Assembly: GCF_036507355.1 (NCBI RefSeq)
Contig: NZ_AP027877.1
Reading direction: 5' to 3' (one strand)
Length of the DNA stretch: 64,000 bases
DNA from: Escherichia coli
GTDB taxonomy: Bacteria > Pseudomonadota > Gammaproteobacteria > Enterobacterales > Enterobacteriaceae
Shown here: positions 1 to 64,000 of the stretch, piece by piece
How positions within the stretch are numbered: position 1 is the first letter of the stretch
Layout of the letters: every line of letters begins with the position of its first letter
Position numbers and translations under genes: made by a program
Notes under the pieces: generated by a model
The model's database searches: none
The model's input: the letters and a program-made list of their open reading frames with translations, nothing else
Told to the model about the DNA's origin: nothing

Positions 1-2045
1 GCTTCTTCGGTATCCTGCTCGATAAACTCAGTAATGCCTTTGACCAACGAGTATTCCAGACGTTTATTCACTTCCCACGAGCGCCACTCCGCCTGCTGGG
101 CGTTAGCGGTGTCGTCGGTTTTGCTGCCGCGATATTTCTCGGCAAGCTCCAGTAAACGCTCGGTGCCATCATCGCGACGGTTGAGGATCACATCCTCCAC
201 CGCGTCGCGCAGTTCAGCGGGCAGGTCGTCGTAAATCGCCAGTTGCCCGGCGTTGACAATCCCCATATCCATGCCGTTGCGGATGGCGTAGTAGAGGAAC
301 ACCGCGTGAATAGCTTCGCGCACCGGATCGTTGCCACGGAACGAGAACGAGACGTTAGAGACGCCGCCGGAAATTAGCGCGTGCGGCAGTTCGCGTTTGA
401 TGTCTTCACACGCGCCGATAAAGTCCTGCGCGTAGTTATTGTGCTCTTCAATGCCGGTGGCAACCGCGAAGATGTTCGGGTCGAAGATGATATCTTCTGG
501 CGGGAAGCCAACCTCTTCGGTGAGGATGTTGTACGCCCGACGGCAAATCTCGATTTTCCGTGCGCGGGTATCGGCCTGCCCCTGTTCGTCAAAGGCCATT
601 ACCACCACTGCCGCACCGTAACGACGCAACAATTTCGCGTGATGGATAAAAGCGTCGACGCCCTCTTTCATCGAGATAGAGTTAACAATGCCTTTGCCCT
701 GGATACACTTCAGACCTTTTTCAATGACATCCCATTTTGAGGAGTCGATCATAATCGGCACGCGAGCGATATCCGGTTCACCGGCAATCAGATTGAGAAA
801 ACGCACCATCGCCGCTTCGGCATCGAGCATCCCTTCATCCATGTTGATATCGATAATCTGCGCGCCGTTTTCCACCTGCTGACGCGCTACATCCAGCGCC
901 TCGCTGTATTTCTCTTCTTTGATCAGGCGCTTGAACTTAGCGGAACCGGTGACGTTGGTGCGTTCACCCACGTTCACAAACAGGCTATCTTCGCCAATGT
1001 TCAGCGGCTCCAGGCCGGACAAACGGCAGGCTACGGGGATTTCCGGCAGTTTGCGCGGCGCTAATCCTTCTACTGCACGACTCATCGCTGCAATATGTTG
1101 TGGCGTGGTGCCACAGCAGCCGCCGACGATATTGAGAAAACCCGCTTGCGCCCATTCACGTATCTGTTTTGCCATCGTGTCGGCGTCGAGATCGTACTCA
1201 CCAAAGGCGTTGGGTAGCCCGGCGTTCGGGTGCGCGGTGACGTAGCATTCCGCAATCCGTGACAGCTCCTGCACGTACTGGCGCAGTTCATCTGGCCCCA
1301 GCGCACAGTTCAGGCCAAAGGTCAGCGCTTCGGCGTGGCGCAATGAGTTGTAAAATGCTTCGGTGGTCTGCCCGGAGAGCGTGCGCCCGGAGGCGTCGGT
1401 GATGGTGCCGGAGATCATAATCGGCAGCTCAACGCCCAGCGCTTCAAACTCCGTTTTCACCGCAAAAACCGCCGCTTTGGCGTTAAGGGTGTCGAAAACG
1501 GTTTCAATCAGGATCAGATCCGCACCACCTTCCACCAGCGCTTTGGTGGATTCGCGATAGGCCGCCACCAGCTGGTCAAAAGTGATGTTGCGGAATGCCG
1601 GATCGTTGACGTCCGGAGAAATAGACGCCGTGCGGTTGGTCGGGCCGAGAACACCGGCAACGTAGCGCGGTTTCTCTGGCGTGCGCGCGGTCCACTCATC
1701 AGCACAGGCGCGCGCCAGTTTCGCCGCCGCAAAGTTGATTTCCGCCGACAGGGATTCCATCTGGTAATCCGCCATCGCAATGGTCGTGGAGTTGAAGGTG
1801 TTGGTTTCGATGATATCCGCACCCGCTTCAAAGTAGGCGTTGTGGATAGCGGCGATCACTTCCGGTTTACTGAGTACCAGCAGGTCGTTGTTGCCTTTGA
1901 GGTCGCATGGCCAGTCGGCAAAGCGTTCACCACGAAAATCGGCTTCGTTCAGTCGATAGCTCTGGATCATGGTGCCCATACCGCCGTCCAGCACCAGAAT
2001 ACGTTCATTTAACTGCGCACGCAGTTGTTCCACTTTGCTGCTCAC
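1..2045 (-). CDS. metH: Methionine synthase (B12-dependent), N-terminal ~680 codons; 3' part lies beyond window start
   Basis: Reverse-complement of window start translates to [39 protein letters not shown]; reverse-complement near 2045 gives [15 protein letters not shown] with GTG start. Open to window edge so absent from ORF track. Confidence 0.88.
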
Positions 2046-2243
2046 ACTTGCTCCCGACACGCTCAACCCAGATTTAATAAAAATTCAACAAACCATACTG
2101 GCATAAACGCATCAGTGGTAAAAGCGACCACCACGCAATATGAGATTTGTTCAACATTAACTCATCGGATCAGTGTGGCAACTATTGCATTACACCACAA
2201 TAAAAATGAAAATGATTTCCACGATACAGAAAAGGAGACTGTC

Positions 2244-3068
2244 ATGGTCGCACCCATTCCCGCAAAACGCGGCAGAAAACCCGCCGTTGCCACCGCACCA
2301 GCGACTGGACAGGTTCAGTCTTTAACGCGTGGGCTGAAATTACTGGAGTGGATTGCCGAATCCAATGGCAGTGTGGCTCTTACGGAACTGGCACAGCAAG
2401 CCGGATTACCTAATTCCACTACTCACCGCCTGCTAACCACGATGCAACAACAGGGCTTTGTCCGTCAGGTTGGTGAACTGGGTCACTGGGCGATCGGCGC
2501 ACATGCTTTTATGGTCGGCAGTAGCTTTCTCCAGAGCCGTAATTTGTTAGCCATTGTCCATCCTATTCTGCGCAATCTGATGGAAGAGTCTGGCGAAACG
2601 GTAAATATGGCAGTGCTGGATCATAGCGATCACGAAGCGATTATTATCGACCAGGTACAGTGTACGCATCTGATGCGTATGTCAGCCCCTATCGGCGGTA
2701 AGTTACCAATGCATGCCTCTGGTGCCGGTAAAGCTTTTTTAGCCCAACTGAGCGAAGAACAGGTGACGAAACTTCTGCATCGCAAAGGCTTACATGCCTA
2801 TACCCACGCGACGCTGGTGTCTCCTGTGCATTTAAAAGAGGACCTCGCCCAGACGCGTAAACGTGGCTATTCATTTGACGATGAAGAACATGCGCTGGGG
2901 CTTCGTTGCCTCGCGGCGTGTATTTTCGATGAACACCGCGAACCATTTGCCGCAATTTCGATTTCCGGGCCGATTTCACGTATTACCGATGATCGCGTAA
3001 CCGAGTTTGGCGCGATGGTGATTAAAGCGGCGAAGGAAGTAACGCTGGCGTATGGCGGAATGCGGTGA
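2244..3068 (+). CDS. iclR: IclR transcriptional repressor of aceBAK (274 aa)
   Basis: ORF 2025..3068 contains MVAPIPAKRGRKPAVATAPATGQVQSLTRGLKLLEWIAE; ATG at 2244 preceded by aaaggag RBS; divergent from metH. Confidence 0.93.
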   Translation: MVAPIPAKRGRKPAVATAPATGQVQSLTRGLKLLEWIAESNGSVALTELAQQAGLPNSTTHRLLTTMQQQGFVRQVGELGHWAIGAHAFMVGSSFLQSRNLLAIVHPILRNLMEESGETVNMAVLDHSDHEAIIIDQVQCTHLMRMSAPIGGKLPMHASGAGKAFLAQLSEEQVTKLLHRKGLHAYTHATLVSPVHLKEDLAQTRKRGYSFDDEEHALGLRCLAACIFDEHREPFAAISISGPISRITDDRVTEFGAMVIKAAKEVTLAYGGMR

Positions 3069-3084
3069 CATTTTCGCCTCTGAT

Positions 3085-4809
<1,725 letters not shown>

Positions 4810-4837
4810 TTAGCGCCCTCATCAGGAGCAGAGAATT

Positions 4838-4969
4838 GCCGGATGCGGCGTAAACGCCTTATCCAGCCTACGTTCGGCAACGGTTGTAGGCATGATAAGA
4901 CGCGCAAGCGTCGCATCAGGCATCGTGCACCGATTGCCGGATGCGGCGTAAATGCCTTATCCGGCCTAC
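4838..4969. repeat. REP/BIME cluster: three REP units (4838-4871, 4886-4921 inverted, 4936-4969) in aceA-aceK intergenic
   Basis: Two copies of gccggatgcggcgtaaa(c/t)gccttatcc(a/g)gcctac flank an inverted gtaggcatgataagacgcgcaagcgtcgcatcaggc unit; classic REP palindromes. Confidence 0.85.
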
Positions 4970-4992
4970 AGTCAGCAACGTTTGTAGGTTGC

Positions 4993-6297
4993 TTAGAACT
5001 GCGATTCTTCAGTGGAGCCGGTCAGCGCGGTGACTGAAGACGTGCCGCCCTGAATAATGGTCGTCACTTTATCGAAGTAACCTGTACCCACTTCCTGCTG
5101 GTGAGATACGAAGGTGTAGCCATCTTTCGCGGCGGCGAATTCCGGCTGCTGCACTTTCTCAACATAGTGCTTCATACCCTCGCCCTGGGCATAGGCGTTT
5201 GCCAGGTCAAACATGTTGAACCACATGCTGTGGATACCTGCCAGGGTGATGAACTGGAACTTGTAGCCCATATCCGACAGCTGCTGCTGGAAGCTGGCAA
5301 TAGTGTTGTCGTCGAGGTTTTTCTGCCAGTTGAACGACGGCGAGCAGTTATAAGCCAGCAGTTTGCCCGGATATTTCGCGTGGATGGCTTGTGCAAAGCG
5401 ACGCGCCAGTTCCAGATCCGGCGTGGAGGTTTCACACCATACCAGGTCAGCATATGGCGCATACGCCAGGCCACGGCTGATCGCTTGCTCAATGCCCGCA
5501 TGAGTACGGAAGAAGCCTTCACTGGTACGCTCGCCGGTAATAAATTCGCTGTCATACGGGTCGCAATCGGAGGTAATCAGATCCGCCGCATCGGCATCGG
5601 TACGAGCAACCAGTAGGGTTGGAACGCCCGTCACGTCAGCTGCCAGACGCGCCGCGACCAGTTTCTGAATAGCTTCTTGAGTTGGCACCAAAACTTTGCC
5701 GCCCATGTGACCGCATTTCTTCACTGACGCCAGCTGATCTTCGAAGTGAACTGCCGCTGCACCGGCTTCAATCATCGCTTTCATCAGTTCAAAGGCATTC
5801 AGGACACCGCCAAAACCGGCTTCCGCATCGGCAACGATCGGCAGGAAGTAATCGACATAGCGCGGATCGCCCGGCTCAATGCCCGCGGACCATTGGATCT
5901 GATCCGCACGGCGGAAAGTATTGTTGATCCGCTCCACCACCGCTGGCACCGAGTTCGCCGGGTAGAGCGACTGATCCGGATACATGCTGGCCGCCAGGTT
6001 AGCGTCCGCCGCTACCTGCCATCCCGACAGATAGACCGCTTCAATACCCGCTTTCGCCTGTTGCAGCGCCTGACCGCCAGTCAATGCACCGAGGCTGTTG
6101 ATGTAGCCTTTTTTCGACTCGCCATGCAGCAGACGCCACATTTTCGCCGCGCCCAGTTGCGCCAGCGTGCATTCAGGATTGACTGAACCGCGTAATTTCA
6201 CCACATCTTCCGCGCTGTATGGGCGAGTAATGCCTTCCCAACGCGGTTGAGTCCACTCTTTCTGTAATTCTTCAATTTGTTGTGTACGGGTTTTCAT
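4993..6297 (-). CDS. aceA: Isocitrate lyase (434 aa)
   Basis: ORF 4993..6312 contains [39 protein letters not shown]; start taken at MKTRTQQ (ATG 6295-6297 minus). Confidence 0.94.
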
Positions 6298-6326
6298 GTG
6301 CAGATGCTCCATAGTTATGTGGTGGT

Positions 6327-7928
6327 TTACGCTAACAGGCGATAGCCTGGCAGGGTCAGGAAATCAATTAACTCATCGGAAGTGGTGATCTGTTCCATCA
6401 AGCGTGCGGCATCGTCAAAACGCCCCTGGGAGAAACGTTCTGCGCCCAGTTCGCTGGCAATGACTTTCATCTCTTCGCCCAGCATCTGGCGGAACAAGGC
6501 TTTAGTTACCGGTTTGCCATTGCTCAACATTTTTTGATGATGGATCCACTGCCAGATCGAGGTACGGGAAATTTCAGCCGTCGCCGCATCTTCCATCAGG
6601 CCATAAATCGGCACACAGCCGTTGCCAGAGATCCACGCTTCGATGTACTGCACGGCTACGCGAATATTTGCGCGCATACCTTCTTCGGTGCGTTCACCGT
6701 CACAAGGTGCCAGTAGCTGATCGGCAGTAATCGGCGCGTCTTGTTCGCGCATCACTTCAAGCTGATTTTTACGGGAGCCGAGAATGTCGTTGAATACCGC
6801 CATTGCCGTATCCGCAAGGCCTGGGTGAGCGATCCATGTGCCATCGTGACCGTTATTGGCTTCCAGCGATTTATCCGCTTTTACTTTGTTGAGCACCTGG
6901 TTATTGTGCTCTTCATCTTTGCTCGGAATAAACGCCGCCATGCCGCCCATCGCAAAAGCACCGCGTTTATGGCAGGTTTTAATCAACAGGCGTGAGTAAG
7001 CATTCAGGAATGGTTTATCCATCGTTACTGCCTGTCTGTCTGGCAGGACGCGATCGGGATAGTTTTTCAACGTTTTGATATAGCTGAAGATGTAATCCCA
7101 ACGACCGCAGTTCAGACCAACAATATGGTCACGCAGCGCGTGAAGGATTTCATCCATCTGGAACACGGCGGGCAGCGTTTCAATCAGCAACGTCGCCTTG
7201 ATGGTGCCGCGCGGCAGATTAAAGCGATCTTCTGCATAGCTGAAGACTTCGCTCCACCAGGCCGCTTCCTGCCAGGACTGGGTTTTCGGCAGATAGAAAT
7301 AGGGACCACTGCCCTTTGCCAACAGTGCCTGATAGTTGTGGAAGAAATAGAGCGCAAAATCAAACAGGCTGCCGGGGATTGCCTCACCACGCCAGGTGAC
7401 ATGTTTTTCCGGCAAGTGCAGACCGCGTACCCGACAAATCAAAACCGCTGGATTGGGCTTGAGCTGGTAAATTTTGCCTGCTTCATTCGTGTAACTGATG
7501 GTGCCGTTAACCGCATCGCGCAGGTTAATTTGCCCGTCGATCACTTTGTTCCAGTCTGGTGCCAGTGAATCTTCGAAATCGGCCATAAAGACTTTCACAT
7601 TGGCGTTCAGTGCGTTGATCACCATCTTGCGCTCAACCGGGCCAGTTATCTCGACTCGACGATCTTGTAAGTCCGCGGGAATACCACGAATTTTCCAGTC
7701 TGTATCGCGAATGGAAGCTGTTTCCGAAATAAAATCAGGCAACGTTCCGTTATCAATATCTTGCTGCTGCTGAATGCGCGCTGCCAGAAGTTTATTGCGT
7801 TGTGGCGTAAAATGCGTCACCAGCTCAGTCAGAAATTCTACCGCTTCGGCAGTAAGAATTTGCTTCTCCTGCTCGCCATACGGCCTTATGAAAGCCAGTT
7901 CATCGGTTGTTGTTGCCTGTTCAGTCAT
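6327..7928 (-). CDS. aceB: Malate synthase A (533 aa)
   Basis: ORF 6327..7946 contains [25 protein letters not shown]; start taken at MTEQ (reverse-complement ATG at 7926-7928). Confidence 0.94.
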
Positions 7929-8100
7929 CGTGCAGCTCCTCGTCATGGATCCGAAAACTTCCCCACTGTGAACGAAGGATCGTTGTGCGCTTTTCGTTCA
8001 GCACAACTAAGACTACTCATTTAAAATGCAAAATCAAAAACAATTTCCATTTTAATTAAAAATACTTGATAACTTATTGATAACAATATGAATAAAATTT
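7929..8100 (-). promoter_or_regulatory. aceBAK promoter/operator region (AT-rich; expected IclR/IHF sites)
   Basis: AT-rich tract directly upstream of aceB start (caaaaacaatttccattttaattaaaaatacttgataac). Individual boxes not resolved; assignment by position only. Confidence 0.4.
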
Positions 8101-8124
8101 ATTCACCTCCTGAGGTGCGTTTCG

Positions 8125-8155
8125 GAAATAAAAAAGGCACCCGAAGGTGCCTGAG
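8125..8155 (-). terminator. Rho-independent terminator downstream of metA
   Basis: Minus-strand transcript has GGCACCTTCGGGTGCC hairpin followed by TTTTTTATTT; sits ~45 bp past metA stop. Confidence 0.7.
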
Positions 8156-8196
8156 GTAAGGTGCTGAATCGCTTAACGATCGACTATCACAGAAGA

Positions 8197-9126
8197 TTAA
8201 TCCAGCGTTGGATTCATGTGCCGTAGATCGTATGGCGTGATCTGATAGACGTAATAGTTGAGCCAGTTGGTAAACAGCAAATTACCGTGACTACGCCAGC
8301 TCGCTCGCGGTGTATTTTGCGGATCATTGTGCGGGAAATAGTTATACGGTACTTCCGGGTCTAGTCCGGCTTCCACATCGCGGAAAAATTCCTGCGCCAG
8401 CGTTTGCGCATCATATTCGGGATGGCCCGTCACAAAGGCAATGCGCTTATCTTTACTGGCAAACAGATATGCATCCCCTTCTTCCGTCTCTGCCAGAATT
8501 TCCAGATCGGTGTAATCACGAATCAACGCTGCCGGAAAGTCAGCATAGCGCGAATGCGGTGCCAGGAATGAATCATCAAAGCCACGCGTCAGAAGCGCAT
8601 GAGGATGGAGAATATGATGCTCGTAAACGCCAGAGAGTTTGTCGGTGCGAGTTTGCTTAGGAATGCCGTAGAGGATATTGAGCGCGGCCTGTACCGCCCA
8701 GCAGACAAACAGCGTCGAGGTGACGTGATCTTTCGACCACTCCAGCACCTGTTTGATCTGCGGCCAGTAAGCAACATCATTAAACTCCACCAGGCCCAGC
8801 GGCGCACCGGTTACAATCAGACCGTCAAAGTTCTGTTCCTGAATATCTTCAAAGTTACAGTAGAAGTTGTTCAGATGCTCTGCGGGCGTGTTGCGCGATT
8901 CACGGGAATCGATGCGCAACAGCTGAATATCGACCTGCAAAGGTGAGTTTGAAAGCAGGCGCAGAAACTGATTTTCAGTTTCAATCTTCTTCGGCATCAG
9001 GTTAAGGATAAGCACCTTTAGCGGACGAATTTCCTGACCAGACGCGCGAGAAGTTGTCATTACAAAGACGTTTTCTTCACGCAAGAAATTGACGGCGGGT
9101 AGCTCGTCCGGCACACGAATCGGCAT
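8197..9126 (-). CDS. metA: Homoserine O-succinyltransferase (309 aa)
   Basis: ORF translation [53 protein letters not shown]. Confidence 0.94.
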
Positions 9127-9282
9127 AACCTGATTACCTCACTACATACGCTTATACGTTTAGACATCCAGATAGCTGAAGATAACCAGAAAATTTGCCA
9201 ATGTCGAGCCTGCATGTTGAAGGTGAGAAAGTTTCAAGGAAAAGACTACGTTAGAATATAAGAATGACTAAAAGGAGAGAAA

Positions 9283-9726
9283 ATGGTTATTAGTATTCGC
9301 CGCTCGCAGCATGAAGAGAGTGAAAAACTGATTGCGATTTGGTGTCGCTCGGTCGATGCCACCCACGATTTTTTGTCCGCAGAGTATCGGGCCGAACTGG
9401 AAGAACTGGTGCGTTCCTTTCTGCCGGAAGCACCGTTGTGGGTCGCGGTTAATGAGCGGGAACAGCCGGTTGGGTTTATGTTGTTAAGTGGGCAGCATAT
9501 GGATGCGCTGTTTATCGATCCTGATGTGCGCGGCTGCGGCGTGGGCCGGATGCTGGTGAAGCATGCGCTCTCAATGGCCCCGGAACTGACAACCAACGTT
9601 AATGAGCAAAATGAGCAGGCGGTTGGGTTCTATAAGAAGGTGGGTTTTAAGGTTACGGGACGCTCTGAGGTGGACGATTTGGGGAAACCGTATCCGTTGC
9701 TGAATCTGGCGTATGTGGGGGCGTAG
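9283..9726 (+). CDS. yjaB: GNAT-family N-acetyltransferase YjaB (147 aa)
   Basis: ORF translation MVISIRRSQHEESEKLIAIWCRSVDATHDFLSAEYRAELEEL...; aaaaggagag RBS upstream; divergent from metA. Confidence 0.9.
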   Translation: MVISIRRSQHEESEKLIAIWCRSVDATHDFLSAEYRAELEELVRSFLPEAPLWVAVNEREQPVGFMLLSGQHMDALFIDPDVRGCGVGRMLVKHALSMAPELTTNVNEQNEQAVGFYKKVGFKVTGRSEVDDLGKPYPLLNLAYVGA

Positions 9727-9789
9727 GTGATTTTTTTCTCATCCCGGTGGGCTGAACTTCAGGTTTCGTACCCACCAATGGTGACACGA

Positions 9790-10173
9790 TTATTTCTGCT
9801 TAAGCATTGCCATGACCGCACTATCACTGAGTACCGCTGATTGCGCATGGATGTGGAACTGGCGATATTTCATTAACGTTGCCCCAGCGACCACTTCATG
9901 GAGAATGCGTTCCTCAACCTGTGACAAACCGCCCTCATTCATTTCCAGCGCGCTCACAACAATATCCATACGTTTTGCTGGCAAAAAAGAATGCCAGGTT
10001 GAACGTGGGTGGAGTTGCAGAACAAGATCTTGCAGAACTTTTTCTGCAACAAAGAAATTGGCGATTAACAGGCGCTGGTTACTGAAGGCAGCGTCTCCTG
10101 ACACTTCACGTTTGCTTTCAAGATCGCGAACAGTAATTTGATTACGACGAATTTGGATATACAGAACTGACAT
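9790..10173 (-). CDS. yjaA: YjaA stress-response protein (127 aa)
   Basis: ORF 9790..10209 contains MSVLYIQIRRNQITVRDLESKREVSGDAAFSNQRLLIANFF; start taken at internal MSVLY (reverse-complement ATG at 10171-10173). Confidence 0.88.
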   Translation of the reverse strand: MSVLYIQIRRNQITVRDLESKREVSGDAAFSNQRLLIANFFVAEKVLQDLVLQLHPRSTWHSFLPAKRMDIVVSALEMNEGGLSQVEERILHEVVAGATLMKYRQFHIHAQSAVLSDSAVMAMLKQK

Positions 10174-10207
10174 GAGATTCCCTTCATCATGCAAATAATT
10201 GATATGC

Positions 10208-10240
10208 AAAAAACCCCGGCCTTATGGACCGGGGTTTTTC
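10208..10240 (-). terminator. rrnE operon terminator
   Basis: Minus-strand AAAAACCCCGGTCCATAAGGCCGGGGTTTTTT immediately 3' of 5S rRNA. Confidence 0.75.
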
Positions 10241-10247
10241 TAATTTG

Positions 10248-10367
10248 ATGCCTGGCAGTTCCCTACTCTCGCATGGGGAGACCCCACACTACCATCGGCG
10301 CTACGGCGTTTCACTTCTGAGTTCGGCATGGGGTCAGGTGGGACCACCGCGCTACGGCCGCCAGGCA
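10248..10367 (-). rRNA. rrfE: 5S ribosomal RNA
   Basis: Reverse-complement is the canonical E. coli 5S sequence (TGCCTGGCGGCCGTAGCGCGGTGGTCCCACCTGACCCCATGCCGAACTCAG...CATGCGAGAGTAGGGAACTGCCAGGCAT), 120 nt. Confidence 0.97.
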
Positions 10368-10460
10368 AATTCTGTTTTATCAGACCGCTTCTGCGTTCTG
10401 ATTTAATCTGTATCAGGCTGAAAATCTTCTCTCAATCCGCCAAAACAGCTTCGGCGTTGT

Positions 10461-13363
<2,903 letters not shown>

Positions 13364-13556
13364 TCACAACCCGAAGATGTTTCTTTCGATTCATCATCGT
13401 GTTGCGAAAATTTGAGAGACTCACGAACAACTCTCGTTGTTCAGTGTTTCAATTTTCAGCTTGATCCAGATTTTTAAAGAGCAAATATCTCAAACATCAC
13501 CCGAAGATGAGTTTTGAGATATTAAGGTCGGCGACTTTCACTCACAAACCAGCAAG

Positions 13557-13632
13557 TGGCGTCCCCTAGGGGATTCGAACCCCTGTTACCGCCGTGAAAG
13601 GGCGGTGTCCTGGGCCTCTAGACGAAGGGGAC
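13557..13632 (-). tRNA. gltV: tRNA-Glu (UUC) in 16S-23S spacer
   Basis: Reverse-complement GTCCCCTTCGTCTAGAGGCCCAGGACACCGCCCTTTCACGGCGGTAACAGGGGTTCGAATCCCCTAGGGGACGCCA, 76 nt. Confidence 0.96.
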
Positions 13633-13717
13633 GTATCAGTCTGCTTCGCAAGACGCCTTGCTTTTCACTTTCTATCAGACAATCTGTGTGAGCACTACAA
13701 AGAACGCTTCTTTAAGG

Positions 13718-15259
<1,542 letters not shown>

Positions 15260-15442
15260 AAAAATTTGATGCTCAAAGAATTAAACTTCGTAATGAATTA
15301 CGTGTTCACTCTTGAGACTTGGTATTCATTTTTCGTCTTGCGACGTTAAGAATCCGTATCTTCGAGTGCCCACACAGATTGTCTGATAAATTGTTAAAGA
15401 GCAGTTGCGACGCGGCTTTCAGCTCACTGTCGCGAGGTGGCG

Positions 15443-15581
15443 TATATTACGCTTTCCTCTTTCAGAGTCAACCCTGAATTTCAGAATTTTTCTCTTCAAC
15501 CGAACCGGCTGTTTATGTGAAGTGATTCACATCCGCCGTGTCGATGGAGGCGCATTATAGGGAGTTCTCCGCAGGCCGCAA
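15443..15581 (-). promoter_or_regulatory. rrnE tandem promoters P1 and P2
   Basis: Minus strand: P1 TTGCGG-N-TATAAT (-35 15576-15581, -10 15554-15559); P2 TTGACT-N-TAATATA (-35 15466-15471, -10 15443-15449). Confidence 0.7.
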
Positions 15582-15752
15582 TAGAAAAATTGCAGAAAAA
15601 TGACTGACTGCTGCATTCCCCAGCAAAAGCCCGCTTTATACCTTTTTACGCACAGAGTTATCCACAATCATCAATGTAATTTCTGTATTTTTCCCACGGT
15701 AACCACTGTCAAAATTGTGATCACCATTGAAAGAGAAAAATTCGCGAGCGTT

Positions 15753-15768
15753 GCGCAAACGTTTTCGT
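15753..15768 (+). promoter_or_regulatory. PurR operator (PUR box) upstream of purHD
   Basis: gcgcaaacgttttcgt matches the PurR consensus aCGCAAACGtTTtCnT; followed by tacaat -10-like hexamer. Confidence 0.7.
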
Positions 15769-15875
15769 TACAATGCGGGCGAAAAATAAGGATGCCCCGT
15801 TAGGGGCGTTAGCTGAGTTTTTCGCGAAAAATTCAGCTAACGCTCTCTGTAATAGTCAAATCCAGGGGATTTACC

Positions 15876-17465
15876 ATGCAACAACGTCGTCCAGTCCGCC
15901 GCGCTCTGCTCAGTGTTTCTGACAAAGCCGGTATCGTCGAATTCGCCCAGGCACTTTCCGCACGCGGTGTGGAGCTGCTGTCTACAGGGGGCACTGCCCG
16001 TCTGTTAGCAGAAAAAGGTCTGCCGGTAACCGAAGTTTCCGATTACACCGGTTTCCCGGAGATGATGGATGGACGCGTGAAGACCCTACATCCGAAAGTA
16101 CATGGTGGCATTCTGGGCCGTCGCGGTCAGGACGATGCCATTATGGAAGAACATCAGATCCAGCCTATCGATATGGTGGTTGTTAACCTGTATCCGTTCG
16201 CCCAGACCGTGGCCCGTGAAGGCTGCTCGCTGGAAGATGCGGTTGAGAACATCGATATCGGCGGCCCGACCATGGTGCGCTCCGCCGCTAAGAACCATAA
16301 AGATGTCGCAATCGTGGTGAAGAGCAGCGACTACGACGCCATTATTAAAGAGATGGATGCCAACGAAGGATCGCTGACGCTTGCAACCCGTTTCGACCTC
16401 GCCATCAAAGCCTTCGAACACACTGCCGCCTACGACAGCATGATTGCCAACTACTTCGGCAGCATGGTTCCGGCTTACCACGGTGAAAGCAAAGAAGCCG
16501 CCGGTCGCTTCCCACGCACGCTGAACCTGAACTTCATTAAGAAGCAGGATATGCGTTACGGCGAGAACAGCCACCAGCAGGCTGCCTTCTATATAGAAGA
16601 GAATGTGAAAGAAGCCTCCGTTGCTACCGCAACCCAGGTTCAGGGTAAAGCCCTCTCTTATAACAACATCGCCGATACCGATGCGGCGCTGGAGTGCGTG
16701 AAAGAGTTCGCCGAGCCGACATGTGTGATTGTGAAGCACGCCAACCCTTGCGGCGTGGCTATCGGCAATTCCATTCTTGATGCTTACGATCGCGCGTACA
16801 AAACCGACCCAACCTCCGCATTCGGCGGCATCATTGCCTTTAACCGCGAGCTGGATGCGGAAACCGCACAGGCCATCATTTCTCGTCAGTTTGTCGAAGT
16901 GATTATTGCGCCTTCCGCCAGCGAAGAAGCCCTGAAAATCACCGCCGCCAAGCAGAACGTACGCGTTCTGACCTGCGGTCAGTGGGGCGAGCGTGTTCCG
17001 GGTCTTGATTTCAAACGCGTGAACGGCGGTCTGCTGGTTCAGGATCGTGACCTGGGGATGGTCGGTGCGGAAGAACTGCGCGTCGTCACCCAACGTCAGC
17101 CGACCGAACAGGAACTGCGTGATGCGCTGTTCTGCTGGAAAGTGGCGAAGTTCGTGAAATCCAATGCTATCGTCTATGCCAAAAACAATATGACCATCGG
17201 TATTGGCGCGGGCCAGATGAGCCGCGTGTACTCCGCGAAAATTGCCGGTATTAAAGCTGCCGATGAAGGTCTGGAAGTGAAAGGTTCCTCTATGGCCTCC
17301 GATGCATTCTTCCCGTTTCGTGACGGTATTGATGCTGCCGCTGCCGCAGGCGTGACCTGTGTGATCCAGCCTGGCGGTTCTATTCGTGATGACGAAGTGA
17401 TTGCCGCTGCCGACGAGCACGGTATTGCAATGCTCTTCACCGATATGCGCCACTTCCGCCATTAA
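15876..17465 (+). CDS. purH: Bifunctional AICAR transformylase / IMP cyclohydrolase (529 aa)
   Basis: ORF translation [54 protein letters not shown]. Confidence 0.95.
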
Positions 17466-17476
17466 TGGAGCGACAG

Positions 17477-18766
17477 ATGAAAGTATTAGTGATTGGTAAC
17501 GGCGGGCGCGAGCACGCGCTGGCCTGGAAAGCGGCCCAGTCGCCGCTCGTTGAAACGGTTTTTGTTGCTCCGGGTAATGCAGGCACTGCACTGGAACCTG
17601 CGCTGCAAAACGTCGCCATCAATGTGACCGATATTCCGGCACTGCTGAGCTTTGCGCAGAATGAAAAAATTGACCTGACCATCGTTGGCCCGGAAGCGCC
17701 ACTGGTGATTGGCGTCGTTGACGCGTTCCGCGCAGCAGGTTTGAAAATATTCGGACCGACTGAGGGCGCCGCGCAACTCGAAGGTTCTAAAGCGTTTACC
17801 AAGGATTTCCTGGCACGCCACCACATCCCAACAGCGGAATACCAGAACTTCACCGAGATTGAGCCTGCGCTGGTGTATCTGCGCGAGAAAGGTGCACCGA
17901 TCGTTATCAAAGCAGACGGTCTGGCGGCGGGTAAAGGCGTAATCGTCGCGATGACACTCGAAGAAGCCGAAGCGGCCGTTCACGACATGCTGGCGGGTAA
18001 CGCTTTTGGCGACGCAGGTCACCGCATTGTTATCGAAGAATTCCTCGATGGCGAGGAAGCGAGCTTTATTGTGATGGTTGACGGCGAACACGTGTTACCG
18101 ATGGCCACCAGTCAGGATCATAAACGCGTGGGTGATAAGGACACCGGGCCAAACACAGGCGGAATGGGCGCTTACTCTCCTGCGCCGGTAGTGACTGATG
18201 AAGTTCATCAGCGCACGATGGAGCGCATCATCTGGCCAACCGTGAAAGGCATGGCAGCGGAAGGTAACACGTATACCGGTTTTCTGTATGCGGGCCTGAT
18301 GATCGACAAACAGGGCAATCCGAAGGTTATCGAATTCAACTGCCGCTTTGGCGATCCGGAAACCCAGCCGATTATGCTGCGCATGAAGTCCGATCTGGTT
18401 GAGCTTTGCCTGGCGGGCTGTGAAGGCAAGCTGGACGAAAAAAAATCCGAGTGGGATGAACGCGCATCGCTAGGTGTGGTGATGGCTGCGGGCGGTTATC
18501 CGGGTGATTATCGCAAGGGCGATGTGATCCACGGCCTGCCGCTGGAAGAAGTGGCAGGCGGCAAAGTGTTCCACGCGGGCACAAAACTGGCGGATGACGA
18601 GCAGGTGGTAACCAGCGGCGGGCGCGTACTGTGCGTCACCGCGCTGGGTCATACCGTGGCAGAAGCGCAGAAACGCGCCTACGCCTTAATGACCGATATC
18701 CACTGGGATGATTGCTTCTGCCGGAAAGATATCGGTTGGCGCGCCATCGAACGCGAGCAGAACTAA
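17477..18766 (+). CDS. purD: Phosphoribosylamine-glycine ligase (429 aa)
   Basis: ORF 17465..18766 contains MKVLVIGNGGREHALAWKAAQSPLVETVFVAPGNAGTA; start taken at MKVLV (ATG 17477), 12 bp after purH stop. Confidence 0.94.
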   Translation: MKVLVIGNGGREHALAWKAAQSPLVETVFVAPGNAGTALEPALQNVAINVTDIPALLSFAQNEKIDLTIVGPEAPLVIGVVDAFRAAGLKIFGPTEGAAQLEGSKAFTKDFLARHHIPTAEYQNFTEIEPALVYLREKGAPIVIKADGLAAGKGVIVAMTLEEAEAAVHDMLAGNAFGDAGHRIVIEEFLDGEEASFIVMVDGEHVLPMATSQDHKRVGDKDTGPNTGGMGAYSPAPVVTDEVHQRTMERIIWPTVKGMAAEGNTYTGFLYAGLMIDKQGNPKVIEFNCRFGDPETQPIMLRMKSDLVELCLAGCEGKLDEKKSEWDERASLGVVMAAGGYPGDYRKGDVIHGLPLEEVAGGKVFHAGTKLADDEQVVTSGGRVLCVTALGHTVAEAQKRAYALMTDIHWDDCFCRKDIGWRAIEREQN

Positions 18767-20088
18767 CGCGACAGTTTTGCCAATAGCGTTTTGCGCGTGA
18801 TCCCTAACTGACGGGCGGCTTCGGTTTTGTTGCCGCCCGTTTTCTCCAGTGCCGCCAGAATCACTTCTTTTTCGACTTCCACCAGCGGCTGAATATCCTG
18901 ACTTTGCCCCAGCGGGATCGGCGTACCGGCAATCGCCAGCGGCAGCTCGCGTTCGGAAATATATTCCCCGGTCAGCAGCACCACCGCCCGTTCCACCGCG
19001 TTTTCCAGTTCACGAATATTTCCCGGCCAGTCGTAGTGGATCAGCAAATCCATCGCCTGTGGCGTAAAGCCTTTTACCGCCTTGCGATTACGCTCGGCAA
19101 AGCGCTGAAGAAAATGGCCAGCCAGCAGAGGGATATCTTCCCTCCGTTGCCGCAGCGATGGTACTTCAATCGCCACCACATTCAGGCGATAGTAGAGATC
19201 CTGGCGAAAACGCCCGGCATTCACCTCTGCGGCAAGATCGCGATGGGTCGCCGCAATCAGCCGGACATCAACCGAGATAGTCTGGTTGCTACCGACACGC
19301 TGAACTTCGCGCTCCTGAATCGCACGCAGCAGACGCACCTGCATCATCGGCGAGATATCGCCAATTTCATCGAGAAACAGCGTGCCGCCGTCCGCCTCAA
19401 CAAAGCGCCCTTCCCGGCGTTTATCGGCTCCGGTAAACGCCCCTTTTTCGTGACCGAACAATTCAGATTCCAGCAAGGATTCGTTAAGTGCCGCACAGTT
19501 GAGCGTTACCAGCGGTTTTTCGCTACGTGCGCTACTGGCGTGAATCGCCTTGGCGACCAGCTCTTTACCGGTGCCGGAATCGCCGTGGATCAGCACCGTG
19601 GCTTCCGATGGCGCGACGAGGGAGATTTCACTGAGCAGGTGTTGCATCGCCGGGCTTTTACCGACCATACCGAACTGGCTGGCAGTCACCGCAGGTGTTT
19701 CAGCATCAATACTGTGTGTATGCGCGAGCGCCTTTTCCAGCGTCGCCTGTAGGTTATCGAAATCCAGCGGCTTGATGAGATAATCCAGCGCCCCAGTTTT
19801 CAGTGCCTCTACCGCCGTCTCGACGCTGGAGTACGCAGTCATAATCAGCACCGGAATTGCCGGGTTTAACGCTTTGATCTCTTTCAGCGTGGCGATGCCG
19901 TCCATCTCCGCCATTCGCACATCGCAAAGCACAAGATCAAAAACCTGTTCCCGCACCTGCTCCAGCGCCTGTCGCCCGCTGTTCGCCAGCGCGACGTTAT
20001 AGCCCCAGCCTCGCAGTAAAGCCTGCAAAATAGTGCAGTGGCTAATGTCATCATCCACCACCAGAATATCGATATTATCGTGCGTCAT
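18763..20088 (-). CDS. zraR: Sigma54-dependent response regulator ZraR/HydG (441 aa)
   Basis: ORF translation [44 protein letters not shown]... with [11 protein letters not shown]+ motif; ATG overlaps zraS stop (ATGA). Confidence 0.94.
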
Positions 20089-20278
20089 CCTTGTGGGTCC
20101 TTACGCGTAATATTGACCGGAAGCCAGAGGGTGAACGTTGCGCCTTTTCCCTTCTGGCTTGCGACCTGAATTGTACCACCGTGTTGTTCAACAATATTAT
20201 GCACGACCGCCAGCCCCAATCCGGTGCCTTCGGCTTTGGTGGTGAAGTACGGAGTGAAGATGGCTTCAAGCTGATCTG
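20085..20278 (-). pseudogene. zraS: zraS 3' fragment (C-terminal ~61 codons of the sensor kinase) separated from the rest by IS1
   Basis: Reverse-complement translates [61 protein letters not shown], carrying the HATPase G2 box GTGLGL; in frame with the 5' part once IS1 and one duplication copy are removed. Confidence 0.85.
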
Positions 20279-20293
20279 GGTAATGACTCCAAC

Positions 20294-20797
20294 TTATTGA
20301 TAGTGTTTTATGTTCAGATAATGCCCGATGACTTTGTCATGCAGCTCCACCGATTTTGAGAACGACAGCGACTTCCGTCCCAGCCGTGCCAGGTGCTGCC
20401 TCAGATTCAGGTTATGCCGCTCAATTCGCTGCGTATATCGCTTGCTGATTACGTGCAGCTTTCCCTTCAGGCGGGATTCATACAGCGGCCAGCCATCCGT
20501 CATCCATATCACCACGTCAAAGGGTGACAGCAGGCTCATAAGACGCCCCAGCGTCGCCATCGTGCGTTCACCGAATACGTGCGCAACAACCGTCTTCCGG
20601 AGCCTGTCATACGCGTAAAACAGCCAGCGCTGGCGCGATTTAGCCCCGACATAGCCCCACTGTTCGTCCATTTCCGCGCAGACGATGACGTCACTGCCCG
20701 GCTGTATGCGCGAGGTTACCGACTGCGGCCTGAGTTTTTTAAGTGACGTAAAATCGTGTTGAGGCCAATGCCCATAATGCGGGCTGTTGCCCGGCAT
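20294..20797 (-). CDS. insB: IS1 transposase InsB (167 aa; expressed as InsAB' fusion by -1 frameshift)
   Basis: ORF translation [64 protein letters not shown]... Confidence 0.93.
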
Positions 20798-20991
20798 CCA
20801 ACGCCATTCATGGCCATATCAATGATTTTCTGGTGCGTACCGGGTTGAGAAGCGGTGTAAGTGAACTGCAGTTGCCATGTTTTACGGCAGTGAGAGCAGA
20901 GATAGCGCTGATGTCCGGCGGTGCTTTTGCCGTTACGCACCACCCCGTCAGTAGCTGAACAGGAGGGACAGCTGATAGAAACAGAAGCCAC
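20716..20991 (-). CDS. insA: IS1 InsA (91 aa)
   Basis: ORF translation [91 protein letters not shown]. Confidence 0.93.
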
Positions 20992-21046
20992 TGGAGCACC
21001 TCAAAAACACCATCATACACTAAATCAGTAAGTTGGCAGCATCACC

Positions 21047-22238
21047 GCTGATCTGCCGCAATTCCCTTACCGCTGTCGGTAACGCTGATTTTCACGCCCG
21101 CGCCGCTTTCGCTGGCCGTCACGCTAATCACGCCATGCTGACCAATCGCCTGAATAGCATTGAGATAGAGATTCAACAGGACCTGAGTCAGCCTGTCCGG
21201 ATCGGCCTGAATTTCCGGTAATGTGTCGTTGGCGGTAAAGCGTAACTGGATCTCCCGGCTGTTTGCATCCTGGCTTACCAGCTGTAATGAGTGGTTAATC
21301 AGAGTGTTGAGGTCCACCGCCTGCAAAGCCAGATGCGTTGGCTTAACCAGTTCCAGCAGCTCGCTTACCACGCGGTTTAATCGGTCAGCTTCTTTCGCCA
21401 TCACCTGCGCCAGTTGATGCGCTTCTCCCCCTGCAGGCGCGCGCTCGGCAAAGTATTTCGCCAGTCCTTTAATCGAGGAAAGTGGGTTACGGATTTCGTG
21501 GGCAACGCCTGCCGCAAGATGCCCCAGCGCCACCAGCTTCTCTTTGCGCTTCATTTCATCTTGTAGAAGCTGGCGCGAGCGCAGATAGCGGCGATACCAG
21601 AAGAATGACAATACGCTTGCCAGCAAGACCGTCGCCAGGGCGAAGAGGATAATCAGGGTGTTTCTCTGCTCACGATCTTCGGCACTCACAATATTACTGG
21701 CGTCGAAAGCGATGAAAATTGCTTGTGGTGTCGCGGCATACTGCTGCATATGGCGCATCCGGTGCATTCCAGCAGCAAACATCGGTTGAAACTGGCGATA
21801 AATTTCCAGAACAGGCTCGCCGTCTGCGCTATCGATCCGCCGCCACACTTCTTCATCTCCCGGATGTAACTGCTGCATTTCCTGCGGGGAATAAAGCTGT
21901 TTTCCCACCATGCCGGAGTTGCTATGCATCACGATTGTTCCTTGTTCATCCGTGACCGCAAACCAACGTACTCCAGGCTGCCCGGCTATTTCTTCCAGTA
22001 AGGCCTGCTGCTGCGCATGATGCATGCGCATCCCCATGCCGACGCGCGAGCCGGATTCAAGAGCGCGAATAAGTACACTGCCTTTTTCCAGCAGCGTTTG
22101 TCTGGCGGCGGCAGTCTCGCGCCCATAATCGCGAATCACCGTCACCGCAAACAACCCTACCAGCCCAACAATGACCACGGGGAGGATCGCGCTTAACCAT
22201 TTAGCTAAGGAGTCTTTAGAACGTTGCATAAAACGCAT
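21047..22238 (-). pseudogene. zraS: zraS 5' portion (397 codons) truncated by IS1; stop codon supplied by IS1 terminal repeat
   Basis: ORF 21042..22238 (MRFMQRSKDSLAKWLSAILPVVIVGL...HEIRNPLSSIKGL...VTDSGKGIAADQR*) ends at a TGA inside the IS1 end; H-box, N-box and G1 box present, G2 box missing. Confidence 0.88.
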
Positions 22239-22269
22239 CTTCTTCTTTGCCTGTTCATCCCTTTTTACC

Positions 22270-22285
22270 AGCAGAAATCATGCCA
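22270..22285 (-). promoter_or_regulatory. Candidate sigma54 promoter for zraSR
   Basis: Minus-strand TGGCATGATTTCTGCT has GG and GC at canonical -24/-12 spacing, ~30 nt upstream of zraS start. Confidence 0.55.
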
Positions 22286-22336
22286 TCTTTTATCGCCACC
22301 GACTCTGCGCTGTAACACAAAGACTTAAGTTTCAAT

Positions 22337-22382
22337 GAGTAAAAATGACTCGCTACCCACAGCAGGCGAGTCATTTTTACTC
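22337..22382. promoter_or_regulatory. 17-bp-arm inverted repeat, probable ZraR enhancer-binding site
   Basis: gagtaaaaatgactcgc-N12-gcgagtcatttttactc, perfect inverted repeat between the divergent zraP and zraS sigma54 promoters. Confidence 0.65.
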
Positions 22383-22424
22383 GTTTATCATGCCAGATTG
22401 CCCGTCATATCAGCGTTTCGTTGT

Positions 22425-22440
22425 TGGCACGGAAGATGCA
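22425..22440 (+). promoter_or_regulatory. Sigma54 promoter for zraP
   Basis: TGGCACGGAAGATGCA matches TGGCACG-N4-TTGCA at -24/-12 spacing, 36 bp upstream of zraP ATG. Confidence 0.7.
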
Positions 22441-22475
22441 ATACCCGAAGTAAGACAACCACTGGAAGATTAACC

Positions 22476-22895
22476 ATGAAACGGAACACGAAAATTGCCC
22501 TGGTGATGATGGCGCTTTCAGCAATGGCGATGGGATCGACATCTGCATTTGCTCACGGCGGACACGGTATGTGGCAGCAAAATGCCGCGCCTTTGACCAG
22601 CGAACAACAGACAGCGTGGCAGAAAATCCATAATGACTTTTACGCTCAAAGCAGCGCACTGCAACAGCAACTGGTGACGAAGCGTTATGAATACAATGCC
22701 CTGTTAGCCGCGAACCCACCGGATAGCAGCAAAATTAACGCGGTCGCCAAAGAGATGGAGAATTTGCGTCAGTCGTTAGATGAGTTACGGGTGAAACGGG
22801 ATATTGCGATGGCTGAAGCGGGTATTCCGCGCGGTACCGGAATGGGTTACGGCGGCTGCGGTGGTGGCGGTCATATGGGTATGGGCCACTGGTAA
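22476..22895 (+). CDS. zraP: Zinc-responsive periplasmic chaperone ZraP (139 aa with signal peptide)
   Basis: ORF 22335..22895 contains MKRNTKIALVMMALSAMAMGSTSAFAHGGHGMWQQ... and Gly/His-rich C-terminus GYGGCGGGGHMGMGHW; start taken at MKRNT. Confidence 0.9.
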   Translation: MKRNTKIALVMMALSAMAMGSTSAFAHGGHGMWQQNAAPLTSEQQTAWQKIHNDFYAQSSALQQQLVTKRYEYNALLAANPPDSSKINAVAKEMENLRQSLDELRVKRDIAMAEAGIPRGTGMGYGGCGGGGHMGMGHW

Positions 22896-22896
22896 A

Positions 22897-23598
22897 TCAG
22901 AACGTTTTCTCGTTGGGTTGCCAGCGACAGAAATCAGAGTTTGCCACTAACAGTAATTGCGAACCTTCGGGCGCTTCCAGCCATGCCATGCTGACATCAA
23001 CAGAAGAGCGGCTCTGGCGGCGCTCGATATGCGCTATCGCCTGCGAATCTAAATCAGGTTTAATGGTTTGCCCTTCGCAGGTGGTCACAGTCTGTTCCAT
23101 CGCATGCCAGCGCCCCTGGCGCAGCACGACTCTCCCCTGACGTAAGGCATCGCTAATCTGGCGGATCTGATCAGCACGATAACGGTATAAATCGATTTGG
23201 TCGTTAGAAAGCTGCTGCTTTTCCCCATCGGATTCGCGTTGCATAAAGCTCAGATCGCCGCGATCGTCAAAACGCGCGCGAATATTCACCGGGGGTTTGC
23301 TGTAAACATTGATATTGATGAGCGTGAGGTTATCGCCCTGCCAGCGATACTCTCGCGTCGTGGTATCGCCACTGCGCCACGGGCTAAACACGGCAAGAAG
23401 ATGCACATTATCGCCGCTGTCTTTTCGCCAGATGCGTACCGCGCCCTGGTCTTCAGCAAATCCACTGGCGGTAAAGGGAGGAAGTGAAGAGTTGTGACTA
23501 CAAGCAGTGAGAAACAGAGCGCCAGCCAGCATCAATGATCGACGCCAGAAAGACAAAAGGGGTGAAACCACCCCTTCGTTAAAACTGTTCACTGCCAC
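22897..23598 (-). CDS. yjaH: DUF3251 protein YjaH (about 231-233 aa, predicted signal peptide)
   Basis: ORF translation MAVNSFNEGVVSPLLSFWRRSLMLAGALFLTACSHNSSLPPFTASGFAEDQG...; position between zraP and hupA. Confidence 0.8.
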   Translation of the reverse strand: MAVNSFNEGVVSPLLSFWRRSLMLAGALFLTACSHNSSLPPFTASGFAEDQGAVRIWRKDSGDNVHLLAVFSPWRSGDTTTREYRWQGDNLTLININVYSKPPVNIRARFDDRGDLSFMQRESDGEKQQLSNDQIDLYRYRADQIRQISDALRQGRVVLRQGRWHAMEQTVTTCEGQTIKPDLDSQAIAHIERRQSRSSVDVSMAWLEAPEGSQLLLVANSDFCRWQPNEKTF

Positions 23599-23604
23599 GC
23601 AATC

Positions 23605-23877
23605 TTACTTAACTGCGTCTTTCAGTGCCTTGCCAGAAACAAATGCCGGTACGTTAGCTGCGGCAATTTTGATTTCTTTACCGGTCTGCGGGTTGCGGCC
23701 AGTACGCTCAGCGCGGTGGTTCACTTTGAAGGTACCGAAACCAACCAGTTGTACAGCATCGCCTTCTTTCAGAGACTCAGTAATTGCAGCCAGAGTGGAC
23801 TCCAGAGCAGCTTTAGCCTGGGTTTTGGACAGTTCTGCTTTCTCTGCAATTACATCAATCAGTTGAGTCTTGTTCAT
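23605..23877 (-). CDS. hupA: DNA-binding protein HU-alpha (90 aa)
   Basis: ORF translation [90 protein letters not shown]. Confidence 0.96.
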
Positions 23878-24063
23878 AAGTTATCCTTACAATGTGTTTA
23901 TCGCTTGCTAAGCATCGAGTGCGACGGAAATGCCAGAATAGCACTCTCCTGCATACACGCACCGATAGCCACTTTTTTTCGCCCCCCAAATGTAGACCAG
24001 ACGGGGGGCGAAAGGGAAGACTCCAGGTACGACAAATCAGGCGTTAAATCACGTTTTCTGGTC

Positions 24064-24654
24064 TTATTGCTGAAAAATTATACCAATATTGCTCTCACCC
24101 GCCTCACGCAGGTCTGCCCTAAGGCCTTTTATCAACTCGATATCGCGTTCTTCGCACTCAGCTAAAAGTCGGAATATTTCCCACTGAATGTCCCATTCTT
24201 GCTCTACAGCTGGGTTTTCTTTGAGCTCTTCATCGCTCATTTCGCGACCAGCCTGAGTCATTTCCAGCATCGCAACGGTCGTGATGGAGGTCTTACTCAC
24301 TTCCACCGCGTGTTCGAGCGTTTCACCACTCAAACGCGAATGGACCAGTTCACTTAACGCCACGCAGGCATCGATTGCCGGATAAACGCCGTACAGATCG
24401 AAATCGTCGGCTGAAGGAATCGCTTCTTCAAATTTCTCCAGTTGGCTGTCGAAATTTACTTTTGCGTCTTTAACGGTCAGCGTTTCCCAGATGAGATCGA
24501 GAATACGACGGTAAATTTGCCCATCACCAAAACCGGTTTGCTGGCAGAACATGGCGTAATTGGGGTACATGCGTTCGCATAAGCAAGCCATGAAAGTGAC
24601 ATGCTGCCAGCTTTCCAGGCGCTCCAGACGCAGATGAATTGGGTTTTGTAACAT
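24064..24654 (-). CDS. yjaG: DUF416 protein YjaG (196 aa)
   Basis: ORF translation MLQNPIHLRLERLESWQHVTFMACLCERMYPNYAMFCQQTGFGDGQIYRRILD... Confidence 0.85.
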   Translation of the reverse strand: MLQNPIHLRLERLESWQHVTFMACLCERMYPNYAMFCQQTGFGDGQIYRRILDLIWETLTVKDAKVNFDSQLEKFEEAIPSADDFDLYGVYPAIDACVALSELVHSRLSGETLEHAVEVSKTSITTVAMLEMTQAGREMSDEELKENPAVEQEWDIQWEIFRLLAECEERDIELIKGLRADLREAGESNIGIIFQQ

Positions 24655-24696
24655 GTTGAGTTCTCAAATACGGAAATTATCCGCAGTTTACCTGAA

Positions 24697-25368
24697 TTAG
24701 GGCTGATTTGCTGTATAGCGCACGAACGCCGGACGTTCCGAGGCCACCGCGTCCGCCCAGCGCGTTGGCTCCGGCAGACGATAGCCTTTCATGCAGCGTT
24801 GTACCCACGCCAGCGCGCTGTCCACGCTGACCCGATGGCCGGTAGCGATAAACAACGGGTTACAGCGCGCTTTGCTGCGCCAGACCCAGGCCAGCTGCTC
24901 GCCTTTATCCATCAGTGGGGCCAGCGCGCCCGGTTCGCTGGAGAGCGGTTCGAATTTACCGCATAGTCGTTTTTTCGCTACGCCAATGGTCGGCACATCC
25001 ACCAGCAAACCAAAATGGCTGGCAACGCCAAGACGGCGAGGATGCGAGATCCCATGACCATCGACAAACACTAAATCCGGCTTTTGTGACAGCATCTCCC
25101 ACGCTGCCAGCAGCGCAGGATATTCGCGGAAGGAAAGAAAACCTGGAATGTAAGGCATGGTGGTGGCGATACGAGCCACTTTATACTCCACCAGCTCAAG
25201 CGAGGGGTATTTCAGCAGCACCATCGCCGCTCGCGTCACTTCTCCGCCCTGCTCAAACCCGACATCGGCTCCGGCGATCAGATCCGGCGGATCCTTATCG
25301 AGTCGATCCTCGCGGATCACAGAAGAAGCCAGTTCGATTTGTTGAGCGCGTAATGACGCGAGATCCAT
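24697..25368 (-). CDS. nfi: Endonuclease V (223 aa)
   Basis: ORF translation [87 protein letters not shown]. Confidence 0.92.
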
Positions 25369-25377
25369 AATCGCTCC

Positions 25378-26442
25378 TTAGCGGTGATACTGTTCAGACA
25401 ATCGATGCACTGCCTCCACGAACACGCCAGCATGTTCTGGCGGCACATCCTGATGAATGCCGTGACCAAGGTTAAAGACATGACCTTCGCCGTGACCGAA
25501 ACCTGCAAGTATAGTCGCTACTTCTTCTTCAATGCGAGCAGGCGGCGCGTACAGCATCGACGGATCCATATTACCCTGCAACGCGACTTTATTGCCCACA
25601 CGGCGGCGCGCATCGGCGATGTCCGTTGTCCAGTCGAGGCCCAGCGCATCGCAACCGGTTTCTGCCATGGCTTCCAGCCACTGTCCGCCGCCTTTGGTAA
25701 ACAGCGTGACCGGTACGCGGCGACCGTCGTTTTCACGCAGTAAACCATCAACAATTTTATGCATGTAATAAAGCGAGAACTGTTGATAATCGCGCCCGGT
25801 AAGCACGCCGCCCCAGGTGTCGAAAATCATCACAGCCTGAGCACCGGCTTTAATCTGCGCATTCAGATACAAAGTGACGCTTTTCGCCAGTTTATCGAGT
25901 AGAGCGTGCAGCGCCTGCGGATCGGCATACATCATTTTTTTGATCACGGTGAACGCTTTGCTGCTGCCGCCTTCCACCATGTAGGTCGCCAGCGTCCACG
26001 GGCTGCCGGAAAAACCAATCAGCGGCACTTCGCCTTTCAGTTCGCGACGAATGGTACGCACCGCGTTCATCACGTACCCCAGTTCATCTTCCGGGTCCGG
26101 AATTGGCAGTTTATCGACGTCGGCTTTGCAGGTGACTGGCGAGGTAAAACGCGGACCTTCTCCGGCTTCAAAATAGAGCCCTAACCCCATCGCGTCCGGC
26201 ACGGTGAGGATATCGGAAAAGAGGATCGCCGCATCCAGCGGGTAGCGACGCAGCGGTTGCAAAGTCACTTCGCACGCCAGCTCGGCGTTTTTGCACAGCG
26301 ACATAAAATCGCCTGCCTGGGCGCGCGTGGCTTTATATTCCGGTAGATAGCGACCCGCCTGGCGCATCATCCATACTGGAGTGACATCAACGGGCTGGCG
26401 CAGCAGCGCCCGCAGATAACGATCGTTTTTAAGTTCGGTCAT
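25378..26442 (-). CDS. hemE: Uroporphyrinogen decarboxylase (354 aa)
   Basis: ORF translation [64 protein letters not shown]. Confidence 0.95.
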
Positions 26443-26481
26443 TTTGGCTGTTCCTTAGTGCGTCAGGCGGTCAGTGTATCA

Positions 26482-27255
26482 TCACTCATACTCTGCCCGA
26501 CACATCGCCACCGTATCTTCTATCAGACGGCGCGCTACGGTGCCGGGCGGCGGGAGTAACGGCAAATCGTCATAGCGATACCAGTTCGCCTCGAGCAATT
26601 CTTTCGGGTCGATCACGATGTCGCCGCTGTCATATTCCGCCATAAACGCGGTCATTAAAGACTGAGGAAACGGCCACGGCTGGGAAGTCACATAACGCAA
26701 GTGTTTAACTTTAATTCCGCTCTCTTCCATCACTTCCCGCGCGACCGCCTGCTCGAGGGTTTCGCCCACTTCGACGAATCCGGCAAGTACAGTATGGACA
26801 CCGTTACGATGGCGGGTATGCTGGGCGAGGAGGATCGAATCATCGCGACGGATGGCAACAATAATGCAGGGGGCGATTTGCGGGTAGTAACGCTCACGGC
26901 AATGGCTGCACAGCATCGCCCATTCGGTTTTGCTTGGATACATTTCATGCCCGCAGTAACCACAGTATTTATGCGATCGGTAAAACTCCGCCAGTTGCAC
27001 GCCACGTCCGGCCAGTTGAAACAGCCCAACATCGAGATCAATGACCTGACGTACCGACCCCATATCGTGACGCCGCTGCTGTTGTATTAACCAAACAGGT
27101 TCCCCCTGCCATTCGCCGATTTGTAGTGCGCGCTGACCCACAAGATCGAAATTTGCCGCTTCGCCATATGGCAATTCTCCCTTCGGCAACCATAATTTTT
27201 GTTCATGGCTGACGACCCACCAGCCGTGATCTAATTTTTCAATTATACGATCCAT
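26482..27255 (-). CDS. nudC: NADH pyrophosphatase / RNA decapping Nudix hydrolase (257 aa)
   Basis: ORF translation [60 protein letters not shown]... with zinc-binding C-x2-C...C-x2-C and Nudix box. Confidence 0.93.
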
Positions 27256-27349
27256 AGCTCTTGCACTACCTTTGCATCACTGGCATGTTTAACATGGTTT
27301 TTACATTTCTCACTGAGCAGTTTTTGAATACAAACTTGCGGAGTCAATC

Positions 27350-27826
27350 ATGCTTAACCAGCTCGATAACCTGACGGAGCGCGTCAGAGGAAGTAACAAA
27401 CTGGTTGATCGCTGGCTACATGTACGTAAGCATCTGCTCGTGGCTTACTACAATCTGGTTGGCATTAAGCCTGGCAAAGAATCGTACATGAGGCTAAACG
27501 AAAAAGCCCTTGATGATTTTTGTCAGAGCCTGGTCGATTACTTGTCTGCCGGGCATTTCAGTATTTATGAGCGCATTCTTCATAAGCTGGAAGGCAACGG
27601 GCAACTCGCGCGCGCCGCGAAGATTTGGCCGCAACTCGAAGCCAATACCCAACAGATTATGGATTACTACGATTCCAGCCTGGAAACCGCCATCGATCAT
27701 GATAATTACCTTGAGTTTCAACAGGTTTTATCTGACATCGGCGAGGCGCTGGAAGCGCGCTTTGTGCTGGAAGATAAGCTGATTCTGCTGGTGCTTGACG
27801 CTGCCCGCGTCAAACATCCTGCTTGA
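27350..27826 (+). CDS. rsd: Regulator of sigma D (anti-sigma70 factor) (158 aa)
   Basis: ORF translation MLNQLDNLTERVRGSNKLVDRWLHVRKHLLVAYYNLVGIKPGKESYMRLNEKALDDFCQSLVDYLSAGHF. Confidence 0.93.
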   Translation: MLNQLDNLTERVRGSNKLVDRWLHVRKHLLVAYYNLVGIKPGKESYMRLNEKALDDFCQSLVDYLSAGHFSIYERILHKLEGNGQLARAAKIWPQLEANTQQIMDYYDSSLETAIDHDNYLEFQQVLSDIGEALEARFVLEDKLILLVLDAARVKHPA

Positions 27827-27879
27827 GTTCTGCGCTGTTAACGCGTAATTTACATTCAACGCCCCGTTTGTGGGGGCTA

Positions 27880-29954
<2,075 letters not shown>

Positions 29955-29955
<1 letters not shown>

Positions 29956-30590
29956 TGTATCAGCCTGATTTTCCTCCTGTACCTTTTCGTTCAGGACTGT
30001 ACCCGGTGGTGGACAGCGTACAGTGGATCGAACGTCTGTTGGATGCAGGCGTACGTACTCTCCAGCTACGCATCAAAGATCGGCGCGATGAAGAGGTGGA
30101 AGCCGATGTCGTGGCGGCAATTGCGCTGGGCCGCCGCTATAACGCGCGATTGTTTATCAACGATTACTGGCGGCTCGCGATCAAGCATCAGGCGTATGGC
30201 GTCCATTTGGGGCAGGAAGATTTGCAAGCCACCGATCTCAATGCCATCCGCGCGGCAGGCCTGCGGCTGGGCATTTCGACACATGACGATATGGAAATCG
30301 ACGTCGCGCTGGCAGCACGCCCCTCTTATATCGCGCTGGGACATGTGTTCCCGACGCAAACCAAACAGATGCCTTCTGCACCGCAGGGGCTGGAACAGCT
30401 GGCACGGCATGTTGAGCGACTGGCGGATTATCCCACCGTGGCGATTGGCGGTATCAGTCTGGCACGCGCGCCTGCGGTGATAGCAACGGGTGTCGGCAGT
30501 ATCGCCGTCGTCAGCGCCATTACTCAAGCCGCAGACTGGCGTTTGGCAACGGCACAGTTTCTGGAAATTGCAGGAGTTGGCGATGAATGA
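29955..30590 (+). CDS. thiE: Thiamine-phosphate synthase (211 aa)
   Basis: ORF contains [42 protein letters not shown]; ATG overlaps thiC stop (ATGA). Confidence 0.93.
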
Positions 30591-31338
30591 CCGTGATTTT
30601 ATGCGTTATAGCCGCCAAATCCTGCTCGACGATATCGCTCTTGACGGGCAGCAAAAACTGCTCGACAGCCAGGTGCTGATTATCGGTCTTGGCGGGCTGG
30701 GTACACCTGCTGCGCTATACCTGGCGGGCGCTGGCGTCGGGACGCTGGTACTGGCAGATGACGACGATGTGCATTTAAGCAATCTGCAACGACAAATCCT
30801 CTTTACCACTGAAGATATCGATCGCCCGAAATCGCAGGTCAGCCATCAGCGACTGACACAGTTGAATCCCGATATTCAACTGAAAGCATTACAACAACGG
30901 TTAACGGGTGAGGCGTTAAAAGATGCGGTTGCACAAGCCGATGTGGTGCTCGACTGTACCGACAATATGGCGACTCGCCAGGAGATTAATGCCGCCTGCG
31001 TGGCACTCAACACGCCGCTTATCACCGCCAGCGCGGTCGGATTTGGCGGTCAGTTGATGGTACTGACGCCGCCCTGGGAGCAGGGGTGTTACCGCTGCCT
31101 GTGGCCAGATAACCAGGAGCCAGAACGCAACTGCCGCACGGCGGGCGTGGTTGGCCCGGTGGTCGGGGTTATGGGCACTTTGCAGGCACTGGAAGCCATT
31201 AAGTTATTAAGCGGTATAGAGACGCCTGCGGGAGAACTCCGACTGTTCGACGGTAAGTCGAGCCAGTGGCGCAGCCTGGCGTTGCGCCGCGCCAGTGGTT
31301 GCCCGGTATGCGGAGGAAGCAATGCAGATCCTGTTTAA
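30583..31338 (+). CDS. thiF: ThiS adenylyltransferase (251 aa)
   Basis: ORF 30490..31338 contains [53 protein letters not shown]; start taken at MNDRD, overlapping thiE end by 8 bp. Confidence 0.93.
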
Positions 31339-31522
31339 CGATCAACCGATGCAGTGCGCCGCCGGGCAAACTGTTCACGAACTACTGGAGCAACTCGACC
31401 AACGACAAGCGGGCGCGGCTCTGGCGATTAATCATCAAATCGTCCCGCGTGAGCAGTGGACGCAACATATCGTGCAGGATGGCGACCAGATCCTGCTTTT
31501 TCAGGTTATTGCAGGGGGTTGA
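31322..31522 (+). CDS. thiS: Sulfur-carrier protein ThiS (66 aa, C-terminal GG)
   Basis: [66 protein letters not shown]; start inside thiF 3' end. Confidence 0.92.
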
Positions 31523-31523
31523 G

Positions 31524-32294
31524 ATGTTACGTATTGCGGACAAAACGTTTGATTCACATCTGTTTACCGGCACAGGGAAATTCGCTTCTTCACAACTGAT
31601 GGTGGAGGCGATCCGCGCTTCCGGCAGCCAGCTGGTGACACTGGCGATGAAACGTGTCGACTTGCGCCAGCACAACGACGCTATCCTCGAACCGCTTATC
31701 GCGGCGGGTGTGACCCTGCTGCCGAATACTTCCGGGGCGAAAACAGCGGAAGAAGCCATTTTCGCCGCCCATCTGGCACGTGAAGCGTTAGGCACAAACT
31801 GGCTAAAATTGGAGATTCACCCTGACGCCCGCTGGCTGTTGCCCGATCCCATCGAAACCCTGAAAGCCGCCGAAACGCTGGTACAACAGGGATTTGTCGT
31901 GCTGCCTTACTGCGGGGCCGATCCGGTATTGTGTAAACGTCTGGAAGAAGTCGGCTGTGCAGCGGTGATGCCGCTCGGCGCGCCGATTGGCTCGAATCAG
32001 GGACTGGAAACCCGTGCCATGCTGGAGATTATTATCCAGCAGGCCACAGTTCCGGTGGTTGTCGATGCTGGCATCGGCGTTCCCAGCCATGCCGCGCAGG
32101 CGCTGGAAATGGGGGCCGACGCGGTGTTAGTGAATACGGCGATTGCCGTCGCGGACGATCCCGTCAACATGGCGAAGGCATTTCGTCTGGCAGTAGAAGC
32201 AGGCCTGCTGGCACGTCAGTCCGGACCGGGCAGCCGCAGTTATTTTGCTCATGCCACCAGCCCGCTGACCGGATTTCTGGAGGCATCGGTATGA
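31524..32294 (+). CDS. thiG: Thiazole synthase (256 aa)
   Basis: ORF 31266..32294 contains [49 protein letters not shown]; start taken at MLRIAD, 1 bp after thiS stop. Confidence 0.93.
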
Positions 32295-33424
32295 AAACCT
32301 TCAGCGATCGCTGGCGACAACTGGACTGGGACGACATCCGCCTGCGTATCAACGGCAAAACGGCTGCTGACGTAGAGCGGGCGCTAAATGCCTCGCAACT
32401 CACCCGCGACGACATGATGGCGCTGTTATCGCCTGCCGCCAGTGGCTATCTGGAACAACTGGCCCAACGGGCGCAGCGTCTGACCCGTCAGCGATTTGGC
32501 AACACAGTTAGTTTCTACGTCCCGCTTTATCTTTCCAATCTTTGCGCTAACGACTGCACGTACTGCGGATTTTCCATGAGTAATCGCATCAAGCGCAAAA
32601 CGCTGGACGAAGCGGATATTGCCAGGGAAAGCGCCGCTATACGGGAGATGGGCTTTGAACATCTGCTTTTAGTCACTGGTGAACATCAGGCGAAAGTGGG
32701 GATGGATTACTTTCGTCGTCATCTCCCTGCCCTGCGTGAACAGTTCTCTTCACTACAGATGGAAGTGCAACCGCTGGCGGAGACGGAATACACCGAGTTA
32801 AAGCAACTTGGTCTGGATGGGGTGATGGTTTATCAGGAGACATATCACGAGGCGACTTATGCCCGCCATCATCTGAAAGGCAAAAAACAGGACTTCTTCT
32901 GGCGGCTGGAAACGCCGGATCGGCTGGGGCGTGCGGGGATTGATAAGATTGGCCTCGGCGCACTAATTGGCCTTTCCGACAACTGGCGAGTTGACTGTTA
33001 TATGGTTGCCGAACATTTGCTATGGCTGCAACAGCATTACTGGCAAAGCCGCTACTCTATCTCCTTCCCGCGCCTGCGCCCATGTACTGGCGGCATTGAG
33101 CCTGCGTCGATTATGGATGAACGCCAGTTAGTGCAAGCCATCTGCGCCTTCCGGCTGCTTGCACCGGAGATTGAACTGTCACTCTCCACGCGGGAATCAC
33201 CGTGGTTTCGCGATCGCGTTATTCCGCTGGCGATCAATAACGTCAGCGCCTTCTCGAAAACGCAGCCAGGTGGCTATGCCGATAATCACCCCGAGTTGGA
33301 ACAGTTCTCACCGCACGACGATCGCAGACCGGAAGCGGTTGCTGCCGCGTTAACCGCTCAGGGTTTGCAGCCGGTATGGAAAGACTGGGACAGCTATCTG
33401 GGACGCGCCTCGCAAAGACTATGA
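32291..33424 (+). CDS. thiH: 2-iminoacetate synthase, radical SAM (377 aa)
   Basis: ORF translation [33 protein letters not shown]... with radical-SAM motif CANDCTYC. Confidence 0.94.
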
Positions 33425-33790
33425 GACGGAATGTAAGGACGTAAATTTATTCCGAGCCGCTACGGAAGATGAAAAACGCAAGGTTGTTGAAAGCGTTGTG
33501 TTTTTTTATGGTAGTGCCGTCAGCAGGAATGTTGTCCAGGGCGAAAAGCTTCTTCCTCGTTTCGCCCTGCCTTTCTTAAAAATTCCGTAATGCAAAGTCT
33601 GAAGCCATCGCCTGTTGAGCAATGAAAGAGATCTGATTGTAAGAGAGTAAATACTCAACTATGATAGAGACGAAAATAAGAACACATGTTCTCATCTTCC
33701 AGGATGCAGCAGACTGAAGAAATTCAGACATCCCGCAACCTGCGATTATCGCAAGGTCAAGGCAAAGTCCGGTAATGGCGTTCTGAATAC

Positions 33791-33840
33791 CAGAGATAAT
33801 TCTCTGGCGAAACCCACCTTAAGGTGGGTTTTGTTATTTT
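33791..33840 (+). terminator. Tandem hairpins with plus-strand intrinsic-terminator signature at 3' end of thiH-htrC intergenic
   Basis: ccagagataattctctgg hairpin followed by aaacccaccttaaggtgggttttgttatttt (stem plus T-run on plus strand); overlaps htrC stop on the opposite strand. Confidence 0.5.
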
Positions 33841-34373
33841 GAGGGCTGAGGAAGCTGCTTATTTCTCAATAAGTTGTAGGCAATGGTGAAAAATTTCACT
33901 GATTTACCTTTCTGTTTTTCAGAAATGGGATAAGCGCTAGTTACATGCAAACGAAGTTTTTTCTTTTCCCTGAAAGCCCTGAACGCAACAAAGTAAAATG
34001 CCTTGTCTCCTCCGTTTAAATCCACTTCAATCACGGCATAGCTACCATACCCAGCATGAATAACGTTGCTTTCTGGCAGCGCCAAAATGGTTCTTTTTAA
34101 GTGTATGCGCGCTAAGTTATAACGGTGCTGGCAGAAGGGACGAGATTCTTTAGGCGCGTGGTACATTAACGATTGTTTTTCTTCGTTAGTCTGATGTTCA
34201 TAATCTTTTGTGAAGCAGTGAAGAGAGTAGGTAACCCAGAAGCGATACTCTAAAGGCTCTTTGCCCTCATGATGCTGAACGTAGACAGCCTGATGAGCAT
34301 CAAGAAATGATAAATCACGAATATCACCATCCGGATGTCCAAAAGGTCGCCACTTCTCCACTTCCTGTTTCAT
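33834..34373 (-). CDS. htrC: Heat-shock protein HtrC / YjaZ (179 aa)
   Basis: ORF translation MKQEVEKWRPFGHPDGDIRDLSFLDAHQAVYVQHHEGKEPLEYRFWVTYSLHCFTKDYEHQTNEEKQ...; immediately downstream of rpoC. Confidence 0.85.
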   Translation of the reverse strand: MKQEVEKWRPFGHPDGDIRDLSFLDAHQAVYVQHHEGKEPLEYRFWVTYSLHCFTKDYEHQTNEEKQSLMYHAPKESRPFCQHRYNLARIHLKRTILALPESNVIHAGYGSYAVIEVDLNGGDKAFYFVAFRAFREKKKLRLHVTSAYPISEKQKGKSVKFFTIAYNLLRNKQLPQPSK

Positions 34374-34537
34374 TCTCGTTCCTTAAGAAAGTCACACAGG
34401 AATAGTATCGAATTCTTGCCGAGCTTGACTCAATTAGTTCAGTCAGTTTCAGGATATTAGTCATCTCTACATTGATTATGAGTATCCAGAAATTCATTAA
34501 ATATTCTGACAAATGCTCTTTCCCTAAACTCCCCCCA

Positions 34538-34566
34538 TAAAAAAACCCGCCGAAGCGGGTTTTTAC
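34538..34566 (-). terminator. rpoBC operon terminator
   Basis: Minus-strand AAACCCGCTTCGGCGGGTTTTTTTATGG, 20 bp past rpoC stop. Confidence 0.8.
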
Positions 34567-34585
34567 GTTATTTGCGGATTAACGA

Positions 34586-37500
34586 TTACTCGTTATCAGA
34601 ACCGCCCAGACCTGCGTTCAGCAGTTCTGCCAGGCTGGCAGATGCGTCTTCTGCAGTCACCTGCGGTGCAGCCGGAGCTTCACCCGCAGCACGGCGACGC
34701 ATACGATCCTGGTGGTACGCGTAACCGGTACCTGCCGGGATCAGACGACCCACGATAACGTTCTCTTTCAGGCCGCGCAGTTCGTCGCGTTTGCCCGCAA
34801 CGGCTGCTTCGGTCAGCACGCGAGTGGTCTCCTGGAACGATGCCGCGGAGATGAAGGACTCGGTTGCCAGAGACGCTTTGGTGATACCCAGCAGATCGCG
34901 GGAGTAAGTTGCACCCACTTTGCCGTTCGCTTCCAGTTCGCGGTTTGCGATCTTGACGCGAGAGTATTCAACCTGTTCGCCTTCCAGGAAGTCGGAGCTG
35001 CCCGCGTTAACGATGGTAGCTTTACGCAGCATCTGACGAACGATAACTTCGATGTGTTTATCGTTAATCTTAACGCCCTGCAGACGGTATACGTCCTGTA
35101 CTTCGTTAACGATGTAACGAGTCACAGCATGAACACCACGCAGACGCAGAATGTCGTGCGGCGCTTCCGGACCGTCGGAAATTACGTCACCACGTTCTAC
35201 ACGTTCACCTTCGAACACGTTGAGCTGACGCCATTTCGGAATCATCTCTTCGTACGGATCGCTACCGTCTACCGGGGTGATAACCAGACGACGTTTACCT
35301 TTGGTTTCTTTACCGAAGGAAACGATACCGCTGATTTCAGCCAGGATTGCCGGCTCTTTCGGACGACGTGCTTCGAACAGGTCCGCAACGCGCGGCAGAC
35401 CACCGGTGATGTCCTTGGTACCGCCGGATTCCTGCGGAATACGCGCCAGGGTGTCACCAGAGCTGATCTGTACGCCATCTTCCAGCTGAACAATCGCTTT
35501 ACCCGGCAGGAAGTACTGCGCAGGCATATCGGTACCAGGGATCAGAACGTCGTTACCCTGAGCATCAACGATTTTCAGTGCCGGACGCAGATCTTTACCA
35601 CCTGCGGTACGTTCTGCGGAATCCAGAACCACCAGCGAAGACAGACCGGTCAATTCGTCGGTCTGACGCGTAATGGTCTGGCCGTCGATCATGTCAGTAA
35701 AGCGTACAAAACCGCTTACTTCGGTGATAACCGGCATGGTGTGCGGGTCCCAGTTTGCAACGGTTTCGCCGCCAGCAACCTGTTCGCCATCGCCTTTTGC
35801 CAGTACCGCACCGTAAGGTACTTTGTAGCTTTCTTTGGTACGACCGAATTCGTCGATCAGTTTCAGTTCGGTGTTACGGGAAGTGATAACCAGTTTACCG
35901 CTGGAGTTCACAACCGACTTCACGTTGCTGAGCTTGATGCTACCTTTGTTTTTCACCTGGATGCTGGATTCAGCAGCCGCACGAGATGCCGCACCACCGA
36001 TGTGGAACGTACGCATGGTCAGCTGTGTACCCGGTTCACCGATGGACTGTGCCGCGATAACACCGATTGCTTCACCCTTGTTGATGATGTGGCCACGCGC
36101 CAGGTCACGACCGTAGCAGTGCGCACATACACCAAAGTCGGTGTCACAAGATACAACAGAACGTACTTTAACCGCGTCGACAGAGTTCTCTTCCAGCAGG
36201 TCACACCACTGTTCGTGCAGCAGCGTGTTGCGCGGAACGAGGATATCAGCAGTACCCGGCTTCAGAACGTCTTCAGCAGTTACACGACCCAGTACGCGAT
36301 CGCGCAGCGGCTCTTTAACGTCACCACCCTCGATAACCGGAGTCATCATGATACCTTCATGGGTACCACAATCGTCTTCGGTAACCACCAGGTCCTGCGC
36401 CACGTCAACCAGACGACGAGTCAGGTAACCGGAGTTCGCAGTTTTCAGTGCGGTATCCGCCAGACCTTTACGAGCACCGTGGGTGGAGATGAAGTACTGG
36501 AGTACGTTCAGACCTTCACGGAAGTTCGCGGTGATTGGCGTTTCGATGATGGAGCCATCCGGCTTCGCCATCAGACCACGCATACCAGCAAGCTGACGAA
36601 TCTGTGCCGCAGAACCACGCGCACCGGAGTCGGCCATCATGTAGATGCTGTTGAAGGAAACCTGCTTCTCTTCCTGACCGTCACGGTTAATAACGGTTTC
36701 AGTTTGCAGATTATCCATCATCGCTTTGGATACACGATCGTTCGCCGCAGCCCAGATATCGATAACTTTGTTATAACGTTCGCCCGCAGTTACCAGACCA
36801 GACTGGAACTGCTCCTGAATTTCAGCAACTTCTGCTTCTGCCTCGGAGATGATTTCGTGTTTCTTCTCCGGGATGACCATGTCATCGATACCAACAGATG
36901 CACCAGAACGCGCTGCATATGCAAAGCCGGTGTACATGATCTGGTCCGCAAAAATAACGGTCGGTTTCAGACCGAGAATGCGGTAGCAGGTGTTCAGCAT
37001 TTTGGAGATTGCTTTTTTACCCAGCGCCTGGTTGACGATGGAGTAAGGCAGACCTTTCGGTACAATCATCCACAGAATGGCACGGCCAACGGTCGTGTCT
37101 TTCAGGCTGGTTTTCGCTACTAATTCACCGTTAGCATCTTTTTCATACTCGGTGATACGCACTTTAACGCGCGCATGCAGAGAAGCCAGACCAGAGCGAT
37201 ACAGACGTTCTGCTTCTTTCGGGCCAGTCAGCACCATGCCTTCGCCTTTGGCGTTAACACAGTCACGGGTCATGTAGTACAGACCCAGTACAACGTCCTG
37301 AGACGGAACGATGATTGGTTCGCCGTTCGCCGGGGACAGGATGTTGTTGGTAGACATCATCAGCGCACGCGCTTCCAGCTGGGCTTCCAGCGTCAGCGGT
37401 ACGTGAACAGCCATCTGGTCACCATCGAAGTCGGCGTTATATGCCGCACAAACCAGCGGGTGCAGCTGGATAGCTTTACCTTCGATCAGTACCGGTTCAA

Positions 37501-38809
37501 ATGCCTGGATACCCAGACGGTGCAGAGTCGGTGCACGGTTCAGCAGTACCGGGTGTTCGCGGATAACTTCGTCCAGGATATCCCAAACGACAGCTTCTTC
37601 GCGCTCAACCATTTTCTTCGCAGCTTTAATGGTGGTAGCAAGACCACGCAGTTCAAGCTTGCCGTAGATGAATGGTTTGAACAGCTCCAGCGCCATTTTC
37701 TTCGGCAGACCGCACTGATGCAGACGCAGGTATGGACCTACGGTGATTACAGAACGACCGGAGTAGTCAACACGCTTACCGAGCAGGTTCTGACGGAAAC
37801 GACCCTGTTTACCTTTGATCATGTCGGCCAAAGATTTCAGAGGACGCTTGTTAGAACCGGTGATCGCACGACCGCGACGACCGTTATCCAGCAGAGCGTC
37901 TACCGCTTCCTGCAGCATACGTTTTTCGTTACGTACGATGATGTCCGGCGCAGCCAGATCCAGCAGACGTTTCAGACGGTTGTTACGGTTAATGACGCGA
38001 CGATACAGATCGTTCAGGTCAGAAGTCGCGAAACGACCACCATCCAGCGGAACCAACGGACGCAGATCTGGCGGCAGTACCGGCAGAACGGTCAGGATCA
38101 TCCACTCTGGTTTGTTACCAGACTGAACGAACGCTTCCAGCAGTTTGATACGCTTGGTCAGCTTTTTACGCTTAGTTTCGGAGTTGGTTTCGTTCAGCTC
38201 TTCACGCAGCTGTTCGCACTCTTGCTCCAGATCCATGCTCTTCAGCAGAGCCTGGATTGCTTCCGCACCCATCTTCGCGTCGAATTCGTCACCGAACTCT
38301 TCCAGCGCGTCCAGATACTGCTCTTCAGTCAGGATCTGCTGGCGTTCCAGGTTGGTCATACCGCCTTCAATAACCACATAGGATTCGAAGTACAGTACGC
38401 GTTCAATATCGCGCAGCGGCATATCGAGCAGTAGGCCGATACGGGACGGCAGCGATTTCAGGAACCAGATGTGCGCAGTCGGGGAAGCCAGTTCGATGTG
38501 GCCCATACGCTCACGGCGTACTTTAGTCTGGGTCACTTCAACGCCACACTTCTCACAGATGACGCCACGGTGTTTCAGGCGCTTGTACTTACCGCACAGG
38601 CACTCGTAATCTTTTACCGGCCCAAAGATACGGGCGCAGAAAAGGCCGTCACGTTCTGGTTTGAACGTACGGTAGTTGATGGTTTCCGGCTTTTTAACTT
38701 CACCGAAAGACCATGAACGGATCATGTCTGGCGAAGCCAGAGCAATTTTGATCGCATCAAACTCTTCGGTTTTAGTCTGCGCTTTCAGAAACTTTAATAA
38801 ATCTTTCAC
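34586..38809 (-). CDS. rpoC: RNA polymerase beta' subunit (1407 aa)
   Basis: ORF translation [82 protein letters not shown]... Confidence 0.98.
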
Positions 38810-38885
38810 GGATTTGCTCCCGTCGGAGTTAGCACAATCCGCTGCCGGGTTTTACCCCGACAGCAGTGACCTGTTTGAGCGAGAA

Positions 38886-41800
38886 TTACTCGTCTTCCAG
38901 TTCGATGTTGATACCCAGCGAACGAATCTCTTTCAACAATACGTTGAAGGATTCTGGCATGCCCGGCTCCATCTGATGGTTGCCGTCCACGATGTTTTTA
39001 TACATCTTAGTACGACCGTTCACGTCATCAGACTTAACGGTGAGCATTTCCTGCAGGGTGTATGCTGCGCCGTATGCTTCCAGCGCCCACACTTCCATCT
39101 CCCCGAAACGCTGACCACCGAACTGTGCCTTACCACCCAGCGGCTGCTGAGTAACCAGGCTGTAAGAACCGGTGGAACGCGCGTGCATCTTGTCGTCGAC
39201 CAGGTGGTTCAGTTTCAGCATGTACATGTAACCAACGGTTACCGGACGTTCGAACTGTTCACCAGTGCGGCCGTCGTACAGGCGGATCTGACCAGAAGTC
39301 GGCAGGTCGCCAAGTTTCAGCAGCTCTTTAATTTCTGCTTCTTTCGCACCGTCGAACACCGGCGTTGCGATTGGCATACCTTTGCGCAGGTTTTCAGCCA
39401 GACGCATAACTTCTTCATCGCTGAAGGTACTCAGGTCAACTTTCTGACGAACGTCAGCGCCCAGATCGTACGCACGCTGGATGAATTCGCGCAGTTTCGC
39501 GACTTCCTGCTGCTGTTTCAGCATGGCGTTGATCTTGTCGCCGATACCTTTCGCAGCCATACCCAGGTGGGTTTCGAGGATCTGACCGATGTTCATACGA
39601 GACGGTACGCCCAGCGGGTTCAGTACGATGTCTACCGGCGTACCGTTTTCATCGTAAGGCATATCTTCGATCGGGTTGATCTTAGAAATTACACCTTTGT
39701 TACCGTGACGACCTGCCATCTTGTCACCAGGCTGGATACGGCGTTTAACCGCCAGATATACCTTAACAATCTTCAGCACGCCCGGTGCCAGATCGTCGCC
39801 CTGGGTGATTTTGCGGCGTTTCGCTTCGAGTTTCTTCTCGAACTCGTGTTTCAGTTCGTCATACTGCTCAGCCAGCTGTTCCAGCTGATTTTGTTTCTCT
39901 TCGTCGGTCAGGCCCAGCTCCAGCCAGCGATCGCGCGGCAGTTTGTCGAGCTTCTCAGCTTCAACGCCACCGGCTACCAGCACAGCACGGATACGGCTGA
40001 ACAGACCCGCTTCGAGGATCTGCAGTTCTTCAGACAGGTCTTTCTTCGCCTGTTTGAGCTGCATTTCTTCGATTTCCAGCGCACGTTTGTCTTTTTCTAC
40101 GCCATCGCGAGTAAAGACCTGAACGTCGATAACCGTACCGGATACACCGTTTGGTACGCGCAGAGAAGAGTCTTTAACGTCAGAGGCTTTCTCACCGAAG
40201 ATCGCACGCAGCAGTTTTTCTTCTGGGGTCAGCTGAGTTTCACCTTTCGGCGTTACCTTACCAACCAGAATGTCGCCACCGGTCACTTCCGCACCAATGT
40301 AAACGATACCGGATTCATCCAGTTTGGAGAGCGCAGCTTCACCCACGTTCGGGATGTCAGCGGTGATCTCTTCCGGCCCCAGCTTGGTGTCACGGGACAC
40401 ACACGCCAGTTCCTGAATGTGGATGGTGGTGAAACGGTCTTCCTGAACAACACGCTCGGATACGAGGATGGAGTCTTCGAAGTTGTAACCATTCCACGGC
40501 ATGAACGCTACGCGCATGTTCTGACCAAGCGCCAGTTCACCGAGGTCGGTGGACGGACCGTCTGCCAGCACGTCGCCACGTTCAACCGGTTCACCCAGAG
40601 ACACACACGGCATCTGGTTGATACAGGTGTTCTGGTTAGAACGGGTGTATTTGGTCAGGTTGTAGATGTCGATACCAGCTTCGCCCGGATACATCTCGTC
40701 TTCGTTAACTTTGATAACGATACGGGAAGCATCCACGTACTGAACAACACCACCACGTTTAGCTACCGCAGTTACACCGGAGTCAACGGCAACAGCACGT
40801 TCCATACCAGTACCAACCAGCGGCTTATCAGCACGCAGAGTCGGAACGGCCTGACGTTGCATGTTCGCACCCATCAATGCACGGTTGGCGTCATCGTGTT
40901 CCAGGAACGGGATCAGGGACGCACCGACGGATACCACCTGCTGGGTGGATACGTCCATGTAGTCAACCTGGTCGCGGCTGAACAAGCTGGATTCGCCTTT
41001 GCTACGGCAAGTTACCAGGTCTTCTACGAAGTGGCCTTCTTCATCCAGGTTGGAGTTCGCCTGGGCGATAACGTAGTTGCCTTCTTCGATAGCAGACAGG
41101 TAGTGAATTTCGTCAGTTACAACACCGTCGGTCACTTTACGATACGGAGTCTCAAGGAAGCCGTATTCGTTAGTCTGTGCGTACACGGACAGAGAGTTGA
41201 TCAGACCGATGTTCGGACCTTCAGGAGTTTCGATTGGACATACGCGACCGTAGTGAGTCGGGTGTACGTCTCGAACTTCGAAGCCTGCACGTTCACGGGT
41301 CAGACCGCCTGGGCCGAGTGCGGAGATACGACGTTTGTGCGTAATCTCAGACAGCGGGTTGTTCTGGTCCATAAACTGAGACAGCTGGCTGGAACCGAAG
41401 AACTCTTTCACTGCTGCGGAAATCGGCTTGGCGTTGATCATATCCTGAGGCATCAGGGTATCCAGATCGCCCAGAGACAGACGCTCTTTCACCGCACGCT
41501 CTACACGTACCAGGCCAACACGGAACTGGTTTTCCGCCATTTCGCCAACGGAACGGATACGACGGTTGCCGAGGTGGTCGATATCATCGACTTCGCCTTT
41601 ACCGTTACGGATATCGATGAGCTTTTTCATAACATCAATGATGTCGTCTTTGCTCAGGATACCGGAACCTTCGATTTCTTCGCGCAGCAGAGAACGGTTG
41701 AACTTCATACGACCAACCGCAGACAAGTCATAGCGATCTTCGGAGAAGAACAGGTTCTCAAACAGGCTTTCAGCTGCTTCACGAGTCGGCGGCTCGCCAG

Positions 41801-42914
41801 GGCGCATCATACGGTAGATTTCTACCAGTGCGCTCAGACGGTCGTTAGTTGGGTCGACACGTAAGGTTTCAGAGATATATGGGCCGTGATCCAGATCATT
41901 GGTGAACAGCGTTTCGATACGCTTGTGACCAGACTGGCTCAGCTTAGCCAGCAGATCCAGGCTCAGCTCCATGTTCGCTGCGCAGATCAGCTCGCCGGTA
42001 GACTCATCAATATAGTCTTTAGCAACCACTTTACCTGCGATGTACTCAACCGGGACTTCGATCAGTTTGACGTCGTCTTTTTCCAGCTGGCGAATGTGGC
42101 GCGCAGTAATACGGCGGCCTTTTTCTACGTACACTTTACCGTTAGCTTCGATGTCAAAAGATGCGGTTTCACCACGCAGGCGTTCCGGCACCAGTTCCAT
42201 CTGCAGCTTGTTATCACGGATTTCAAAGATAACTTTTTCAAAGAACAGGTCGAGGATCTGCTCTGTGGTGTAGTTCAGGGCACGCAGAATGATGGTCGCA
42301 GGCAGTTTACGGCGACGGTCGATACGTACGAACAGGTTGTCCTTCGGATCGAATTCGAAGTCCAGCCAGGAACCACGGTAAGGGATGATGCGCGCGTTAT
42401 ACAGCACTTTACCCGAAGAGTGGGTTTTACCTTTGTCGGAGTCAAAGAAGACGCCCGGACTACGGTGCAGCTGGGAAACGATAACACGCTCAGTACCGTT
42501 GATAACAAAGGTACCGTTGTCTGTCATGAGCGGAATTTCGCCCATGTAGACTTCTTGTTCTTTAATGTCTTTTACGGTGCCTTCCGGCGCTTCGCGCTCA
42601 TAGATCACCAGACGCAGTTTAACGCGCAGCGGTGCGGAATAGGTCACGCCACGGATTTGACATTCCTGGACGTCAAACACCGGTTCGCCAAGGCGGTAGC
42701 TGACGTATTGCAGCTCGGAATTACCGCTGTAGCTCTGAATCGGGAATACGGAACGGAAAGCAGCTTCCAGACCATACTGCCCTTCAGGATCTTGCTCGAT
42801 AAATTTCTGAAACGAGTCAAGCTGGATAGAAAGGAGATAAGGTACATCCAGAACTTGTGGACGTTTACCAAAATCCTTACGAATACGTTTTTTCTCGGTA
42901 TAGGAGTAAACCAT
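38886..42914 (-). CDS. rpoB: RNA polymerase beta subunit (1342 aa); rifampicin-resistance cluster is wild type
   Basis: ORF 38886..42947 contains [38 protein letters not shown]; cluster I reads [32 protein letters not shown] (D516, H526, S531 intact). Confidence 0.98.
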
Positions 42915-43160
42915 AGGGTTCCTCAGCTCGCTGACAAGTCGACCCATCTGTCCATTGAGCGGACAGTTTGTGCAACACTATTTTGTTGACCGGAAAATGG
43001 AACACTTTCCGCAATGCCTGTTGCTATCACGCTTAAACCATTTCATTGCGATTTACACAGAACGGACGTCCTGTCGCAGTATATTAAGTCGTCGATAGAA
43101 ACAAGCATTGAAAGGCACAGCAGTAGTCAAACAGTGTGAAACGCTACTGGCGCCTTACAG

Positions 43161-43194
43161 CGCAAAAAGGCTGGTGACTAAAAAGTCACCAGCC
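43161..43194 (-). terminator. rplL-rpoB intergenic attenuator hairpin
   Basis: Minus-strand GCTGGTGACTTTTTAGTCACCAGCCTTTTTGCG; a second hairpin cagcctgatttctcaggctg lies at 43196-43215, just after rplL. Confidence 0.7.
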
Positions 43195-43233
43195 ATCAGC
43201 CTGATTTCTCAGGCTGCAACCGGAAGGGTTGGC

Positions 43234-43599
<366 letters not shown>

Positions 43600-43665
43600 T
43601 TAAATTGTTCCTGAATATCAGAATAAGTTTATACGTAAGCGAATGCGTTAAAAAGATAACTGCGA

Positions 43666-44163
43666 TTAAGCAGCTTCTTTCGCATCGCGTACAGCAGCCA
43701 GAGTACGAACCAGTTTGCCAGCCGAAGCTTCTTTCATGGTTGCCATCAGGCGTGCAATTGCTTCTTCGTAGGTCGGCAGAGTTGCCAGGCGGTCGATCTG
43801 AGACGCCGGGATCAGCTCACCTTCAAAGGCAGCGGCTTTGACCTCAAATTTTGCATTCGCTTTCGCGAACTCTTTGAACAGACGAGCAGCAGCGCCCGGG
43901 TGTTCCATAGAGTATGCAATCAGGGTCGGACCAACAAACGCGTCTTTCAGGCACTCGAACGGAGTACCTTCAACAGCACGGCGCAGCAGGGTGTTACGAA
44001 CAACACGCATGTATACGCCAGCTTCGCGACCTGCTTTACGCAGTTCAGTCATTTTATCTACAGTTACGCCACGGGAATCCGCAACTACTGCAGACAGCGC
44101 GCCTTTGGCTACTTCGCTGACTTCAGCAACAATCGCTTGTTTGTCTTGAAGATTTAAAGCCAT
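43666..44163 (-). CDS. rplJ: 50S ribosomal protein L10 (165 aa)
   Basis: ORF translation [165 protein letters not shown]. Confidence 0.98.
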
Positions 44164-44454
44164 TAGCTTTGCTCCTGGATGTTTGCCAGAGAAAATCTCT
44201 GGAACTCACTTCACTCCTCCAAACGGAGAGAGCGTCTTAATTACGGTGAGCAGAAACAAGCCAGAATATAAAAGAATAATCTTAGCGTTCTGTCACCGTC
44301 TACGCAGGGGATTAAGTTTCTTGCGAAACTCCTGCGGTCTTCGACGGAGGCCTGGATAGGCCAGGCTCCAACGAACAAATCTTTTTAGCTGCTAACTTTC
44401 GTTAGCATACGTGGGGCTAAGATTGTAGACAAAATCACCGCCCACGTAAAGGCA
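44164..44454 (-). promoter_or_regulatory. rplJL promoter and L10 autoregulatory leader region
   Basis: 291-bp untranslated region between rplA stop and rplJ start. Assigned by position and known operon architecture; structure not modelled. Confidence 0.5.
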
Positions 44455-45654
<1,200 letters not shown>

Positions 45655-45749
45655 TTACGGGCAAGACCCATAAAAACAAAAGGCGCGAAATTGTATTCCA
45701 ATCTCGCGCCTTGTGCAACGATTAAATCGCCGCTTTTTTGATCGCTGGG

Positions 45750-46295
45750 TTAGGCTTTTTCAACCTGGCTGAAGTCCAGCTCTACCGGGGTCGCACGACC
45801 GAAGATAGAAACAGACACTTTCAGACGAGATTTCTCGTAATCCACTTCTTCAACAACACCGTTGAAGTCAGCGAACGGACCATCATTAACACGGACCATT
45901 TCACCCGGTTCAAACAGCGTTTTCGGTCGCGGCTTATCACCAACCTGCTGCAGGCGGTTCATAATCGCATCGACTTCTTTATCGCTGATTGGCGCAGGAC
46001 GATCGGAAGTACCGCCGATGAAGCCCATCACACGCGGTACGCTGCGCACCAGGTGCCAGCTCGCGTCGTTCATCACCATCTGAACGAGGACGTAGCCAGG
46101 GAAGAATTTACGTTCGCTTTTGCGACGCTGACCGCCACGGATTTCAACCACTTCTTCGGTTGGTACCATGACTTCACCAAACAAATCTTCCATGTTGTGT
46201 AATTTGATATGCTCACGCAGCGACGTTGCTACGCGGCCTTCAAAACCGGAAAACGCCTGAACGACGTACCAGCGCTTTTTAGGAGCTTCAGACAT
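45750..46295 (-). CDS. nusG: Transcription antitermination factor NusG (181 aa)
   Basis: ORF translation [181 protein letters not shown]. Confidence 0.98.
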
Positions 46296-46296
46296 C

Positions 46297-46680
46297 TCAG
46301 AACCTCAGGCCAGTGATAAAGGATACCAGGCGAACCAGAATACCATCCAGTCCCCACAGGATCAGTGACATTACTGCGGTAACCGCAGCCACAATCAGCG
46401 TGGTGTGCAATGTTTCCTGGCGAGTCGGCCAAATGACCTTACGGACTTCGGTACGCGCTTCACGGGCAAAAGCAACGGTAGCTTTACCTTTTGTCGTTAA
46501 CAGCGCGACACCACCCGCTGCAGCAATCAGAATTACTACGGCCAGCGCACGCAGCGGCAGCATAATGTCGCGATAAAGGTAGTTGCCGACAATCGCCACC
46601 AGGAGCAATGCCACCACAACGACCCACTTCATCGCTTCCAGGCCGCGCCCGCCTCCTTGAGCTTCGGTATTCGCACTCAT
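46297..46680 (-). CDS. secE: Preprotein translocase subunit SecE (127 aa)
   Basis: ORF translation [127 protein letters not shown]. Confidence 0.97.
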
Positions 46681-46851
46681 AAACCAACCTGTCAGAAGTA
46701 TTCTACAAACATTTTCACCCCGCGATCGCGAGGCAAACCAAATCGAAACGCGTATTAGCTTTTCGGATTATACGCCCTCAACAGAGCCTGTCTCAGCAAT
46801 GATTATGACAAAGAAAATCACTGATGAGCCAGGTTCTGGTACGAAAGCGTG

Positions 46852-46880
46852 CAAAAAGGGCATCAAATGATGCCCTTTTA
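46852..46880 (-). terminator. tufB terminator
   Basis: Minus-strand AAAAGGGCATCATTTGATGCCCTTTTTGC, 30 bp past tufB stop. Confidence 0.75.
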
Positions 46881-46909
46881 GTGCGCATTGCGTCAAATGT
46901 TATCGGCAA

Positions 46910-48130
<1,221 letters not shown>

Positions 48131-48208
48131 TCACCACATCAACCAGGCAACATGCCCGACTTGTTGAATGCAATAAACAGAAGGAAAAAACAGGGAGGAG
48201 AAAAGAAG

Positions 48209-48284
48209 TGGTGCTGATAGGCAGATTCGAACTGCCGACCTCACCCTTACCAAGGGTGCGCTCTACCAACTGAGCTATATCAGC
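48209..48284 (-). tRNA. thrT: tRNA-Thr (GGU)
   Basis: Reverse-complement GCTGATATAGCTCAGTTGGTAGAGCGCACCCTTGGTAAGGGTGAGGTCGGCAGTTCGAATCTGCCTATCAGCACCA. Confidence 0.95.
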
Positions 48285-48290
48285 ACATCT

Positions 48291-48365
<75 letters not shown>

Positions 48366-48481
48366 ATCCTGGAACTCGGCTACCTGATTTTCATTCTGCA
48401 CTGAATATCGAGAGAAGCTCTCTTTATTCGAGCCGGTAAGCGAACTTATCGTCTCGGGCTACGCCATCGCGTGGCCGAAAT

Positions 48482-48566
<85 letters not shown>

Positions 48567-48574
48567 GGACTTGA

Positions 48575-48650
<76 letters not shown>

Positions 48651-49011
48651 ATCAAGTAGCGCGCATTCTATGGAGACATGCGAGTTCATGCAACTAAAAA
48701 ATTGCATAATTTGTTTTATTGGTCACATTTTATGCGACACGATGAAGAAACAGCCGAATGGAGGGCAGATTAGCACACTTTTTCAACATCATTGTGCTCA
48801 ACAATGCGCTCCTGCTAAACCATAATTCTTTTTATCAGATGGAATATCTGTCACATTGCTTTTCAACGATAGCTTCCTGGGAGAGATTTTTTCTTATTAT
48901 TCCTCCCCATCTGGTGTTACCCTCCTGCCCATTAACCCATTCAACAGAACTGTGACGCGCCATGGCAAATATCGCTTTGCCGATAGAGCTATGACCGCCA
49001 GAAACATGCTT

Positions 49012-49962
49012 ATGAGTATAAAAGAGCAAACGTTAATGACGCCTTACCTACAGTTTGACCGCAACCAGTGGGCAGCTCTGCGTGATTCCGTACCTATGAC
49101 GTTATCGGAAGATGAGATCGCCCGTCTCAAAGGTATTAATGAAGATCTCTCGTTAGAAGAAGTTGCCGAGATCTATTTACCTCTGTCACGTTTGCTGAAC
49201 TTCTATATAAGCTCGAATCTGCGCCGTCAGGCAGTTCTGGAACAGTTTCTTGGTACCAACGGGCAACGCATTCCTTACATTATCAGTATTGCTGGTAGTG
49301 TCGCGGTGGGGAAAAGTACAACCGCCCGTGTATTGCAGGCACTATTAAGCCGTTGGCCGGAACATCGTCGTGTTGAACTGATCACTACAGATGGCTTCCT
49401 TCACCCTAATCAGGTTCTGAAAGAACGTGGTCTGATGAAGAAGAAAGGCTTCCCGGAATCGTATGATATGCATCGCCTGGTGAAGTTTGTTTCCGATCTC
49501 AAGTCCGGCGTGCCAAACGTTACAGCCCCTGTTTACTCGCATCTTATTTATGATGTGATCCCGGATGGAGATAAAACTGTTGTTCAGCCTGATATTTTAA
49601 TTCTTGAAGGGTTAAATGTCTTACAGAGCGGGATGGATTATCCACACGATCCACATCATGTATTTGTTTCTGATTTTGTCGATTTTTCGATATATGTTGA
49701 TGCACCGGAAGACTTACTTCAGACATGGTATATCAACCGTTTTCTGAAATTCCGCGAAGGGGCTTTTACAGACCCGGATTCCTATTTTCATAACTACGCG
49801 AAATTAACTAAAGAAGAAGCTATTAAGACTGCCATGACGTTGTGGAAAGAGATCAACTGGCTGAACTTAAAGCAAAATATTCTACCTACTCGCGAGCGCG
49901 CCAGTTTAATCCTGACGAAAAGTGCTAATCATGCGGTAGAAGAGGTCAGACTACGCAAATAA
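49012..49962 (+). CDS. coaA: Pantothenate kinase (316 aa)
   Basis: ORF 48856..49962 contains [61 protein letters not shown] and P-loop GSVAVGKST; start taken at MSIKEQ. Confidence 0.93.
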
Positions 49963-49965
49963 TTT

Positions 49966-49998
49966 GCAGGGGAGCTAATGCTCCCCTTTCTTATTTTT
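49966..49998. terminator. Hairpin between convergent coaA and birA (terminator for coaA; overlaps birA stop)
   Basis: caggggagctaatgctcccctttcttattttt: 8-bp GC-rich stem plus T-run on plus strand. Confidence 0.65.
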
Positions 49999-50956
49999 CT
50001 GCACTACGCAGGGATATTTCACCGCCCATCCAGGGTTTTATTATTCCATCCTGCTCAAGCAATAAAGCGCCCTGTTTGTCTATTCCGCGTGAAATGCCAA
50101 ATATTTCTTTATCACCAATGATAAGTTTCACTGGGCGATTAATAAAATTATCCAGCTTTTCCCAGCGCGAAAGATAAGGTGCCAATCCTTCTTGTTCGAA
50201 GAGTTCCAGCGCCGCGCGTAATTCACGTATTAGCATGGCCGCCAACGTATTACGATCGAGATTGATCCCCGCTTCCTGCAGCGTGATCCACCCCTGATTA
50301 ACGACACTCTCTTCAACACGACGCATTGCCATGTTGATCCCGGCTCCAATGACTATTTGCGCCGCATCGCCGGTTTTACCAGTCAGCTCCACAAGAATGC
50401 CTGCCAGCTTGCGATCCTGCAGATAGAGGTCATTAGGCCATTTGACACGAACTTTATCTGCTCCCAGCTTGCGTAATACTTCCGCCATCACGATACCGAT
50501 AACCAGACTTAAACCAATCGCCGCCGCCGGGCCTTGTTCCAGACGCCAGAACATCGACAAATATAAGTTTGCGCCAAAAGGCGAAAACCATTTCCGCCCC
50601 CGGCGACCACGGCCAGCCTGCTGGTATTCTGCAACGCAGGCATCGCCCGATTTAAGCTCTCCGATACGATCAAGAAGGTACTGATTCGTGGAGTCAATAA
50701 CTGGCAGCACGGCTACACTACCGCCATCCAGCTGACCCAATATCTGTTCAGCATTAAGTAACTGGATGGGCTCAGGCAGGCTGTATCCTTTACCCGGAAC
50801 GGTAAAGACATCAACGCCCCAGTCACGCAGTGTCTGAATGTGTTTATTAATAGCCGCCCGGCTCATTCCCAGCGTTTCACCCAACTGCTCGCCAGAGTGA
50901 AATTCACCGTTCGCTAACAGGGCAATCAATTTCAGTGGCACGGTGTTATCCTTCAT
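49991..50956 (-). CDS. birA: Biotin-protein ligase / bio operon repressor (321 aa)
   Basis: ORF translation [79 protein letters not shown]... Confidence 0.95.
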
Positions 50957-51981
50957 GAAATTGTCTCCACTGCGCTCACTTCACCTGATGCACCAATAAA
51001 GCGGACTTCAGGCTCAAGCCAGACATTAAATTTTTCACCCACTTTTTGTCTTACATGGTGTGCCAGTTGCACCACATCTTCGCTTTTTGCATTGTCTTCA
51101 TTAATGAGAACTAACGCCTGTTGACGGTGCACCGCAGCCCCACCCATTTGCATCCCTTTTAGCTGGCACTGATCGATAAGCCAACCTGCTGCCAGTTTTA
51201 CTGAACCATCCGCCTGGGGGTAATTTGGTGCTGTTGGAAATTGTGACAGTAATGCTTTAGCCGTTTCGGCAGATACAACAGGGTTTTTGAAGAAACTACC
51301 GGCATTGCCATTCACTTTTGGATCAGGGAGTTTGGTGGTGCGCATATGACACACCGCATTAAATACTTGCTGTGGCGTTACTGTTGTAGGCTCCAGACGA
51401 GTTAAGTCACCATACGTTAGTACAGGTTGCCACTCTTTTGGCAGACGCAGACCTACGGCTACAATGGCGAAGCGGTCCTGGTATTCATGTTTAAAAATAC
51501 TGTCGCGATAGCCAAAACGGCACTCTTTGGCAGTTAAGCGCACTTGCTTGCCTGTCGCCAGTTCAACACAATCAACATAAGCGCAAACTCGCTGTAATTC
51601 TACGCCATAAGCACCAATATTCTGGATAGGTGATGAGCCGACACAACCAGGAATTAATGCCAGATTTTCCAGACCAGGCATACCTTCCTGCAAAGTGTAT
51701 TTTACCAGGCGATGCCAGTTTTCTCCGGCTCCTACATGTAAATACCACGCATCAGGTTCATCATGAATTTCGATACCTTTGATCCGGTTGATGATCACCG
51801 TGCCGCGATAGTCTTCCAGAAAAAGTACATTACTTCCTTCACCCAGAATAAGAACGGGTTGCCCTTCTGCGGTTGCATGCTGCCAGGCATTGAGTAGTTG
51901 TTGTTCGTCTTCGGCACATACAATGTGCTGAGCATTATGATCAATGCCAAATGTGTTCCAGGGTTTTAAGGAGTGGTTCAT
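50953..51981 (-). CDS. murB: UDP-N-acetylenolpyruvoylglucosamine reductase (342 aa)
   Basis: ORF translation [71 protein letters not shown]...; overlaps birA start by 4 bp. Confidence 0.95.
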
Positions 51982-52069
51982 AGCTGCTTTCCTGATGCAA
52001 AAACGAGGCTAGTTTACCGTATCTGTGGGGGGATGGCTTGTAGTTATGACGACAGGGAGAGTTTGTAGA

Positions 52070-52102
52070 AACGCAAAAAGGCCCAGTCTTCCGACCGGGC
52101 CT
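52070..52102 (-). terminator. Single intrinsic terminator hairpin immediately 3' of rrfB
   Basis: Minus-strand AAATTAAGCAGAAGGCCCGGTCGGAAGACTGGGCCTTTTTGCGTTTCT (stem GGCCCGGTC/GACTGGGCC, T-run); only hairpin in the 134-bp rrfB-murB gap. Confidence 0.75.
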
Positions 52103-52115
52103 TCTGCTTAATTTG

Positions 52116-52235
52116 ATGCCTGGCAGTTCCCTACTCTCGCATGGGGAGACCCCACACTACCATCGGCGCTACGGCGTTTCACTTCTGAGTTCGGCATGGG
52201 ATCAGGTGGGACCACCGCGCTACGGCCGCCAGGCA
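52116..52235 (-). rRNA. rrfB: 5S ribosomal RNA
   Basis: Canonical 5S sequence on minus strand; differs from the rrfE copy at one position (gggatcagg here, ggggtcagg in rrfE). Confidence 0.97.
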
Positions 52236-52328
52236 AATTCTGTTTTATCAGACCGCTTCTGCGTTCTGATTTAATCTGTATCAGGCTGAAAATCTTCTCT
52301 CAATCCGCCAAAACAGCTTCGGCGTTGT

Positions 52329-55231
<2,903 letters not shown>

Positions 55232-55424
55232 TCACAACCCGAAGATGTTTCTTTCGATTCATCATCGTGTTGCGAAAATTTGAGAGACTCACGAACAACT
55301 CTCGTTGTTCAGTGTTTCAATTTTCAGCTTGATCCAGATTTTTAAAGAGCAAATATCTCAAACATCACCCGAAGATGAGTTTTGAGATATTAAGGTCGGC
55401 GACTTTCACTCACAAACCAGCAAG

Positions 55425-55500
55425 TGGCGTCCCCTAGGGGATTCGAACCCCTGTTACCGCCGTGAAAGGGCGGTGTCCTGGGCCTCTAGACGAAGGGGAC
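55425..55500 (-). tRNA. gltT: tRNA-Glu (UUC) in 16S-23S spacer
   Basis: Same 76-nt tRNA-Glu sequence as in rrnE. Confidence 0.96.
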
Positions 55501-55585
55501 GTATCAGTCTGCTTCGCAAGACGCCTTGCTTTTCACTTTCTATCAGACAATCTGTGTGAGCACTACAAAGAACGCTTCTTTAAGG

Positions 55586-57127
<1,542 letters not shown>

Positions 57128-57308
57128 AAAAGTTTGATGCTCAAAGAATTAAACTTCGTAATGAATTACGTGTTCACTCTTGAGACTTGGTATTCATTTT
57201 TCGTCTTGCGACGTTAAGAATCCGTATCTTCGAGTGCCCACACAGATTGTCTGATAAATTGTTAAAGAGCAGTGCCGCTTCGCTTTTTCTCAGCGGCGCG
57301 GGGTGTGC

Positions 57309-57455
57309 ATAATACACTTTCCCACTACAGAGTCAAGCATTTATTTTTGCTTTCTCTGCCGGAATTCTCAGGAGAACCCCGCTGACCCGGCGGCGTGTTT
57401 GCCGTTGTTCCGTGTCAGTGGTGGCGCATTATAGGGAGTTATTCCGGCCTGACAA
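57309..57455 (-). promoter_or_regulatory. rrnB tandem promoters P1 and P2
   Basis: Minus strand: P1 TTGTCAGGCCGGAATAACTCCCTATAATGCGCCACCACTG (-35 57450-57455, -10 57428-57433); P2 TTGACT...TATTATG (-35 57331-57336, -10 57309-57314); AT-rich UP/Fis-type sequence upstream. Confidence 0.85.
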
Positions 57456-57500
57456 GAGGAAATTTAAAATAATTTTCCGACCGCGCAACATTCAACCAAA

Positions 57501-58358
57501 TCAGCCTAAAACTGCCAGTTTTTCGAGCGTTTCGAAGCCGTAACGCTGTAAAACGGGCAATAATTGTTCAGCTTCTGGCGTCATTGCCATACAAAAGGCA
57601 ATATTCGCATCGGCAGATTTTGCATCCGGGGCTTCATGTTCTAACAACCAGGCCGTTCGGCGAGCAATCGCTGCGCCAGAATCCACCAGCCGGGTTCCCT
57701 CTGGCAGCACTTGTAACAGTTCTTCTTGTAGTAGAGGGAAATGGGTGCAACCCAATACAACGGTATCTGGCGGCTCTTTCATTCTTAACCACGGGCGTAG
57801 GATACGTTTTAGTGCATCCAGAGAAACATCTTCGCCATGCAGCTTCGCTTCAGCCAACTCAACCATCTCTGCCGAGCCCAGCATTTCTATCTGGCATTCA
57901 TTAGCGAAACGCGCGATCAGCTCATGAGTATAAGAACGTTTAACTGTTCCGCGGGTTGCCAGTAATCCGACAATGCCATTTGCCGTCAGACGTGCAGCAG
58001 GTTTAATCGCCGGCACGACACCAACAACCGGGAAGTCGAACTTTTCGCGTAATGCAGGAAGTGAAACGGTACTGGCGGTGTTGCAAGCGACCACAGCCAG
58101 CGCAAGGGGATAACGTTCTTGCACCGCGGTGACAATTGCCACCACTCGCTCAACAATAAACGCTTCGCTTTTTTCGCCATACGGGAAAGCGACGTTATCG
58201 AAAGCATAAATGTAATGGAGATCCGGTAAGAGATGCCGGATCTCGTCATAGACCGACAACCCACCGACGCCGGAGTCAAACACCAGCACGGTGGGACGTG
58301 GTTCAGAAGGTGTAGCTGCCAGACAAGGTGTATTTCCGTCCTGCAGTTTGGTAGCCAT
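57501..58358 (-). CDS. murI: Glutamate racemase (285 aa)
   Basis: ORF 57501..58370 contains [65 protein letters not shown]; start taken at MATKL, overlapping btuB 3' end by 56 bp. Confidence 0.93.
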
Positions 58359-60147
58359 AGACTGTCTCATAATCTTTGTCGAACAGGTTGGCTATTTTAC
58401 CACGAACTGTCAGATGAGAGGTGACCGGATACGCAACCGCAAGATCCCACAAGCTCACACCGCCCATTTTAACGGTTTGATAAGGATAAGATGAGTAATC
58501 CTTATCATAGCGAGTGCCTAAATACTGATAAGTAATACCCCAGTCGAAGTCATACAACTGCCAGTCGAGCTGGTATTTCACCTGCTGTTTAGCACGGCGT
58601 AACAACGGCGTGTCGGTAATCGCATTGCGCGCATCGACATAATCATAACTCACAGTATGCGTCAGTGGTCCGGTATCAAAATTGGCGGTCGCCTCGACGC
58701 CCTTAATCCGCGCTTTCCCTTCGTTGTAATATTTCAGGGTGTGATCATCATAATCGATCAAGTCACTGACATCGTTACGATATCCGGAAATACGCCAGTT
58801 CACCCCAGCGGTTAAGCCTTCAAACGCGCCTTCCCACTGTTTGCTTTTCTCCGGGTCCAGATTTGGATTTCCGTAGAAGCCATACAGTTGCCCCAGATTT
58901 GGTGCCTTATAAGATGTCCCGTAGGAAGCAATGAAGCGATAACCTTCGATGAATTCCCAACCGGCGCTGGTTTGCCAGGTTCCATGACGACCAAACTGTG
59001 AGTTATCGTCGCTGCGTGCTGCGCCTTCAAAGGTAAAATCGCCGACTTGTTGCAGCCCGGTCAGATAGATGCCGGTATTACGTTGATCATATCCATCCTC
59101 AACATAACCTGTACCCGGCGTCGTAGTCTGTTTCTGCCAGTCGACACCCGCACCAATACTACCGTGACCAACGATGACATTGTTTGCCCACTGGACGGTG
59201 TATTGCTTCATCTCATCGAGCGTCGCCGACGAATCATAACGACCATAATGGGGATCGTAGTTGTAATCTTTGCTATGGCTATAGCTGGTAATGAGTTGTG
59301 ATTTAATCAGTTCGCCGTTATAGCGCAGCCCGGCGTCCCAACTTTGGCTATAGAGTTTACGGGTATCGACCAACGGTGAACCGGGAGAATAATACGCGTC
59401 ATAATTGGTACGGTTATCATAGCCATAGCCGCGCACAAAGCCGCTCCAGGCATCAGTAAAGTTATGCTCCAGCGCGCCATAAAGCGTTTTACTTAAAAAA
59501 CCATCGTTATCTGTCTGCGCTTGCGTTCCGGTATTACCATAGGCAACAACATCATAACCATGAGTATGGGCATAATCGCCCAACAACGTTACTCGTGTCT
59601 TATCACCCAGTTGTTGCTGTGTAGAGACATCATAGTTTTGATAACTATTGCTTCCCCACCCTGCTGAAATTTCCGTTCCGGGTTCATCGCGCGTCGTGAT
59701 GATATTCACCACCCCGCCTATTGCATCGGAACCATAAACGGCGGAGCGCGGCCCACGGATATATTCAACACGCTGGACAAGCGCAATCGGGAACTGGCTA
59801 AGGTCGGCAGAACCACTCACCCCCGCCAGATTCAGGCGTACGCCATCAATTAACACCAACACATGACTGGCATTTGTACCGCGAATAAAAATAGATGAGA
59901 GCTGACCTGAACCGCCGTTTTGGGTGATATCGACGCCCGGAAGACGGCGCAGCACATCATTAACCGAGGTCGACTGCCAGCGGTCGATATCCTGACGCGT
60001 CACAACGGTGGTTGGTGCAAGCACAGTGCTGCGCGGCTGTTCAAAACGGTTAGCAGTAACGACGAGAGTATCCGGGCTGGTATCCTGTGCCCAAGCGGAA
60101 AAGGCTGTGACAGAACACGCCGTCAGCAGCGAAGCTTTTTTAATCAT
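58303..60147 (-). CDS. btuB: TonB-dependent vitamin B12 outer-membrane transporter (614 aa)
   Basis: ORF 58303..60192 contains [58 protein letters not shown] (TonB box DTLVVTA) and C-terminal F; start taken at MIKKAS. Confidence 0.95.
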
Positions 60148-60149
60148 TG

Positions 60150-60390
60150 TAAAGCATCCACAATAGAAGAAGGATGCCGCAGGTTTCATCAATATTACGC
60201 GATGATGAGAACCAGATGCGACGTTGGCCGGCAGGTCTTCGGGCTTGGAGGGGTATCTAAGATACTAAGAGATGATGACTTCCCACCGAATGGCAGTGTC
60301 CGCATAACGCAATCATCGCACCTTTCCTTACCGCTGCGCGTCAGCTCCAGATTCGCACTGGATTCCCTATTAACTCACAGGACCGGCAAG
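60150..60390 (-). promoter_or_regulatory. Cobalamin (AdoCbl) riboswitch in btuB leader
   Basis: Minus-strand leader contains the B12-box AAGCCCGAAGACCTGCCGGCC and upstream GGTGCGATGATTGCGTTATGCGGACACTGCCATTCGGTGGGAAGTCATCATC elements ahead of the btuB start. Confidence 0.85.
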
Positions 60391-60515
60391 TGGATGCTAC
60401 AGGTTGTAACAAGTTACTGTCCAGACGTAGCTCACAAATAGGAATTCATCAAGATCTGGACATCTGATGAGCAATCCCTACAATCGCCGCGTACTTTAAT
60501 TTTTCAGGATACATC

Positions 60516-61616
60516 ATGACCCCCGAACACCTTCCAACAGAACAGTATGAAGCGCAGTTAGCCGAAAAAGTGGTACGTTTGCAAAGTATGATGGCACCGT
60601 TTTCTGACCTGGTTCCGGAAGTGTTTCGCTCGCCGGTCAGTCATTACCGGATGCGTGCGGAGTTCCGCATCTGGCACGATGGCGATGACCTGTATCACAT
60701 CATTTTCGATCAACAAACCAAAAGCCGTATCCGCGTGGATAGCTTCCCCGCCGCCAGTGAACTCATCAACCAGTTGATGACGGCGATGATTGCGGGTGTG
60801 CGTAATAATCCCGTTCTGCGCCACAAGTTGTTCCAGATTGATTACCTCACCACGCTGAGTAATCAGGCGGTGGTTTCCTTGCTGTACCATAAAAAGCTGG
60901 ATGATGAGTGGCGTCAGGAAGCGGAAGCCCTGCGCGATGCACTGCGAGCACAGAATCTGAATGTGCATCTGATTGGTCGGGCAACGAAAACCAAAATCGC
61001 GCTGGATCAAGATTACATCGACGAACGTCTGCCGGTCGCAGGGAAAGAGATGATCTACCGTCAGGTAGAAAACAGCTTTACCCAGCCGAACGCGGCGATG
61101 AATATTCAGATGCTGGAATGGGCGCTGGACGTAACCAAAGGCTCAAAAGGCGATTTACTGGAGCTGTACTGCGGCAACGGTAACTTCTCATTAGCCCTGG
61201 CGCGCAATTTTGATCGGGTATTAGCCACCGAAATCGCCAAGCCGTCAGTCGCTGCCGCGCAATACAATATTGCCGCTAACCATATTGATAACGTACAAAT
61301 TATTCGTATGGCGGCAGAAGAATTTACTCAGGCGATGAATGGCGTGCGCGAGTTTAACCGCCTGCAAGGGATCGACTTAAAGAGCTATCAGTGCGAAACC
61401 ATTTTTGTCGACCCGCCGCGCAGCGGTCTGGACAGTGAAACCGAGAAAATGGTGCAGGCGTATCCACGTATTCTGTATATCTCCTGCAATCCGGAAACGT
61501 TATGCAAGAATCTGGAAACATTAAGCCAGACGCACAAGGTCGAACGTCTGGCTCTGTTTGATCAGTTCCCCTACACGCACCATATGGAGTGCGGCGTATT
61601 ACTGACCGCGAAGTAA
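60516..61616 (+). CDS. trmA: tRNA (uracil54-C5)-methyltransferase (366 aa)
   Basis: ORF translation [88 protein letters not shown]... Confidence 0.95.
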
Positions 61617-61621
61617 AACCC

Positions 61622-61647
61622 ATGCCGGATGCGCCAGCATCCGGCAT
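61622..61647. terminator. 11-bp-stem hairpin between convergent trmA and yijD
   Basis: atgccggatgc-gcca-gcatccggcat perfect palindrome; lacks a strong T-run on either side, so terminator function is uncertain. Confidence 0.45.
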
Positions 61648-61655
61648 GATACCGA

Positions 61656-62015
61656 TTACTCAGCAACTTCCTGCTTACGGTTACGCATCTTCGCGCCAAT
61701 CCAGAACACCATAATGACGGAGAGTACTGCCGGGAAGAAGTTAGAGCCGATATCCGGATATTCCGCACGAACTACCGTGCTGTACAGCAGTACGCCGAGA
61801 ATAAAACAGGCAGCTGCCAGACCCGGCAAGCCTACCGGCATGGTGCGATTAAGATAACGTTGATGCAGGCAGTAAACCGTCAGCACCAGGGAAATAATCG
61901 GGAATACAGAAAATGGCACAATGGAGCTAAACAGCGCTGCGAAAGTACCATTAATCGATAAGCCAGCAACCAACGCCAGCAGCAGCGTACCTCTATCTTG
62001 ATTTGCTTGTTTCAT
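61656..62015 (-). CDS. yijD: Inner-membrane protein YijD (119 aa)
   Basis: ORF translation [119 protein letters not shown]; ATG shares one nucleotide with fabR stop. Confidence 0.9.
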
Positions 62016-62662
62016 TACTCGTCCTTCACATTTCCCGGAATAATTGCGGTTTTCTCTTGTTCACGGCGATACCAGTAATAAGCCCCTTTCGAAATCATTC
62101 GCAGTTGCAGTACCAGTCGCTCTTCTAATTGCCGACGTTGTTCGACGCCGACGTCCAACGCCTCGGCACCCGCACTGAAGACAATTGTCACCATTGCTTC
62201 GGCTTGCGCTTCAGTAAACGCACGCGGCATATGGTTTTCGAGTTCCAGATAGTCCGCAAGTTCCGCAATGAAGTGCTGAATTTCACGCGCAACGGCGGCA
62301 CGAAACGCAGCGGAGGTGCCGGAGCGTTCCCGCAATAATAACCGGAAGGCGTTAGGATTATTACCGATGAACTCCATAAATGTGGAGACCGAGGTGCGGA
62401 TCACACTCCCGCCTTTGGCGATACGCTGACGCGCCTGGCGCATGAGTTGGCGTAGCATTAAACCGCTCTCATCAACCATGGTCAGACCCAGTTCGTCTAC
62501 GTCGCGGAAATGCCGATAAAAAGAGGTGGGAGCAATGCCCGCTTCACGCGCCACTTCACGCAAACTCAGGCTGGCGAAGCTGCGTTCAGCACTTAATTGG
62601 CTAAATGCGGCTTCCACCAGCGAACGGCGGGTTTTTTCTTTTTGTTGCGCTCTTACGCCCAT
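62015..62662 (-). CDS. fabR: TetR-family repressor of unsaturated fatty-acid biosynthesis (215 aa)
   Basis: ORF 62015..62758 contains [68 protein letters not shown]; start taken at MGVRAQ (reverse-complement ATG at 62660-62662). Confidence 0.9.
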
Positions 62663-62768
62663 CACGATGTCTGAATCCTTGCCAAAAGTACTGCTGGCAC
62701 TATACCAGAGAATGAACATACTGGATTGCTCCAGTATTGTGAATGAACGGTAACGCAATAAAACATAT

Positions 62769-64000
62769 TTACTGCAATTCTTTGGCCGGTTCTTTTACGT
62801 ACAACAACGCCAACATCGACAGCAACGTGCCTCCACCCAGATACCACGCCGGAGCCGTCAAACTATCCAGCAACACGATGGATTGCGTAGCGAAATATTG
62901 AGCAAAACCGCCAAAGATTGCCACACCAATGCTATAAACCAGCGCAAAACCCAATGCCCGAATCCGTTTCGGCAACAGTTCAGAGATCAACAACATCACT
63001 GGCACACCGCCAAGCGTGGTAAAGCTGACCATCACGAAAACCACCGTCAGCAACATGCCAGGGCTTGGGTAATTCACCAACAGCCAGAATGACGGCCAGC
63101 TACAGATCAGCACCATCACACGGGAGATTAAAATCAGCTTTTTACGCCCGACCGAATCGCACAACATCCCCACAAGCAGCGCACCCACAAACGTAATAAC
63201 GCCCGCCAGTAACATCGCTGCATGAGAATAATGTTGAGGCATCGCCAGATACTTCGCCGCCCAGGTGCCGTAATAAAAGAGGGAGATATAGGTTGCGACC
63301 GTGCTACCAATAGCGAGTAAAACGCCATTAACGATAGTCGCCTTATGTTGCAGGAGCAGAGAAAACGCGCTTTCGCTGGTAGCAGCTTTTTTATTGCGCA
63401 CAGGCTCAGGTACGTCATTTTCCAGACTCAAACGCAACCAACAGCCGACAGGCGCTAATAACACGCCAATAAAAAACGGCACACGCCAGCCCCATTCAGC
63501 CATGACGGTTTCTGAACCGGTCGCAAAGGGCAGCCATGCACTTAAACCTAAAGCGACAACACCTCCAAAAGTTGTTGCCAGGCCTTGAGTCGCCAGTGAC
63601 CAACTGCTGTAAAAACCGCGACGATTTGCCGGAGCTGATTCAACCAACAAAGACATTGAGGCACCGACTTCGCCTCCTGCCGCAACGCCCTGAATTAGAC
63701 GCGCTAGCACCAGCGTCGCGGTTCCCCAATAGCCCGCCGTCGCATACGTCGGCGCAATGCCAATCATCAACGTGCCGAGGCTCATCAGGGCAATAGTGAA
63801 CACCATCGCGGGTTTGCGTCCGAAACGATCGGCCCAGGCCCCGACGATAATTCCACCAAGCGGGCGCATAAAAAAACTCACGCCAAACGTTGCAAATGCC
63901 AGTAACAGCGCGACATTGTGATCAGCGCTGGGTGGGAAGAAAAGCGTACTGATATAGACCACAAAAAAGTTGTAAACGCCAAAATCAAAAAATTCGAGCG
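62769..64000 (-). CDS. MFS transporter, metabolite:H+ symporter (MHS)-like, 5' end beyond window (more than 410 codons present)
   Basis: ORF 62769..63962 is open to the window edge (upstream reads ...[19 protein letters not shown]); contains ...[88 protein letters not shown]..., typical of KgtP/ShiA/ProP-type MFS proteins; multiple hydrophobic segments. Confidence 0.8.

What the first reader, a model, noticed from the sequence alone, without database searches (positions are those of the whole stretch)
4810..4992. BIME-type REP cluster between aceK and aceA
Three REP units in alternating orientation occupy the aceA-aceK intergenic region. REP clusters inside operons are known to modulate mRNA stability and relative expression of upstream versus downstream genes, which is relevant for the low aceK output of the aceBAK operon. 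Expected rather than novel.
Basis: partly seen in the sequence, partly recalled or inferred. Interest (0 to 1): 0.1.

Follow-up and report, generated by a model that had tools for sequence, protein, structure and literature searches.

The report
REP hairpin cluster between aceA and aceK
The 183 bases between the glyoxylate-shunt genes aceA and aceK hold three copies of E. coli's common REP palindrome, as in strain K-12; this is a long-known, ordinary feature that probably helps only modestly to keep aceK output low.

Summary
Window 4810-4992 is exactly the aceA-aceK spacer, with the genes on the minus strand. It holds three REP units in alternating orientation: Y 4936-4969, Z2 4886-4921 and Y 4838-4871, separated by 14-nt linkers. 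This is a BIME-2 array with a 98-nt period. Shuffles of the window give no such matches.

K-12 also has three REPs, and the two spacers are 177/183 identical. Copy number at this locus is polymorphic. A systematic sample of 59 E. coli chromosomes gave 0 to 6 REPs, with five the commonest (28/59). E. albertii has 11.

The functional reading is only partly supported.
- K-12 Term-seq data (Adams 2021) show an RNA 3' end 4 nt past the aceK-proximal REP.
- That end has about 50-fold fewer reads than the intrinsic-terminator end 367 nt inside aceK (AceK-int). That hairpin is present in the window.
- Published work attributes low AceK mainly to poor translation and premature termination within aceK.

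One new observation came out. In 78 of 79 other Enterobacteriaceae species, this spacer always carries a stable GC-rich hairpin, drawn from at least two unrelated repeat families. This hints at selection for a structural barrier.

Verdict: already known, low interest.

The parts
4993..6297 (-). aceA (isocitrate lyase), the upstream gene; stop codon at 4993-4995
   Evidence: NCBIfam NF011645, E 9e-242. RefSeq annotates homologues at 1305 bp.
4970..4988 (-). CCTAC tail remnant of a Z2-type REP (4984-4988) plus a 14-nt tail-to-tail linker. This is the left end of the array, 4 nt after the aceA stop codon.
   Evidence: It lies inside the 56-nt direct repeat 4835-4890 / 4933-4988, 89% identical. 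It matches the internal Z2-Y junction.
4936..4969 (-). REP 1, Y type, aceA-proximal. On the mRNA it reads GTAGGCCGGATAAGGCATTTACGCCGCATCCGGC.
   Evidence: 1 mismatch to the Y consensus. Hairpin energy -17.7 kcal/mol. It differs at 2 loop bases from the K-12 unit.
4922..4935 (-). 14-nt head-to-head linker, AATCGGTGCACGAT
   Evidence: Read directly from the sequence. No IHF consensus is present.
4886..4921 (-). REP 2, Z2 type, in the opposite orientation. On the mRNA it reads GCCTGATGCGACGCTTGCGCGTCTTATCATGCCTAC.
   Evidence: 1 mismatch to the Z2 consensus. It forms the 3' half of the Rfam naRNA4 match.
4872..4885 (-). 14-nt tail-to-tail linker, AACCGTTGCCGAAC
   Evidence: Read directly from the sequence.
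4838..4871 (-). REP 3, Y type, aceK-proximal. On the mRNA it reads GTAGGCTGGATAAGGCGTTTACGCCGCATCCGGC.
   Evidence: 1 mismatch to the Y consensus. Hairpin energy -17.3 kcal/mol. Identical to the K-12 unit.
4834..4834 (-). Position equivalent to the K-12 Term-seq RNA 3' end at 4218571, 4 nt past the REP 3 stem
   Evidence: PMC7815308 supplementary file 1, sheet LB 2.0, read count 1,115. The coordinate transfer to the window is my inference from identical sequence.
4810..4837 (-). Right flank of the array, carrying the aceK ribosome-binding site: AATTCTCTGCTCCTGATGAGGGCGCTAA. The CCTGATG looks like the first bases of a truncated Z2 unit.
   Evidence: Constant in all REP-bearing E. coli alleles and absent from the 0-REP allele.
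3085..4809 (-). aceK (isocitrate dehydrogenase kinase/phosphatase, 574 aa), the downstream gene
   Evidence: NCBIfam NF002804, E 8e-285.
4442..4471 (-). Intrinsic-terminator-like hairpin plus U tract inside aceK, ending about 367 nt after the start codon. It corresponds to the 3' end of the AceK-int sRNA and is the main RNA 3' end downstream of aceA in K-12.
   Evidence: Terminator scan. Hairpin energy -12.3 kcal/mol. The sequence is identical to the K-12 3'-end region at 4218963.

Best explanation
The spacer is a BIME-2 array, that is, tandem REP (palindromic unit) repeats of types Y, Z2 and Y in alternating orientation. It is the same element found at this locus in E. coli K-12.

The array is transcribed as part of the aceBAK mRNA, and each unit can fold into a stable GC-rich stem-loop.

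The most likely role is as a structural barrier. After termination or cleavage downstream, mainly at the intrinsic terminator 367 nt into aceK, 3'-to-5' exonucleases chew back and stall at the REP hairpins. The aceB-aceA part of the message then outlives the aceK part.

This contribution is probably modest. The large aceA-to-aceK drop is mainly due to weak aceK translation and premature termination inside aceK.

Any stable hairpin seems to do the job. The number of REPs is not critical and drifts through unequal recombination of the 98-nt unit.

What is shown: the identity, the anatomy, the polymorphism and the K-12 3' end next to the REP. What is inferred: the exonuclease-barrier role at this locus and its size.
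For: Identity:
- REP consensus matches with 1 mismatch each, none expected by chance.
- Rfam naRNA4 match at 81.8 bits.
- 177/183 identity to the K-12 spacer.
- The definitions of y/z2 units, the GTAG tetranucleotide and BIME-2 in PMC3333891 are met.

Structure:
- Hairpins of -12 to -18 kcal/mol each; the array folds at -66 kcal/mol, z = -6.

RNA end:
- K-12 Term-seq shows a 3' end 4 nt after the aceK-proximal REP in LB at OD 2.0. This is the signature of an exonuclease stalled at a hairpin.

Main downshift elsewhere:
- The 3' end at aceK +367 has 56,453 reads and an intrinsic terminator score of 5.9. The same hairpin is in the window.
- PMC5435950 observed premature termination within aceK and cites earlier work for the 0.3:1:0.003 product ratio.

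Comparative evidence:
- 78 of 79 other Enterobacteriaceae species have a GC-rich hairpin in this spacer. The weakest MFE is -19.8 kcal/mol and the median shuffle z is -4.5.
- These divide into 36 REP-like, 36 of the CCCTCTCCC/GGGAGAGGG type (2 spacers match both motifs) and 8 other.
- As a control, the aceB-aceA spacer is short and unstructured in most species: median 31.5 nt, MFE -1.9 kcal/mol.
- Even the REP-less E. coli allele keeps its own hairpin.

General mechanism:
- The malE-malF precedent is described in PMC5927463.
Against: - No experiment on this locus was available to me that removes the REPs and measures aceA or aceK.
- My recollection of Chung et al. 1993 (J Bacteriol 175:4572) is that the downshift was assigned to translation and to termination within aceK, not to the spacer. 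I could not retrieve the paper.
- The REP-adjacent 3' end is about 50-fold weaker than the AceK-int end and was listed in only one of three conditions. AceK-int is Hfq-stabilised, so read counts do not measure flux.
- Copy number varies from 0 to 6 within E. coli. In IAI39 an IS1397 sits inside the array. The exact array is therefore not constrained.
- Near-universal hairpin occupancy could reflect targeting of repeats to existing hairpins rather than selection.
- The species are not phylogenetically independent.
Confidence: 0.6

Rival explanations
1. The array is a neutral passenger. It is selfish or hitch-hiking repeated DNA, spread and resized by the REP-associated transposase or by recombination. 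It is tolerated in a spacer where it does no harm and has no operon-specific function.
For: - Copy number ranges from 0 to 6 in E. coli and reaches 11 in E. albertii.
- Alleles relate to one another by gain or loss of whole 98-nt units.
- An IS1397 insertion in the array is tolerated in IAI39.
- Variable tandem BIME number between strains is a known general property (PMC3333891).
- Other repeats colonise the aceB-aceA spacer sporadically.
Against: - 78 of 79 species keep some stable hairpin here, drawn from unrelated families.
- The E. coli allele without REPs has its own hairpin.
- The neighbouring aceB-aceA spacer is usually empty.
- An RNA 3' end maps next to the REP.
Confidence: 0.3
2. The array is a translational throttle. 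The aceK-proximal Y REP base-pairs with the aceK Shine-Dalgarno sequence and start codon (GGCGUUUACGCCGCA with UGAGGGCGCUAAAUGCC). This hides the ribosome-binding site and causes the poor aceK translation.
For: - The RNAfold ensemble pairs positions -12 to +4 of aceK with the REP at P about 0.83 in the window, K-12, 1-REP and 5-REP alleles.
- That ensemble is 9 kcal/mol more stable than one with three local REP hairpins.
- The duplex energy is -25.5 kcal/mol.
- Across 77 species the aceK initiation region is predicted to be less accessible than that of aceA: 0.40 against 0.54, Wilcoxon p = 2e-8.
Against: - The complementarity is only mildly unusual: 2% of 30-nt windows and 4.8% of shuffles do as well.
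- It is absent from the 2-, 4- and 6-REP alleles and from E. albertii.
- Local REP hairpins should form first during transcription.
- The evidence is purely a thermodynamic prediction.
Confidence: 0.12
3. The array acts on DNA or on transcription rather than on mRNA decay. It could be a BIME-2 gyrase/HU/Pol I binding site acting as a topological insulator, or a BIME-associated (Rho-dependent) attenuator that stops some polymerases before aceK.
For: - BIME-2 arrays are reported gyrase targets, and REPs are reported terminators and insulators (introduction and references 2-9 of PMC3333891).
- The array matches the naRNA4 model.
- The 3' end after REP 3 could in principle be a termination point.
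Against: - No Rho-termination region is listed for aceA or aceK in the Adams 2021 BCM data set (supplementary file 2 has no hit). The operon is poorly expressed in that condition, so power is low.
- No U tract follows the REPs, so they are not intrinsic terminators (one search finds none in the spacer).
- Hairpins of unrelated sequence occupy the same site in other genera. This argues for an RNA-structure role rather than a sequence-specific protein site.
Confidence: 0.1

Closest known systems
The aceA-aceK REP cluster of E. coli K-12 (BIME-2 array; REP units catalogued at this locus)
   Same: Same locus, same three units in the same order and orientation (Y-Z2-Y), the same linkers and the same right flank with the aceK ribosome-binding site. 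Identity is 177/183.
   Different: There are five substitutions and one indel. The aceA-proximal Y unit has the loop variant GGCATTTACGCC instead of GGCGTTCACGCC. The window also keeps a CCTAC remnant after the aceA stop codon that K-12 lacks. The window allele is the one found in O157:H7, SMS-3-5 and IAI39.
malE-malF intercistronic REPs (classical REP mRNA stabiliser)
   Same: REP hairpins lie between a highly expressed upstream cistron and a weakly expressed downstream one. An RNA 3' end maps just past the hairpin (mechanism described in PMC5927463).
   Different: For mal the protective effect was shown by deletion experiments. Here it is inferred. The main 3' end lies at a separate intrinsic terminator inside aceK.
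naRNA4 / REP325 (Rfam RF02564)
   Same: The sequence and structure match above the gathering score, at 81.8 against 59.5 bits. Both are Y-Z2 BIME-2 pairs.
   Different: naRNA4 is defined by HU binding and nucleoid condensation for RNA from another locus. Nothing here tests that. The Rfam model in practice recognises the generic BIME-2 pair.
CCCTCTCCC/GGGAGAGGG-type hairpin repeats (box C-like, from my memory of the E. coli repeat literature) in other Enterobacteriaceae
   Same: They occupy the same aceA-aceK spacer in 36 of 79 species and form a comparably stable hairpin.
   Different: The sequence family is unrelated. These are usually one or two units, and the spacer can be as short as 48 nt.

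Membership tests
REP / palindromic unit (E. coli y, z1, z2 types) | 30-40 nt imperfect palindrome matching the y or z2 consensus | tested here: met
   Two Y matches and one Z2 match, 1 mismatch each, with 0 expected in shuffles. The consensus strings are from my memory of Bachellier et al. and are consistent with the description in PMC3333891.
REP / palindromic unit (E. coli y, z1, z2 types) | Conserved GTAG tetranucleotide 5' of the palindrome foot, and a mismatch (internal loop) in the stem | tested here: met
   All three units carry GTAG/CTAC at the foot. The folds of both Y units show a 2x2 internal loop, (((((((..((((....))))..))))))), and the Z2 unit shows a 1x1 mismatch.
REP / palindromic unit (E. 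coli y, z1, z2 types) | Extragenic location and high copy number in the genome | tested here: met
   The array lies wholly between the aceA stop and the aceK start. The 501-nt query hits a median of 27 places per E. coli genome because of its REPs.
BIME-2 | Made of y and z2 units in alternating (inverse) orientation | tested here: met
   On the mRNA the order is Y(-), Z2(+), Y(-).
BIME-2 | Short linkers, tandem multi-copy arrangement, and copy number variable between strains | tested here: met
   Both linkers are 14 nt and the period is 98 nt. E. coli genomes carry 0-6 units.
BIME-2 | DNA gyrase binding or cleavage | not testable with these tools
   Known only from the literature cited in PMC3333891 (reference 9).
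BIME-1 | z1 unit plus y unit separated by the long L linker carrying an IHF site; single copy | tested here: not met
   No z1 consensus match at up to 6 edits. No WATCAANNNNTTR motif on either strand of the spacer. The linkers are 14 nt.
naRNA4 (Rfam RF02564) | Covariance-model score above the gathering threshold | tested here: met
   81.8 bits against 59.5, E = 1e-14.
naRNA4 (Rfam RF02564) | HU-bound RNA that condenses the nucleoid | not testable with these tools
   No binding or expression data are available for this locus.
REP mRNA stabiliser (malE-malF type) | An RNA 3' end immediately downstream of the hairpin in vivo | tested here: met
   K-12 Term-seq gives a 3' end at 4218571, 4 nt after the REP 3 stem. 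These are published K-12 data, transferred to the window by sequence identity.
REP mRNA stabiliser (malE-malF type) | Removing the hairpin shortens the upstream mRNA half-life or lowers upstream gene expression | not testable with these tools
   This needs an experiment. No such data were found in the library.
REP translation regulator (Liang, Rudd & Deutscher 2015; recalled from memory) | REP stem begins within about 15 nt of the upstream stop codon | tested here: not met
   The GTAG of the first full REP starts 23 nt after the stop codon, and its stem starts 27 nt after.
Intrinsic terminator | GC-rich hairpin directly followed by a U tract | tested here: not met
   The terminator scan finds none in 4810-4992. 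The two hits lie inside aceK.

The most novel reading that the evidence does not exclude
The aceA|aceK junction may be under selection to carry a stable RNA hairpin. On this reading, different Enterobacteriaceae lineages have filled the need convergently with unrelated palindromic repeats. Escherichia, Citrobacter, Salmonella and Klebsiella pneumoniae use REP/BIME elements. Enterobacter, Kosakonia and others use CCCTCTCCC-type hairpins. Some E. coli use a private hairpin. In the E. coli alleles that end in a Y REP, the repeat may additionally pair with the aceK ribosome-binding site. Mobile repeats would then be recruited as interchangeable parts of a conserved device that sets the roughly 300:1 AceA:AceK ratio.
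Probability: 0.3. Interest if true: 0.35.

Novelty: already known. Interest (0 to 1): 0.12.

Why it matters
AceK sets the branch point between the TCA cycle and the glyoxylate shunt and must be made in tiny amounts relative to AceA. Knowing which RNA features enforce that ratio matters for acetate physiology and for metabolic engineering.

The REP cluster itself is a textbook feature and adds nothing new. The comparative pattern is a small, testable lead: a hairpin is always present, its family is interchangeable, and its copy number is free to vary. The lead concerns how mobile repeats get co-opted as operon punctuation. The natural 0-6 REP allelic series in E. coli is a ready-made experimental panel.

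Tried and rejected
1. An RNase III site 'near aceK' (PMC5371410) looked as if it might be cleavage of the long Y/Z2 duplex. The supplement places it at 4219637, about 1 kb inside aceK, so it is unrelated to the BIME.

2. BIME-1/IHF reading: no z1 unit and no IHF motif.

3. REP as an intrinsic terminator: no U tract.

4. REP-induced ribosome stalling at the aceA stop codon: the REP is too far away, 23-27 nt.

5. Retrieving Chung et al. 1993 by PubMed or PMC id failed. Full-text searches found no paper that tests the aceA-aceK REPs directly. What I say about that paper beyond the citation in PMC5435950 is from memory.

6. REP-to-ribosome-binding-site pairing was examined and kept only as a weak rival, because its significance is marginal and it is not conserved.

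7. The array ends fall at CC|TACA and CC|TGAT. These resemble the TnpA(REP) iREP cleavage motifs of PMC3333891. I noted this but did not pursue it, because it cannot be distinguished from simple truncation of Z2 units.

8. The search for the Liang 2015 REP/trans-translation paper found nothing in the library.

Full report
**What is there**

The window's first 10 kb carries, on the minus strand, metA, aceB (7946-6327), aceA (to 4993) and aceK (4809-3085). All are identified by NCBIfam equivalog models at E-values of 1e-166 or better. The finding's coordinates, 4810-4992, are therefore exactly the 183-nt aceA-aceK spacer.

Read in the sense of the mRNA, the spacer is:
- 4 nt;
- a CCTAC remnant plus a 14-nt linker;
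- a Y-type REP (window 4969-4936);
- a 14-nt linker, AATCGGTGCACGAT;
- a Z2-type REP in the opposite orientation (4921-4886);
- a 14-nt linker, AACCGTTGCCGAAC;
- a second Y-type REP (4871-4838);
- a 28-nt right flank, AATTCTCTGCTCCTGATGAGGGCGCTAA, which carries the aceK Shine-Dalgarno sequence.

Each unit matches its consensus with one mismatch. No further match exists in the 64-kb window, and none appears in 100 dinucleotide-preserving shuffles. The direct repeat has a 98-nt period, which is 34 + 14 + 36 + 14. Rfam's naRNA4 model is in practice a Y-Z2 pair model, and it scores 81.8 bits against a gathering score of 59.5. As RNA, single units fold at -12 to -18 kcal/mol and the 132-nt array at -66.4 kcal/mol, z = -6.1.

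**Classification**

The definitions restated by Ton-Hoang et al. (PMC3333891) describe a REP as follows: y/z1/z2 units of 30-40 nt, a GTAG at the foot and a mismatch in the stem. BIME-2 is y plus z2 in inverse orientation with short linkers, in tandem copies whose number varies between strains. BIME-1 is z1 plus y with a long IHF-binding linker, in single copy.

By these definitions the array is a BIME-2. No z1 unit and no IHF consensus is present.

K-12 has a 182-nt spacer with the same three units. The two spacers are 177/183 identical. The differences are one indel and two substitutions just after the aceA stop codon, two substitutions in the loop of the aceA-proximal Y unit, and one substitution in a linker.

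**Population picture**

All but one of 5,426 complete E. coli genomes match the flanks. A systematic sample of 59 chromosomes gave these spacer types:

| Spacer | REP units | Chromosomes |
|---|---|---|
| 280 nt | 5 | 28 |
| 183 nt (window type; also O157:H7, and SMS-3-5) | 3 | 6 |
| 182 nt (K-12 type) | 3 | 6 |
| 213-215 nt | 4 | 4 |
| 124 nt | 2 | 6 |
| 85 nt | 1 | 1 |
| 313 nt | 6 | 1 |
| 48 nt | 0 | 7 |

Representative sequences were read and annotated.

The alleles relate by whole 98-nt units. The five-unit allele is Ya-Z2-Yb-Z2-Yc, K-12 is Ya-Z2-Yc, the window is Yb-Z2-Yc and the one-unit allele is Yb alone. E. albertii carries 11 units in 542 nt. In strain IAI39, an IS1397 sits in the loop of the aceA-proximal Y unit of the window-type allele. 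IS1397 is an insertion sequence known to target these units. Variable BIME number between strains is a known property.

**What it probably does**

The general idea is that REP hairpins between cistrons block 3'-to-5' exonucleases and so stabilise the upstream segment. This is established for malE-malF (summarised in PMC5927463).

For aceBAK I found no direct test in the library and could not retrieve Chung et al. 1993. PMC5435950 cites that work for the 0.3:1:0.003 product ratio and itself observed premature termination within aceK.

The published K-12 Term-seq tables of Adams et al. (PMC7815308) are informative.
- In LB at OD 2.0, a 3' end maps at 4218571, which is 4 nt past the stem of the aceK-proximal REP. 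It has 1,115 reads.
- The end at 4218963 lies 367 nt into aceK. It has an intrinsic terminator score of 5.9 and is the 3' end of the Hfq-dependent AceK-int sRNA. It has 56,453 reads in that condition and 4,963 in LB at OD 0.4.
- That terminator hairpin, CCGCTCGCTTACTCCCGAGCGG followed by CTTTTTAT, is intact in the window at 4471-4442 on the minus strand.

So a REP-protected end exists, but the main boundary downstream of aceA lies inside aceK. I conclude that the array is at most a secondary contributor to low aceK output.

**A comparative observation that goes beyond the finding**

I fetched the aceK locus from 80 other species, all Enterobacteriaceae, and extracted the aceA-aceK spacer from 79 of them.
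- In 78 of 79 species the spacer is 48-542 nt long and always folds stably. The weakest MFE is -19.8 kcal/mol and the median shuffle z is -4.5; 52 of 78 are below -3.
- The element differs between species. There are 36 REP-like units of species-specific sequence, 36 hairpins of the CCCTCTCCC...GGGAGAGGG type (2 spacers match both motifs) and 8 other hairpins.
- The E. coli allele without REPs has its own hairpin, CGCCCCUUUCCGUAAGGCGAGGGGCG, and a different Shine-Dalgarno sequence, AAGGAG. In layout it resembles spacers of other genera such as L051.
- The single exception, L029, has lost the spacer and the aceA stop codon. There aceA reads into a TGA that overlaps the aceK ATG.
- As a control, the aceB-aceA spacer in the same loci has a median of 31.5 nt with an MFE of -1.9 kcal/mol. 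It carries an inserted repeat in only about 22 of 78 species.

This pattern fits selection for some hairpin at this junction. The species are not independent, however, and repeats may simply home to existing hairpins. I give this reading about 0.3.

**A weaker idea**

In the thermodynamic ensemble, the aceK Shine-Dalgarno sequence and AUG pair with the aceK-proximal Y REP. This pairing has P about 0.83 in the window, K-12, one-unit and five-unit alleles. That ensemble is 9 kcal/mol more stable than one with three local hairpins.

Against this, the duplex of -25.5 kcal/mol is matched by 2% of random 30-nt windows and 4.8% of shuffles. The pairing is absent from the two-, four- and six-unit alleles and from E. 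albertii. Local hairpins should also form first during transcription. Across 77 species the aceK initiation region is predicted to be less accessible than that of aceA, 0.40 against 0.54, but GC-rich context alone could cause that. I keep this as a minor rival.

**Rejected leads**

- The RNase III site reported for aceK lies about 1 kb inside the gene, not in the BIME.
- The REPs are not intrinsic terminators, because no U tract follows them.
- They begin 23-27 nt after the aceA stop codon. That is too far for the stop-codon-proximal REP stalling mechanism, which I recall from Liang et al. 2015 and could not find in the library.
- No Rho-termination region is listed for aceA or aceK in the Adams data, though power is low because expression was low.

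**Verdict**

This is a real, correctly described and already known feature. It is a BIME-2 array of three REPs between aceA and aceK, with the same copy number as K-12, at a locus where E. coli strains carry from none to six. Its operon-specific function remains inferred and is probably modest. Interest is low (0.12). The only mildly new point is the near-universal but family-interchangeable hairpin at this junction across Enterobacteriaceae.

Noticed in passing
window 4442-4471 (minus strand), inside aceK: An intrinsic-terminator-like hairpin, CCGCTCGCTTACTCCCGAGCGG followed by CTTTTTAT. It is identical to the K-12 site that ends the AceK-int sRNA, 367 nt into aceK. It is likely the main cause of low full-length aceK mRNA.
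   Followed up: partly
window 2118-3095: iclR lies directly next to aceK. The 2.2-kb arpA/espL4 gene found there in K-12 and TUM13936 is absent. aceK is 574 aa and ends ...SVRFV, instead of 578 aa ending ...SVRYGEMLF. The layout is the same in IAI39 and CE10.
   Followed up: partly
L091 (E. coli IAI39) 3312-4930: An IS1397 is inserted in the loop of the aceA-proximal Y REP of the same allele as the window. This splits the aceA-aceK spacer with about 1.4 kb of IS.
   Followed up: partly
window 1500-8000 versus window 28000-33000: The ace-iclR region is at best about 96.5% identical to any of 5,426 complete E. coli genomes, and the iclR part is 91% identical to TUM13936. The thi region reaches 99.3%, and the 501 nt around the BIME are 100% identical to TUM13936. 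The locus looks mosaic, or the lineage is poorly represented.
   Followed up: no
L014, L023, L043, L045, L052, L058, L062, L080 and others, aceB-aceA spacer: About 22 of 78 species carry a 79-215 nt insert between aceB and aceA. In most of them this is a 95-215 nt ERIC/IRU-like element (...GGCTATTTTGTTCGCCATTTT...AACGCCTGGGAAGCCAGG...). The spacer is about 30 nt elsewhere, including in the window.
   Followed up: no
L029 2470-2505: A record labelled Edwardsiella ictaluri has an AceK 90% identical to that of E. coli. It has lost both the spacer hairpins and the aceA stop codon, so aceA reads on to a TGA overlapping the aceK ATG. The label may reflect contamination or mislabelling.
   Followed up: no
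L003, L005, L007 (E. coli 4-, 2- and 6-REP alleles), last unit before aceK: These alleles end in a chimeric Z2/Y unit (GCCTGATGCGACG...GCGTCTTATCCGGC). The 4- and 6-REP alleles also have a different aceK leader, GAGGGCAACAA instead of GAGGGCGCTAA. The first Y unit of L007 shows a compensatory pair change (GGTCGG...CCGACA) that keeps the stem.
   Followed up: no
window 4810-4837 and 4984-4992 (the two ends of the array): Both array boundaries fall at CC|TACA and CC|TGAT. These are the same sequences as the iREP type II and type I cleavage sites reported for the REP-associated transposase in PMC3333891. This could be a footprint of transposase-mediated insertion or simply truncated Z2 units.
   Followed up: no
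window 10250-15259 and 52118-57127; 27879-27979; 60213-60402; 33672-33832: The window contains two complete rRNA operons, a TPP riboswitch (thiC), a cobalamin riboswitch (btuB), sroH and a cluster of four tRNAs at 48.2-48.65 kb. This is consistent with the K-12 region at roughly 4.16-4.22 Mb (my recollection of the K-12 map) in reverse orientation.
   Followed up: no

What the first reader, a model, noticed from the sequence alone, without database searches (positions are those of the whole stretch)
10174..10247. yjaA starts 36 bp after the rrnE terminator hairpin
The rrnE terminator (10208-10240) lies only ~35 bp upstream of the yjaA start codon (10173) on the same strand, leaving almost no room for an independent promoter. 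yjaA may be expressed by read-through of the rrn terminator or from a promoter overlapping the terminator.
Basis: inference. Interest (0 to 1): 0.15.

Follow-up and report, generated by a model that had tools for sequence, protein, structure and literature searches.

The report
yjaA sits just behind rrnE terminator
A small stress-protein gene (yjaA) starts 34 bases after the stop signal of a ribosomal RNA operon with no recognisable promoter of its own, an arrangement kept across many enteric bacteria, so it is most likely fed by the small fraction of rRNA transcription that leaks past the stop signal, though nobody has shown this.

Summary
On the minus strand, 5S rRNA (rrfE) ends at 10248. 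A canonical hairpin terminator occupies 10240-10208, and the yjaA ATG is at 10173, leaving a 34-nt leader.

- **No promoter found.** The best sigma-70-like match in the gap scores 3.7 bits, against about 11 bits for rrnE P1 and P2 in the same window.
- **Conserved arrangement.** The order 5S, hairpin, short leader, yjaA, (yjaB), metA recurs in about 17 Enterobacterales lineages. Pseudomonas homologues are not next to rRNA genes.
- **Polymorphic block in E. coli.** The hairpin and yjaA are present together in about 2,590 of 5,426 genomes. Strains without yjaA carry a different rrn-type hairpin plus a REP element. One strain has only the hairpin swapped.

Best explanation (confidence about 0.5, unproven): yjaA is transcribed by leak-through from the very strong rrnE promoters. 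The main rivals are a weak or unconventional promoter overlapping the terminator, and passive synteny.

Points against leak-through: the terminator looks strong, and yjaA is reported as stress-induced. No mapped yjaA transcription start could be found in the accessible literature.

Interest is modest. In passing, YjaA models as an MreB-like actin-fold half-domain.

The parts
10248..10365 (-). 5S rRNA gene rrfE, the last gene of the rrnE operon. 16S lies at 15259-13718, the tRNA at 13632-13560 and 23S at 13363-10461.
   Evidence: Rfam RF00001 scores 92.8 bits at 10365-10250. The K-12 annotation extends the 3' end to the position equivalent to 10248.
10208..10240 (-). Intrinsic terminator of rrnE as found in yjaA-positive E. 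coli. It comprises the A-run GAAAAA, an 8-bp stem CCCCGGTC/GGCCGGGG, the loop CATAA and a T6 run. It is symmetrical, so it also forms a terminator-like hairpin with a U5 run on the plus strand.
   Evidence: The fold is -22 kcal/mol on the minus strand (z = -5.0) and -21 kcal/mol on the plus strand (z = -4.4). The stem alone is -15.4 kcal/mol with U6. It is single-copy and found only in yjaA-positive genomes, 2590 of 5426. The common variant is a loop SNP only.
10174..10207 (-). 34-nt yjaA leader, GCATATCAATTATTTGCATGATGAAGGGAATCTC. It includes the Shine-Dalgarno sequence GAAGGGAA (10185-10178) and the motif CATGAT (10191-10186), which is shared with close genera.
   Evidence: Sequence read directly. 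The leader is identical in K-12, B2-type strains, the hairpin-swapped strain and E. whittamii. Motif conservation is shown in alignment A3. The best promoter-like scores are 2.4-3.4 bits.
9790..10173 (-). yjaA coding sequence, 127 aa, YjaA family stress response protein.
   Evidence: ORF list. NCBIfam NF041448 scores 177 bits against a cutoff of 125. RefSeq annotation agrees.
9722..10243 (-). Presence/absence block in E. coli, comprising hairpin, leader, yjaA and its 3' flank. In yjaA-negative strains it is replaced by an rrnB-T1/T2-like hairpin plus a REP-like element.
   Evidence: Alignment A1 of the window and K-12 against O157, 13P460A and WP4. Homology is lost about 5-7 nt after the 5S end and resumes in the last codons of yjaB.
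9727..9789 (.). Intergenic region between convergent yjaA and yjaB, with no canonical terminator on either strand.
   Evidence: Fold z-scores are -0.64 and +0.05. The scan finds no terminator here. The next minus-strand terminator is after metA at 8152-8135.
9283..9726 (+). yjaB, an acetyltransferase gene convergent with yjaA.
   Evidence: ORF list and RefSeq annotation.

Best explanation
yjaA behaves as a distal appendage of the rrnE operon. RNA polymerase that started at rrnE P1/P2 mostly stops at the hairpin at 10240-10208. A small fraction reads through and transcribes the 34-nt leader and yjaA.

Because rrn promoters fire orders of magnitude more often than ordinary promoters, a leak of about 1% would give roughly as much transcription as an average promoter. 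This is my own estimate from textbook initiation rates.

The read-through RNA would be separated from 5S by the normal RNase E cut just 3' of 5S. That would leave a yjaA mRNA whose 5' end carries the terminator hairpin, which could stabilise it. It would be translated from the Shine-Dalgarno sequence at 10185-10178.

**Shown here:** the geometry, the absence of an ordinary promoter, the conservation of the arrangement, and the co-inheritance of hairpin and gene.

**Inferred:** the read-through itself, the RNase E processing, and the stabilising role of the hairpin.
For: 1. No sigma-70-like promoter lies between the 5S end and the ATG. The scan finds none. The PWM best is 3.65 bits, against 11.15 and 10.85 for rrnE P1 and P2 and a median block best of 6.5.

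2. Only 34 nt separate the U-run from the ATG. The 74-nt gap from rrfE to yjaA is the shortest gap between a K-12 rrn operon and a co-directional gene among those checked: murB 300 nt, kgtP 322 nt, dkgB 162 nt.

3. The order 5S, hairpin, leader, Shine-Dalgarno, yjaA, (yjaB), metA is conserved across Enterobacterales. It is seen in Escherichia, Salmonella salamae, Phytobacter, Superficieibacter, Kosakonia, Franconibacter, Enterobacter, Samsonia, Pectobacterium and Brenneria. Leaders are only 30-54 nt in 13 of the 18 sequences tabulated.

4. The short leaders share little beyond the Shine-Dalgarno sequence and a CATGAT-like motif, which is not a conserved -35/-10 pair.

5. There is a precedent. 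rrnB T1 terminates 87% of transcripts, and the RrA/B/F sRNAs are made by reading through it. rrnE has only a single terminator (PMC8144298).

6. In strain EC42405 the hairpin is replaced by a different rrn hairpin while the leader and yjaA are unchanged. The gene therefore tolerates any rrn terminator upstream.
Against: - The hairpin looks like an efficient terminator (8-bp GC stem, U6, -15.4 kcal/mol). It is no weaker than the hairpins of yjaA-negative strains or of orthologues. The similar rrnB T2 was measured at about 100% termination.
- yjaA is described as stress- or acid-responsive and was over-expressed during slow growth on dihydroxyacetone. rrn P1 activity should be low under those conditions.
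- Pseudomonas homologues (about 40% identity) are not next to rRNA genes and must have their own promoter.
- Some orthologues have 79-123-nt leaders with promoter-like matches of 6.7-9 bits, although these are not above background.
- No transcript data were available.
Confidence: 0.5

Rival explanations
1. yjaA has its own weak, unconventional or activator-dependent promoter that overlaps the terminator and leader. The -35 would lie in the 3' arm or U-run of the hairpin. The -10 would be AATTAT (10200-10195) or CATGAT (10191-10186). Such a promoter might be switched on by stress.
For: - CATGAT, CATAAT or TTTAAT is conserved at the same place in E. coli, UBA5654, Phytobacter, Kosakonia S29, Superficieibacter and S. 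salamae. In each case a G-containing hexamer from the hairpin arm lies 16-17 nt upstream (19 in S. salamae).
- yjaA is reported as induced under acid or slow-growth conditions, which fits a regulated promoter better than rrn leak-through.
- Pseudomonas homologues have independent promoters.
Against: - Scores are only 2.4-4.8 bits, against about 11 bits for real promoters in the window.
- A CATGAT -10 would place the start inside or after the Shine-Dalgarno sequence, giving a 6-7-nt leader without a ribosome-binding site.
- AATTAT is not conserved in relatives.
- No TG extension is correctly placed (sequence).
Confidence: 0.27
2. There is no functional coupling. yjaA is simply trapped between two anciently fixed neighbours, rrnE and metA. 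The intergenic DNA has been compacted. The gene is poorly expressed and dispensable, so its expression mode is not under selection.
For: - About half of E. coli genomes lack the gene (2580 of 5426 carry it), and it is patchy in other genera.
- Many truncated forms appear in the protein database, and there is a truncated copy in P. zantedeschiae.
- rrn operon positions are conserved, so synteny alone does not imply coupling.
Against: - The protein is well conserved where present: 17 invariant columns across Enterobacterales and Pseudomonas.
- The Shine-Dalgarno sequence and start codon are maintained in all orthologues.
- Transcript changes are detected in published transcriptomes.
Confidence: 0.15
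3. The hairpin mainly serves the opposite strand. It would stop yjaB read-through and antisense transcription before this enters rrnE, and its closeness to yjaA would be incidental.
For: - The hairpin is symmetrical, with A and U runs on both sides: -21 kcal/mol and U5 on the plus strand.
- No terminator lies between yjaB and yjaA.
Against: - Every orthologue, including those without yjaB, keeps a hairpin 14 nt after 5S.
- The same hairpin types end other rrn operons.
- This reading does not answer how yjaA is transcribed.
Confidence: 0.05

Closest known systems
rrnB/rrnA/rrnD T1-T2 dual terminators with the RrA/B/F sRNAs (Stenum et al. 2021, PMC8144298)
   Same: A functional RNA is encoded directly after the first rrn terminator. 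It is made by read-through of that terminator, so its level is tied to rRNA transcription.
   Different: - The downstream product here is a 127-aa protein gene, not an sRNA.
- There is no second terminator after it.
- Read-through has not been demonstrated here.
Internal partial terminators that step expression down within operons, such as rpsU-T1-dnaG-rpoD and the rplL-rpoB attenuator (own knowledge)
   Same: A promoter-less downstream gene receives a small fraction of a strong upstream transcription unit through an intrinsic terminator.
   Different: Those are protein operons with measured read-through. Here the upstream unit is an rRNA operon transcribed by antitermination-modified polymerase, and nothing has been measured.
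Canonical rrn distal terminators (rrnB T1 and T2 types)
   Same: The position is the same, about 13-14 nt after 5S. The architecture is the same: an 8-9-bp GC stem, a 4-5-nt loop and UUUUUGC.
   Different: The stem sequence CCCCGGTC/GGCCGGGG is unique to the yjaA-positive rrnE allele and is single-copy per genome. yjaA-negative strains and other genera use T1- or T2-like stems.
Bidirectional intrinsic terminators between convergent genes (own knowledge of SEnd-seq/Term-seq work)
   Same: A symmetrical hairpin flanked by an A-run and a U-run.
   Different: Here it does not sit between the ends of two convergent genes. It sits between two co-directional units, and the convergent gene yjaB ends 480 nt away.

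Membership tests
Intrinsic (Rho-independent) terminator | GC-rich stem-loop immediately followed by a U-run on the transcribed strand | tested here: met
   8-bp stem with 7 G-C pairs and 1 G-U pair, 5-nt loop, U6. The stem is -15.4 kcal/mol and the context z-score is -5.0.
Intrinsic (Rho-independent) terminator | Structure kept across relatives despite sequence change | tested here: met
   At least five different stem sequences occur in 17 loci, all forming 8-9-bp hairpins of -15 to -19 kcal/mol followed by U5-6GC. The exceptions are UBA5654 (-9.2 kcal/mol) and Brenneria (longer stem, UUUCUGCG tail). The common E. coli variant is a loop-only SNP.
Intrinsic (Rho-independent) terminator | Measured termination in vivo or in vitro | not testable with these tools
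   No data were found for this hairpin. Only rrnB T1 (87%) and T2 (about 100%) are quoted.
Read-through (attenuated) downstream cistron of an operon | Co-directional gene directly after the terminator, with its own ribosome-binding site | tested here: met
   34-nt leader, with the Shine-Dalgarno sequence GAAGGGAA 5 nt before the ATG. The same layout is seen in orthologues.
Read-through (attenuated) downstream cistron of an operon | No independent promoter for the downstream gene | tested here: inconclusive
   There is no sigma-70-like site. Other sigma factors or activator-dependent promoters cannot be excluded from sequence alone.
Read-through (attenuated) downstream cistron of an operon | Transcripts physically spanning the terminator | not testable with these tools
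   No yjaA or rrfE entries appear in the held supplements of the 3'-end or TSS studies.
Sigma-70 promoter | -35 and -10 hexamers at 16-18 nt spacing, placed to give a 5' UTR that contains the Shine-Dalgarno sequence | tested here: not met
   The best is 3.65 bits (TAGGGA-17-TAGAAA, upstream of the hairpin). Within the leader the scores are 3.42 (TTTTTT-16-CATGAT) and 2.4 (AAGGCC-17-AATTAT). Real promoters in the window score 10-11 bits.
YjaA family (NCBIfam NF041448) | Full-length match above the curated cutoff | tested here: met
   177.4 bits against a cutoff of 125, over residues 1-125. There is no Pfam family.
Actin/MreB (ASKHA) fold | Fold-level match to an ASKHA subdomain | tested here: met
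   [not shown]
Actin/MreB (ASKHA) fold | Two-domain ATPase with a nucleotide-binding cleft, and significant sequence homology | tested here: not met
   The protein is only 127 aa, a single half-domain. There is no significant PDB sequence or profile hit.

The most novel reading that the evidence does not exclude
yjaA is a genuine distal cistron of the rrnE operon. It would be a protein-coding gene, encoding an MreB-like half-domain, whose synthesis has been wired to rRNA transcription by terminator leak-through since before the split of Enterobacteriaceae and Pectobacteriaceae. The terminator hairpin would double as the 5' stabiliser of the processed mRNA. That would make YjaA dosage a read-out of rRNA synthesis.
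Probability: 0.2. Interest if true: 0.55.

Novelty: new member of a known kind. Interest (0 to 1): 0.3.

Why it matters
If yjaA is really fed by rrnE read-through, it would be a rare case of a protein whose synthesis is coupled directly to rRNA transcription in enteric bacteria. It would extend the recently described rrn-tail sRNAs (RrA/B/F) to a coding gene.

It would also mean that microarray or RNA-seq changes in yjaA partly report rrn activity or termination efficiency rather than a stress regulon.

There is a practical point as well. yjaA is one of the Clermont phylotyping markers. This analysis shows that the marker is a roughly 520-bp block that includes the rrnE terminator itself. The block is exchanged by recombination, even with E. 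whittamii.

The question can be settled cheaply with existing dRNA-seq or Rend-seq tracks or a few reporter fusions.

Tried and rejected
- **Search for a mapped yjaA TSS or rrfE 3' end.** I looked in the held supplements of Adams 2021, ROSE 2023, Cappable-seq 2016, SMRT-Cappable-seq 2018, Conway 2014 and Cho 2014. Nothing was held or found. The Cho files lack neighbouring gene names too, so their silence is uninformative. Thomason 2015, Sanchez-Vazquez 2019, Ju 2019 and Liebke & Hatfull 1985 are not held.
- **Full-text searches.** Searches pairing yjaA with rrnE, rrfE, terminator, regulon or ppGpp returned only phylotyping papers, insertion-site mentions or gene lists.
- **Partial matches H20-22.** These looked like the hairpin occurring without yjaA, but they are rrnH (5S followed by tRNA-Asp). 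Rejected.
- **Phytobacter draft contig.** It seemed to have lost 5S upstream of yjaA. A complete Phytobacter genome shows an intact 16S-tRNA-23S-5S-hairpin-yjaA, so decoupling is rejected.
- **Sigma-E and sigma-32-like motifs.** Inspected by eye around the 5S 3' end. The spacings are wrong. This is inference only.
- **Promoter matches in long-leader orthologues.** They score 6.7-9 bits, which is not above the background of 6.5 median per 241 nt. They are therefore not taken as evidence of promoters.
- **Sequence-level searches.** Pfam and PDB searches on YjaA found nothing.

Full report
**What is in the sequence**

The window is E. coli. Positions 9700-10400 are 100% identical to strain DSM 103246 and 99.3% identical to K-12. 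The window is inverted relative to the K-12 map.

On the minus strand Rfam finds 16S (15259-13718), a tRNA (13632-13560), 23S (13363-10461) and 5S (10365-10250). This is the rrnE operon. RefSeq and K-12 annotation place yjaA, yjaB and metA next.

Reading the minus strand gives the following layout:
- Mature 5S ends at 10248.
- A trailer, CAAATTA, follows.
- Then come an A-run (10240-10235), the stem CCCCGGTC (10234-10227), the loop CATAA and the stem GGCCGGGG (10221-10214).
- A T6 run occupies 10213-10208.
- A 34-nt leader follows, with the Shine-Dalgarno sequence GAAGGGAA.
- The yjaA ATG is at 10173.

The hairpin is far beyond chance, with z = -5.0 and none of 200 shuffles folding as well. 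The ATG is the real start:
- YjaA matches NF041448 over its full length.
- Orthologue conservation begins at this methionine.

**Is there a promoter in the gap?**

The consensus scan finds no minus-strand sigma-70 site in 9600-10600. A position-weight scan that I wrote, using approximate consensus frequencies, was calibrated on the window itself:

| Site | Score (bits) |
|---|---|
| rrnE P1 | 11.15 |
| rrnE P2 | 10.85 |
| metA candidates | about 10 |
| Median best per 241-nt block | 6.5 |
| Best site with a -10 between the 5S end and the ATG (TAGGGA-17-TAGAAA, upstream of the hairpin) | 3.65 |
| TTTTTT-16-CATGAT, in the leader | 3.42 |
| AAGGCC-17-AATTAT, in the leader | 2.4 |

So the statement that there is almost no room for a promoter is supported for ordinary promoters. 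Alternative sigma factors or activator-dependent promoters cannot be excluded from sequence.

**The arrangement is old**

A scan of one genome per species with YjaA found 16 loci with 41-100% protein identity. Nearly all lie at a contig end, which is the signature of an rRNA repeat.
- Rfam finds 5S, and sometimes 23S, directly upstream on the same strand in seven of them.
- The 3' end of 5S is visible in most of the others.
- All 16 are the orthologous locus, followed by metA with or without a convergent yjaB.
- Complete genomes of Pectobacterium versatile and Phytobacter show the full operon running into yjaA.
- Salmonella enterica subsp. salamae has the same hairpin and a 30-nt leader.

Every orthologue keeps a canonical hairpin about 14 nt after 5S. 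Typical values are -15 to -19 kcal/mol followed by U5-6GC, and at least five different stem sequences are used. The terminator is therefore maintained, not eroded.

Leaders are 30-54 nt in 13 of the 18 sequences tabulated, and 79-123 nt in Franconibacter, Entomohabitans and two Pectobacterium species. Brenneria has 199 nt between the 5S end and the ATG.

Pseudomonas homologues (about 40% identity) are not next to rRNA genes. They diverge from tauE-lgt-thyA and sit 3 nt before a TANGO2-family gene. The rRNA linkage is thus an Enterobacterales feature, not a property of the protein family.

**Within E. coli**

yjaA follows rrnE in 2580 of 5426 complete genomes. The 74-nt hairpin-plus-leader is single-copy and occurs in 2590 genomes, essentially the same set.

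In yjaA-negative strains homology is lost about 5-7 nt after 5S and resumes in the last codons of yjaB. In between lie a different, rrnB-T1- or T2-like hairpin and a REP-like element. The Clermont marker is therefore a roughly 520-bp block that includes the rrnE terminator. Given the outgroups, the yjaA-positive state is probably ancestral.

Two natural variants are informative:
- About 1070 genomes differ by a single loop SNP that leaves the stem intact.
- Strain EC42405 has the T1-like hairpin in front of an unchanged leader and yjaA. This shows gene conversion with a boundary at the U-run.

**How it most likely works**

The best-supported reading is leak-through from rrnE P1/P2.
- It fits the lack of a promoter, the short conserved gap and the single terminator of rrnE.
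- The published precedent is that rrnB T1 stops only 87% of transcripts and that the RrA/B/F sRNAs are made by reading through it.
- The 74-nt gap from rrfE to yjaA is much shorter than the gaps to other co-directional genes after K-12 rrn operons, which are 162-322 nt.
- Because rrn promoters are so strong, a leak of about 1% would equal an average promoter (my estimate).
- RNase E processing 3' of 5S would leave the hairpin at the mRNA 5' end (inference).

Several points count against this reading:
- The hairpin looks efficient and is no weaker than its counterparts.
- T2-type hairpins were measured at about 100% termination.
- yjaA is described as stress-responsive and was up-regulated during slow growth on dihydroxyacetone.
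- Nothing has been measured.

The main rival is a weak or regulated promoter overlapping the terminator. The CATGAT/CATAAT/TTTAAT motif conserved in six genera could be its -10. However, it would put the transcription start in or after the Shine-Dalgarno sequence.

A third reading is passive synteny of a dispensable gene.

My confidences are 0.5 for leak-through, 0.27 for an overlapping promoter, 0.15 for passive synteny and 0.05 for a hairpin that mainly serves the opposite strand.

**Other structural points**

The hairpin is symmetrical and would also terminate plus-strand transcripts. There is no terminator between convergent yjaA and yjaB. The next minus-strand terminator is after metA at 8152-8135. 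Any read-through polymerase would therefore run antisense through yjaB and into metA.

**Comparison with known systems**

The arrangement works like the rrn T1-sRNA-T2 design and like internal attenuating terminators such as rpsU-T1-dnaG. It differs in having a protein gene behind an rRNA operon and no second terminator.

I rate it a new, unproven member of a known kind, with modest interest (0.3). It would rise to about 0.55 if the coupling to rRNA synthesis were demonstrated.

**Side finding**

Noticed in passing
[not shown]
   Followed up: partly
window 9722-10243; loci L002-L004: The yjaA presence/absence polymorphism used in Clermont phylotyping is a roughly 520-bp block that includes the rrnE terminator hairpin. 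yjaA-negative strains carry an rrnB-T1/T2-like hairpin plus a REP-like element instead, and the last codon of yjaB differs.
   Followed up: yes
L023 (E. coli EC42405) 674-750, against window 10174-10247: This is a natural hairpin swap. The CCCCGG hairpin is replaced by GGCCCAGTCGGAAGACTGGGCC, while the T-run, leader and yjaA stay identical. This implies gene conversion from another rrn operon, with its boundary at the U-run.
   Followed up: partly
L007 (Escherichia whittamii) 1-591, against window 10317-9727: The 5S end, hairpin, yjaA and the yjaA-yjaB spacer are 100% identical between E. whittamii and this E. coli window. The adjacent yjaB and metA are only 93.5-93.9% identical. This looks like recent transfer of the block between species.
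   Followed up: partly
window 9283-9726 (+): The window's yjaB allele is unusual. It is 92.6% identical to K-12 yjaB while both flanks are 99.7-100% identical. Only 1 of 5425 genomes matches 9150-9800 at 99% or better. This is a local mosaic or divergent allele.
   Followed up: partly
window 9727-9789 and 8135-8152: There is no intrinsic terminator between convergent yjaA and yjaB (fold z -0.6 and 0.05). The next minus-strand terminator lies after metA. Transcripts leaving yjaA would run antisense through yjaB. Transcripts leaving yjaB would run antisense through yjaA to the symmetrical rrnE hairpin.
   Followed up: partly
window 10186-10191 and 10244-10249 (-): The conserved leader motif (G)CAUGAUG can pair with CAUCA at the 5S 3' boundary, which is the RNase E processing site. 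In the 86-nt MFE fold this forms a 5-bp helix enclosing the terminator. The 5S side never varies, so covariation cannot test it. There is also a direct repeat, TTTGCAT at 10211-10205 and 10194-10188.
   Followed up: no
L025-L027 (Pseudomonas): YjaA homologues (about 40% identity) lie divergent from tauE-lgt-thyA and 3 nt upstream of a TANGO2-family (PF05742) gene, near ptsP. This is a likely two-gene operon, unrelated to rRNA genes.
   Followed up: no
window 10208-10240: The scan_promoters_terminators tool did not report this textbook terminator. This is probably because stem extension into the A/T runs removes the T tail. It is a caveat for relying on that scan.
   Followed up: no
window 10172-10199 (+): A plus-strand promoter-like site, ATGAGA-16-AATAAT (9/12), points into the hairpin and 5S antisense. 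It is at chance level: 1 found against 1.0 expected.
   Followed up: no
window 4889-4966 (-) and 13371-13479 (-): Rfam matches naRNA4/CssrE (81.8 bits) and StyR-44 (122.9 bits). StyR-44 lies just upstream of 23S inside rrnE.
   Followed up: no

What the first reader, a model, noticed from the sequence alone, without database searches (positions are those of the whole stretch)
15790..15845. Long near-perfect palindrome in the purH leader just upstream of the start codon
Between the PurR box (15753-15768) and the purH ATG (15876) there are two adjacent inverted repeats: gccccgttaggggc (15793-15806) and a ~17-bp-arm palindrome gcgttagctgagttttt-cgcg-aaaaattcagctaacgc (15806-15843, one mismatch). 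A hairpin this long in a 5' UTR or promoter-proximal region could be a protein-binding site or an RNA structure affecting purHD translation or stability. I do not recognise it as a described regulatory element.
Basis: seen in the sequence. Interest (0 to 1): 0.3.

Follow-up and report, generated by a model that had tools for sequence, protein, structure and literature searches.

The report
Conserved RNA hairpin in purHD leader
The palindrome is real and forms a long RNA stem-loop in the untranslated leader of the E. coli purine-synthesis operon purHD; it is kept by compensating mutations across enteric bacteria, its job has never been worked out, and the best guess is a processing or stability signal.

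Summary
Window 15806-15843 is a 19-nt-arm inverted repeat. As RNA it is a 17-bp stem with a CGCG loop, or 20 bp if GGG 15803-05 pairs with UCU 15844-46. It is the only such repeat in the 64-kb window. It lies between the PurR-controlled purH promoter and the purH ATG (15876) of E. coli, divergent from rrnE.

It is single-copy and nearly invariant in 5,419 E. coli genomes. In 37 species of Enterobacteriaceae, Erwiniaceae, Yersiniaceae and a Brenneria the stem persists. 89% of cells pair (about 40% in slid controls) and 12 of 17 pairs have compensatory changes. The apex varies from 4 to 68 nt, and the stem is never shorter than 19 bp. G·U pairs and a covariance model favour the purH-strand RNA over a DNA site.

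No Rfam family matches, and a 2024 review of purine regulation does not mention the element.

Its function is not established. My best guess (about 0.35) is a double-strand-specific processing or stability determinant, probably for RNase III. PurH protein falls 2-5 fold in RNase III-null strains, but no cleavage site has been mapped. Modelling did not support ribosome-binding-site occlusion. Interest is modest.

The parts
15753..15768 (+). PurR operator (PUR box) gcgcaaacgttttcgt of the purHD promoter
   Evidence: Sequence. The core GCAAnCGTTTkC is found upstream of purH in 35 of 37 enteric species, always followed directly by the -10 hexamer. PurR occupancy of purHD is reported by ChIP-chip in PMC3159470.
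15769..15774 (+). -10 hexamer TACAAT. The inferred transcription start is about 15781-15782, giving a leader of about 95 nt.
   Evidence: TA(C/A/G)AAT is conserved at a fixed position next to the PurR box in the orthologues. The start site is an inference from the usual spacing of about 7 nt; no published map could be reached.
15794..15807 (+). Hairpin 1: GCCCC-GUUA-GGGGC, 5 G-C pairs. Its 3' arm overlaps the base of the long stem and its extension.
   Evidence: A hairpin of >=5 bp abutting the long stem is present in 28 of 37 species, against 8% of shuffled sequences (binomial P about 2e-23). Loops vary and some arms change on both sides, for example GCCUC/GAGGU, UCCCG/CGGGA and CCCCC/GGGGG.
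15803..15805 (+). GGG that can pair with UCU 15844-15846. This extends the long stem to 20 contiguous pairs and excludes hairpin 1.
   Evidence: 20-nt perfect helix GGGGCGTTAGCTGAGTTTTT when G·U is allowed. (energies: hairpin 1 + 15 bp = -29.7 kcal/mol; extended 22-bp form = -28.8). GGG and UCU are >=90% or 100% conserved columns in A1.
15806..15822 (+). Left (5') arm of the long stem, GCGUUAGCUGAGUUUUU
   Evidence: The base positions CGUUA and CUGA are >=90% conserved across 36 species.
15823..15826 (+). Apical loop CGCG. This is the position of the hypervariable apex, 4 to 68 nt in other genera.
   Evidence: apex lengths and sequences. (folds).
15827..15843 (+). Right (3') arm of the long stem, AAAAAUUCAGCUAACGC
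   Evidence: 12 of 17 pairs show changes on both sides, and 89.1% of cells are paired.
15844..15849 (+). Conserved pyrimidine tail UCUCUG. UCU is invariant in 36 species and is the partner of GGG 15803-05.
   Evidence: T63, C64 and T65 invariant. (the extended pairing appears in most minimum-energy folds).
15858..15872 (+). Local hairpin AAAUCC-AGG-GGAUUU holding the Shine-Dalgarno GGGGA (15865-15869)
   Evidence: it appears in the 25-30 C folds. (SD region conserved as CCAGGGGAU or CCAAGGGAU). (SD opening cost of about 3.5-5 kcal/mol whether or not the long hairpin is present).
15876..17465 (+). purH coding sequence (529 aa), followed by purD at 17465-18766
   Evidence: ORFs. (annotated purH in RefSeq E. 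coli genomes).

Best explanation
Shown: the palindrome is the DNA image of a long RNA stem-loop in the roughly 95-nt 5' untranslated leader of the purHD mRNA. That mRNA is transcribed from the PurR-repressed promoter just upstream. A short G+C hairpin, a 19-34 bp stem with a free-evolving apex, and an invariant GCUCU tail are kept by selection across enteric families.

Inferred: the stem works after transcription as a determinant that is recognised because it is double-stranded. The most likely enzyme is RNase III, which needs about two helical turns. Cleavage in the stem, or protection from it when hairpin 1 forms and shortens the stem to 15 bp, would set how much PurH is made from each transcript, independently of PurR. 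The available data suggest that processing favours expression.

I give about 0.9 to the RNA-structure part and about 0.35 to the RNase III processing or stability mechanism.
For: Location: the element lies between the PurR box and -10 hexamer and the ATG.

RNA-level selection: 89.1% of cells pair, against 33-44% with slid partners. 12 of 17 pairs change on both sides, and 0 of 500 shuffles reach any measure.

Strand: pair 36:51 is G·U in 18 species, A-U in 15 and G-C in 3, and is never broken. Further U·G pairs occur at four other positions. These pair only in the + strand RNA. The covariance model scores the + strand at 71.5 bits and the - strand at 26 bits.

Apex: 4-68 nt, unrelated in sequence between genera.

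Length floor: the main stem has 19-34 bp (median 21) in all 37 species, despite sequence turnover and up to 8 internal defects. In E. coli there are 20 contiguous pairs. The published in-vivo RNase III rules describe a duplex with 11 positions on each side of the two staggered cuts, and paired, G-C-rich positions between them (PMC6212723).

Competing fold: hairpin 1 and the 20-bp form use the same five nucleotides and are nearly isoenergetic.

Experiment by others: in TMT proteomics of RNase III-null strains, PurH is 0.20x in rnc-14 stationary phase and 0.48x in rnc-38 exponential phase. In the rnc-38 sheet it is listed next to AdhE, which from my own knowledge is a known case of RNase III-dependent translation. 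PurC is 0.71x, PurF 0.79x and 1.04x, and PurD 0.95x (PMC7373196 Table S2). The K-12 and B laboratory strains have a leader identical to the window's.
Against: No RNase III cleavage in the purH leader is reported in the datasets I could read. The only site in the purH-rrsE spacer in PMC5371410 belongs to the rrsE leader (that file was truncated when stored). The supplements of PMC6212723 are not held.

No p19-captured dsRNA maps there in the held part of PMC7373196 Table S3. That test is weak, because a 17-20 bp hairpin would not give 21-22 nt duplexes.

The proteomic effect has inconsistent replicate p-values (0.0035, 1 and 0.014; then 0.94, 0.007 and 0.15). PurH is absent from two of the four sheets. 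In rnc-14 stationary phase PyrB, PyrI and CarB fall as much, so the effect may be an indirect nucleotide-pool response. PurD, from the same operon, is unchanged in the one sheet where it appears.

The E. coli stem is at the lower limit of RNase III substrates. About half the species carry a C·C or C·U mismatch at stem position 8, and Erwiniaceae add a G·G at position 10.

Sequence conservation at the stem base (CGUUA, CUGA, UAACGCUCU) exceeds what a pure double-strand signal needs and is unexplained.

Modelling shows no consistent gain in Shine-Dalgarno accessibility after simulated cleavage, so the route from cleavage to more PurH is not identified.
Confidence: 0.35

Rival explanations
1. Passive stabiliser. 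The two leader hairpins act only as a structural obstacle that hinders 5'-end-dependent attack or scanning by RNase E, as 5' stem-loops do in ompA mRNA. This lengthens purHD mRNA life, with no specific cleavage and no regulation.
For: Structure rather than sequence is conserved in the upper stem and apex. The hairpin is very stable, -16 to -46 kcal/mol with a median of -27. No processing site or premature 3' end is reported in the datasets I could read. Vibrionaceae purH leaders carry an unrelated long hairpin at a similar distance from the ATG, as expected if any stable stem will do.
Against: Twelve to thirteen unpaired A-rich nucleotides precede hairpin 1, so the 5' end itself is not protected. 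An obstacle would not need at least 19 bp in every species. It would also not need invariant bases at the stem foot and tail. This reading does not account for lower PurH in RNase III-null strains, unless that effect is indirect.
Confidence: 0.25
2. Translational switch. Hairpin 1 (CCCC:GGGG) and the extended stem (GGG:UCU) are alternative folds. In the extended fold the freed CCCC 15795-98 pairs with the Shine-Dalgarno GGGG 15865-68 and blocks ribosome binding. Some signal (temperature, a protein or a small molecule) shifts the balance.
For: The minimum-energy fold of the E. coli leader and of most orthologues shows exactly this arrangement. The energies are -29.7 kcal/mol for the SD-free state and -34.7 for the sequestered state. 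The CCCC:SD pairing probability is about 0.5 at 37 C. All four elements (CCC, GGG, UCU and the SD) are conserved.
Against: The four elements are nearly invariant, so there is no covariation to support the long-range pair. Any C-rich arm will complement a G-rich SD. The cost of opening the SD is the same with the full leader, with the long hairpin deleted, and in a 3' fragment (means 4.21, 4.49 and 4.25 kcal/mol; Wilcoxon P = 0.14 and 0.68), because a local hairpin (15858-15872) occludes the SD anyway. Predicted SD pairing barely changes between 25 and 45 C (0.36 to 0.56). The long stem itself would be unnecessary for this mechanism.
Confidence: 0.12
3. Transcription attenuator. The long stem followed by the pyrimidine-rich tail acts as a weak intrinsic terminator that stops a fraction of transcripts before purH. 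Hairpin 1 or the 5' GCGAAAAA (15779-86, complementary to UUUUUCGC 15818-25) would act as an antiterminator.
For: Alternative pairings exist (repeat I3). In Yersiniaceae and Erwiniaceae the tail is more U-rich, for example CUCUUUAUUG and CUCUUAUUUAUUU.
Against: The E. coli tail UCUCUGUAAUAG has no U run, and the + strand was not called by the terminator scan. The stem foot has only three G-C pairs followed by an A/U-rich stretch. The tail UCU is itself paired in the extended stem. The GCGAAAAA/UUUUUCGC pairing involves the variable apex and is not conserved. No 3' end near purH appears in the held supplements of the E. coli Term-seq study (PMC7815308).
Confidence: 0.07
4. DNA-level element. The palindrome is an operator for a dimeric regulator (RbsR and PhoP are listed as purHD regulators), or a cruciform that absorbs supercoiling generated by the neighbouring rrnE promoters.
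For: It is a near-perfect DNA palindrome 25-60 bp downstream of the promoter. RbsR and PhoP are listed for purHD (PMC10100675; PMC10912719). In Enterobacterales purH sits back to back with an rRNA operon.
Against: The spacing between half-sites ranges from 4 to 68 bp. G·U and U·G pairs are frequent and would be mismatches in DNA. The E. coli centre TTTCGCGAAA, the only part that resembles a LacI-type site, is not conserved even within Enterobacteriaceae. Its arrangement is the reverse of the AAACGTTT core of PurR- and RbsR-type boxes (my own knowledge). RbsR more plausibly uses the PUR box itself. The + strand scores far better than the - strand in the covariance model. Long non-palindromic apices would hinder cruciform extrusion.
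Confidence: 0.05
5. No function. The palindrome is a neutral remnant, for example of an old insertion or a slipped duplication.
For: No phenotype or biochemical activity has been linked to it in anything I could read.
Against: It is >=99% identical in 5,392 of 5,419 E. coli genomes, while the rest of the spacer varies more. It has been kept with compensatory changes across at least three families. It is single-copy and not a dispersed repeat.
Confidence: 0.03

Closest known systems
RNase III-processed leader hairpins of E. coli mRNAs (pnp, rnc, adhE 5' UTRs)
   Same: A long, nearly perfect stem-loop of about two helical turns in a 5' UTR, with little constraint on the upper stem and loop. The level of the encoded protein changes in rnc-null strains; PurH falls, as does AdhE in the same table.
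   Different: No cleavage site has been mapped here. The stem foot and tail are conserved in sequence, which those substrates do not require. The E. coli stem is at the lower size limit. In pnp and rnc, cleavage lowers expression, whereas here the sign would be positive, as in adhE. The statements about pnp, rnc and adhE come from my own knowledge.
5'-UTR stabilising stem-loops (ompA type)
   Same: Stable hairpins in a leader that are conserved as structure, with no ligand or terminator features.
   Different: ompA-type protection needs the hairpin at or within a few nucleotides of the 5' end (my own knowledge). Here about 12 unpaired nucleotides come first. The stem is also much longer than protection needs.
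ZTP (pfl) riboswitch, which controls purH and folate genes in many other bacteria
   Same: A purH-specific leader RNA, separate from the general purine repressor, in a gene whose substrate (AICAR/ZMP) also comes from histidine synthesis. This is only a possible functional analogy.
   Different: There is no sequence or structure match: no Rfam hit at E<=1 in the window or in 17 other leaders. The E. coli stem is a continuous duplex with no internal loop that could form a pocket. The mismatches seen in other genera are not conserved.
PurR / LacI-family operators (PUR box)
   Same: An inverted repeat close to the purH promoter with a central CG.
   Different: It is 38 bp rather than 16 bp. It lacks the AAACGTTT core. 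The half-site spacing varies between species. It is conserved as RNA pairs rather than as DNA sequence. The real PUR box lies 38 bp upstream at 15753-15768.
Dispersed palindromic repeats (REP/BIME, ERIC, other MITEs)
   Same: They form long hairpins when transcribed, and they occur in intergenic regions.
   Different: This element has one copy per E. coli genome, at an orthologous position in all species. It has no similarity to other parts of the window.

Membership tests
Any described RNA family (Rfam 15, including ZTP/pfl, purine, PRPP and THF riboswitches) | A match to the family's covariance model at or near the gathering score | tested here: not met
   cmscan in E-value mode (<=1) over window 9000-20000 found only rRNA, tRNA and rrn-leader families and nothing at 15780-15875. 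The same holds for 17 orthologous or analogous loci. The only overlap is a sub-threshold miRNA-precursor hit on the perfect Yersinia hairpin, at 35 bits against a gathering score of 76.
RNase III substrate hairpin | A duplex of about two helical turns (about 11 positions on each side of the staggered cuts) | tested here: met
   E. coli has 20 contiguous pairs. The main stem has 19-34 bp in all 37 species. The rule is taken from PMC6212723. E. coli is at the lower limit.
RNase III substrate hairpin | Mapped rnc-dependent cuts on both strands with a 2-nt 3' overhang | tested here: inconclusive
   No such site is in the tables I could read (PMC5371410, truncated file; PMC7373196 Table S3, truncated). 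The supplements of the main map (PMC6212723) are not held.
RNase III substrate hairpin | Expression of the gene depends on rnc | tested here: inconclusive
   PurH is 0.20x and 0.48x in two rnc-null proteomes, against 0.7-1.0x for PurC, PurF and PurD. Replicate p-values are inconsistent, and pyrimidine enzymes fall too.
Intrinsic terminator / attenuator | A G+C-rich stem followed immediately by a U tract | tested here: not met
   The tail is UCUCUGUAAUAG, and no + strand site was called at the long stem. The stem is A/U-rich above three G-C pairs.
Intrinsic terminator / attenuator | RNA 3' ends just after the hairpin in vivo | tested here: inconclusive
   purH is absent from the four held supplementary files of the E. 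coli Term-seq study. purH is repressed in rich medium, and thresholds apply.
Leader-peptide attenuator | A conserved short ORF in the leader | tested here: not met
   The only in-leader AUG (15792, AUG CCC CGU UAG) has no spacing from its AAGG. The frame and length are not conserved, and many species have no AUG (read directly from the sequences).
LacI-family (PurR/RbsR) DNA operator | A 16-bp inverted repeat with fixed spacing and an AAnCGnTT centre, conserved as DNA sequence | tested here: not met
   The centre is TTTCGCGAAA. Arm spacing is 4-68 bp across species, and the centre is not conserved. G·U pairs argue against DNA symmetry.
Dispersed palindromic repeat (REP/ERIC/MITE) | Many copies per genome | tested here: not met
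   There is one locus per genome in 5,419 E. coli genomes. The second 'place' is the palindrome matching itself on the other strand.
SD-sequestering switch / RNA thermometer | The element changes the accessibility of the Shine-Dalgarno sequence | tested here: not met
   The SD opening energy is unchanged by deleting the hairpin or truncating the leader in 37 species (means 4.21, 4.49 and 4.25 kcal/mol, not significant). There is little temperature dependence. This is thermodynamic modelling only.

The most novel reading that the evidence does not exclude
The two-hairpin leader is an undescribed, purH-specific riboregulator of Enterobacterales, with a structural counterpart in Vibrionaceae. It would bind a protein or a metabolite linked to AICAR/ZMP or one-carbon status through its conserved stem foot (CGUUA..CUGA / UAACGCUCU). 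It would give PurR-independent control of purH and so fill the role that the ZTP riboswitch has in other bacteria.
Probability: 0.06. Interest if true: 0.75.

Novelty: new member of a known kind. Interest (0 to 1): 0.35.

Why it matters
purHD is a textbook operon, and its control is described only in terms of the repressors PurR and RbsR. PurH differs from the other purine enzymes because it must also clear the AICAR made by histidine synthesis, so a control layer independent of PurR would make sense. A leader structure kept for this long across enteric bacteria is a concrete and cheap target for testing post-transcriptional control of purine synthesis: a handful of arm and compensatory mutations in wild type and rnc mutants would do it. 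It is also a candidate for a new Rfam cis-regulatory family. If it proves to be only a stability hairpin or a routine RNase III site, the result is ordinary.

Tried and rejected
(1) Rfam search of the window and of 17 other leaders found no family.

(2) Dispersed-repeat idea: rejected, because the element is single-copy.

(3) Term-seq supplements: no purH entry.

(4) RNase III maps: the only site in the purH-rrsE spacer belongs to the rrsE leader. Supplements of the main map are not held. A second rnc transcriptome paper has nothing on pur genes.

(5) p19 dsRNA table: the numeric hits were at 420,560 (proY), not at 4,205,6xx.

(6) SD-occlusion model: a plausible four-element toggle was seen in the folds. 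The accessibility calculation across 37 species showed no effect of the hairpin, so I demoted it.

(7) Homology of the Vibrionaceae leader hairpin to the enteric one: by eye the stem feet look alike. The enteric covariance model does not find the Vibrio hairpins even with filters off (best E = 1.5), so I treat them as analogous.

(8) The covariance-model hit in Aggregatibacter (L065, E = 0.0035) is an ordinary terminator of the upstream gene.

(9) PhoP-box and RbsR-box readings of the left arm and centre: weak matches confined to E. coli and not conserved. The literature search gave no site location.

(10) uORF reading (AUG CCC CGU UAG): not conserved.

(11) Minus-strand terminator-like call at hairpin 1: the U run starts 5-6 nt after the stem, the strand has no known transcript, and the model prefers the + strand.

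(12) The original 1989 and 1990 purHD papers and a dRNA-seq TSS paper could not be read. CsrA CLIP and leader/dyad-symmetry searches returned nothing useful.

Full report
CONTEXT. The window is Escherichia coli: the 341 bases around the finding are 100% identical to strain O145 RM9872 and are found in 5,419 of 5,426 complete genomes. An rRNA operon (16S at 13718-15259, 23S and 5S, all on the minus strand) runs leftward. purH (15876-17465) and purD (17465-18766) run rightward. This is the divergent rrnE-purHD arrangement.

The finding lies in the 110 bases between the PurR operator (15753-15768, gcgcaaacgttttcgt) and the purH ATG. The hexamer TACAAT (15769-15774) follows the operator directly. 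This puts the expected transcription start at about 15781-82 and makes everything up to 15875 a 5' leader of about 95 nt. The start site is an inference. The papers that mapped it (Aiba and Mizobuchi 1989; Flannigan et al. 1990, cited) and a dRNA-seq study are not in the library. The operator and -10 pair is conserved at the same place in 35 of 37 enteric species. No alternative promoter is evident between the palindrome and the ATG.

THE OBSERVATION. It is correct. Arms 15806-15824 and 15825-15843 are 19 nt long and 95% complementary with no spacer. As a hairpin this gives 17 pairs and a CGCG loop. The single mismatch, G15817 opposite T15832, is a G·U pair in the purH-strand RNA. It shares its last two bases with the long stem.

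If G·U pairs are allowed, GGG 15803-05 pairs with UCU 15844-46 and the helix becomes 20 contiguous pairs. That form uses all five bases of the short hairpin's 3' arm, so the two folds exclude each other. Their energies are close: -29.7 kcal/mol for hairpin 1 plus 15 bp, and -28.8 for the extended form.

The palindrome is the only inverted repeat in the 64-kb window with arms of 15 nt or more, at most one mismatch and a spacer of at most 8 nt. Twenty dinucleotide shuffles gave at most a 15-nt arm, once. The leader folds 4 standard deviations better than shuffles.

IS IT A REPEAT FAMILY OR A KNOWN RNA? Neither. The 101-nt leader occurs once per genome; the second 'place' per genome is the palindrome matching itself on the other strand. 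It is at least 99% identical in 5,392 of 5,419 genomes, including K-12 and B derivatives. The rest of the spacer is only 90-95% identical in 314 genomes.

Rfam 15 searched at E<=1 gives nothing in the leader, and nothing in 17 other purH leaders. A 2024 review of purine-pathway regulation lists only PurR and RbsR for purHD and never uses the words hairpin, leader or attenuation.

From memory, and unverified here, the 1990 purHD paper noted two dyad symmetries in the mRNA leader that cannot form together. That matches what I find, but no function was assigned.

COMPARATIVE EVIDENCE. A scan of one genome per species with the first 200 residues of PurH gave 80 loci. In 36 enteric species plus the window, covering Enterobacteriaceae, Erwiniaceae, Yersiniaceae and a Brenneria, the leader has the same plan:
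- a short C-rich/G-rich hairpin;
- directly after it, a long stem whose foot is conserved in sequence ((G)CGUUA-n-CUGA ... U-n-A-nn-UAACGCUCU);
- an upper stem that changes by compensating substitutions;
- an apex of 4 to 68 nt with no conserved sequence;
- an invariant UCU tail.

I aligned hairpin 1, the two 17-nt arms (with the apex replaced by a GAAA linker) and the tail for 36 sequences (A1), and counted pairs. 89.1% of the 612 cells form standard pairs, against 33-44% when the partner is slid by 1-3 columns. 12 of 17 pairs show changes on both sides (4-6 in the slid controls). None of 500 shuffles reaches the observed value for any of the five measures.

Two caveats apply. I placed the left arm by best complementarity to the right arm, although the conserved GCGUUA anchors it in nearly all species. 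Related sequences can also beat shuffles without structure, which is why the slid controls matter.

Pair 36:51 is G·U in 18 species, A-U in 15 and G-C in 3, and is never broken. U·G pairs occur at four further positions. Such pairs exist only in RNA of the purH strand. On the opposite strand or in a DNA cruciform they would be C·A or A·C mismatches.

A covariance model built from A1 scores the window's + strand at 71.5 bits and its - strand at 26 bits. The training sequences match by construction, so only the strand contrast is informative.

Hairpin 1 (5 bp or more, abutting the long stem) is present in 28 of 37 species, against 8% of shuffled sequences (P about 2e-23), with variable loops and some double changes in the arms.

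Together these results argue for a selected RNA structure and against a DNA operator, whose half-sites could not tolerate 4-68 bp of variable spacing.

WHAT MIGHT IT DO? I tested several readings.

(a) Terminator or attenuator. The tail in E. coli is UCUCUGUAAUAG, with no U run. The scan calls no + strand terminator at the long stem. The tail is itself paired in the extended helix. The E. coli Term-seq supplements have no purH entry. This reading is unlikely.

(b) Leader peptide. The only AUG in the leader gives AUG-CCC-CGU-UAG with no usable ribosome-binding spacing, and it is not conserved. I rejected this.

(c) Shine-Dalgarno sequestration. Minimum-energy folds of E. coli and most orthologues pair the CCCC of hairpin 1 with the SD GGGG once the long stem is extended. 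The sequestered state is 5 kcal/mol more stable than the free one. This looked attractive. However, the elements are invariant, so covariation cannot test it. The direct calculation was negative: the cost of opening the SD is 4.21 kcal/mol with the full leader, 4.49 with the long hairpin deleted and 4.25 in a 3' fragment (37 species, not significant). A local hairpin (15858-15872) covers the SD in any case. Temperature has little predicted effect.

(d) Recognition as double-stranded RNA. The most telling regularity is a length floor. Despite complete turnover of the upper stem and apex, and up to eight internal defects, the main stem has 19-34 pairs (median 21) in every species. That is about two helical turns, the size RNase III needs. 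The in-vivo rules describe 11 positions on each side of the two staggered cuts, with paired, G-C-rich positions between them (PMC6212723). When hairpin 1 forms, the long stem shrinks to 15 bp. The competing fold could therefore gate cleavage; this step is my inference.

Independent data give some support. In TMT proteomics of two RNase III-null strains, PurH is 0.20x (rnc-14, stationary phase) and 0.48x (rnc-38, exponential phase, listed beside AdhE). PurC is 0.71x, PurF 0.79x and 1.04x, and PurD 0.95x (PMC7373196 Table S2).

The weaknesses are real:
- Replicate p-values disagree.
- PurH is missing from two of the four sheets.
- PyrB, PyrI and CarB fall as much in the same sample.
- PurD, from the same operon, is unchanged where it was measured.
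- No cleavage site in the purH leader appears in the tables I could read, and the supplements of the main cleavage map are not held.
- Half the species carry a C·C or C·U mismatch at stem position 8, and Erwiniaceae a G·G at position 10.
- The strong sequence conservation of the stem foot and tail is more than a double-strand signal needs and remains unexplained.

(e) Passive stabiliser against RNase E. This is compatible with the structure-only conservation of the upper stem and with the analogous hairpin in Vibrionaceae. It does not explain the 12 unpaired 5' nucleotides, the length floor or the conserved foot.

VERDICT. The feature is real, transcribed (by inference), and under selection as an RNA stem-loop on the purH strand; I put that at about 0.9.

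Its mechanism is not established. I rank the readings as follows:
- RNase III-type processing or stability determinant, about 0.35;
- passive RNase E barrier, 0.25;
- translational switch, 0.12;
- attenuator, 0.07;
- undescribed ligand- or protein-binding riboregulator, 0.06;
- DNA site, 0.05;
- no function, 0.03.

It is best filed as a new, uncharacterised member of a familiar kind, the structured 5'-UTR cis-elements, in a very well studied operon. The interest is modest. The element is easy to test, and it would merit a family entry, but nothing so far shows an unusual mechanism.

Noticed in passing
L043:1085-1170, and similarly L040, L044, L046, L048, L050, L053, L057, L058, L069; L049, L060, L062, L068, L070; L055: purH leaders of Vibrionaceae (Vibrio, Aliivibrio, Photobacterium, Grimontia) and Oceanisphaera also carry a long hairpin with a hypervariable apex, ending about 28-46 nt before the ATG (for example AAAGGUCUUUACCAAAACUGG...CAUUUUUGGCAAAUAUCUUU). 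It is highly conserved within Vibrio. It has no Rfam match and is not found by the enteric covariance model. Pasteurellaceae have short leaders with no hairpin.
   Followed up: partly
L032, L033, L035, L037, L031, L036, L027, L023 (apex of the long hairpin): In Yersinia, Rahnella, Serratia and Pantoea the variable apex repeatedly ends in a small palindrome of the type CUCUAUAUAGAG, sometimes duplicated. In Y. thracica this gives a near-perfect stem of about 30 bp (-45.7 kcal/mol). Its meaning is unknown.
   Followed up: no
PMC7373196 Table S2 (external data on window gene purH, 15876-17465): PurH protein is 0.20x and 0.48x in two RNase III-null proteomes, while PurC, PurF and PurD change little. 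The authors did not comment on it. PyrB, PyrI and CarB fall similarly in one of the samples.
   Followed up: partly
window 15381-15614 (-); also L037:56-301, L024:715-971, L039:5-239: There is a sub-threshold match to the Rfam family Ysr197 (118 bits against a gathering score of 167). It covers the rrnE promoter and leader region upstream of 16S and recurs next to purH in other enteric loci. It probably reflects the conserved rrn leader rather than a separate sRNA.
   Followed up: no
window 13371-13479 (-): StyR-44 (RF01830) matches above its gathering score (123 bits), between the spacer tRNA and the 23S rRNA of the rrnE operon.
   Followed up: no
window 15713-15728: A small near-palindrome AATTGTGATCACCATT with a central GATC lies about 170 bp upstream of the rrnE P1 promoter and 40 bp upstream of the PurR box. 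It may be part of the Fis/UP region of rrnE or a chance match.
   Followed up: no
L038:480-612 (Photorhabdus caribbeanensis purH leader): The leader contains a roughly 120-nt insert (…GAATCCCTGGGAGCATAGCGAACTATGTGACCAGGGTGAGTGCAGCCAACAAAGAGGCAACTTGAAAGATAACGGGTATA…) that resembles an ERIC-type repeat. This is from memory of the consensus and was not tested. The enteric stem motif is absent there.
   Followed up: no
window 15794-15807 (-) strand: Read on the minus strand, hairpin 1 followed by AUCCUUAUUUUU was called terminator-like by the simple scan. No minus-strand transcript is known here, and the U run starts 5-6 nt after the stem.
   Followed up: partly
Alignment A1, columns 32:55 and 34:53 (window C15813:G15836 and G15815:C15834): Stem position 8 is a C·C or C·U mismatch in 17 of 36 species, and position 10 is G·G in the Erwiniaceae. 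The left-arm bases CUGA stay conserved throughout. This means a sequence constraint on one arm that is independent of pairing, and it is unexplained.
   Followed up: partly

Follow-up and report, generated by a model that had tools for sequence, protein, structure and literature searches.

ZraPSR (HydHG) of Escherichia coli and Salmonella is a zinc-responsive envelope-stress two-component system. Classic IS1 was first described on plasmid R100; the IS1A and IS1E elements of K-12 belong to the same family, and the polarity of IS1 on distal genes is classical knowledge of this element. In the locus that we describe here, an IS1 lies within zraS: it is the one insertion sequence of the 64-kb stretch of E. 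coli DNA that we analysed (hereafter, the window), in which there is no other obvious pseudogene. The locus shares with the described ZraPSR systems a zraP that is divergent from zraS-zraR, identical sigma-54 motifs, the intergenic palindrome, and full-length matches to the NCBIfam equivalogs; it differs from them in that its zraS is interrupted.

The genes on either side of zraS are intact. zraP (22476-22895, plus strand) encodes a protein of 139 aa that matches the NF008584 ZraP model at 279.5 bits (cutoff 200). The sigma-54-dependent response regulator gene zraR (18763-20088, minus strand), now downstream of IS1, encodes 441 aa that align along the entire NF007689 model (1-441/441, 993 bits, cutoff 760); receiver, AAA+ sigma-54 activation and HTH_8 domains are given in the Pfam list of the identical protein, and this ZraR is the same as that of relatives in which zraS is intact. 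A pair of 20-nt inverted repeats occupies the zraP-zraS intergenic region (22334-22385); it is presumed to be the ZraR-binding enhancer, following Leonhartsberger et al. 2001. The zraSR sigma-54 promoter motif (ATGGCATGATTTCTGCT) is at 22270-22286 on the minus strand and that of zraP (TTGGCACGGAAGATGCA) is at 22424-22440 on the plus strand; both are of the GG-N10-GC type (-24/-12) and exactly match the sites that sigma-54 ChIP-seq identified for zraSR and zraP in K-12 (PMC4591121), which are both among the direct targets of ZraR (PMC7657598).

The inserted element is a complete, 768-bp IS1 (20279-21046, minus strand), flanked on each side by a perfect copy of GCTGATCTG. Its length and its imperfect, ~23-bp terminal inverted repeats starting GGT(A/G)ATG are those of the IS1 family: the right repeat, IRR (20279-20301), is a plus-strand match, GGTAATGACTCCAACTTATTGAT, and the left repeat, IRL (21024-21046), is a minus-strand match, GGTGATGCTGCCAACTTACTGAT. 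These termini account for both matches to the IS1-end motif in the window, where shuffled sequences lead us to expect 0. Within the element, insA (20716-20991, minus strand), recognised from the ORF list and from an analysis of the IS1 frames, encodes the 91-aa repressor of the IS1 promoter PIS1. The insB' frame (20294-20797, minus strand) is expressed solely as an InsAB' fusion, via a programmed -1 frameshift at the A6C site (AAAAAAC; 20734-20740, minus strand), which is position 307 of IS1 in the IRL-to-IRR orientation, the window coordinates having been converted by hand from that position. Translation of the element through this shift yields an InsAB' of 232 aa, which matches NF033558, ‘IS1 family transposase’, with E = 6.9e-73 and 244.8 bits (cutoff 100). 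Both the ORFs and the two ends of this copy are intact. It is identical to K-12 IS1A at 765 of 768 nt, leaving three point differences, and, among the matches listed from 5,426 E. coli genomes, the closest copy carries an IS1A-family annotation and shares 99.9% identity with it.

An earlier note, made from the letters of this DNA, had described a complete IS1 within a perfect 9-bp repeat, the footprint of a simple transposition; each of its coordinates for the element and the repeat is borne out. The two repeat copies are at 20270-20278 and 21047-21055, and one junction of the element reads GCTGATCTG|GGTAATGAC. Deleting IS1 together with one repeat copy restores, as had also been claimed, an in-frame gene, of 1377 nt and 458 aa, and its product has the same sequence as the intact ZraS of one related locus, L003. 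That locus is among four with an identical ZraR (L002-L005; relatives in the lineage are GCA_905398585.1, GCA_047852605.1, GCA_016660925.1 and SRR17480487), all of which carry an uninterrupted zraS of 458 codons within flanks that are 99.95-100% identical to those of the window over ~8.3 kb. At the empty site of these relatives the 9-mer is present as a single copy, and the two alignment blocks overlap by exactly 9 bp; L003 differs from the window by only 2 SNPs, one of them synonymous within zraR. We conclude that this is a simple, real and recent transposition of IS1 into zraS, because relatives with near-identical flanks retain both the single-9-mer empty site and an identical 458-aa ZraS.

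The earlier note had also proposed a comparison with other genomes to see whether the insertion is strain-specific, and we have made it. Over 25 kb, the closest complete E. coli genome shares 99.3% identity with the window. When 5,426 complete E. coli genomes were searched with a 200-nt junction query, no match covered >=80% of the query; there were half-length matches alone, to IS1 or to zraS. A 34-nt junction sequence is absent both from the GTDB species-representative genomes and from the JGI metagenome contigs. An exact-sequence look-up of the truncated, 398-aa ZraS returned no record, which says little since gene calling seldom includes pieces of pseudogenes, and a literature search that paired zraS with IS1 or with pseudogene yielded no description of this allele. 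On the evidence of the collections searched, the insertion is specific to this strain.

The gene that was hit is of an ordinary kind: the underlying zraS allele is the majority allele in E. coli, although it encodes 458 rather than the 465 aa of K-12 ZraS, with ~60% identity in the periplasmic domain and 85% over the whole protein. Rejoined, the protein matches NF007688 over residues 1-457 (883 bits, cutoff 479), and zraR and zraP flank the gene. As it stands, the truncated zraS ORF (21042-22238, minus strand) encodes 397 ZraS residues plus one Arg, and these align (protein 1-397) with profile positions 1-399/460; the C-terminus reads ...VTDSGKGIAADQR*, with a TGA stop (21042-21044) that is supplied by the IRL and so lies inside the IS1 end, where the earlier note had put it. 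The break, after residue 397 (codon 397/398), falls within HATPase_c (residues 346-450 by Pfam). The periplasmic sensor, the transmembrane segments, HisKA (238-300, with H247 in HEIRNPL) and the N and G1 boxes are retained; the F box (402-409), the G2 box (GTGLGL, 412-417) and the C-terminal half of HATPase_c are lost. The lost parts lie on the orphaned 3' fragment (20085-20278, minus strand; codons 395-458 plus the stop), in agreement with the earlier placing of the GTGLGL ATP-lid motif and with the Pfam boundaries. Translation of this fragment in frame 2 ends PQG*, and no start codon occurs in the frame before a TTG or GTG ~40 codons in; none is usable. The N, G1, F and G2 boxes of a complete kinase are therefore not on one polypeptide here. 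Because the truncated ZraS is without F and G2 boxes and without the second half of HATPase_c, we infer from the sequence that it cannot be a kinase.

What might follow for the pathway? We think it very probable that an IS1A-type IS1 inserted into a normal zraS, cutting ZraS in the middle of HATPase_c, and that the ZraPSR autoregulatory loop collapses as a result. An active IS1A-type copy would have transposed into codon 397/398 of zraS, duplicating the 9-bp target. With ZraS ending just past the G1 box, there would be no proper ATP binding and no autophosphorylation, and ZraR would never be phosphorylated by its cognate kinase. The element does separate zraR from the zraSR sigma-54 promoter, as the earlier note had it, and would interpose 768 bp of RNA that is for the most part untranslated; it would also undo the translational coupling of zraR to zraS at the overlap of their start and stop (ATGA), which we find at 20085-20088 as previously described. 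Since the zraSR promoter needs phosphorylated ZraR, and the kinase would be lost, the loop should collapse: zraR would be reduced to a trickle from a weak, InsA-repressed IS1 promoter, and zraP would no longer be inducible by zinc or envelope stress. The ZraPSR pathway is most likely silent; polarity on zraR and the loss of zraP induction we infer. The case for polarity draws on the classical knowledge of IS1, given that a terminator scan of the minus strand from 19900-22500 found no intrinsic terminator-like site, and that a C/G-ratio heuristic for Rho loading gave no clear signal on the IS1 sense strand (<1 across most of insB). Some considerations weigh against complete silence: acetyl phosphate or a non-cognate kinase could in principle phosphorylate ZraR; the zraR ATG has its own Shine-Dalgarno-like AAGGA ~9 nt upstream (read by eye), which makes uncoupled translation feasible; and some zraR mRNA is possible, given that transcripts can run through IS1 in the sense direction of insAB' (PMC12428005).

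These last two points bear equally on the idea that the regulator has been decoupled, such that read-through from IS1, or a hybrid promoter at its end, gives constitutive, low, sigma-54-independent expression of a zraR that is open to cross-talk. We consider this unlikely. It is true that insA and insB are on the minus strand together with zraS and zraR, the shared orientation that the earlier note had reported, that zraR is intact and the same as in relatives, and that reporters with a downstream lacZ show measurable transcription across insAB' (PMC12428005). However, the single sigma-70-like site in 19900-22500 is PIS1 itself, the promoter in the IRL (CTGCCA-16-TATGAT; 21012-21039, minus strand), which sits where the literature places it and is described as having extremely low activity, under repression by InsA (PMC12428005). 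The 600-bp termini of IS1 gave no downstream reporter signal, and the context-dependent half-promoter reported at the 5' (IRL) terminus (PMC5526668) lies here on the end that faces away from zraR. At the IRR/zraS junction, the same scan (19900-22500) finds no sigma-70-like outward promoter; the closest candidate that we could discern by eye, TTGGAG-17-TTGAAG, agrees at 3/6 + 3/6 positions. With PIS1 so weak and repressed, the IRR junction devoid of such a site, and the sole promoter further upstream being sigma-54-dependent and reliant on active ZraR, the earlier note's proposal of zraR expression by IS1 read-through looks weak. Moreover, any ZraR that was made would mostly stay inactive for want of its cognate kinase.

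That loss of the envelope-stress response was selected in the niche of this strain, as opposed to the insertion being neutral and transient, we regard as quite unlikely. The remainder of the zra locus is without decay, as selection might predict, and a zraS point mutation has arisen under metal-surface selection; that mutation, E145D, is the sole co-mention of zraS and IS1 that we found in the literature (PMC11960088). Against selection, the insertion was seen only once, zraS is intact in the closest relatives, and no parallel insertions were found among the 5,426 complete E. coli genomes. IS1 inserts in E. coli at a rate of ~1.2e-4 per genome per generation; this background suffices for one hit, and an insertion of this kind is thus to be expected as part of it.

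The truncated ZraS may itself be other than null: as a kinase-less phosphatase, or a dominant-negative partner, it would keep ZraR dephosphorylated. The stub does keep its sensor, its membrane anchor and a HisKA/DHp domain with the H-E-x-x-N motif (238-300, H247), and in EnvZ the DHp domain is still a phosphatase when taken by itself. We nevertheless hold this to be improbable: half of a Bergerat-fold domain likely misfolds and is degraded, the driving promoter needs phosphorylated ZraR and therefore little of the protein would be made, and, with no kinase acting on ZraR, there would be nothing to dephosphorylate. Far-fetched, in our judgement, is a composite of these readings, namely a selected allele in which a DHp-bearing stub serves as a constitutive phosphatase or decoy while IS1 supplies low, constitutive zraR; were it true, the ZraR pool would answer only to cross-talk or acetyl phosphate. 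Finally, we dismiss as having next to no probability an assembler's misplacing of an IS1 copy in zraS: most E. coli carry multiple copies of IS1 (the median is 11 places per genome) and the junction was found in none of the collections searched, but a misassembly would neither make a perfect 9-bp duplication of a single-copy empty-site sequence nor set both exact IS1 termini at that duplication, and the window resolves two full rRNA operons, suggesting a long-read or finished assembly.

With the collapsed loop as the preferred reading, zraS in this genome should be annotated as an IS-disrupted pseudogene. The strain is predicted to be defective in the induction of zraP by zinc and by envelope stress, and its tolerance to envelope-damaging drugs is possibly slightly lower. 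The zraS::IS1 insertion is also a clean, lineage-private marker that is usable for strain tracking. Nothing new is learned on IS1 or on two-component signalling; the value lies in the annotation and in the prediction of phenotype.

This is an ordinary, strain-specific IS1 knockout, an instance of already-known biology and not a new kind of element. It resembles the IS1A and IS1E of K-12 in its 768 bp, its terminal inverted repeats, its insA/A6C/insB' layout and its 9-bp target duplication, and is set apart from them by the three point differences from IS1A and by an insertion site in zraS that is not seen elsewhere. In its position, it recalls the classical polar mutations that IS1 caused in the gal and lac operons (1970s): IS1 again disrupts a promoter-proximal gene, and a drop in expression of the distal gene is again expected. 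In contrast to gal and lac, the distal gene here encodes the activator that the zraSR promoter needs, and the effect should be self-reinforcing.

The window carries zraS in two pieces, with a complete IS1 between them and zraR downstream. Within the interval 18600-22800, the minus strand carries zraR (18763-20088, from the ORF listing), a zraS 3' piece (20085-20278), IS1 (20279-21046) and the truncated ORF that constitutes the zraS 5' part (21042-22238, also from the ORF listing), and zraP (22476-22895, plus strand) is divergent from zraS. When IS1 and one repeat copy are deleted, the pieces rejoin in frame, as the earlier note had proposed, to form a 1377-nt gene; its 458-aa product gives a full-length hit to the ZraS equivalog NF007688 (883 bits, cutoff 479), and this match, together with synteny, identifies the interrupted gene as zraS.

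Length, ends, gene layout with the frameshift site and transposase family all identify the inserted element as IS1, and so does its 9-bp duplication, of which the empty site has one copy. By script, two copies of the 9-mer GCTGATCTG (20270-20278 and 21047-21055) enclose exactly 768 bp, which bears out all coordinates claimed for a complete element between perfect repeats. Both ends of the 768-bp stretch are IS1 terminal inverted repeats; the 64-kb window has no others (shuffles expect 0), and 20279-21046 is its sole IS1 copy. Read from the left (IRL) to the right (IRR) terminal repeat, the element encodes a 91-aa insA, an AAAAAAC frameshift site (position 307) and, after a -1 shift, a 232-aa InsAB' fusion that scores 244.8 bits against NCBIfam NF033558 'IS1 family transposase' (cutoff 100). 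Three substitutions in 768 positions (at IS1 positions 278, 444 and 486) separate it from K-12 IS1A; IS1B, IS1C and IS1D each show 10 differences, and IS1F shows 74. The E. coli genome collection offers no exact copy among its highest-ranking matches, which carry the annotation 'IS1-like element IS1A family' and reach 99.9% identity.

The history of the event can be read from relatives with an empty site. An exact-sequence look-up of the window's ZraR returned seven contigs, and the four listed (from GCA_905398585.1, GCA_047852605.1, GCA_016660925.1 and SRR17480487) all carry an uninterrupted 458-aa zraS. In BLASTN, the window aligns with these loci in two blocks of 99.95-100% identity that share exactly 9 bp on the relatives' side and omit exactly the 768-bp IS1; the empty site reads ...GCGGCAGATCAGCTTGAAGCC..., with the 9-mer present once. 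One of these loci, L003, encodes a ZraS identical to the rejoined product. Over ~8.3 kb, no more than two SNPs set it apart from the window: one at 16088 and one at 20011, the latter a synonymous change in zraR. This empty-site comparison excludes a composite rearrangement and makes misassembly very unlikely; the single-copy 9-mer and near-identical flanks support instead the simple transposition already suggested. The insertion is also young, because secondary decay is absent from both zraS fragments, from zraR and zraP, and from the promoters.

Pfam assigns residues 238-300 of ZraS to HisKA and residues 346-450 to HATPase_c. The H box (247-253), N box (354-364) and G1 box (388-393) precede the break, which falls after residue 397; beyond it, on the orphan 3' fragment as previously noted, are the F box (402-409) and G2 (GTGLGL, 412-417). 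The truncated ORF ends ...AADQR, its Arg codon and TGA spanning the junction between zraS and the IRL (GG/TGA), so that the stop does come from the IS1 end. The truncated protein thus stops 52 residues into a Bergerat-fold domain of ~105 residues; missing from it are the F and G2 boxes together with the ATP lid that lies between these two. A HisKA/HATPase_c kinase cut in this way neither binds nor positions ATP; autophosphorylation would therefore be lost, as we can safely infer, and the missing motifs support the earlier view that the kinase is very likely inactive. Translation of the orphan fragment is not expected, because in the zraS frame its first possible start (TTG or GTG) lies ~40 codons in. 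The zraS stop and zraR start overlap as ATGA, as had been stated and as a script verified, and the insertion deprives this overlap of upstream ribosome traffic.

Polarity of IS1 on distal genes is classical, and the layout confirms that the element cuts zraR off from its sigma-54 promoter. Such a promoter requires an activated enhancer-binding protein; with the kinase lost this activator is missing, so transcription into IS1 from upstream should be minimal. The zraSR motif (22270-22286, minus strand) is itself intact and, like that of zraP (22424-22440, plus strand), is identical to the K-12 ChIP-seq site (PMC4591121); a 20-nt inverted repeat lies between the two. ChIP-exo and knockout RNA-seq identify zraSR and zraP as direct targets of ZraR (PMC7657598). 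The earlier note also held that read-through from IS1 could still express zraR: this is possible in principle because transcription can cross insAB' (PMC12428005), but we downgrade it, given a weak, repressed IS1 promoter and the finding of no outward one at the junction. A promoter scan within IS1 found solely the element's own IRL promoter (21039-21012), described as 'extremely weak' and InsA-repressed (PMC12428005). In a reporter study, 600-bp IS1 termini gave no downstream expression, the sole positive being a context-dependent half-promoter at the IS1 5' terminus (PMC5526668), which in the window faces away from zraR. The promoter scan reported nothing at the IRR junction, where the best hexamer pair by eye is TTGGAG-17-TTGAAG (3/6 and 3/6). 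As for computational signs of IS1 polarity, a minus-strand scan found no intrinsic terminator, and a Rho-site heuristic run along IS1 gave no decisive signal. We expect zraR read-through to be slight, and of little consequence without the kinase. The net prediction is that the ZraPSR response would be off and zraP would not be inducible by zinc.

Separately, the periplasmic sensor domain of zraS (window 21640-22130; compared with 1927-3324 of the K-12 locus L001) is dimorphic across E. coli. The window-type allele (>=95% identity) occurs in 4,183 complete genomes versus 1,236 for the K-12 type, whose DNA is 60-80% identical to it and partly unalignable; most work on ZraS has thus relied on the minority form, that of K-12. 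The two proteins (458 and 465 aa, a 7-residue difference) are 85% identical overall, nearly all differences falling in residues ~41-190. Old recombination, or diversifying selection on a ligand- or ZraP-binding domain, may account for this dimorphism.

Of the neighbouring features, a mechanical 186-aa ORF (22335-22895, plus strand) is an in-frame upstream extension of zraP across the ZraR-site palindrome and sigma-54 promoter; the true start is the ATG at 22476, from which a 139-aa protein is read that matches ZraP over its full length. In L003, a 42-aa ORF has been called between zraP and zraS and is most likely spurious. Two complete minus-strand rRNA operons (10250-15259 and 52118-57127) each have a tRNA-Glu(UUC) spacer and a StyR-44 match upstream of 23S, and the two score identically in Rfam for 16S as well as for 23S. 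Their neighbours (purH; murB/murI) mark them as rrnE and rrnB. That both are fully resolved suggests a finished or long-read assembly. Rfam also finds TPP (27879-27979, before thiC) and cobalamin (60213-60402, before btuB) riboswitches, sroH (33672-33832), the rplJL-rpoBC leader element 'P26' (43168-43229) and REP-derived naRNA4 (4889-4966): all regulatory RNAs expected for this chromosomal region are present, with nothing unusual among them.

As to whether the insertion is strain-specific, a question raised in the earlier note, the junction was absent from every collection searched: a 200-nt left-junction query found no place covering >=80% in 5,426 complete E. coli genomes, and searches with a 34-nt junction string gave no match in a set of one genome per GTDB species or in JGI metagenome contigs. 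A literature search found no published report of IS1 in zraS. The lineage, which may be a sparsely sampled E. coli clade or a Shigella-type one, has no close representative among the 5,426 complete genomes, the nearest reaching 99.3% identity over 25 kb (21056-46000); the four relatives with the empty site, draft assemblies or SRA runs, reach 99.95-100% over 8 kb (15800-25400). IS1 itself occurs in 4,970 of these complete genomes (median 11 places per genome), and its measured insertion rate in E. coli is ~1.2e-4 per genome per generation (PMC5009759), a background rate that predicts just such a private insertion in a non-essential gene. For annotation, zraS should be treated as a pseudogene with a predicted ZraPSR-null phenotype, and the insertion can serve as a strain marker. 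The earlier observation is confirmed and its interpretation supported, read-through excepted. The sole new fact is the particular insertion site, absent from all searched collections; nothing in the event departs from known IS1 behaviour, and it is of one kind with the classical polar mutations caused by IS1.

What the first reader, a model, noticed from the sequence alone, without database searches (positions are those of the whole stretch)
22239..22475. Divergent sigma54 promoters flanking a perfect 17-bp inverted repeat in the zraP-zraS intergenic region
The intergenic region carries a sigma54 -24/-12 element for zraP (TGGCACGGAAGATGCA, 22425-22440), a weaker one for zraSR on the other strand (TGGCATGATTTCTGCT, 22270-22285), and between them a perfect inverted repeat gagtaaaaatgactcgc-N12-gcgagtcatttttactc (22337-22382) that fits a ZraR enhancer site. 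The regulatory architecture is intact even though the kinase gene is disrupted by IS1, so zraP expression would depend on kinase-independent ZraR activity.
Basis: partly seen in the sequence, partly recalled or inferred. Interest (0 to 1): 0.25.

Follow-up and report, generated by a model that had tools for sequence, protein, structure and literature searches.

The report
Known zraP–zraSR sigma-54 control region
This is the already well-described control region between the zinc/envelope-stress genes zraP and zraSR of E. coli: two back-to-back sigma-54 promoters sharing one ZraR activator-binding enhancer. It is intact here next to a recent IS1 insertion that cuts the sensor kinase gene, so the finding is correct but ordinary.

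Summary
They are base-for-base identical to E. coli K-12.

In K-12 the two -24/-12 motifs are published sigma-54 ChIP-seq sites. The strongest ZraR ChIP-exo peak lies inside the inverted repeat.

An alignment of 17 sequences from Escherichia, Citrobacter and Salmonella shows four main conserved islands in an otherwise free-drifting spacer:
- the two promoters;
- two 15-bp sites, GRGTAAAAATGACYC and its reverse complement.

The two sites sit 31 bp apart centre to centre in 21 of 22 sequences. The 12-nt sequence between them is not conserved, and the arms show no covariation. The repeat is therefore a pair of protein-binding sites, not a hairpin.

IS1 (768 bp, 9-bp target duplication) truncates ZraS after residue 397 of 458, removing the ATP lid. 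zraR is intact but lies downstream of IS1 in the same operon. Near-identical relatives (99.96-100%) have an uninterrupted zraS, so the insertion is recent. The intact control region therefore says nothing about its continued use.

Novelty: already known. Interest: low.

The parts
18763..20088 (-). zraR, an intact sigma-54 enhancer-binding response regulator (441 aa)
   Evidence: Translation. Pfam finds Response_reg, Sigma54_activat, AAA_lid_14 and HTH_8. Its ATG overlaps the original zraS stop as ATGA.
20085..20269 (-). Orphaned 3' fragment of zraS, encoding the F and G2 boxes (GTGLGL) of the ATP-binding domain
   Evidence: Sequence read; alignment to K-12 ZraS.
20270..20278 (.). Target-site duplication GCTGATCTG, copy 1
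   Evidence: Relatives with the empty site carry one copy.
20279..21046 (-). IS1 (768 bp). insA and insB lie on the - strand, the same direction as zraS and zraR.
   Evidence: Terminal repeats read. The right-end repeat (IRR) matches exactly. ORFs of 91 and 167 aa are present. IS1's own promoter-like site is at 21039-21012.
21047..21055 (.). Target-site duplication GCTGATCTG, copy 2
21042..22238 (-). Truncated zraS: 397 native residues plus Arg, then a stop inside IS1. It keeps the sensor, transmembrane and HisKA regions and the first half of HATPase_c.
   Evidence: In one search, HATPase_c profile positions 2-53 of 111 are matched, against 2-110 in K-12.
22270..22285 (-). zraSR sigma-54 promoter (-24 TGGCAT, -12 CTGCT); predicted start near 22259
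   Evidence: Identical to sigma-54 ChIP-seq site OS39. 14 of 16 columns are invariant across 17 sequences.
22302..22321 (.). Smaller conserved block (ACCCTG ... ACACAA) between the zraS promoter and ZraR site 1; role unknown
   Evidence: Alignment A2.
22337..22351 (.). ZraR site 1, GAGTAAAAATGACTC. It is the core of the left arm of the inverted repeat (22337-22353).
   Evidence: 11 of 15 columns are invariant. Lies under the ZraR ChIP-exo peak in K-12.
22354..22365 (.). 12-nt spacer between the arms. Its length is conserved but its sequence is not.
   Evidence: 1 of 12 columns is invariant. Site spacing is 31 bp in 21 of 22 sequences.
22368..22382 (.). ZraR site 2, GAGTCATTTTTACTC. It is the core of the right arm of the inverted repeat (22366-22382).
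   Evidence: 13 of 15 columns are invariant. Lies under the ZraR ChIP-exo peak in K-12.
22425..22440 (+). zraP sigma-54 promoter (-24 TGGCAC, -12 ATGCA); predicted start near 22451
   Evidence: Identical to sigma-54 ChIP-seq site OS38. 13 of 16 columns are invariant.
22476..22895 (+). zraP, a periplasmic CpxP-like chaperone and modulator (139 aa)
   Evidence: Translation. Pfam Metal_resist. The exact protein is widespread.

Best explanation
The 237-bp spacer is the canonical zraP/zraSR control region. RNA polymerase carrying sigma-54 sits in closed complexes on two divergent -24/-12 promoters. Between them lies one enhancer made of two 15-bp ZraR sites in inverted orientation, 31 bp apart centre to centre, which is about three helical turns and puts them on the same DNA face. 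Phosphorylated ZraR dimers bound at the two sites nucleate the active ATPase oligomer. That oligomer loops over to either promoter and drives open-complex formation. The result is strong zraP expression and weaker, autoregulated zraSR expression.

Shown: the sequence elements, their conservation, the fixed spacing, and in vivo occupancy in K-12 of identical sequences by sigma-54 and ZraR. Inferred: the two-dimer-to-hexamer assembly and the looping, by analogy with NtrC.

In this strain a recent IS1 insertion removes the ATP lid of ZraS and sits upstream of zraR. Zinc signalling through ZraS is most likely lost. ZraR supply is probably lowered by IS1 polarity and by loss of translational coupling. 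Any remaining zraP expression would need ZraS-independent phosphorylation of whatever ZraR is still made.
For: The motifs and the repeat are at the stated coordinates. All elements are identical to K-12.

Sigma-54 ChIP-seq motifs are TTGGCACGGAAGATGCA for zraP and ATGGCATGATTTCTGCT for zraS (PMC4591121). The Salmonella equivalents are bound and induced (PMC3844500).

For ZraR, genomic SELEX found the zraP/zraSR spacer as the single high-affinity target (PMC8249747). ChIP-exo peak_9 (signal/noise 73) at K-12 4201786-4201818 lies inside the repeat at 4201782-4201827. In a zraR deletion, zraP falls by log2 12.7 and zraS by 3.2 under zinc.

In the phylogenetic footprint, 51 of 62 element columns are invariant against 16 of 175 in the rest of the spacer. 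Site spacing is 31 bp in 21 of 22 sequences. The site 2 to zraP promoter distance differs by exactly 11 bp between Escherichia and Citrobacter/Salmonella.

ZraR has a Fis-type HTH_8 domain and a sigma-54 interaction domain. No sigma-70-like promoter is predicted in the spacer. IS1 anatomy and the ZraS truncation are shown. The empty site in 99.96-100% identical relatives is shown.
Against: No footprint, transcription start mapping or expression data exist for this strain. The original footprinting paper (Leonhartsberger et al. 2001, J Mol Biol 307:93) is not in the library, so its description of binding to 'two inverted repeats' is quoted from memory only.

No convincing IHF site lies between the enhancer and either promoter: there are only 2-mismatch matches, 4 against 1.4 expected. 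How a loop of roughly 50-60 bp closes is therefore unexplained.

ZraR-independent basal zraS expression in LB (log2 -0.02) implies another promoter that was not located.
Confidence: 0.92

Rival explanations
1. The 17-bp inverted repeat acts as a nucleic-acid structure, such as a cruciform, an RNA hairpin or a terminator between divergent genes, rather than as protein-binding sites.
For: The repeat folds strongly as single-stranded DNA (-18.8 kcal/mol, z -8.6).
Against: It lies upstream of both predicted transcription starts, so neither promoter transcribes it. There is no covariation between the arms: 151 of 500 shuffles reach the observed score, and one pair is broken in 10 of 17 sequences. 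What is conserved is sequence, not pairing. There is no T-run and no terminator call. Rfam gives only sub-threshold noise. ZraR occupies the repeat in vivo in K-12.
Confidence: 0.02
2. In this strain the control region is a silent relic. IS1 abolishes ZraS kinase activity and, through polarity, starves the cell of ZraR. zraP is then essentially off and not zinc-inducible, and the elements look intact only because too little time has passed for decay. This rivals the reader's picture of kinase-independent ZraR activity driving zraP.
For: Relatives without IS1 are 99.96-100% identical over 8 kb and share the spacer 237/237, so the insertion is recent. zraR has no predicted promoter of its own between IS1 and its ATG. 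The ATGA overlap couples zraR translation to zraS. IS1 insertions are classically polar (established knowledge). zraP is strictly ZraR-dependent.
Against: Some read-through from IS1 or from basal zraS transcription could still supply ZraR. ZraR can be phosphorylated by small-molecule donors: acetyl phosphate is listed as an effector in PMC8249747, and a 'phosphoryl donor' is mentioned in PMC5391612. Loss of ZraS could also remove a phosphatase activity. None of this was measured.
Confidence: 0.55
3. The repeat is a single 46-bp palindromic operator bound by one symmetric oligomer of ZraR or of another regulator, not two independent dimer sites.
For: In Escherichia the two arms are perfect reverse complements. 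The whole enhancer has one two-fold axis at 22359/22360.
Against: Each arm carries its own internal dyad, GAGT-N7-ACTC. In Citrobacter and Salmonella the two sites diverge independently, for example GGGT..ACCC in site 1 against GAGT..ACTC in site 2. The spacer sequence is free. The 31-bp spacing matches paired-site enhancers of the NtrC type.
Confidence: 0.05

Closest known systems
E. coli K-12 zraP-zraSR (hydHG) intergenic region: ZraR-dependent divergent sigma-54 promoters (Leonhartsberger et al. 2001; RegulonDB; PMC4591121; PMC7657598)
   Same: The spacer is the same length (237 bp). Both -24/-12 elements are identical, as are both arms of the inverted repeat, and the gene order is the same.
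   Different: There are 16 lineage-specific substitutions in the spacer, all outside the two promoters and the two ZraR sites (one, at 22304, falls in the smaller conserved block). The ZraS periplasmic domain is a different allele. IS1 lies in zraS.
NtrC enhancer at glnAp2: two dyad sites roughly 30 bp apart, upstream of a sigma-54 promoter (textbook knowledge, not re-checked here)
   Same: Paired dyad-symmetric sites about three helical turns apart. They are bound by a response-regulator enhancer-binding protein with a Fis-type HTH, and activation works by looping.
   Different: The site sequence differs. The ZraR enhancer is closer to its promoters: site centres lie about -76 and -107 from zraP and about -85 and -116 from zraS. 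It also serves two divergent promoters.
NorR enhancer in the norR-norVW spacer: three sites with core GT-(N7)-AC (PMC2831303)
   Same: The invariant core of each ZraR site, GT-AAAAATG-AC or GT-CATTTTT-AC, fits the same GT-N7-AC frame. It is also a divergent regulator/target spacer with a sigma-54 promoter.
   Different: ZraR has two sites rather than three. NorR has a documented IHF site, and none is convincing here. Only one of the nor promoters is sigma-54 dependent.
IS1 insertional gene disruption
   Same: 768 bp long, with terminal inverted repeats, a 9-bp target duplication, and intact insA and insB.
   Different: Nothing unusual. The exact junction is absent from 5,426 complete E. coli genomes. 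Strain A37 has an independent IS1 in zraR.

Membership tests
Sigma-54 (-24/-12) promoter | GG and GC dinucleotides exactly 10 bp apart within TGGCAC-N5-TTGCW, oriented towards the gene | tested here: met
   Both motifs fit TGGCAY-N6-TGCW, one on each strand and each pointing at its gene.
Sigma-54 (-24/-12) promoter | Occupied by sigma-54 holoenzyme | not testable with these tools
   Not measurable for this strain. Identical sequences in K-12 lie under sigma-54 ChIP-seq peaks OS38 and OS39 (PMC4591121), and the spacer is a sigma-54 genomic SELEX target (PMC8743547).
Sigma-54 (-24/-12) promoter | Motif conserved at the orthologous position in related genera | tested here: met
   14 of 16 and 13 of 16 columns are invariant in 17 sequences from Escherichia, Citrobacter and Salmonella.
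Sigma-54 (-24/-12) promoter | Transcription starts about 12 nt downstream of the GC and depends on rpoN and an activator | not testable with these tools
   Starts at about 22451 and about 22259 are inferred from the 25-nt and 21-nt 'Distance' values in the sigma-54 ChIP-seq table, read here as the distance from transcription start to gene start. ZraR dependence in K-12 comes from RNA-seq.
Enhancer (upstream activating sequence) of a sigma-54 enhancer-binding protein | Dyad-symmetric sites roughly 70-150 bp upstream of the sigma-54 promoter | tested here: met
   GAGT-N7-ACTC occurs twice in the 64-kb window, both times here. Site centres lie 51.5 and 82.5 bp from the zraP GG, and 60.5 and 91.5 bp from the zraS GG.
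Enhancer (upstream activating sequence) of a sigma-54 enhancer-binding protein | Paired sites with fixed, helically phased spacing | tested here: met
   Spacing is 31 bp centre to centre in 21 of 22 sequences although the spacer sequence is unconserved. The indel between site 2 and the zraP promoter is 11 bp.
Enhancer (upstream activating sequence) of a sigma-54 enhancer-binding protein | Bound by the cognate activator | not testable with these tools
   In K-12 with the identical sequence, the ZraR ChIP-exo peak at 4201786-4201818 lies inside the repeat, and genomic SELEX found this spacer as the single target.
Enhancer (upstream activating sequence) of a sigma-54 enhancer-binding protein | Cognate activator with an AAA+ sigma-54 interaction domain and a C-terminal HTH encoded nearby | tested here: met
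   ZraR (441 aa) has Response_reg, Sigma54_activat and HTH_8 domains.
IS1 insertion | About 768 bp, terminal inverted repeats, 9-bp target duplication, insA and insB | tested here: met
   The empty site is seen in relatives.
Structured RNA or terminator hairpin (considered and rejected) | Base pairing maintained by compensatory changes; transcribed; T-run | tested here: not met
   No covariation, no terminator call, and no Rfam family at threshold.

The most novel reading that the evidence does not exclude
The two-fold symmetric enhancer is shared by two competing sigma-54 promoters. Helical phasing (31 bp between the sites, and an 11-bp indel tolerated only as a whole turn) together with unequal promoter strength would set the ZraP:ZraSR ratio. 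In this strain IS1 uncouples zraR from that feedback, so the truncated sensor lacking its ATP lid and the residual ZraR turn zraP into a zinc-blind gene driven by acetyl phosphate or cross-talk.
Probability: 0.12. Interest if true: 0.3.

Novelty: already known. Interest (0 to 1): 0.08.

Why it matters
It matters little beyond annotation. The region is a textbook-type sigma-54 enhancer/promoter unit characterised in E. coli K-12 since 2001 and re-confirmed by genome-wide ChIP studies.

The comparative analysis adds a compact consensus for the ZraR site, GRGTAAAAATGACYC, in two copies in inverted orientation 31 bp apart, plus evidence for helical phasing.

For this strain the practical consequence is that the Zra envelope-stress and zinc response is probably disabled by a recent IS1 hit. 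That is ordinary insertion-sequence-driven gene loss.

Tried and rejected
1. My first sigma-54 pattern had the wrong spacing (N7) and found nothing. It was corrected to N6.

2. The original footprinting paper (PMID 11243806) is not held. Full-text searches for the site sequence, and for ZraR or HydG with 'inverted repeat', returned nothing useful. ChIP-exo supplementary coordinates were used instead.

3. A search for an IHF site found only 2-mismatch matches near background, and they are not conserved.

4. The hairpin or RNA reading was rejected.

5. I looked for the same IS1 junction elsewhere. No complete E. coli genome has it, and the exact truncated ZraS protein is not on record.

6. I briefly suspected a non-coli Escherichia source, because purD is only 91% identical to any E. 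coli. This was rejected: the window is 96-99% identical to K-12 overall, and the divergence is confined to local patches.

7. The third sigma-54-like motif, at 39775-39790 in rpoB, is not a reported site and is consistent with chance.

Full report
**Observation.** The window carries zraR (18763-20088, -), zraS (from ATG 22238, -) and zraP (ATG 22476, +). The finding's coordinates, 22239-22475, are exactly the 237-bp intergenic spacer.

TGGCACGGAAGATGCA is at 22425-22440 (+) and TGGCATGATTTCTGCT at 22270-22285 (-). The pattern TGGCAY-N6-TGCW occurs three times in 64 kb against 0.71 expected. Two of the three lie in this spacer, each oriented towards its gene.

The inverted repeat has perfect 17-nt arms (22337-22353 and 22366-22382) with 12 nt between them, and extends to 20 nt at 95%. 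Each arm also holds its own dyad, GAGT-N7-ACTC. These are the only two matches to that pattern in the window.

**What it is.** The window is E. coli-like, 96-99% identical to K-12 across the syntenic region. The spacer aligns without gaps to K-12 MG1655. Both sigma-54 elements and both repeat arms are identical to K-12.

In K-12, sigma-54 ChIP-seq reports peaks OS38 (zraP, motif TTGGCACGGAAGATGCA, enrichment 39) and OS39 (zraS, ATGGCATGATTTCTGCT, enrichment 9). The table also gives 'Distance' values of 25 and 21 nt (PMC4591121). I read these as the distance from transcription start to gene start, which places the starts near 22451 and 22259 in the window.

Salmonella has the equivalent motifs, bound and induced 16-fold (zraP) and 3.7-fold (hydHG) by a promiscuous activator (PMC3844500). 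Genomic SELEX found the zraP/zraSR spacer as the single high-affinity ZraR target (PMC8249747).

ZraR ChIP-exo gives its strongest peak (signal/noise 73) at K-12 4201786-4201818 (PMC7657598 supplement). I mapped the repeat to K-12 4201782-4201827 and verified the sequence there, so the peak lies inside the repeat. A second peak, at 4201673-4201698, corresponds to window 22466-22491, just downstream of the zraP promoter. This could reflect contact of ZraR with promoter-bound polymerase, which is inference.

In a zraR deletion under zinc, zraP falls by log2 12.7 and zraS by 3.2. In plain LB, zraS is unchanged at log2 -0.02.

**Independent comparative test.** I collected zraP loci from one genome per species using the ZraP protein only, so the selection is unbiased with respect to the DNA elements. 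I then aligned 17 spacers from five Escherichia lineages, eleven Citrobacter and Salmonella arizonae.

Conservation is concentrated in four islands:

| Element | Invariant columns |
|---|---|
| zraS promoter | 14 of 16 |
| ZraR site 1 | 11 of 15 |
| ZraR site 2 | 13 of 15 |
| zraP promoter | 13 of 16 |
| Rest of the spacer | 16 of 175 |
| 12-nt gap between the arms | 1 of 12 |

The site consensus is GRGTAAAAATGACYC and its reverse complement, with an invariant core of GT-N7-AC.

Centre-to-centre spacing is 31 bp in 21 of 22 sequences and 32 bp in the remaining one. The distance from site 2 to the zraP -24 GG is 50.5-51.5 bp in Escherichia and 61.5-62.5 bp in Citrobacter and Salmonella. That difference of 11 bp is one helical turn. 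The distance from site 1 to the zraS GG is 58.5-60.5 bp.

There is no covariation between the arms: 151 of 500 shuffles reach the observed score, and one pair is broken in 10 of 17 sequences. In Citrobacter the two sites differ from each other. The repeat is therefore two protein-binding sites in inverted orientation, not a hairpin. Rfam and terminator scans are negative.

**Mechanism.** ZraR here is intact, with receiver, sigma-54 interaction (AAA+) and Fis-type HTH domains.

The best-supported model is the NtrC-type one. Two ZraR dimers sit on same-face sites about three turns apart. On phosphorylation they nucleate the active oligomer, which contacts closed sigma-54 complexes at either promoter by looping. 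The two-fold symmetry of the enhancer (axis at 22359/22360) suits divergent promoters.

The elements, their spacing and the K-12 occupancy are shown. The oligomer assembly and the looping are inferred.

No sigma-70-like promoter is predicted in the spacer. No convincing IHF site was found, so how the short loop is closed remains open. The ZraR-independent basal zraS expression reported in K-12 implies another promoter that I did not locate.

**The IS1 context.** IS1 occupies 20279-21046 (768 bp) with the 9-bp duplication GCTGATCTG. Its transposase genes lie on the same strand as zraS.

ZraS ends after residue 397 of the 458-aa allele, plus one Arg. This is just after the G1 box DSGKG. The F and G2 boxes (GTGLGL) are stranded downstream. 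Autokinase activity should be lost.

zraR follows in the same operon, and its ATG overlaps the zraS stop as ATGA. No sigma-70-like promoter is predicted between IS1 and zraR. IS1 insertions are classically polar (established knowledge), so ZraR supply is probably reduced as well.

Four public assemblies and read sets encode the identical ZraR and share the spacer 237/237. They are 99.96-100% identical over about 8 kb and have an uninterrupted 458-aa zraS with a single GCTGATCTG. The insertion is therefore recent, and the intact state of the promoters says nothing about selection since the insertion.

The lineage's spacer differs from mainstream E. coli at 16 positions. None falls in the two promoters or the two ZraR sites, which together cover about 66 of the 237 bp. 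My own estimate of the chance of that is about 0.007. This fits purifying selection on the elements before the insertion.

**Comparison and verdict.** This is the known zraP/zraSR regulatory region, described in E. coli by Leonhartsberger et al. 2001. That paper is not held in the library, so my recollection that it reports phosphorylation-stimulated binding to a region with two inverted repeats is from memory.

It works like the NtrC enhancer at glnAp2. Its GT-N7-AC core is shared with NorR sites (PMC2831303).

The closing inference is logically right but incomplete. Novelty: already known. Interest: low.

Noticed in passing
window 21500-22250 (zraS codons ~40-190): The ZraS periplasmic sensor domain is dimorphic in E. 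coli. The window's allele matches at 95% or better in 4,183 of 5,419 complete genomes. The other 1,236, including K-12-type strains, match only at 60-80% over part of the segment. The cytoplasmic part of the protein is 100% identical to K-12. K-12, the strain used for most Zra work, therefore carries the minority sensor allele.
   Followed up: partly
window 17000-18700 (purD/purH): This patch is sharply divergent. The best match among 5,420 E. coli genomes is 91.2%, and identity to K-12 falls to 84-88% in 250-bp bins while the flanks are 98-100%. The same patch occurs in the four rare assemblies that share this ZraR. It is probably a recombination import from a divergent Escherichia.
   Followed up: partly
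window 22302-22321: A fifth, smaller conserved block (ACCCTG ... ACACAA) lies between the zraS -24 element and ZraR site 1, about -43 to -62 from the predicted zraS start. Its role is unknown. This lineage has T at 22304 where at least 90% of the aligned sequences have C.
   Followed up: no
window 22277-22285 and 22387-22395: ATCATGCCA, the reverse complement of the -24 half TGGCATGAT, is repeated just right of ZraR site 2. The second copy has no -12 partner and is present only in some Escherichia. It is probably without function.
   Followed up: partly
window 22466-22491: This corresponds to a second ZraR ChIP-exo peak in K-12 (4201673-4201698, signal/noise 34) over the zraP start codon. It could mark cross-linking of ZraR to promoter-bound polymerase through the loop.
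   Followed up: no
window 39775-39790 (-): A third match to the sigma-54 pattern, TGGCACCGGGCGTGCT, lies in the sense strand of rpoB. It is not among the published sigma-54 ChIP-seq sites and is consistent with chance (0.71 expected).
   Followed up: yes
L036 (E. coli A37, NZ_CP195776.1) 594-2696: This strain has an independent IS1 insertion in the zraSR operon, at the 5' end of zraR. The operon has been hit by IS1 more than once.
   Followed up: partly
window 3075-3095: arpA, present in K-12 between aceK and iclR, is absent from the window: the alignment jumps from L024 12797 to 10310.
   Followed up: no
window 22335-22895 (+): An in-frame upstream ATG at 22335 gives a mechanical 186-aa ORF that runs through the ZraR sites into zraP. 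Some public annotations also call a 42-aa 'hypothetical protein' inside this spacer. Both are likely annotation artefacts.
   Followed up: no

What the first reader, a model, noticed from the sequence alone, without database searches (positions are those of the whole stretch)
33425..33840. 410-bp thiH-htrC intergenic region with tandem hairpins and a plus-strand terminator: candidate small RNA
The gap is long for this gene-dense region and has no convincing ORF. At its 3' end, two hairpins (ccagagataattctctgg, then aacccaccttaaggtgggtt followed by ttgttatttt) form an intrinsic-terminator signature on the plus strand, ~380 bp after the thiH stop and overlapping the htrC stop on the other strand. 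That fits either the thiCEFSGH operon terminator or the 3' end of an independent small RNA; an sRNA named SroH has been reported in this interval in K-12, as far as I recall.
Basis: partly seen in the sequence, partly recalled or inferred. Interest (0 to 1): 0.3.

Follow-up and report, generated by a model that had tools for sequence, protein, structure and literature searches.

The report
SroH small RNA, partnered with YjaZ
The hairpins are the 3' end of the already annotated E. coli small RNA SroH, but comparison across bacteria shows that this RNA is a conserved, pseudoknotted molecule that nearly always travels with the neighbouring unknown-function gene yjaZ as a mobile two-gene unit, which makes its 20-year-old unknown function testable.

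Summary
Window 33672..33832 (+) is sroH: Rfam RF00372 at 201 bits, identical to K-12 b4691, with the same geometry. It has its own sigma-70 promoter (33637..33665). Its terminator (33808..33840) overlaps the yjaZ/htrC stop codon. It is not the thi operon terminator.

As a gene it is already known, but its function is not. Going further, I found that sroH and yjaZ form a 945-bp low-GC cassette (33589..34533) missing from about 31% of E. coli genomes. Every testable YjaZ homologue of at least 41% identity carries the same RNA. These come from plasmids, Aeromonas, Marinomonas, methanotrophs and many cyanobacteria, and the RNA lies convergently just past the stop codon in all but one.

The RNA has five covarying helices plus a covarying pseudoknot and invariant junctions: 97.5% of cells paired, 30 of 38 pairs with double changes. 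A more distant protein subfamily carries a co-diverged RNA. No third gene is conserved. RNA-only remnants exist, but protein-only loci were not seen.

My best reading, at about 40%, is an RNA-protein module in which SroH acts on YjaZ like an antitoxin. The RelE/ParE-like fold of YjaZ is inconclusive.

The parts
33471..33506 (+). First terminator-like hairpin with a U7 tail downstream of thiH. It is a candidate thiCEFSGH terminator and is not part of sroH.
   Evidence: MFE fold of 33415..33600. The region is kept in sroH-less genomes.
33537..33577 (+). Second terminator-like hairpin (GGGCGAAA/UUUCGCCC) with a CCUUUCUU tail. It is a candidate thi operon terminator.
   Evidence: It lies upstream of the cassette boundary at 33588/33589.
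33589..34533 (.). 945-bp sroH-yjaZ cassette holding the sroH promoter, sroH, yjaZ and the yjaZ upstream region. GC is 0.41 against 0.54-0.55 in the flanks. Cassette-free E. coli carry a filler of about 23 bp instead.
33637..33665 (+). sroH sigma-70-type promoter, TTGTAA-17 nt-TATGAT.
   Evidence: A comparable promoter scoring at least 9 of 12 lies upstream of the RNA in 31 of 43 homologous loci.
33672..33832 (+). sroH gene as annotated (161 nt). It is identical to K-12 b4691.
   Evidence: Rfam RF00372 at 201.1 bits. K-12 annotation and zero mismatches.
33672..33700 (+). 29-nt 5' leader with a small hairpin. It is lineage-specific: most cyanobacterial and several proteobacterial homologues start directly at P1.
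33702..33733 (+). Helix P1 (GGAUG 33702-33706 with CAUCC 33729-33733). It encloses the invariant junction CAGCAGA and hairpin P2 (33714-33718 with 33723-33727).
   Evidence: Covariation. P2 has 5 of 5 pairs with double changes. P1 changes to GAAUG/CAUUC and GGGUG/CACCC.
33710..33713 (+). 5' strand of the pseudoknot (CAGA). It pairs with UCUG at 33782..33785.
   Evidence: 98.8% of cells paired, and 2 of 4 pairs change on both sides (CCGA/UCGG in L050; CAGG/CCUG in six distant-subfamily RNAs).
33734..33780 (+). Long-range helix P3 (CGC 33734-33736 with GCG 33778-33780). It encloses hairpin P3a (33738-33744 with 33750-33757) and the invariant block GGC..CCGGUAAUG (33761-33777).
   Evidence: P3 has 3 of 3 pairs with double changes and is 100% paired.
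33781..33789 (+). Invariant linker UUCUGAAUA. It contains the 3' strand of the pseudoknot (33782-33785).
33790..33807 (+).
   Evidence: All 6 modelled pairs covary.
33808..33840 (+). Hairpin P5 plus U-rich tail. It abuts and overlaps the yjaZ stop codon on the other strand.
   Evidence: Poly(A) tails were mapped at the 3' end of the SroH primary transcript in K-12 (PMC5389530).
33834..34373 (-). yjaZ (htrC) CDS, 179 aa, PF27200 / NCBIfam NF007263. It is the protein partner of the module.
   Evidence: Linkage.

Best explanation
SHOWN: the element is sroH, an independently transcribed small RNA of about 161 nt, with its own sigma-70 promoter (33637..33665) and its own intrinsic terminator (33808..33840). 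SHOWN by comparative genomics: SroH is not a typical base-pairing sRNA. It is a compact structured RNA with helices P1, P2, P3, P3a, P4 and P5, a 4-bp pseudoknot, and invariant junctions CAGCAGA, GGUC.AGG..CCGGUAAAG and UUCUGAAUA. It is genetically coupled to the convergent gene yjaZ. The pair moves horizontally as a unit among plasmids and chromosomes of Gammaproteobacteria, Cyanobacteria and other phyla. RNA and protein diverge together, and no third gene is conserved. INFERRED, about 40% likely: SroH acts directly on the YjaZ protein rather than on mRNAs. It is made constitutively from a strong promoter, binds YjaZ through its invariant junctions, and holds it inactive. Because the RNA is short-lived (poly(A)-dependent turnover), losing the module or shutting off transcription would free YjaZ. 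That is an RNA-antitoxin/protein-effector module that stabilises plasmids or acts in defence. What YjaZ does biochemically is not established.
For: Identity: Rfam 201 bits, K-12 annotation and 100% identity, promoter, fold z = -5.6, and primary transcript, processed forms and 3' poly(A) in K-12 (PMC5389530). Coupling, from protein to RNA: all 35 testable genome loci with YjaZ of at least 41% identity, plus the plasmid loci, carry the RNA at 90-146 bits. It is convergent and starts 1-2 nt past the stop codon in every case but L042. A 2,462-bp ColE1-type plasmid has this pair as its only annotated cargo. At least 18 loci of a 26-37%-identity subfamily carry a diverged RNA of the same architecture at the same place. 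Coupling, from RNA to protein: 80 of 107 genuine, testable RNA copies in metagenome and viral contigs have YjaZ immediately 3' and convergent, and 11 more have fragments or displaced copies. In E. coli, sroH is in 3,739 genomes and yjaZ in 3,737 of 5,426. Structure: 97.5% of cells paired, 30 of 38 pairs changed on both sides, covariation score 0.518 against 0.170 for shuffles (0 of 500) and at most 0.104 for slid partners; the pseudoknot covaries. There are 78 G-U cells against 5 A-C cells, so the SroH strand is the folded one. Promoters are conserved in 31 of 43 loci. Antitoxin-like logic: there are 16 RNA-only or yjaZ-wrecked loci against 0 of 44 protein-only loci (Fisher p = 0.003). In RNA-only loci the yjaZ position is taken by ParE/RelB or DUF5615/DUF433 pairs. 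Distribution is patchy and plasmid-rich, with 560 plasmid records of which 288 are conjugative. No third gene is conserved. Within E. coli the RNA is more conserved than the protein gene.
Confidence: 0.42

Rival explanations
1. SroH is a required RNA subunit or cofactor of a YjaZ ribonucleoprotein, acting as scaffold, guide or substrate rather than as an inhibitor. The pair would carry out some cellular or plasmid function together.
For: It rests on the same coupling, co-divergence and invariant-junction evidence. The sroH deletion is viable. In some decayed loci the RNA degenerates together with yjaZ (L107, L131, L166).
Against: Several independent loci keep an essentially intact RNA after yjaZ was deleted or replaced. 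The reverse was never seen, 0 of 44. A cofactor with no partner should not outlast it preferentially.
Confidence: 0.2
2. SroH is a cis-acting antisense regulator of yjaZ. Convergent transcription and the shared, overlapping terminator would let SroH control yjaZ mRNA 3'-end formation, stability or read-through. This is the geometry of some type I toxin-antitoxin loci that overlap at their 3' ends.
For: The convergent arrangement, with the RNA 3' end 1-2 nt past (or overlapping) the stop codon, is kept in 42 of 43 strong loci and 80 RNA-anchored loci. The terminator hairpin is necessarily complementary between the two transcripts.
Against: Only about 30 nt overlap, yet about 100 nt of non-overlapping RNA is the most conserved and covarying part. 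In L042 the RNA lies upstream on the same strand. There is no cognate-specific complementarity to the yjaZ 5' region. YjaZ is a 179-aa soluble alpha/beta protein, not a small membrane peptide.
Confidence: 0.15
3. SroH is an ordinary trans-acting base-pairing sRNA that regulates unlinked mRNAs such as kbl, and its position next to yjaZ is incidental.
For: SroH bound kbl mRNA in a gel-shift test (PMC6172242). It was enriched in an Hfq PAR-CLIP (bioRxiv 10.1101/2020.06.29.178624). It rises in stationary phase (bioRxiv 10.64898/2025.12.22.696124).
Against: It is conserved with invariant blocks across phyla and always beside yjaZ. Its fold is pseudoknotted, with little free single strand. Overexpression gave no biofilm or motility phenotype (PMC4606813). 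It is not an established Hfq target. It is absent from about 31% of E. coli, so any core regulon role is dispensable.
Confidence: 0.1
4. The hairpins are the terminator or 3' UTR of the thiCEFSGH operon, and any short RNA is a processing product of that transcript.
For: They are on the same strand as thiH, and no gene lies between.
Against: A conserved promoter lies between them. Terminator-like hairpins lie closer to thiH. The hairpins belong to a cassette that is absent from genomes which keep the thi operon. The same RNA occurs on plasmids and in cyanobacteria with no thi genes nearby.
Confidence: 0.02

Closest known systems
SroH sRNA of E. coli K-12 (b4691; Rfam RF00372)
   Same: It is the same gene: 100% identical over 161 nt, with the same neighbours and spacing.
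   Different: There is no difference at this locus. The printed RF00372 consensus marks only a 6-bp terminator stem as paired, and its gathering score of 80 misses the Aeromonas and cyanobacterial homologues at 74 and 70 bits. The wider family, its multi-helix pseudoknotted fold and the link to yjaZ were not found in any paper searched.
Type III toxin-antitoxin systems (ToxIN, CptIN, TenpIN)
   Same: Both are two-component modules of a protein plus a non-coding RNA. Both RNAs are pseudoknotted, both are plasmid-borne with patchy distribution, and neither has a protein antitoxin. The family features come from the abstracts of PMC8860590 and PMC12283969.
   Different: There are no tandem repeats in the RNA. 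The RNA is convergent rather than upstream on the same strand. YjaZ matches no ToxN, AbiQ, CptN or TenpN model. Toxicity and binding are untested.
AvcID (RNA antitoxin AvcI with deaminase toxin AvcD)
   Same: It is a precedent for an RNA antitoxin inhibiting a protein effector that is not a ToxN-type RNase (abstract of PMC10511110).
   Different: The protein family is unrelated.
Type I toxin-antitoxin loci with convergent, 3'-overlapping genes (fst RNAI/RNAII of pAD1, txpA/RatA, bsrG/SR4; from my own knowledge)
   Same: Both have convergent transcription of a protein gene and a small RNA whose 3' ends or terminators overlap, and both are carried on mobile elements.
   Different: Those toxins are small hydrophobic peptides controlled by RNA-RNA pairing. 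YjaZ is a 179-aa soluble protein. The conserved part of SroH lies outside the overlap.
RelE/ParE-superfamily toxins (for YjaZ)

Membership tests
sroH RNA (Rfam RF00372 / E. coli b4691) | Matches the family covariance model above its gathering score, full length | tested here: met
   201.1 bits against 80, model positions 1-161 of 161, E = 2e-49.
sroH RNA (Rfam RF00372 / E. coli b4691) | Located between thiH and yjaZ, on the thiH strand, as in K-12 | tested here: met
   The geometry is identical: 247 nt from the thiH stop and 1 nt from the yjaZ ORF end. There are 0 mismatches to b4691.
sroH RNA (Rfam RF00372 / E. coli b4691) | Discrete transcript with its own 5' and 3' ends | not testable with these tools
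   Sequence signals are present: a promoter and a terminator hairpin. For K-12, primary and processed forms and 3' poly(A) are reported in PMC5389530. No expression data exist for this strain.
Intrinsic terminator of the thiCEFSGH operon | It is the first terminator downstream of thiH, with no promoter in between, and it is present wherever the operon is | tested here: not met
   Earlier terminator-like hairpins lie at 33471..33506 and 33537..33577. A promoter lies at 33637..33665. The hairpins are absent from about 31% of E. coli that keep thiH.
Type III toxin-antitoxin (ToxIN/CptIN/TenpIN) | The toxin belongs to the ToxN/AbiQ, CptN or TenpN endoribonuclease families | tested here: not met
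   No Pfam-A, PADLOC or PHROG match. The only matches are PF27200 (precomputed) and NCBIfam NF007263.
Type III toxin-antitoxin (ToxIN/CptIN/TenpIN) | The antitoxin RNA is an array of tandem repeats | tested here: not met
   Tandem Repeats Finder gave 0 rows in 33400..34600.
Type III toxin-antitoxin (ToxIN/CptIN/TenpIN) | The RNA gene lies upstream of the toxin on the same strand, separated by a terminator | tested here: not met
   It is convergent and downstream in 42 of 43 strong loci.
Type III toxin-antitoxin (ToxIN/CptIN/TenpIN) | A pseudoknotted RNA binds and inhibits the toxin protein | tested here: inconclusive
   The pseudoknot is supported by covariation. Binding and inhibition cannot be tested with these tools.
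Type I toxin-antitoxin | Small hydrophobic toxin peptide | tested here: not met
   YjaZ is 179 aa with a confident soluble alpha/beta model, pLDDT 87.
Type I toxin-antitoxin | The antitoxin RNA base-pairs with the toxin mRNA to block translation or trigger decay | tested here: inconclusive
   Only the terminator overlaps. Cognate and non-cognate 5'-region duplex energies are the same (-29.8 against -29.3 kcal/mol; median rank 18 of 38).
RelE/ParE toxin superfamily (YjaZ) | Sequence-profile membership (Pfam ParE_toxin, RelE, HigB and similar) | tested here: not met
   No Pfam hit at E <= 0.1. The profile search of PDB sequences found nothing relevant.
RelE/ParE toxin superfamily (YjaZ) | RelE/ParE fold | tested here: inconclusive
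RelE/ParE toxin superfamily (YjaZ) | Adjacent cognate protein antitoxin gene | tested here: not met
   YjaZ is the only ORF conserved across the 43 loci.
Hfq-dependent base-pairing sRNA | Established Hfq binding and a short conserved seed for mRNA targets | tested here: inconclusive
   Literature only. SroH was enriched in one Hfq PAR-CLIP but is described there as not an established Hfq target. One in-vitro target is reported, kbl. Conservation covers the whole structured core, not just a seed.

The most novel reading that the evidence does not exclude
SroH-YjaZ would be a previously unrecognised class of RNA-protein toxin-antitoxin or defence-type module. It would consist of a single, non-repetitive, pseudoknotted RNA of about 135 nt, transcribed convergently, that directly neutralises a protein effector of a new family (PF27200). 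It spreads by horizontal transfer across Gammaproteobacteria, Cyanobacteria and other phyla, and is abundant on clinical Enterobacteriaceae plasmids. The long-orphan E. coli sRNA SroH would then be its antitoxin.
Probability: 0.35. Interest if true: 0.75.

Novelty: already known. Interest (0 to 1): 0.45.

Why it matters
SroH has had no known function since it was first described, and the htrC heat-shock designation of yjaZ has been retracted (PMC11551758). The comparative result turns two orphans into one testable unit. If SroH works on YjaZ, E. coli K-12 carries an unrecognised RNA-protein module whose relatives sit on hundreds of Klebsiella, Enterobacter and Serratia plasmids, about half of the matching plasmids being conjugative, and in bloom-forming cyanobacteria. 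That bears on plasmid maintenance or defence. It would also add a new structured-RNA class with a defined protein partner. For annotation, the printed Rfam consensus for sroH pairs only the terminator stem, and its threshold misses distant members.

Tried and rejected
1. The thi operon terminator reading was rejected.
2. A small protein encoded in sroH was rejected. The 29-aa ORF at 33686..33775, and the ORF from the AUG inside P1, vary from 1 to 52 codons with shifting frames.
3. Base-pairing of SroH with the yjaZ 5' region got no support: there is no cognate preference.
4. A conserved third gene or protein antitoxin was not found.
5. YjaZ gave no match in a Pfam-A scan, PADLOC, PHROGs or a profile search of PDB sequences.
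7. The afdb50 fold library was unavailable.
8. No YjaZ was found in INPHARED phage genomes.
9. The simple terminator scan found nothing in the gap, although the hairpin is real.
10. Vogel 2003 and Hobbs 2010 are not held, and the paper cap stopped me reading the AvcID and AbiF papers.
11. Six of the 22 apparent orphan RNA loci were chance matches to the search pattern and were discarded.

Full report
WHAT IS THERE. The window is an E. coli chromosomal segment in the order rrnE, thiCEFSGH, sroH, yjaZ, rpoCB, rrnB, btuB, in reverse K-12 orientation. The thiH ORF ends at 33424 and the yjaZ (htrC) ORF, on the minus strand, has its low end at 33834, so the gap is 409 bp. P4 is ccagaga/tctctgg at 33790..33807. 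P5 is cgaaacccacc-ttaa-ggtgggttttg at 33808..33833. A U-rich tail runs to 33840, and the complement of the yjaZ TAA stop lies at 33834..33836. The stretch 33672..33840 folds far better than shuffles (-58.5 against -36.5 kcal/mol, z = -5.6). The simple terminator scan did not flag the site.

IDENTITY. Rfam RF00372 (sroH) matches 33672..33832 (+) over its full length at 201.1 bits, against a gathering score of 80. The K-12 reference annotates sroH (b4691) at the equivalent place: 1 nt from the yjaZ ORF end and 247 nt from the thiH stop. The window's copy has no mismatch to it, and the whole gap differs from K-12 at one base, 33438. A TTGTAA-17-TATGAT promoter at 33637..33665 ends 7 nt before the annotated 5' end. 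Published work on K-12 reports full-length and processed SroH and poly(A) tails at the 3' end of the primary transcript. It states that the function is unknown and cites a cell-envelope-stress phenotype for the deletion (PMC5389530). Other reports give one in-vitro mRNA partner, kbl (PMC6172242), no biofilm or motility effect on overexpression (PMC4606813), and accumulation in stationary phase (bioRxiv 10.64898/2025.12.22.696124). SroH is described as not an established Hfq target.

NOT THE THI TERMINATOR. Two terminator-like hairpins with U-rich tails lie much closer to thiH, at 33471..33506 and 33537..33577. They sit in the part of the gap that every E. coli genome keeps, whereas the sroH hairpins do not (see the next paragraph).

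AN INDEL CASSETTE. Of 5,420 E. coli genomes that match the gap, only 3,729 cover at least 80% of it. The rest match only about the first 162 bases. In such genomes thiH is followed after about 240 nt by rpoC, with neither sroH nor yjaZ. Alignment places the difference exactly: window 33589..34533 (945 bp) is replaced by a filler of about 23 bp, and the rpoC terminator is kept. The cassette has GC 0.41, against 0.55 for thiH and 0.54 for rpoC. It contains the sroH promoter, sroH, yjaZ and the yjaZ upstream region. sroH occurs in 3,739 and yjaZ in 3,737 of 5,426 genomes. The RNA gene is the more conserved of the two, at least 99% identical in 3,733 records against 477 for yjaZ. The absence of sroH from the B2, D and other lineages was noted before and interpreted as loss (PMC3318445).

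THE RNA TRAVELS WITH YjaZ FAR BEYOND E. COLI. YjaZ gave no hit in a Pfam-A scan, PADLOC or PHROGs. It is PF27200 / NCBIfam NF007263, named 'stationary phase growth adaptation protein', and its htrC designation has been retracted (PMC11551758). Its homologues are patchily spread. They include a plasmid-sized E. fergusonii contig, plasmids of Raoultella, Salmonella and Enterobacter, and chromosomes of Aeromonas, Oceanimonas and cyanobacteria. In those loci the Rfam sroH model finds a full-length match on the opposite strand, starting 1-2 nt after the stop codon. Scores are 112-144 bits on plasmids, 74 bits in Aeromonas and 70 bits in the cyanobacterium Waterburya. A scan of one genome per species returned 59 YjaZ-encoding loci. 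The exact 14-mer AGGATGCAGCAGAC recurs beside many of them.

I built a covariance model from 20 distinct sequences. It finds the RNA at 90-146 bits in all 35 testable loci whose YjaZ is at least 41% identical, and in the plasmid loci. The RNA is convergent and immediately downstream in all but L042, where it lies upstream on the same strand. The cassette-free E. coli locus is negative. A 2,462-bp ColE1-type plasmid whose only annotated gene is a YjaZ homologue also carries the RNA at 136 bits. htrC has been listed among ColE1 plasmid cargo genes (PMC5864857). With filters off, at least 18 loci of a distant YjaZ subfamily (26-37% identity; Pseudomonas, Klebsiella IncF plasmids, Vibrio, Erwinia, Pantoea) show a diverged RNA of the same architecture at the same place, with E from 1e-7 to 0.07. 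YjaZ-like genes occur in 560 plasmid records, 288 of them conjugative, and in no INPHARED phage. Across the 43 loci no other ORF is conserved.

THE REVERSE TEST. Searching metagenome and viral contigs for the invariant RNA core gave 126 matches. Eighty have YjaZ convergent and immediately 3', with a median offset of 135 nt. Eleven have fragments or displaced copies, and 13 lie too close to a contig end to tell. Of the 22 with room but no YjaZ, 6 are chance pattern matches and 16 are genuine RNA copies. Those 16 include yjaZ remnants, either the last 17 codons only or residues 1-26 fused to the C-terminus, and clean RNA-only sites. In four contigs the yjaZ position holds a ParE_toxin/RelB pair, and in one a DUF5615/DUF433 pair. 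An intact YjaZ without the RNA was seen in 0 of 44 protein-anchored loci, against 16 of 107 RNA-anchored loci without an intact YjaZ (Fisher p = 0.003). The two samples are anchored differently, and some orphan RNAs carry small degenerative changes.

A STRUCTURED, PSEUDOKNOTTED RNA. The family consensus has these elements:
- P1, GGAUG/CAUCC.
- An invariant junction, CAGCAGA.
- Hairpin P2.
- A long-range helix P3, CGY/RCG.
- Hairpin P3a, ACC..GGU.
- An invariant block, GGUC.AGG..CCGGUAAAG.
- An invariant linker, UUCUGAAUA.
- Hairpin P4.
- The terminator P5.

On the MAFFT seed alignment, 95.5% of cells pair, 17 of 34 pairs change on both sides, and the covariation score is 0.387. Shuffles give 0.155 and slid partners at most 0.09. 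On 43 model-aligned sequences the figures are 97.2%, 24 of 34 and 0.467. The junction CAGA is complementary to UCUG in the linker. L050 has CCGA/UCGG, and six distant-subfamily RNAs have CAGG/CCUG. With this pseudoknot included, 97.5% of cells pair, 30 of 38 pairs show double changes, and the score is 0.518 against 0.170 for shuffles (0 of 500) and at most 0.104 for slid partners. G-U cells outnumber A-C cells 78 to 5, so the folded strand is the SroH strand and not the yjaZ 3' UTR. A sigma-70-type promoter scoring at least 9 of 12 lies upstream in 31 of 43 loci. Its -10 ends either 6-8 nt before P1, or about 30-37 nt before it when a 5' leader is present, as in E. coli. An ORF starting at the AUG inside P1 is not conserved. 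The model-derived alignments lean towards the model structure, but the MAFFT-based counts already show the effect.

HOW IT MOST LIKELY WORKS. Two things are shown: SroH is an independent, structured RNA gene, and it forms an obligate, mobile, co-evolving pair with yjaZ. The rest is inferred. Conservation is concentrated in structured, non-overlapping parts and in invariant junctions. There is no cognate-specific complementarity to the yjaZ 5' region, and one locus breaks the convergent arrangement. For these reasons I think a direct RNA-protein interaction is more likely than antisense control.

Several features fit an antitoxin-like RNA holding a protein effector in check, which I rate at about 0.4. 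The module is rich on plasmids and patchy in distribution. It is the sole cargo of a tiny plasmid. It sits in places that otherwise hold type II toxin-antitoxin pairs. RNA-only loci exist while protein-only loci were not seen. The promoter is strong, and turnover depends on poly(A). Three points count against this reading: the K-12 sroH deletion is viable, toxicity and binding data are lacking, and the biochemical nature of YjaZ is unknown. The rivals are an RNP cofactor role (0.2), cis-antisense control through the shared terminator (0.15), an ordinary trans-acting sRNA (0.1) and the thi terminator (0.02).

COMPARISON WITH KNOWN SYSTEMS AND NOVELTY. The locus is a full member of the sroH family. 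It is not a member of the known type III toxin-antitoxin families: there are no repeats, the gene order differs, and the toxin family is unrelated. It is not a type I system either, because YjaZ is a large soluble protein. It may nevertheless work like a type III system. None of the papers holding 'yjaZ' (14) or 'htrC' with E. coli (30, 20 listed), nor the 12 on sroH, links the two genes or describes the wider RNA family. The search covers only open-access papers and bioRxiv.

VERDICT. The finding itself is an already known sRNA and is correctly interpreted. The added value is the SroH-YjaZ coupling and the RNA's conserved pseudoknotted fold. Together they make the function of both orphans directly testable.

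Noticed in passing
window 33589..34533: sroH and yjaZ form a 945-bp low-GC (0.41) cassette. About 31% of complete E. coli genomes lack it and carry a shared filler of about 23 bp between the thi terminators and the rpoC terminator.
   Followed up: yes
L002 2665..2687; L207 about 765..790: The filler in cassette-free genomes (GAAGAATTGCCCTCTGAATAACA) contains CTCTGAATAAC, which resembles SroH's invariant linker TTCTGAATACC. It could be a relic of an older deletion or a coincidence.
   Followed up: no
L206 1637..2334: One cassette-free E. coli genome has an IS1 element inserted in the short thiH-rpoC spacer.
   Followed up: partly
window 33471..33506 and 33537..33577: Two terminator-like hairpins with U-rich tails lie just after thiH. 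They are the likely thiCEFSGH terminators. The simple scan missed them, possibly because their loops are long.
   Followed up: partly
L042 1136..1365 (+), gene at 1501..2022 (+): In a Thiomargarita MAG the RNA (103 bits, with a large insertion) lies upstream of the YjaZ homologue on the same strand. It is the only exception to the convergent arrangement.
   Followed up: no
L157 3361..3392 and 5823..5854: A 6.9-kb metagenome contig at about 4,000x coverage carries two copies of the RNA core. It is probably a small multicopy plasmid, or a circular contig assembled with a repeat.
   Followed up: no
L141, L176: In these loci YjaZ lies about 1.4 kb from the RNA rather than about 135 nt, which suggests an insertion between the two genes.
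   Followed up: no
L082, L123, L181, L189 (about +190..+730 from P1); L178 (+161..+873); L127, L183 (+118..+1132): In RNA-only loci the yjaZ position is occupied by a ParE_toxin/RelB pair, a DUF5615/DUF433 pair, or an ORF that looks like a cytosine-5 DNA methyltransferase (the last was not checked against Pfam). This context looks like a hotspot for toxin-antitoxin and restriction-modification genes.
   Followed up: partly
L017 3560..3709; L015 3551..3713: The Rfam sroH model scores the cyanobacterial and Aeromonas homologues at 70 and 74 bits, below its gathering score of 80. Its printed consensus marks only a 6-bp terminator stem as paired. Routine annotation would therefore miss most of the family and its fold.
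   Followed up: yes
E. coli genomes: Within E. coli the 162-nt sroH is at least 99% identical to this window in 3,733 records. yjaZ reaches that level in only 477, and most copies are about 98% identical.
   Followed up: partly
PLSDB record NZ_OL790696.1: A 4.8-Mb 'plasmid' record that carries yjaZ at 98.9% identity is evidently a chromosome filed as a plasmid. It inflates plasmid counts for the E. coli-type allele.
   Followed up: no
window 27879..27979, 60213..60402, 4889..4966, 43168..43229, 10250..15259, 52118..57127: Other Rfam matches in the window: a TPP riboswitch ahead of thiC, a cobalamin riboswitch (btuB leader), naRNA4, a P26 match in the ribosomal-protein region, and two complete rRNA operons with StyR-44 matches.
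   Followed up: no

Follow-up and report, generated by a model that had tools for sequence, protein, structure and literature searches.

Organization of the rrnB-murB Interval

The stretch of Escherichia coli DNA analysed here (64,000 nt, referred to as the window) carries two rRNA operons, rrnB and rrnE, both on the minus strand. In rrnB, the 16S gene (55586-57127, minus strand) is followed by the 23S gene (52329-55231, minus) and by the 120-nt 5S gene rrfB (52116-52235, minus), which ends in ...AACTGCCAGGCAT and was delimited by alignment to K-12 rrfB and by Rfam; the RF00001 match covers 52118-52233 with 96.8 bits, and the full 120 nt align with the K-12 gene. Downstream lies murB (50953-51981, minus, 342 codons, ATG at 51981), encoding UDP-N-acetylenolpyruvoylglucosamine reductase and recognized from its translation and from the murB annotation in matching genomes. 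Over the rrnB-murB interval, the window matches E. coli O157:H7 genomes at 99.8%.

The spacer between the 5S end and the murB ATG (51982-52115, minus) is exactly 134 nt long and contains one hairpin by folding, as an earlier note on this DNA had described it. It opens with the 5S 3' trailer CAAATTAA (52108-52115, minus), read from the sequence, where the position of the RNase E site is taken from published work (PMC8144298). The 18-bp sequence AACTGCCAGGCATCAAAT, composed of the 5S 3' end and CAAAT, was found in one copy by a search of the window (52111-52128, minus). The core terminator stem-loop, GGCCCGGTC-GGAA-GACTGGGCC (52080-52101, minus), has 9 bp, one of them a G·U pair, and a GGAA loop; in the minimum free energy structure A/U and G-C pairs prolong the stem into the U-run, giving the extended hairpin GCAGAAGG...CCTTTTTGC (52073-52107, minus). 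The U-rich tract TTTTTGCGTTTCT (52067-52079, minus) is, by alignment, the same as the tail of terminator T2 of K-12 rrnB. The 85 nt upstream of murB (51982-52066, minus) are retained in the short and the long alleles described below and differ from K-12 at 2 positions. Within them lies ATACGGTAAACTAGCC...TTTTTGCATCAGGAAAGC, a block shared throughout Enterobacteriaceae that probably serves as promoter and leader of murB; a consensus promoter scan of the 85 nt found no site.

Several features of the corresponding K-12 region are missing from this spacer. The 5S 3' end was not found a second time in it by a search of the window, where AACTGCCAGRCAT is confined to the 3' ends of the two true 5S genes (starts at 52128 and 10260), so that the mark of a tRNA-linked repeat (TLR) is lacking. 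The dual terminator of the K-12 type is also absent from the spacer, which has one hairpin in 134 nt versus two in 300 nt in K-12, and so is the body of the RrB repeat, the gap in the K-12 alignment spanning it entirely.

Elsewhere in the window, the rrnE 5S gene (about 10248-10365, minus) is followed by a terminator region identical to that of K-12 rrnE (10205-10248, minus), with a single unrelated hairpin, CCCCGGTCCATAAGGCCGGGG, and then TTTTTT. This hairpin begins 14 nt after the 5S gene and about 35 nt before the yjaA ATG (10173). Further Rfam matches in the window are naRNA4 (4889-4966), a TPP riboswitch (27879-27979), sroH (33672-33832), P26 (43168-43229) and a cobalamin riboswitch (60213-60402), and StyR-44 matches both 16S-23S spacers.

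Comparison With the K-12 rrn Operons

In K-12 MG1655, the rrfB-murB spacer measures 300 nt and consists of T1, a second copy of AACTGCCAGGCATCAAAT and T2. The earlier note had given about 300 bp with T1, a partial 5S and T2, and the pairwise alignment that it proposed bears this out: K-12 does not have the 134-bp single-hairpin form, and the window is colinear with it except for a gap of 166-168 bp. As judged from this alignment, the DNA that is present in K-12 and absent in the window is a 168-bp unit made up of T1, rrB and an 18-bp copy of the 5S end. Locus and flanking genes are the same in both, and the 18-bp 5S end that bounds the K-12 cassette on both sides occurs once in the window, which is without the entire unit (T1, RrB body and second 18-bp repeat); the insertion point of rrB would fall directly after position 52116.

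The segment between T1 and T2 in rrnA, rrnB and rrnD corresponds to the tRNA-linked repeats rrA, rrB and rrF (Stenum, 2021; PMC8144298), of which rrB encodes the small RNA RrB. The 18-bp repeat is the hallmark of these elements, the 3' 18 bp of a TLR being a copy of the upstream 5S 3' end. The three repeats are transcribed through T1 read-through and processed to RNAs of about 173 and about 115 nt, which bind Hfq and CsrA, and deletions of the genes give modest phenotypes only (all PMC8144298). In our comparison of the seven K-12 operons, the cassette was found in rrnA, rrnB and rrnD; two copies of AACTGCCAGGCATCAAAT flank the 168-bp rrB unit in rrnB, and the sequence is likewise doubled in rrnA and, as a variant, in rrnD. 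In K-12 rrnG, the 5S gene is directly followed by a T2-type hairpin, which is the short form, rrnE has one unrelated hairpin, and rrnC and rrnH end after tRNAs. The 3' ends of K-12 rrnG and rrnE thus resemble the window rrnB end in that a 5S gene is followed by one intrinsic terminator, but the stems and the unique DNA downstream differ; the K-12 rrnE hairpin itself is found unchanged in the window at 10214-10234. Rfam holds no family covering the K-12 T1-rrB-T2 cassette.

The window hairpin lies at the same position relative to murB as T2 of K-12 rrnB, with which it shares an identical left flank, CAAATTAAGCAGAAGGCC, and an identical right flank plus U-tract, GGCCTTTTTGCGTTTCTACAAACTCT. The stem interior is different, CGGTCGGAAGACTG in the window and ATCCTGACGGAT in K-12, with a 9-bp stem and GGAA loop in the former against an 8-bp stem and TGAC loop in the latter; moreover, the window hairpin follows a true 5S gene, while T2 follows a 5S fragment. 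The stem GGCYCRGTCGRAAGACTGGGCC of T1 in K-12 rrnB and rrnA belongs to the same stem family as the window stem, although T1 has different flanks (CAAATAAAACGAAAGG ... TTTCGTTTTATCTG) and a weaker U-tract. The description of the hairpin as T2-like in its flanks and T1-like in its stem interior, given in the earlier note, is accurate at the level of the sequence.

Termination Before murB

The window terminator begins 15 nt 3' of the 5S end. Its stem has 9 bp, of which 7 are G-C pairs, and a GGAA loop, and the U-tract UUUUUGCGUUUCU, identical to the K-12 T2 tail, starts right after the core stem and gives a tail that reads U5GCGU3CU. The hairpin RNA folds with -26.1 kcal/mol (z = -5.3), and none of 200 dinucleotide shuffles folds as well; for the cores alone, RNAfold gives -18.1 kcal/mol for the window hairpin, -15.8 for T1 and -14.7 for T2. 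The stem is paired in all nine variants compared, with 2 pairs changed on both sides, values that 71 of 500 shuffles reach as well, the statistical support for covariation being weak with so few sequences. In E. whittamii a C-G pair has become U-A; in E. albertii an A-U pair has become G-C, with the G·U of the window as the intermediate. By its anatomy, the window hairpin is a canonical Rho-independent terminator. A simple consensus terminator scan found no site at the hairpin, and the same scan also misses K-12 T2, in both cases because the stem extends into the T-run; since K-12 T2 is experimentally proven, this negative carries no weight.

By analogy with K-12 T2, rrnB transcription in the window would be terminated efficiently before murB. 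The efficiencies reported for the two K-12 terminators, as PMC8144298 summarizes them from Orosz (1991), are 100% for T2 alone and 87% for T1. The earlier note had raised the possibility of more read-through into murB-birA past a single terminator. A leaky hairpin of this kind would couple murB-birA expression to rRNA transcription in the lineage of the window, which is conceivable in that one terminator separates murB from a very strong, antitermination-modified operon. This appears decidedly improbable, the stem being more stable than those of T1 and T2, the U-tract the same as that of T2, T2 alone being summarized in that source as fully efficient, and one hairpin being usual at this junction across the family, as it is in 4 of the 7 K-12 rrn operons. 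Since T2 alone is reported to suffice and a single terminator is the norm at the junction, the window allele would not be expected to let more transcription through into murB-birA. The signals of murB itself should be unaffected, since the 85 nt upstream of it are kept in both alleles. A measurement of read-through into murB was not found in the searchable literature.

Distribution of Short and Long Alleles

The adjacency of rrnB and murB is present in 5,393 of 5,426 complete E. coli genomes. The long form, recognized by the 5S fragment, the distal hairpin and the rrnB-specific tail, was found in 2,521 genomes (46%), mostly at 99-100% identity, which by subtraction leaves about 2,870 (about 53%) with no repeat at rrnB; these counts reflect BLAST coverage thresholds rather than per-genome allele calls, and the percentages refer to the genomes that have been sequenced, a biased sample, rather than to natural populations. 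The survey of the interval across E. coli that the earlier note had suggested thus reveals the short form to be common. Sizing of finer allele classes by 61-62-nt probes, in which megablast requires a 28-nt exact seed, returns classes that overlap: the T2 probe aligns some T1-like alleles at about 86% identity, and some T1-like hairpins sit in long alleles. Owing to this overlap, the split into long and short forms is the only one robust enough to be given. Long alleles are found in K-12 and in many ETEC and STEC strains, and short alleles in O157:H7, O145, CFT073, NC101 and SMS-3-5, which we take to represent phylogroups E, B2 and F.

The exact window allele, probed as a sequence of 62 nt, occurs in about 395 complete genomes, once in each, most of them O157:H7. 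This bears on a possible artefact, namely a repeat collapsed in the one assembly from which the window derives, for which the vicinity of a multi-copy rrn operon might speak. The probability of such an error is negligible: an identical 62-nt sequence at one place per genome in so many independent complete genomes rules out a collapsed repeat, and short forms of one kind or another are spread over about 2,870 genomes.

Outside E. coli, 41 of 79 species show a spacer free of the repeat after a true 5S gene and 6 of 79 have a repeat or a fragment, the other 32 of 79 (E. albertii and 31 others) being unscorable because the contig starts too far downstream. Repeat-free spacers are therefore found in 41 of the 47 informative Enterobacteriaceae species, and in 3 of the 3 informative members of Escherichia other than E. 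coli, i.e., E. whittamii, Escherichia sp. E1V33 and the species of strain E69. An assignment of E. albertii to the short form was withdrawn, since its contig begins after the 5S-end repeat and is informative for the hairpin type only. The searchable literature yielded no account of which strains have or lack rrB; the only mention found, in Brandis et al. (2019; PMC6735719), concerns the insertion of murB-birA-coaA between rrnB and tufB.

Origin of the Window Hairpin

The T1-like stem within T2-like flanks had led to the proposal, in the earlier note, that T1 and T2 of a K-12-like ancestor recombined into a chimeric hairpin and that the intervening DNA was deleted in the process. The stem interior, GTCGGAAGACTGGGCC, is indeed T1-like and both flanks are those of T2, yet the proposal is contradicted by the type of the left flank and by the organization of the locus in strain GF43, and we regard it as scarcely credible. 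A single T1×T2 crossover should keep the left flank of T1, CAAATAAAACGAAAGGCT, at the place where the window has the T2-type sequence. In GF43, the spacer is 302 nt long (134 + 168): after T1, rrB and the 5S fragment come the window hairpin in its exact form and downstream SNPs of the window type; the two flanks differ from those of the window at 1 of 85 and 1 of 225 positions, and strains N3 and 06-00048 match the GF43 junction at 100%. The same hairpin thus stands downstream of an intact T1 and rrB. It also stands directly after the 5S gene of rrnA in 2013C-3264, beside mobB, where K-12 has T1-rrA-T2. Lastly, near-identical single hairpins occupy the same position in E. whittamii, Citrobacter amalonaticus and Kosakonia, and E. 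albertii has a hairpin of the same kind on its contig that starts downstream of the 5S gene.

Because GF43 has both the unit and the exact window hairpin, the hairpin exists independently of the 168-bp indel. All four combinations were found, i.e., short with a T1-like stem (the window), short with the T2 stem (AF56, whose allele is exactly that of K-12 minus the 168-bp unit), long with the T2 stem (K-12) and long with the window hairpin (GF43, N3 and 06-00048). As far as these sequences go, the presence of the 168-bp unit is independent of the hairpin allele at the distal, T2 position. The window hairpin, by its T2 flanks, its T2 distance to murB and its place downstream of T1-rrB in GF43, is an allele of the rrnB distal terminator. 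Over the terminator segment, the window is identical at 45-48 of 51 positions to other short alleles and outgroups, at 42 of 51 to K-12 T2 and at 38 of 52 to T1.

Ancestral State of the Junction

Taken together, the interval is very probably an rrB-less allele of the rrnB 3' end, in which transcription of the operon would meet one intrinsic terminator, T2 by position, whose stem interior is a T1-like variant that is also present at this position in other Escherichia and in other Enterobacteriaceae. Clean gain or loss of the 168-bp unit would come about through gene conversion among rrn operons or through recombination of the 18-bp repeats with each other, whichever allele the distal hairpin has; rrnB transcription would still stop efficiently before murB. 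Most likely, the genus was ancestrally without rrB and the window has kept that state, a reading favoured by the repeat-free outgroups and by the closer similarity of the window segment to short alleles and outgroups.

The opposite polarity is the main alternative. An ancestor of the GF43 type may have lost the 168-bp unit precisely, through recombination or slippage between the 18-bp AACTGCCAGGCATCAAAT repeats; a deletion that gave rise to the window allele, had there been one, would have run between these 5S-end repeats and not between the terminators. Such an ancestral allele does exist in GF43, N3 and 06-00048, its GF43 version differing from the window by a single position in each flank as stated above, and AF56, being K-12 without the unit, indicates that clean indels do occur. 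We nevertheless consider a precise loss unlikely, while taking it more seriously than the other alternatives. The repeat is missing at this locus in all three informative Escherichia outgroups and in most Enterobacteriaceae; the exact short allele is found in about 395 genomes against three matches at 100%, and at most 84 genomes at 99% or more, for the GF43 type; and the GF43 repeat is a mosaic of K-12 rrnB T1 with an rrnD-type body, which suggests that it was acquired by conversion. The arrangement in the window is an ordinary and common polymorphism of a known terminator region, and the element that is missing has already been described.

Copy Number of the rrA/rrB/rrF Repeats

The RrB body was undetectable in 1,480 of the 5,426 genomes (27%) by blastn with word size 11, megablast giving a similar result. 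By blastn, an RrA/B/F body is present in at least one copy in 3,946 genomes, and the number of places per genome ranges from 0 to about 9-10. O157:H7 genomes have a single diverged copy of the cassette, rrF at rrnD. The genome of the window would accordingly make no RrB, and rrF at rrnD would be its only copy of this sRNA family; the clearest consequence of the short allele is one sRNA gene copy fewer.

The RrA/B/F genes have been reported as "well conserved", and variability in rrA/rrB/rrF copy number is not mentioned in the searchable literature, including the paper that described these sRNAs (PMC8144298). A far-reaching proposal would be that the copy number of rrA/rrB/rrF is naturally variable (at least 3 in K-12, 1 in O157:H7 and 0 in about 27% of genomes, including those of the B2 type) and that the T1T2 arrangement of rrnB is a lineage-restricted acquisition; in this form we hold it to be improbable. 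If it were true, and if RrA/B/F tune CsrA or Hfq, or T1-T2 alters read-through into murB-birA, lineages would differ in growth-rate-coupled regulation, and the population would offer natural knock-outs for testing these sRNAs and the long-puzzling dual terminators. The absence of rrA/B/F from about a quarter of sequenced E. coli fits the mild phenotypes of the deletions and provides natural genotypes for tests of function. As for the "rrnB T1T2" terminator of plasmids, it represents one allele, which about 46% of complete E. coli genomes carry at rrnB, and not the species norm, the T2-position hairpin alone being the form of the junction in most Escherichia and Enterobacteriaceae.

Exchange Between rrn Operons and Related Repeats

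The rrnA end of 2013C-3264 implies that rrnA has the same short/long polymorphism as rrnB and that the hairpin allele is shared between operons. A related hairpin of the B2 type occurs at three places per genome among the sampled genomes with an exact copy, and the rrnB end of MJ-T is a mosaic in which a repeat of the rrnH type replaces T1 and the left half of rrB, giving a 273-nt spacer without proximal terminator. These patterns at the 3' ends of rrn operons would fit gene conversion together with clean gain and loss between the 18-bp repeats.

In strain 55989, rrnH carries another 5S-linked repeat, about 139 nt long, between its 5S gene and tRNA-Asp (aspU). This repeat lacks a hairpin of the T1 type and closes with a 5S 3'-end copy of its own; its left part is found in 574 genomes. 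The 5S fragment that follows rrF in rrnD, in K-12 as in O157:H7, has the sequence CTGCCAGACAT, which agrees with the A variant at the 3' end of the upstream rrfF, and the fragments in rrnA and rrnB read CAGGCAT, as in their own 5S genes. The 5S fragments match the 5S gene of their own operon, and the repeat thus tracks the adjacent gene.

Some genomes depart from both the short and the long form. In O103:H2, O45:H2 and other genomes, the matches fall into two pieces over 234 bp with a 5S gene beneath the match, placing the 3' part of a TLR about 110 nt from a window-like hairpin. In Escherichia sp. MOD1-EC7003, the rrn-murB spacer is rearranged: a terminator tail of the rrnA/rrnG type, a REP-like element and the first part of an ORF resembling a transposase (MDEKQLQALANELAKNLK...) precede the conserved block upstream of murB. 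Some Kosakonia, as well as Enterobacter sp. JUb54, have two hairpin terminators between 5S and murB with neither a 5S fragment nor a TLR between them, indicating that dual terminators also exist without the repeat.
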